Origin: Candidatus Wukongarchaeum yapensis
Lineage (GTDB): Archaea > Asgardarchaeota > Wukongarchaeia > Wukongarchaeales > Wukongarchaeaceae
Direction of reading: 5' to 3'
DNA length: 7,695 nt
NCBI GenBank assembly: GCA_016840425.1
Contig: JAEOSI010000103.1
Coordinates: 1 to 7,695 of the forward strand
The translations under genes and the position numbers were made by a program. The notes below the pieces were generated by a model. The model ran no database searches and was not told the origin of the DNA. It was given only the letters and a program-made list of their open reading frames with translations. How positions within the stretch are numbered: position 1 is the stretch's first letter; the number at the start of each line of letters is the position of its first letter. This document shows, in pieces, positions 1-7,695 of the stretch.

Positions 1-236
1 GCAGACATCGTGGATATCCCGATGATGCTTTCTTCCGGGAATGTTTCTTCAAATTTTTTCATCTTTTCGAAGAGTTTTTTTGAGGATATTACTTCTTTTT
101 TGTGGGGGAACATTATGAGGAGGAGTTCTTCTCTTTGCCATAGTTTTCCAAAGATGTTCTCTTCTTGGAAATTGTTATCTGGAAATGTTTTGGGTAAAAG
201 TTTTGTTTGGATTGTGGTTGTTGACACTTTTTCCAT
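1..236 (-). CDS. 5' part of a gene truncated by the left edge; possible FIST N-terminal (signal-transduction) domain protein
   Basis: Not in the ORF track. From ATG at 236-234 the frame is open to the window edge: MEKVSTTTIQTKLLPKTFPDNNFQEENIFGKLWQREELLLIMFPHKKEVISSKKLFEKMKKFEETFPEESIIGISTMS. The segment 'LLLIMFP...FEETFPEESIIGIST' resembles the FIST_N pattern (lvlvF...l...fp...iiGcST). The family call is tentative; the CDS itself is likely. Confidence 0.55.
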   Translation of the reverse strand, partial: MEKVSTTTIQTKLLPKTFPDNNFQEENIFGKLWQREELLLIMFPHKKEVISSKKLFEKMKKFEETFPEESIIGISTMS

Positions 237-283
237 CTCGAGCAAATATTTTGAAATCAAATAAATACTTTTCCGATTTAGAC

Positions 284-319
284 TCAATAGAACGGGGAAT
301 ATCTATATAGTTCTATTGA
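284..319 (-). promoter_or_regulatory. Perfect 10-bp inverted repeat overlapping a TATA-like element upstream of the left-edge gene
   Basis: TCAATAGAAC (284-293) / GTTCTATTGA (310-319) with a 16-nt spacer. CTATATAG (303-310) lies in the spacer and shares its last base with the right arm. The element is 48-83 nt upstream of the ATG at 236. Confidence 0.5.
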
Positions 320-473
320 CTAATCTTATAGGTTACTTTCTTTAATTTTGATTAAAAATAAAGAGGGAGAGGGGGTAAAAAGTGAACGATAGAACATTAA
401 AGATCTATGACGCTCTTTTTAATGTTTTAAAGTTAAAGACCACGCTATTAACTAAGATAAAAAATTTTAACTT

Positions 474-497
474 AAAAAATCAACTTTAAAGGTTGAT
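474..497 (-). terminator. Candidate terminator of the TPR gene (hairpin plus T-run)
   Basis: The minus strand reads ATCAAC-CTTTAAA-GTTGAT followed by TTTTT, starting 15 nt after the TPR stop at 512. Confidence 0.4.
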
Positions 498-511
498 CAA
501 AGGAAATTTTA

Positions 512-1504
512 CTAATTGTTAGATTTTTTCTTTATCTGGAGGAAGCCTGCTTTTTTGATCTTTGGTTCTAAAGATGGGTCAAGATCAATTGCACGTGCAA
601 AGCAGTCCATAGCTTGATTTTTTTGGTTTAATGTGTAAAGTGTTACGCCCCTGTTAAGCCAAGCTTTGGTGTATTGTGGGTCTATCTTTAAAGCTTGATT
701 GAAACATTCTAATGCTTTTTCAAACTCGCCTACGTGATAGAAGGTTACTCCTTTATCAATTAACGCTTTTTTGTCGTTGGGATTAAGTTTTAAGGCTCGG
801 TTGAAACATTTTAAGGATTCTTTTAATTCTCCCATGATTTGAAGTATTTCCCCTTTGTTTACGAGAGCTTCAACAAAGTTAGGTTCGATTTCTAAAGCCC
901 TATTAAAGCATTTTAACGCTTCTTCTAATCTTCCAACCTTGTGGAGTACTATACCCTTGTTGAACCATGATTCGCTGATATTTTCATCAATTTCTATCGC
1001 TTTGTTAAAAGAGTTTAAGGCCTCCTCATTTAAGCTCAACAAATGCAAAACGTTTCCACGATTATTCCAAATATCGGGGTTTACGGGATCTAAATTTAAG
1101 GCATGATCATAGCATTTTAGGGATTCATCAAGCATGCCTTTTAACCTTAAAGTTGCGCCTTTGTTTATCCAAGCTTGAGGAATGTCATACTTTATTTTCA
1201 GAACATGATCATAGCATTTTAGGGATTCATCAAATTTTCCCAAAATTCTTAGGGCATTACCTCTGTTAATCCAAGCTTCTATCAAGTTTTCATCGATTTT
1301 TAAGGCTTTATCGTAGCATTCTAACGCTTCTTTTACGTTGCCCAAAGCACGCAATGCCATTCCAAAGTTTGACCAAGCGTGTCCTGAATTGGGGTTTATC
1401 TTAAGGGCTTTTGAATAGCATTCTAAGGCTTCCTCATACTTTCCTTGAGCGTAAAGATGGTTTCCTTTTTGAAGTAATTCTTCAATATTTTCAGGCGCTG
1501 ACAT
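512..1504 (-). CDS. Tetratricopeptide repeat (TPR)-only protein, 9 tandem 34-aa repeats
   Basis: 330 aa with exact 34-aa periodicity of the TPR consensus (W/L-x-N-K/R-G...L...G...EEAL-x-C-Y/F-x-x-A-L-x-I-x-P) from residue ~7 to ~312. No other domain is visible. Confidence 0.95.
   Translation of the reverse strand: MSAPENIEELLQKGNHLYAQGKYEEALECYSKALKINPNSGHAWSNFGMALRALGNVKEALECYDKALKIDENLIEAWINRGNALRILGKFDESLKCYDHVLKIKYDIPQAWINKGATLRLKGMLDESLKCYDHALNLDPVNPDIWNNRGNVLHLLSLNEEALNSFNKAIEIDENISESWFNKGIVLHKVGRLEEALKCFNRALEIEPNFVEALVNKGEILQIMGELKESLKCFNRALKLNPNDKKALIDKGVTFYHVGEFEKALECFNQALKIDPQYTKAWLNRGVTLYTLNQKNQAMDCFARAIDLDPSLEPKIKKAGFLQIKKKSNN
1102..1233. repeat. Identical 30-bp direct repeat at one TPR period (102 bp)
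   Basis: CATGATCATAGCATTTTAGGGATTCATCAA occurs at 1102-1131 and 1204-1233. It encodes DESLKCYDH in TPR repeats 4 and 3. Confidence 0.95.
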
Positions 1505-1512
1505 TTTTCACG

Positions 1513-1529
1513 AACCTTTTAAAAAGGTT
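1513..1529. promoter_or_regulatory. Perfect palindrome AACCTTTT-A-AAAAGGTT just upstream of the TPR start
   Basis: 8-bp arms (1513-1520 / 1522-1529) with a 1-nt centre, 9-25 nt upstream of the ATG at 1504, in the region between the divergent TPR and DUF1858 genes. Confidence 0.45.
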
Positions 1530-1703
1530 ATAGTTATTTTTAGGTTCTCCTCCTATTAGTGGTTTATTAAATTGTTATCATAGTTTTTGGTATTTTTTTT
1601 GTAATTAAGTAACCCCTCAGTTAGCTAAAATATATAAAATAAGATGAGGTTTATTTATGTGACTTAATTACTCTATGAAAGTTAAAAAAGGTGTGATATA
1701 AAA

Positions 1704-1931
1704 ATGGTTGAAAAAATTGACGAAAAAATCACAAAAGATATGCTCATTGGAGAAGTAATAGGAAAATATCCTGAAACAATCAAGGTTTTTCACAGTCATG
1801 GTTTTGGATGTATAGGATGTGTTATAGCAGATTTCGAAACCATAGAAGAAGGAGCAGAAGCTCACGGAATGGATGTTGAAGGTTTAATAAAAGACCTAAA
1901 TGAGGCTGTTAAAAATAAAAAGAATAATTAA
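1704..1931 (+). CDS. DUF1858 domain protein (hybrid-cluster-protein-associated redox disulfide domain), canonical copy A
   Basis: 75 aa with the family pattern ITKDMLIGEVIGKYPET..VF..HGFGCIGC....ETIEEGAEAHGMDVE.LI.DLN, including a CxxC. SD-like AGGTGTGA at 1689-1696. Confidence 0.9.
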   Translation: MVEKIDEKITKDMLIGEVIGKYPETIKVFHSHGFGCIGCVIADFETIEEGAEAHGMDVEGLIKDLNEAVKNKKNN

Positions 1932-2271
1932 AAACTATAAGCTATTTAGAAAACCTTTTTCTCAAAAAGGAGTAGGTAGGTGGTTTTTGTTGGAAGATAA
2001 AATAACAGCAGATTGGAACATTAACGATATCGTAGAAGAACTTGGAGAAGAAGGAATTAAAGTACTTGATAAATATGATATTTGTGTGACCTGTTTTGTC
2101 TTCCGAGGGATAAAGCTTGGGACCTTAGCAGTTGTCCGGGAGATTGAATTAGATTCCCTAATAGAAGATTTAAATGAAGCTATTAAAAATAAAAAGGATA
2201 ACTGAAAAACTATAGGCTATTTAGAAAACCTTTTTCTAAAAAATAAGGGATCAGGTAGGCTGTTTTTATTG
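1885..2271 (+). repeat. Two-copy ~110-bp direct repeat (1885-1992 and 2159-2271) covering gene 3' end, intergenic region and next start codon
   Basis: The core AAAAACTATA(A/G)GCTATTTAGAAAACCTTTTTCT at 1930-1962 and 2205-2237 is 32/33 identical. The preceding coding tails (1885-1929 vs 2159-2203) are 38/45 identical. Both copies end in AGGTAGG-NN-GTTTTT-N-TTG. Confidence 0.9.
1990..2205 (+). CDS. Divergent DUF1858-like CxxC protein, copy B (71 aa; start re-assigned from 1900 to TTG 1990)
   Basis: MEDKITADWNINDIVEELGEEGIKVLDKYDICVTCF...LIEDLNEAIKNKKDN aligns with copy A. The TTG at 1990 is in exactly the same position as the TTG of copy C within the duplicated leader, behind AGGTAGG (1974-1980). 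Confidence 0.8.
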   Translation: MEDKITADWNINDIVEELGEEGIKVLDKYDICVTCFVFRGIKLGTLAVVREIELDSLIEDLNEAIKNKKDN

Positions 2272-2577
2272 ACTGATAAAGTTACAAAGGATTGGAATCT
2301 TCACAGGATCTTTGAAGAATTTGGAGACGACGGATTAGAGATAATGATTAAATATGATATTTGTTTGGATTGTTTCATTTCTAGAGGCTTAAAACTTGAC
2401 GCGGTTGCCTATACTAGAAATATAGACTTAAACGCCCTATTAGAAGACTTGAATAAAATTGCGGAAAAGAAAAAAAAGTTGAGGAAAAACATTAGCCTTC
2501 CTATTTTTTATTTTTCTAATTATAAGCTTTTAAAGTTAAAAAAAGAGGGAACATTTAGAAATTTCTTATTTGTTTAA
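2269..2577 (+). CDS. Divergent DUF1858-like CxxC protein, copy C; C-terminal ~32 aa probably a read-through caused by an A8 run
   Basis: TTG start behind AGGTAGG (2253-2259). It has KYDICLDCF and 34/71 identities to copy B by ungapped hand alignment. Homology ends near residue 70, at the A8 run (2470-2477). Confidence 0.75.
   Translation: MTDKVTKDWNLHRIFEEFGDDGLEIMIKYDICLDCFISRGLKLDAVAYTRNIDLNALLEDLNKIAEKKKKLRKNISLPIFYFSNYKLLKLKKEGTFRNFLFV
2500..2516 (+). terminator. T-rich archaeal terminator-like tract after the DUF1858 cluster
   Basis: CCTATTTTTTATTTTTC, 18 nt after the out-of-frame TGA at 2480-2482. The same CCTATTTTTT motif occurs on the minus strand within 7551-7564. Confidence 0.45.
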
Positions 2578-3170
2578 GAATAGTATTTTATGTTGCTTCT
2601 ATCGAAGTTTTCTACGAGTTCTACTAGACCCATTGTGGGAGGAGTCCAAGAGGCGTCAGGGTATACTAGGTTCGGTAGAAATTTGACTATGTTTTTAGCC
2701 ATCTTCGTTGCTATGTGATTTTGTCCGAAAAGTTTGTGACTTATTTCGTAGGCTATTTTTCTCGTCATTTCTTCGTTTGTCATGCCCAAGCTGTGTATGT
2801 ATTCGTGTAGGAGCACATGGAAAACGTATGGTTTGTAGAGGGTAGTGTTTGTCTCTCTTATTCTTCTTAGTGGTGTTTTGTTCATCACGATTATGTTTGA
2901 GCCTACAGGGTAGAAAGCTCCTATGAAGCCTCCTTGTGGTGCTCCTAAGTCGCTTAGACCTAAGTTAAGACCGGCCCTACCGAAACCTAAGACTTTTCGT
3001 ACACCTCGTTTTACTAATTCAAATATGTCTGAGAGACCTTTTGTCTTTTCTAGTCTTTCGGCAAACGTTTTTCCAGCTATTGTCATGCCTTCTACATTTT
3101 CTATTTTCCGGTTTTCGATTTCTTTTCTTTCTTCTTTTATTTCAAAGGGAAATTTTTCTTCTAGTTTCAT
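2574..3170 (-). CDS. Conserved archaeal-type HExxH zinc metallopeptidase-like protein (zincin)
   Basis: Contains GAFYPVGSNIIVMN...YVFHVLLHEYIHSLGMTNEE, i.e. an edge strand, HExxH and a downstream Glu. No signal peptide or TM segment is visible. The ATG at 3170 is preferred because the GTGAT just upstream looks like an SD; the ORF track uses GTG 3179. Confidence 0.75.
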   Translation of the reverse strand: MKLEEKFPFEIKEERKEIENRKIENVEGMTIAGKTFAERLEKTKGLSDIFELVKRGVRKVLGFGRAGLNLGLSDLGAPQGGFIGAFYPVGSNIIVMNKTPLRRIRETNTTLYKPYVFHVLLHEYIHSLGMTNEEMTRKIAYEISHKLFGQNHIATKMAKNIVKFLPNLVYPDASWTPPTMGLVELVENFDRSNIKYYS

Positions 3171-3216
3171 GTCTATCACGTTGATTATTTTTGGCGATTA
3201 ATTAACGAATAGTAAT

Positions 3217-3238
3217 CTATATATAGTTTACTATATAG
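3217..3238 (-). promoter_or_regulatory. TATA-like promoter elements for the HExxH gene
   Basis: The minus strand reads CTATATAG-TAAA-CTATATATAG: two self-complementary TATA-like boxes, the second preceded by an A-rich BRE-like stretch, 47-68 nt upstream of ATG 3170. Confidence 0.5.
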
Positions 3239-3285
3239 GGCGTTTTAAAAACTTCTCCCCCCTAAAAGGGCATTTTCATAGAACT

Positions 3286-4395
3286 TTAATTCTTAGCAAT
3301 CCCTATAAAGTCCGTTATCTGTTTCTGTCTTCTTTTCCCTTTAACAAAATTTGAGACTTTAACGCCTACCCTTCTTGCCTCAAGTTCAGTCTCGTTAATA
3401 ATTTTTTCAAAGAGTTCTTTTACAGTTTTTTTGAGAGATTCCAAGTCATTCGTAGGGCTTTTGAGGGTTTTAGATCGGGTGCGCATGTTCAGATCTGTCG
3501 TAATCATGATTATTCCGATAGTTTTGAAACTAAGACTTTGTTTTACAAGCCTTTCATGAACTTCTTCACACAAATGATCTGCTTCTTCTAAGATAACTTT
3601 CAAATCTCGTGTATTTTCATGCAAAGTATGGATTCTGCTTATGGATTCAGCTTCACCTCTTTCTTGAACAAGGTTATCGTCTATTCCCATCGCGGCATTG
3701 TGGAAATAAGCGCCCATACTTTTCCCGAAAAGTGTTATCAATTTCTGCATGTCATACTTTGCTAGGTCGCCGATAGTTTTTATTTCCAAATTTTCCATTT
3801 TCTTGACTGTTTTTCTTCCAACGCCGATAAGGCGCTTGACTGGCAGGGGTGATAAAAAGCTTTCAACTTCCTCAGGCTTGACTATAGTTAAACCGTCAGG
3901 TTTTTGGACATCGGCAGCAATTTTTGCTATAAGCTTGTTTGGCCCGATGCCTATGGAACAAGTGAGTTTTTGTTGGGCTTTAATCTCTTTTTTTATTTTT
4001 TGGGCTAGTTCTTTTGCTTCTTCAAAGTTTCCTTTAACTTTTTGACTCACGTCCAAGTATGCTTCGTCTATTCCAGCTTGTTGGAAACGATCTGCATAAC
4101 TCCTCAAAATTGTCATTATTTTCTTTGAAATTTCTGAGTAAAACTTGTGGTCTACGGGTAGGAATACAGCATCCTTATCCTCTAGTTTCTTTTTCGCCGA
4201 ATAGATAGGGATCCCAGATTTCACGCCATATTCTCTAGCTATGTAGTTTGCAGTGCTTACAGCTCCACTCTCTTCACTACGACCAGAATACACACATACA
4301 ACCACAGACTTGTCCTTGATGGATGAATTCCTCATCTCCTCGCATTGGGCGAAGAAGTAATCCAAGTCCACCAACATTATGACCCTTGACTGCAA
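3286..4395 (-). CDS. dinB: DNA polymerase IV (Y-family, DinB/Dbh/Dpo4-like)
   Basis: Motif I VDLDYFFAQCEE (catalytic Asp, Phe steric gate), STANYIAREYGVKSGIP, GIDEAYLD (catalytic DE), TCSIGIGPNKLIAKIAADVQKPDG, HhH LIGVGRKT, a little-finger domain, and a C-terminal PIP box QKQITDFI (3304-3327). TTG start with SD-like AAGGGGT upstream. Confidence 0.97.
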   Translation of the reverse strand: MQSRVIMLVDLDYFFAQCEEMRNSSIKDKSVVVCVYSGRSEESGAVSTANYIAREYGVKSGIPIYSAKKKLEDKDAVFLPVDHKFYSEISKKIMTILRSYADRFQQAGIDEAYLDVSQKVKGNFEEAKELAQKIKKEIKAQQKLTCSIGIGPNKLIAKIAADVQKPDGLTIVKPEEVESFLSPLPVKRLIGVGRKTVKKMENLEIKTIGDLAKYDMQKLITLFGKSMGAYFHNAAMGIDDNLVQERGEAESISRIHTLHENTRDLKVILEEADHLCEEVHERLVKQSLSFKTIGIIMITTDLNMRTRSKTLKSPTNDLESLKKTVKELFEKIINETELEARRVGVKVSNFVKGKRRQKQITDFIGIAKN

Positions 4396-4410
4396 AAATT
4401 GCTACCCCTT

Positions 4411-4434
4411 AAATGAAAACAACCGGTTTCATTT
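4411..4434. promoter_or_regulatory. Inverted repeat AAATGAAA-N8-TTTCATTT upstream of dinB
   Basis: Arms at 4411-4418 and 4427-4434, with a nested perfect palindrome AACCGGTT (4421-4428), 16-39 nt upstream of the dinB start. Confidence 0.5.
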
Positions 4435-4481
4435 TCTTAAAAAAACCGACACAGACCCCATTCTATCTAACTTCTTTATCA

Positions 4482-5009
4482 TTATTTTTCTTCTATTAAA
4501 GCCGATATTATTTCTCGGCAAAAGGCGGGTAAATCCTTGGGAACTCGAGAAGTTATGAGGTTTCCGTCTCTTACTACTTCTTGGTCGACGTAAGCTGCTC
4601 CTGCGTTTTCCACGTCGTCTTTTATGCTCATAAAACAGGTTACTGTGCGATCTTTTAATATTTTAGCAGAGACCAAGACTGAAGCTGCATGACAAATAGC
4701 TCCCACAACCTTCCCCTGTTCAAAGGCTTCTCTGACGAATTTTACGACAGTAGGGTATCTTCTAAGGCGGTCAGGGGCAATGCCTCCAGGGATTAAAACA
4801 GCGTCAAAATCCTTCGCATCTACCTCTTTTGCACTTTTATCAACTTTAACCTCATACCCATGTTTACTCTGATAAACATCATTTGTTCCAGACCCTACAA
4901 CCACAACTTCTGCCCCTTCCTCCTTCATTCGAAGAAGGGGATACCAAAGCTCAAGATCCTCATAACCGTTCTCTGCAAGGACGGCAATGAACTTACCTTT
5001 CAAGCTCAT
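4482..5009 (-). CDS. pfpI: PfpI/DJ-1 family protein (type 1 glutamine amidotransferase-like; intracellular protease/glyoxalase-deglycase)
   Basis: GYEDLEL (conserved Glu), DAVLIPGGIAPDRLR, nucleophile elbow GAICHAA, and VVRDGNLITSRVPKDLPAF. Clear SD GAGGTG at 5023-5018. Confidence 0.95.
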   Translation of the reverse strand: MSLKGKFIAVLAENGYEDLELWYPLLRMKEEGAEVVVVGSGTNDVYQSKHGYEVKVDKSAKEVDAKDFDAVLIPGGIAPDRLRRYPTVVKFVREAFEQGKVVGAICHAASVLVSAKILKDRTVTCFMSIKDDVENAGAAYVDQEVVRDGNLITSRVPKDLPAFCREIISALIEEK

Positions 5010-5127
5010 ACCAAAAACACCTCTTAACTTTCTAATAATTTCAGGAAGGAATAAGGCCTCATTCTTTCAACCATTAAAGGAAAATTTTTTGAGGATTACT
5101 TTTAAAGAACTCTCTCTCCTATTTAAA

Positions 5128-5152
5128 AATCCTTATTAAATAATCCTTATTA
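5128..5152. repeat. Tandem 11-bp direct repeat AATCCTTATTA in the region between the divergent pfpI and small genes
   Basis: Copies at 5128-5138 and 5142-5152 (14-bp period). They overlap a TATA-like TTATTAAA at 5133-5140. Confidence 0.55.
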
Positions 5153-5177
5153 TTAAAAGGAAAAGGAGGTTGTTTCC

Positions 5178-5423
5178 TTGAGTAAGCCTGTTGAAAGTTC
5201 CTATATAAGAATCTCAGACAGTCGAGGGATATCCATAGCGCGTTGGGGTAAGCGCAAGGTTAAAGGAGAAGAATTTAGTGGCAACATAAGCATCCAAGAA
5301 GTACGCATATTAGAGGATGGAAAAAGAGAGTATGGCGAAACACTTTATGTACCCGCAGGCGCCCTTGCAAACCTCATAATGGAACTCCAAAGAATGTATA
5401 TCAAACTAAAAGAAACCGAATAA
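5178..5423 (+). CDS. Small 81-aa protein, possible PC4/Whirly-like single-stranded nucleic-acid-binding fold
   Basis: Strong SD GGAGGT (5165-5170) before the TTG. Alternating beta-type segments (ISIARW, NISIQEVR, LEDGKREYGETLYVP) are followed by an amphipathic C-terminal helix (ALANLIMELQRMYIKL). The CDS is likely; the fold call is an inference. Confidence 0.7.
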   Translation: MSKPVESSYIRISDSRGISIARWGKRKVKGEEFSGNISIQEVRILEDGKREYGETLYVPAGALANLIMELQRMYIKLKETE

Positions 5424-5488
5424 AAATTGGACAGTTAGTAAATTGAAACCAGAATAAGGGAAAGTAAAAGGGCAGAGATAGGGCCTTA

Positions 5489-7396
5489 TTATTCTTTTAG
5501 GGCTATTTGTGTTTTTGTTTTTGCGATTAAGATAGGGTCTTTGATGATTGGTTCCATCTCCGTTTTTATTTTTTCTAAGTTTTCGTAGCTATTGTGAAAG
5601 AATATTGTTTTTCTTGGGTTGATGGTTTTTATTGTGTTTATTACTTGATCTTTGTCTGGGTGTAAGTTCGTTATTTTATCCGAGTGTTTTAAGTTAAAGA
5701 TTTGGGCTTTTATGTCTATGGTGGTGATTTCTAACTCTTCCTCTTCCGCGCCTTCTCCTTTTCTTGACTCTTTTTTCTTTTTTTCTTTTTTCATTTTTAG
5801 TTTTTTTAGGGCGAGGGGTGTGTATTTTACTGTTATTTTTTCAGTTTTCCCTTGCTCAATTAAGGTTCCTGGTTCTTTCTTTTGCATGCCTGTGAGAACG
5901 ATGAGGTTTTTTTCGTCAGTTCCAAGGTAAAAGAGGAAGGTCATTATGGGGAGGTTGGAAAAGTTGTTTGGTTCGCTTATAATGATGGAGGGGGAGGTTA
6001 TGGCGTTTATGCGGTCGTCTGCTGTTTTTAATTCTCGGACAAGAGGACTTGAAAAAGGATCTGGTTCGTCTAAAATTTTTTCCTGAAAACCTTTACTAAT
6101 GCTTAGCAATCTTGATTTTACACACTTCATACATTCAAAAACTATTGGTTCGGCGTATATTGGGGGGCTTTTTGAAGGATCTGGGTAGTGATCAAAAAAG
6201 GTGGTTATAAGGTCGAGGGATAACCCTAAAGAGTCTGCACCTATGAGGACATTGCCTTTCCGTTTGATTATTCTTTCGGCCTCTTCTAGAAGGGCCTTCT
6301 TAATTTCATCCTTCGGAGCTGTAGATTTATGAGCAAAAGAAGCGTCAAGTATCAAAACATCTATCTCTTTCCTTTCCTCTTTAATCCTGTTGATTGTTTG
6401 AAGGGACCCATCTACAGGAAAATGATCCAAAAGATAGTAGTCCCCCGTATAAAGCACTTTAAAGCCGTTAAGATTTAAGAGAAACATGGCAGAACCCGGT
6501 ATGTGTCCAGCTTTCAGCGCGGTTATCTCCAAAGGCGTCCCTTCACCTTCCCCCTCTTTCTCTTCTTCTTTTTTTGTTCCGCCGATCTGGATCTTTTCAT
6601 CATAAAATGCTGGAACAAAGTACCTAAAAAAGGGTTCAAAAATAGAGTAATCTTTAAAACCGCTCCCTAAAATAGCGAGATCAACGCTCATCGGGGTAGC
6701 AATAATAGGTGCTTGACACCCTTCATCAAATAAAAATTTAAGTGCATAAATGTGATCTAAGTGGGCGTGGGAAACCAAAACTAAATCTATATCGCCGATA
6801 TTAATAGTCTCTTTAATCATTTCTTTTGCTTTTTCTTCGTCAAATCCACAGTCTAAGAGGATGTTTATTTCCCCTGCCTTTAAAAGGAGAGAGTTTTTAC
6901 TCGGACTGCTCATTATAGGTTCAACGGTTATCGGCGTCATAGAATAACTAGAAACCTTTTCGCCTATTTTGCCAAGCAGTTCCTTTCGCTTTTCAATGTC
7001 TGATATTTCTTTGTTGACATAGGCGCTTATCTCGCTTTCTTCCAAGTTTAGAAAAGTAATGTGGGGAAACCATCCGATATATTTCGCTATCTTCCAACGT
7101 CTTTGAAAAATAACATCCTTTTCAGGATCACCAACACTTCTTATAATCAGAATACGATCGTCAGGGTAGGCTACAAACTCCTTAACACTCTCACGGACAT
7201 AATCTTCAAACCCTTTAAGATTTAAGATGAAGTTAATAGCCTCCTTTAAAGGCTTCTGGTCAATAAAATCCCGCCAAAAATGATCTAAAACAGTAAGACG
7301 CTGCCTAACCCTAGAAGTTACACCATAACGAACCTCGCAGCTAAAACCCTCAACTTCTATCCTTTCAACTTTTTTACCCATACATAAACCCGCCAT
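5489..7396 (-). CDS. Metallo-beta-lactamase/beta-CASP nuclease, strongly diverged aCPSF1 (FttA)-like protein
   Basis: ILLDCG (motif 1), SHAHLDH (motif 2, 6752-6769), AGHIPGSA (motif 3), LYTGD (motif 4), ILDAS (A), LHPD (B), FFHNS (C). The N-terminal ~150 aa carry aCPSF1-like remnants IGWFPHI and KRKELLGKIGEKV. An alternative start is ATG 7381. Confidence 0.85.
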   Translation of the reverse strand: MAGLCMGKKVERIEVEGFSCEVRYGVTSRVRQRLTVLDHFWRDFIDQKPLKEAINFILNLKGFEDYVRESVKEFVAYPDDRILIIRSVGDPEKDVIFQRRWKIAKYIGWFPHITFLNLEESEISAYVNKEISDIEKRKELLGKIGEKVSSYSMTPITVEPIMSSPSKNSLLLKAGEINILLDCGFDEEKAKEMIKETINIGDIDLVLVSHAHLDHIYALKFLFDEGCQAPIIATPMSVDLAILGSGFKDYSIFEPFFRYFVPAFYDEKIQIGGTKKEEEKEGEGEGTPLEITALKAGHIPGSAMFLLNLNGFKVLYTGDYYLLDHFPVDGSLQTINRIKEERKEIDVLILDASFAHKSTAPKDEIKKALLEEAERIIKRKGNVLIGADSLGLSLDLITTFFDHYPDPSKSPPIYAEPIVFECMKCVKSRLLSISKGFQEKILDEPDPFSSPLVRELKTADDRINAITSPSIIISEPNNFSNLPIMTFLFYLGTDEKNLIVLTGMQKKEPGTLIEQGKTEKITVKYTPLALKKLKMKKEKKKKESRKGEGAEEEELEITTIDIKAQIFNLKHSDKITNLHPDKDQVINTIKTINPRKTIFFHNSYENLEKIKTEMEPIIKDPILIAKTKTQIALKE

Positions 7397-7550
7397 AAAA
7401 AATCCTTAAACAAAGCTTATTTATTACCAGCAGAGAACCTCTCTGTCCTCAACTTACATCGTCCTAGGAACAGTGTCCAGAATATCTATTTTGAGTAGAG
7501 ATAGATAACTGTTATGCCCATGAGATTTGCCTAGATAGATGGGAATTAAG

Positions 7551-7564
7551 AAAAAAATAGGGGG
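7551..7564 (-). terminator. C-run plus T7 terminator-like tract downstream of the right-edge ORF
   Basis: The minus strand reads CCCCCTATTTTTTT, about 80 nt after the TAA at 7645-7647. Confidence 0.4.
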
Positions 7565-7644
7565 ATTTAAGAACTTAAATATTATTTTTGGGGAATTCTA
7601 AACAAAACTTACAAAAAATAACTTTATCATGGGCCTTTTTTAAA

Positions 7645-7695
7645 TTATAAGAACTTTTCACCTTCAATGTCAATTATTTTCTTAATTTGTTTATT
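7645..7695 (-). CDS. Possible 3' end of a gene entering from the right edge
   Basis: An open frame from the edge reads NKQIKKIIDIEGEKFL-stop. The composition is protein-like, but 16 aa is too short to assign. Confidence 0.4.
   Translation of the reverse strand, partial: NKQIKKIIDIEGEKFL

Follow-up and report, generated by a model that had tools for sequence, protein, structure and literature searches.

The window, the whole stretch of 7,695 nucleotides that was analysed, carries on its reverse strand an open reading frame (ORF) of 635 amino acids whose family is labelled in public records only as 'MBL fold metallo-hydrolase'. The host is an Asgard archaeon, a setting in which the preliminary description of this DNA had thought that such a gene would deserve attention; public records label it Hodarchaeota or Wukongarchaeota. 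The protein consists of an N-terminal module, linker helices and a metallo-beta-lactamase domain that is divided by a beta-CASP insert (Table 1). The element AATAAATAAG ahead of the first ATG is a putative promoter of a leaderless or short-leader mRNA. In one metatranscriptome library, contigs cover positions 5292-6391 and 7087-7310, the uncovered parts being uninformative. This is a weak hint that the ORF is expressed, and DNA carry-over could explain the cover.

Table 1. Features of the ORF and its upstream region, in window coordinates.
Feature	Position	Strand	Basis or remark
Whole ORF, 635 aa plus stop codon (5489-5491)	5489..7396	(-)	
Alternative start M6 (ATG)	7379-7381	(-)	630-aa form, frequent in public gene calls
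N-terminal module, residues 8-117	7046..7375	(-)	AF2 models, family HMM, alignment, consensus comparison
KH2-like fold without GXXG loop, residues 46-117	7046..7261	(-)	VIA-align, Foldseek, hhalign
Linker helices, residues 118-155, including KRKELLGKIGEKV	6932..7045	(-)	Colinear with the aCPSF1 KH-to-nuclease linker
Metallo-beta-lactamase part a, residues 156-378	6263..6931	(-)	Pfam Lactamase_B 3.5e-13; motifs 1-4 and A
HAHLDH, the HxHxDH zinc-binding motif, residues 210-215	6752..6769	(-)	
Second insert, residues 272-288	6533-6583	(-)	
Beta-CASP insert, about residues 379-565	5702..6262	(-)	Pfam Beta-Casp slightly below threshold
Lys/Glu-rich low-complexity insert, residues 531-554	5735..5806	(-)	pLDDT < 50
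Metallo-beta-lactamase part b, residues 566-635	5492..5701	(-)	Motif B H579 (TNLHPD), motif C H601 (FFHNS)
TATA-box-like element AATAAATAAG, 20-29 nt upstream of the first ATG	7416..7425	(-)	Sequence reading

The length and layout of the protein resemble those of aCPSF1 (FttA), as had been proposed. The best NCBIfam match was the aCPSF1 model TIGR03675 (E 6.9e-38, 130.3 bits), with residues 101-594 aligned to model positions 116-613 and a score below the curated equivalog cut-off of 580.2 bits. The closest solved structures were the aCPSF1 entries 2ycb and 2xr1, PDB aCPSF1 being matched at E of about 1e-18. The full-length AF2 model (pLDDT 81, pTM 0.80) matched FttA/aCPSF1 in Foldseek at E of about 1e-34 over some 700 columns, CPSF73 at about 1e-27, and over 50 beta-CASP nucleases of known structure with E < 1e-18. 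The resemblance to aCPSF1 is thus far beyond chance. That the ORF is nevertheless not the housekeeping FttA, as the preliminary description supposed, was borne out by a canonical aCPSF1 of 637 aa on another contig of the same genome, which scored 923 bits, in excess of that cut-off, as compared with 130 for the ORF and shares 22% identity with it. Because the genome also encodes this canonical enzyme, the ORF is a true extra copy. A canonical aCPSF1 was likewise present in four of the five other family-positive genomes checked, and the genome of the window additionally carries two KH-less copies of about 470 aa.

All peptide strings on which the earlier reading was built were found in the 635-aa ORF: FVAYPDDRILII (residues 74-85), DPEKDVIFQRR (90-100), IGWFPHI (107-113) and KRKELLGKIGEKV (136-148) ahead of the core, followed by IMSSPSKNS (161-169), HAHLDH (210-215), DASFA (within 348-355), ADSLGLSLD (387-395), SEPNNFSN (474-481), TNLHPD (576-581) and LIAKTKTQIALK (623-634). 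The metal ligands are indeed intact at all seven beta-CASP positions, namely D182 (motif 1), H210/H212/D214/H215 (motif 2), H298 (motif 3), D319 (motif 4), D351 (motif A), H579 (motif B) and H601 (motif C). In an alignment of eight family members reaching down to 22% identity, these positions are invariant except motif A, which is D or E in every member. The beta-CASP insert of the ORF retains a DPFSS motif (446-450). In Pfam, Lactamase_B matched with 50 bits and Beta-Casp with 24.2 bits against a cut-off of 27.7. RMMBL (PF07521) gave no match in the ORF or its close relatives (n=5) and was present in all ten CPSF-type comparison proteins scanned, two CPSF73-type ones included; the motif C His is present in the ORF despite the missing RMMBL match.

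The aCPSF1 signatures GGxxEVGRS, ESTYG, AVGRAQE, TSGMLxGG and FSGHSD are replaced, just as had been noticed. In alignments with the solved aCPSF1 structures, the genome's own aCPSF1 and group consensus sequences, the replacement strings stand exactly opposite the signatures, with ADSLGLSLD in place of GRAQE and SEPNNFSN in place of SGMLxGG. The tail LIAKTKTQIALK had been likened to the aCPSF1 C-terminal motif, a comparison that found no support: nothing conserved in the consensus of the family corresponds to aPxnlexiRl. The Lys/Glu-rich insert is missing from the remoter family members.

The N-terminal module starts with a beta-hairpin, ERIEVEGFSCEV, which aligns with the IExEG hairpin of aCPSF1 KH1, and continues into a KH2-like unit of alpha-beta-beta-alpha-alpha-beta topology that ends at the invariant G108-W109. 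Based on the model and the consensus comparison, the KH1 region is shrunk to a hairpin and a helix. Structure comparison recovered the KH-like fold that the preliminary description had asked for in the N-terminus. Among 48,161 chains, the best VIA-align match was residues 78-146 of 3af5_A, the aCPSF1 KH2 (Z 6.5, rmsd 1.7 Å over 64 aa), a modest Z for a small and common fold, with ribosomal S3, RbfA and NusA ranking just under it; the top three Foldseek matches of the module were all aCPSF1. At the sequence level the match appears weak: hhalign placed residues 47-125 opposite aCPSF1 70-145, in register with KH2, with an E of 0.007 and a probability of 5.6%, and Pfam KH gave no match in the ORF. 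The protein-language-model neighbours of the module are KH_TffA clusters. The KH GxxG loop is absent, as previously claimed, DPEKDVIFQRR standing where aCPSF1 has KPGxxIGKxG, a stretch that the ORF has lost by deletion. The sole GxxG in residues 1-155, GKIG (142-145), lies in the linker helix outside the KH loop, and the aCPSF1 linker has one too. One large Asgard family carries two copies of the module in tandem. The pI of the module varies from 5.8 to 10.0, so charge does not decide whether it binds nucleic acids.

The family, delimited by an N-domain HMM of its own, comprises about 30 clusters at 50% identity and occurs in 124 of 400 Asgard genomes. Most Asgard families lack it, with counts such as 0/31, 0/22 and 0/19 genomes, and every member with a name comes from an Asgard archaeon: Wukong/Hod, Odin/Asgardarchaeum, Freyarchaeum, Promethearchaeota and Helarchaeota. 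A search with the ORF alone found no relative in the genome contigs searched, a set that may not include the genome of the window. The dN/dS values were 0.15-0.22 in the N-terminal module and in the core, both of which are under purifying selection.

The hhalign scores of the family core were 385 with aCPSF1, 425 with the aCPSF2-like group, 410 with the bacterial group and 331 with CPSF73, as compared with 875 between aCPSF1 and aCPSF2. The catalytic core is equidistant from these groups and shows no specific affinity to aCPSF1. In the maximum-likelihood tree the family formed one clade (support 100), whose branch measures 1.25 substitutions per site and joins the tree at the unresolved base of the CPSF-type groups as a whole, with the ORF apart from the 420-aa group and the 470-aa copies. 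The earlier designation of the ORF as an aCPSF1 paralogue is therefore founded on the N-terminal architecture and not on the core, which in the tree falls outside aCPSF1. Since the core phylogeny shows no such grouping, the case for descent from aCPSF1 is made by the domain architecture. A grouping with CPSF73 in a quick tree had a support of only 15, by which a link to the eukaryotic enzyme is neither shown nor rejected.

An equidistant core that branches outside aCPSF1 is what one would expect of an old, independent beta-CASP lineage rather than an aCPSF1 duplicate, the KH-like N-terminus having been gained separately or being a generic alpha/beta fold. KH-like topologies are common, and the proteins just under the top match of the module are in keeping with this origin. 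We regard it as unlikely: colinearity with aCPSF1 is unbroken from the GW-x-P strand, across the linker helix and into the core, the single best structural match of the module is aCPSF1 KH2 at the homologous position, and a clade of the family with aCPSF1 is not rejected by the AU test (p 0.27). The preliminary description had also considered a regulatory or heterodimer role, in the manner of CPSF100 with CPSF73 or IntS9 with IntS11; the protein would then be a regulatory or scaffolding partner of canonical aCPSF1. The length and domain order equal to aCPSF1 and the co-occurrence with it would suit such a partner, and aCPSF1 itself is a dimer whose two protomers take different roles (PMC11616081). 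The idea found no support, and we hold it to be very unlikely. The catalytic ligands are retained across the family, unlike in CPSF100 and IntS9; the aCPSF1 C-terminal dimer motif (PMC3553952) is without a counterpart in the family consensus; and the family is patchy, missing from most Asgard families although aCPSF1 is universal, which excludes an obligatory partnership. When the ORF core (156-635) was co-folded with that of the genome's aCPSF1 (175-637), the median score was 0.19 against a mark of 0.34, which speaks neither for nor against binding.

The neighbourhood raises the question of DNA repair. A DinB/Dpo4-type polymerase lies two genes away in the same genus, together with a DJ-1/PfpI protein, and a distant family member has genes for a topoisomerase and a uracil-DNA glycosylase nearby. 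An SNM1/Artemis-like nuclease working with the neighbouring Y-family polymerase could also be reconciled with the partial degradation of DNA oligonucleotides by Pab-aCPSF1 (PMC3553952). This role is unlikely, as motif C is an invariant His (H601) instead of the Val of SNM1/Artemis, the Artemis matches are far weaker than the CPSF-type ones, and no partner gene is conserved across the four lineages examined, where the contexts are variable and housekeeping-like. The same variable contexts speak against a defence or CRISPR-associated nuclease resembling the type VII Cas14. NF045584 was the second-best NCBIfam match (5.5e-23) and Cas14 is among the fold matches; its score of 81 bits is set against a cut-off of 800, and no cas genes, repeat arrays, Rfam matches (CRISPR families included) or PADLOC matches were found in the window, which makes this reading extremely improbable.

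Then, what kind of enzyme would the ORF encode? We consider it reasonably probable that it belongs to a fast-evolving Asgard family of beta-CASP nucleases, catalytically competent and likely derived by duplication of aCPSF1, that is previously undescribed in the literature searched. Duplication of aCPSF1 followed by strong divergence would be its most likely origin. The members retain the aCPSF1/FttA domain order in full, with a KH-type N-terminus, a linker helix and a metallo-beta-lactamase domain with its beta-CASP insert. Replaced or lost are the elements on which the behaviour of FttA depends, namely the U-tract-reading GXXG loops of the KH domains, the C-terminal dimer motif, and the GRS, GRAQE, SGMLxGG and FSGH segments that surround the substrate groove and the 5'-phosphate pocket. 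The protein would be a two-metal (zinc-type) nuclease that acts beside canonical FttA rather than replacing it, and it probably cuts a target different from that of FttA. The reaction would be a metal-dependent cleavage of phosphodiester bonds in a specialised nucleic-acid substrate, with the remodelled groove and the N-terminal module setting the target. Given the His at motif C, RNA is a more likely substrate than DNA; according to the analysis of Callebaut et al. from 2002, His at motif C reportedly marks the RNA-acting beta-CASP members, and Val is found in SNM1/Artemis. The KH-derived module, which is conserved, under purifying selection and tandemly duplicated in one Asgard family, probably serves recognition or docking for a target other than single-stranded U-rich RNA. 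A more far-reaching version would have a second FttA-derived Asgard nuclease whose KH region gave up reading U-tracts and became a docking module, and which performs a differently targeted RNA 3'-end processing or termination, as a parallel or a forerunner of the CPSF73/IntS11 split; we find this quite unlikely.

aCPSF1/FttA is usually regarded as a single, strictly conserved and vertically inherited archaeal gene, and CPSF73, CPSF100, IntS11 and IntS9 are paralogue sets from an FttA-like ancestor. To our knowledge, the extra CPSF-type copies described in archaea are aCPSF1b and aCPSF2 only, both of them KH-less, and we found no description of a KH-bearing FttA paralogue of Asgard archaea in the literature searched, the coverage of which was incomplete. 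The family represents a separate lineage in which the whole FttA layout and the active site are kept and the FttA specificity elements are rebuilt. Its named members come only from the archaea closest to eukaryotes; in the eukaryotes themselves this enzyme multiplied into CPSF73, CPSF100, IntS11 and IntS9. An active protein would amount to a natural experiment on how a termination nuclease is retargeted, and would be a new candidate RNA-processing enzyme of Asgard archaea.

Among the known systems, aCPSF1/FttA (arCOG00543, TIGR03675; 2ycb, 2xr1, 3af5, 9bct) is the source of the best sequence, HMM and fold matches of the ORF, with which it shares approximate length, domain order, motifs 1-4 and A-C, and the motif C His. 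aCPSF1 has a pair of KH domains at its N-terminus, whose GXXG loops bind RNA (PMC3553952; PMC11616081), and a conserved C-terminal motif, its last 16 or so residues, that forms the dimer interface (PMC3553952). The ORF differs in its low identity (22%), a reduced KH1, a KH2 without GXXG and the replacement of GRS, ESTYG, GRAQE, SGMLxGG and FSGHSD, and aCPSF1 is universal whereas the family is found in 124 of the 400 Asgard genomes. Like the ORF, aCPSF1b of Methanococcales and aCPSF2 are extra archaeal CPSF-type paralogues that coexist with aCPSF1 and keep the catalytic motifs. Those proteins have about 420-470 aa and no N-terminal extension (Phung et al. 2013, PMC3553952), whereas the ORF retains a 155-aa N-terminal region with the KH-derived module; the core of aCPSF2 is also far closer to aCPSF1 (875) than the family core is (385). 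Cas14 of type VII (NF045584; 8yhd, 9j9e), likewise a beta-CASP nuclease and some 600 aa long, matches the ORF over the core, with terminal domains unlike those of the ORF, which is without Cas7/Cas5 or a CRISPR context. The eukaryotic CPSF73/CPSF100 and IntS11/IntS9 are clear fold matches (E of about 1e-27 to 1e-21) that have C-terminal dimerisation domains in place of a KH region (PMC11616081). Whereas CPSF100 and IntS9 have lost the catalytic ligands, the ORF has retained them.

A single ORF on the minus strand, P0001, fills positions 5489-7396 of the window, stop codon included, and encodes a protein of 635 aa. A start at M6, five codons downstream, would give 630 aa and is frequent in public gene calls of identical or near-identical sequences. 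The preliminary description held that this protein keeps the metal site of aCPSF1/FttA, the archaeal transcription-termination ribonuclease, while the aCPSF1 signatures around it are replaced. Both observations are borne out, and every peptide string it quoted was located in P0001. Each metal or catalytic position is present across motifs 1-4 and A-C: D182 (motif 1), H210-x-H212-x-D214-H215 (motif 2), H298 (motif 3), D319 (motif 4), D351 (motif A), H579 (motif B) and H601 (motif C). HMMER and BLAST alignments with the solved aCPSF1 structures and with the host aCPSF1 placed IMSSPSKNS opposite GGxxEVGRS, DASFA opposite ESTYG, ADSLGLSLD opposite AVGRAQE, SEPNNFSN opposite TSGMLxGG and TNLHPD opposite FSGHSD. 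AF2 gave a confident full-length model (pLDDT 81, pTM 0.80). P0001 has an intact, conserved two-metal active site, set in a beta-CASP fold that is predicted with confidence. Two Lys/Glu-rich low-complexity inserts, one of which is a 15-nt tandem repeat at the DNA level, are confined to the genus-level clade and have low model confidence.

The metallo-beta-lactamase fold is the only Pfam assignment above threshold (Lactamase_B, 3.5e-13). Beta-Casp falls slightly under (24.2 bits vs a threshold of 27.7), and KH and RMMBL have no Pfam match in P0001. Among NCBIfam models, TIGR03675, the aCPSF1 equivalog, ranks first (E 6.9e-38), though at only 130 bits, where the cut-off is 580; the alignment runs from residues 101-594 on model positions 116-613 and begins in the last KH2 strand. 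The closest solved structures are the KH-CPSF entries 2ycb and 2xr1 (E ~1e-18), followed by CPSF73, TTHA0252, FttA 9bct and Cas14.

Modelled alone from a 25-row alignment, the N-terminal region (pLDDT 85) consists of a beta-hairpin (10-23), two helices, an alpha-beta-beta-alpha-alpha-beta unit (64-115) and a long linker helix. In an exhaustive structural comparison, the best of 48,161 chains was Pyrococcus aCPSF1, with model residues 46-117 lying on residues 78-146, that is KH2 (Z 6.5, rmsd 1.7 Å over 64 residues), and lower-ranked matches were other type-II KH proteins (ribosomal S3, RbfA and NusA). The first three Foldseek matches were all aCPSF1 structures (E 5e-3, probability 0.96). A weak profile-profile match (E 0.007, probability 5.6%) set P0001 47-125 on aCPSF1 70-145 in the same register, and the language-model neighbours of residues 1-160, a lead only, were KH_TffA clusters (score 0.80). 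Jointly, these four modest lines indicate that P0001 has a degenerate KH region of the aCPSF1 type. The KH GXXG loop is absent as had been described, the KPGxxIGKxG segment of aCPSF1 being missing in the profile-profile register. The ERIEVEGFSCEV hairpin of P0001 pairs with the IExEGPxxxVY hairpin of aCPSF1 KH1, and the remainder of KH1 is gone.

The catalytic core was placed in a tree of 79 cores and 422 columns, obtained by a quick search under LG+C20 PMSF. In it the family, that is proteins carrying the KH-derived N-terminal module (N-module, residues 8-117 of P0001), has 25 rows, which formed a single clade (100*) on a stem of 1.25 substitutions per site; this stem joins the unresolved base of the CPSF73, bacterial, aCPSF2-like and aCPSF1 groups. 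The AU test did not reject monophyly of the family with aCPSF1 (p 0.27), and grouping with CPSF73 had a support of 15. The hhalign scores agree with the tree: the family scored 385 with aCPSF1, 425 with aCPSF2-like, 410 with bacterial and 331 with CPSF73 proteins, as compared with 875 between aCPSF1 and aCPSF2-like proteins and 605 between aCPSF1 and CPSF73. After such extreme divergence, the core carries no usable signal. What supports descent from aCPSF1 is that the KH2-like fold, the GW-x-P strand, the linker helix and the core run colinear with it without a break. The proposal of an aCPSF1 paralogue therefore stands in its layout and not in its branching, as the core attaches outside aCPSF1.

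Word-index searches recovered a close set of relatives (76-97% identity, 633-637 aa), then proteins at 33% (571 aa) and 24% (764 aa), and beyond these solely generic CPSF-type proteins at ~25%. Searching the relatives' whole genomes added members at 36%, 30% and 24% identity from other Asgard families, and proteins of 770-845 aa matched by both halves of P0001. An 8-sequence alignment shows no variation at any metal ligand, at G108-W109 or at a handful of structural residues. A profile search of 1.84 billion representatives found the N-module in ~30 clusters at 50% identity, beneath which the list blends into general beta-CASP proteins. The N-module HMM had no match to canonical aCPSF1; its sole weak matches, P0210 (E 1e-5, partial, to the model's GW strand and linker) and P0229 (E 2e-4), belong neither to the family set nor to the aCPSF1 set of the analysis. 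Among 400 Asgard genomes surveyed, 124 have the module: it occurs in 112/135 genomes of one family, with scattered matches in seven others, and in none of the genomes of several well-sampled families (0/31, 0/22, 0/19). Named members are exclusively Asgard (Odinarchaeota/Asgardarchaeum, Freyarchaeum deiterrae, Promethearchaeota, Helarchaeota, Wukong/Hod). In at least one member from the family with 112/135 genomes, encoded at L013, motif 1 and HxHxDH are separated by a long insert rich in Asn and Glu.

Proteins that share the 90% cluster of P0001 carry the label Candidatus Wukongarchaeota, and a relative at 76% that of Hodarchaeota; the host aCPSF1 is 94% identical to a protein of a Candidatus Hodarchaeota MAG. 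These labels and matches confirm an Asgard host. In a genome-wide search of the host assembly (2.16 Mb, 277 contigs, 92% complete), P0001 scored 127 bits and a canonical aCPSF1 of 637 aa, on a separate contig, 923 bits. P0001 is therefore an additional copy and not the housekeeping FttA of its lineage, in agreement with the preliminary description. Two KH-less aCPSF1-like genes of ~470 aa (384 and 346 bits vs TIGR03675) cluster together in the core tree with a support of 93. The beta-CASP set of the host is enlarged, and other Asgard genomes likewise have 3-5 copies. Four of the five other genomes with a P0001 relative contain aCPSF1 above cut-off; none was seen in the fifth assembly, an assembly-level result by which absence is not proven. 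Motif 4 of the canonical host aCPSF1 reads AFLHDYKY as compared with the consensus YTGDxK, the Asp being kept and the preceding Thr-Gly changed to Leu-His.

Features of the window and beta-CASP loci elsewhere in the host assembly
Feature	Position	Strand	Match
9-repeat TPR protein	512-1504	-	Pfam
Small ORF, 101 aa	1900-2205	+	
Adjacent small ORF, 102 aa	2269-2577	+	
201-aa protein, HEYIH (HExxH) motif	2574-3179	-	Zincin_1, weak, E 0.005
Y-family DNA polymerase	3286-4395	-	Pfam IMS, 5e-44
DJ-1/PfpI protein	4482-5009	-	Pfam, 1e-56
81-aa ORF, convergent with 3' end of P0001 gene	5178-5423	+	no Pfam or PADLOC match
P0001 insert, residues 531-554	5735-5806	-	
P0001 insert, residues 272-288	6533-6583	-	
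Canonical aCPSF1	L001:1379-3289		
KH-less copy (L002)	C48:7853-9241		
KH-less copy (L003)	C238:1840-3201		
C-terminal fragment, contig edge (L005)	C190:3-380		

Within the genus, the P0001 gene is flanked by small ORFs without assignment, the DJ-1/PfpI gene and the DinB-type polymerase gene. In the Freyarchaeum genome, on a 198-kb metagenome contig and on a contig labelled Asgardarchaeia, none of the neighbours is shared with the genus or among the three. Scans of the window for CRISPR arrays, Rfam families and defence systems were negative. The gene looks stand-alone and chromosomal. At the position of the 81-aa ORF, a same-genus relative (L015) carries a tandem of three small ORFs (82, 72 and 82 aa; 9913-10667). 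The 101- and 102-aa ORFs are clear mutual paralogues with a common DWN...KYDIC..CF..RG.KL...LLEDLN pattern, and the corresponding region of the relative (13370-14322) contains four small genes, of which one matches DUF1858. The 201-aa protein, probably a small zinc metallopeptidase, is encoded next to the polymerase gene in the relative too. A peak in metagenome contig depth at 3342-4626, over the polymerase gene, suggests that conserved sequence from other organisms maps there.

Metatranscriptome library contigs cover 5292-6391 and 7087-7310, a weak hint of P0001 transcription. A AATAAATAAG element located 20-29 nt 5' of the first ATG would be consistent with an archaeal TATA box serving a leaderless or short-leader mRNA. 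Is P0001 a decaying relic? Comparisons with relatives at 77% and 84% identity gave a dN/dS of 0.15-0.22, the same in the N-module (0.20-0.22) and the core (0.15-0.20), which rules this out. In the Asgard family where the module is common, proteins carry two in tandem (L013:235-2724, P0007, P0145, P0151); this duplication argues that the module does something. The preliminary description also offered a regulatory or heterodimer role analogous to the CPSF73/CPSF100 and IntS11/IntS9 pairs. A pseudo-enzyme partner in the style of CPSF100 or IntS9 fits poorly and is not upheld, as P0001 keeps its catalytic residues, has lost the dimer motif and has a patchy phyletic distribution.

Neither of the extra copies described so far, aCPSF1b or aCPSF2, has an N-terminal extension (PMC3553952), whereas the P0001 family has the KH-derived N-module. 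No account of an Asgard FttA paralogue with a KH region came up in a full-text literature search, and the public record names the P0001 protein 'MBL fold metallo-hydrolase'. We class the family as a subfamily of its own among the CPSF-type beta-CASP nucleases, so far known from Asgard archaea only. It is real, conserved and in a lineage of interest; the data establish no specific tie to the eukaryotic paralogues.

With its active site retained, P0001 would be an active nuclease. His at motif C of beta-CASP enzymes favours RNA as substrate; this residue, together with descent from an RNase, would favour RNA here. In FttA, the GXXG loops of KH1 and KH2 contact U-rich RNA (PMC11616081); these loops are gone from P0001. 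The C-terminal dimer motif of aCPSF1, required for RNA binding and exonuclease activity (PMC3553952), is not conserved in the family, and the Ser-Gly-His context of motif B is altered. Since these determinants of FttA are remodelled, P0001 is unlikely to duplicate the U-tract-dependent termination carried out by FttA.
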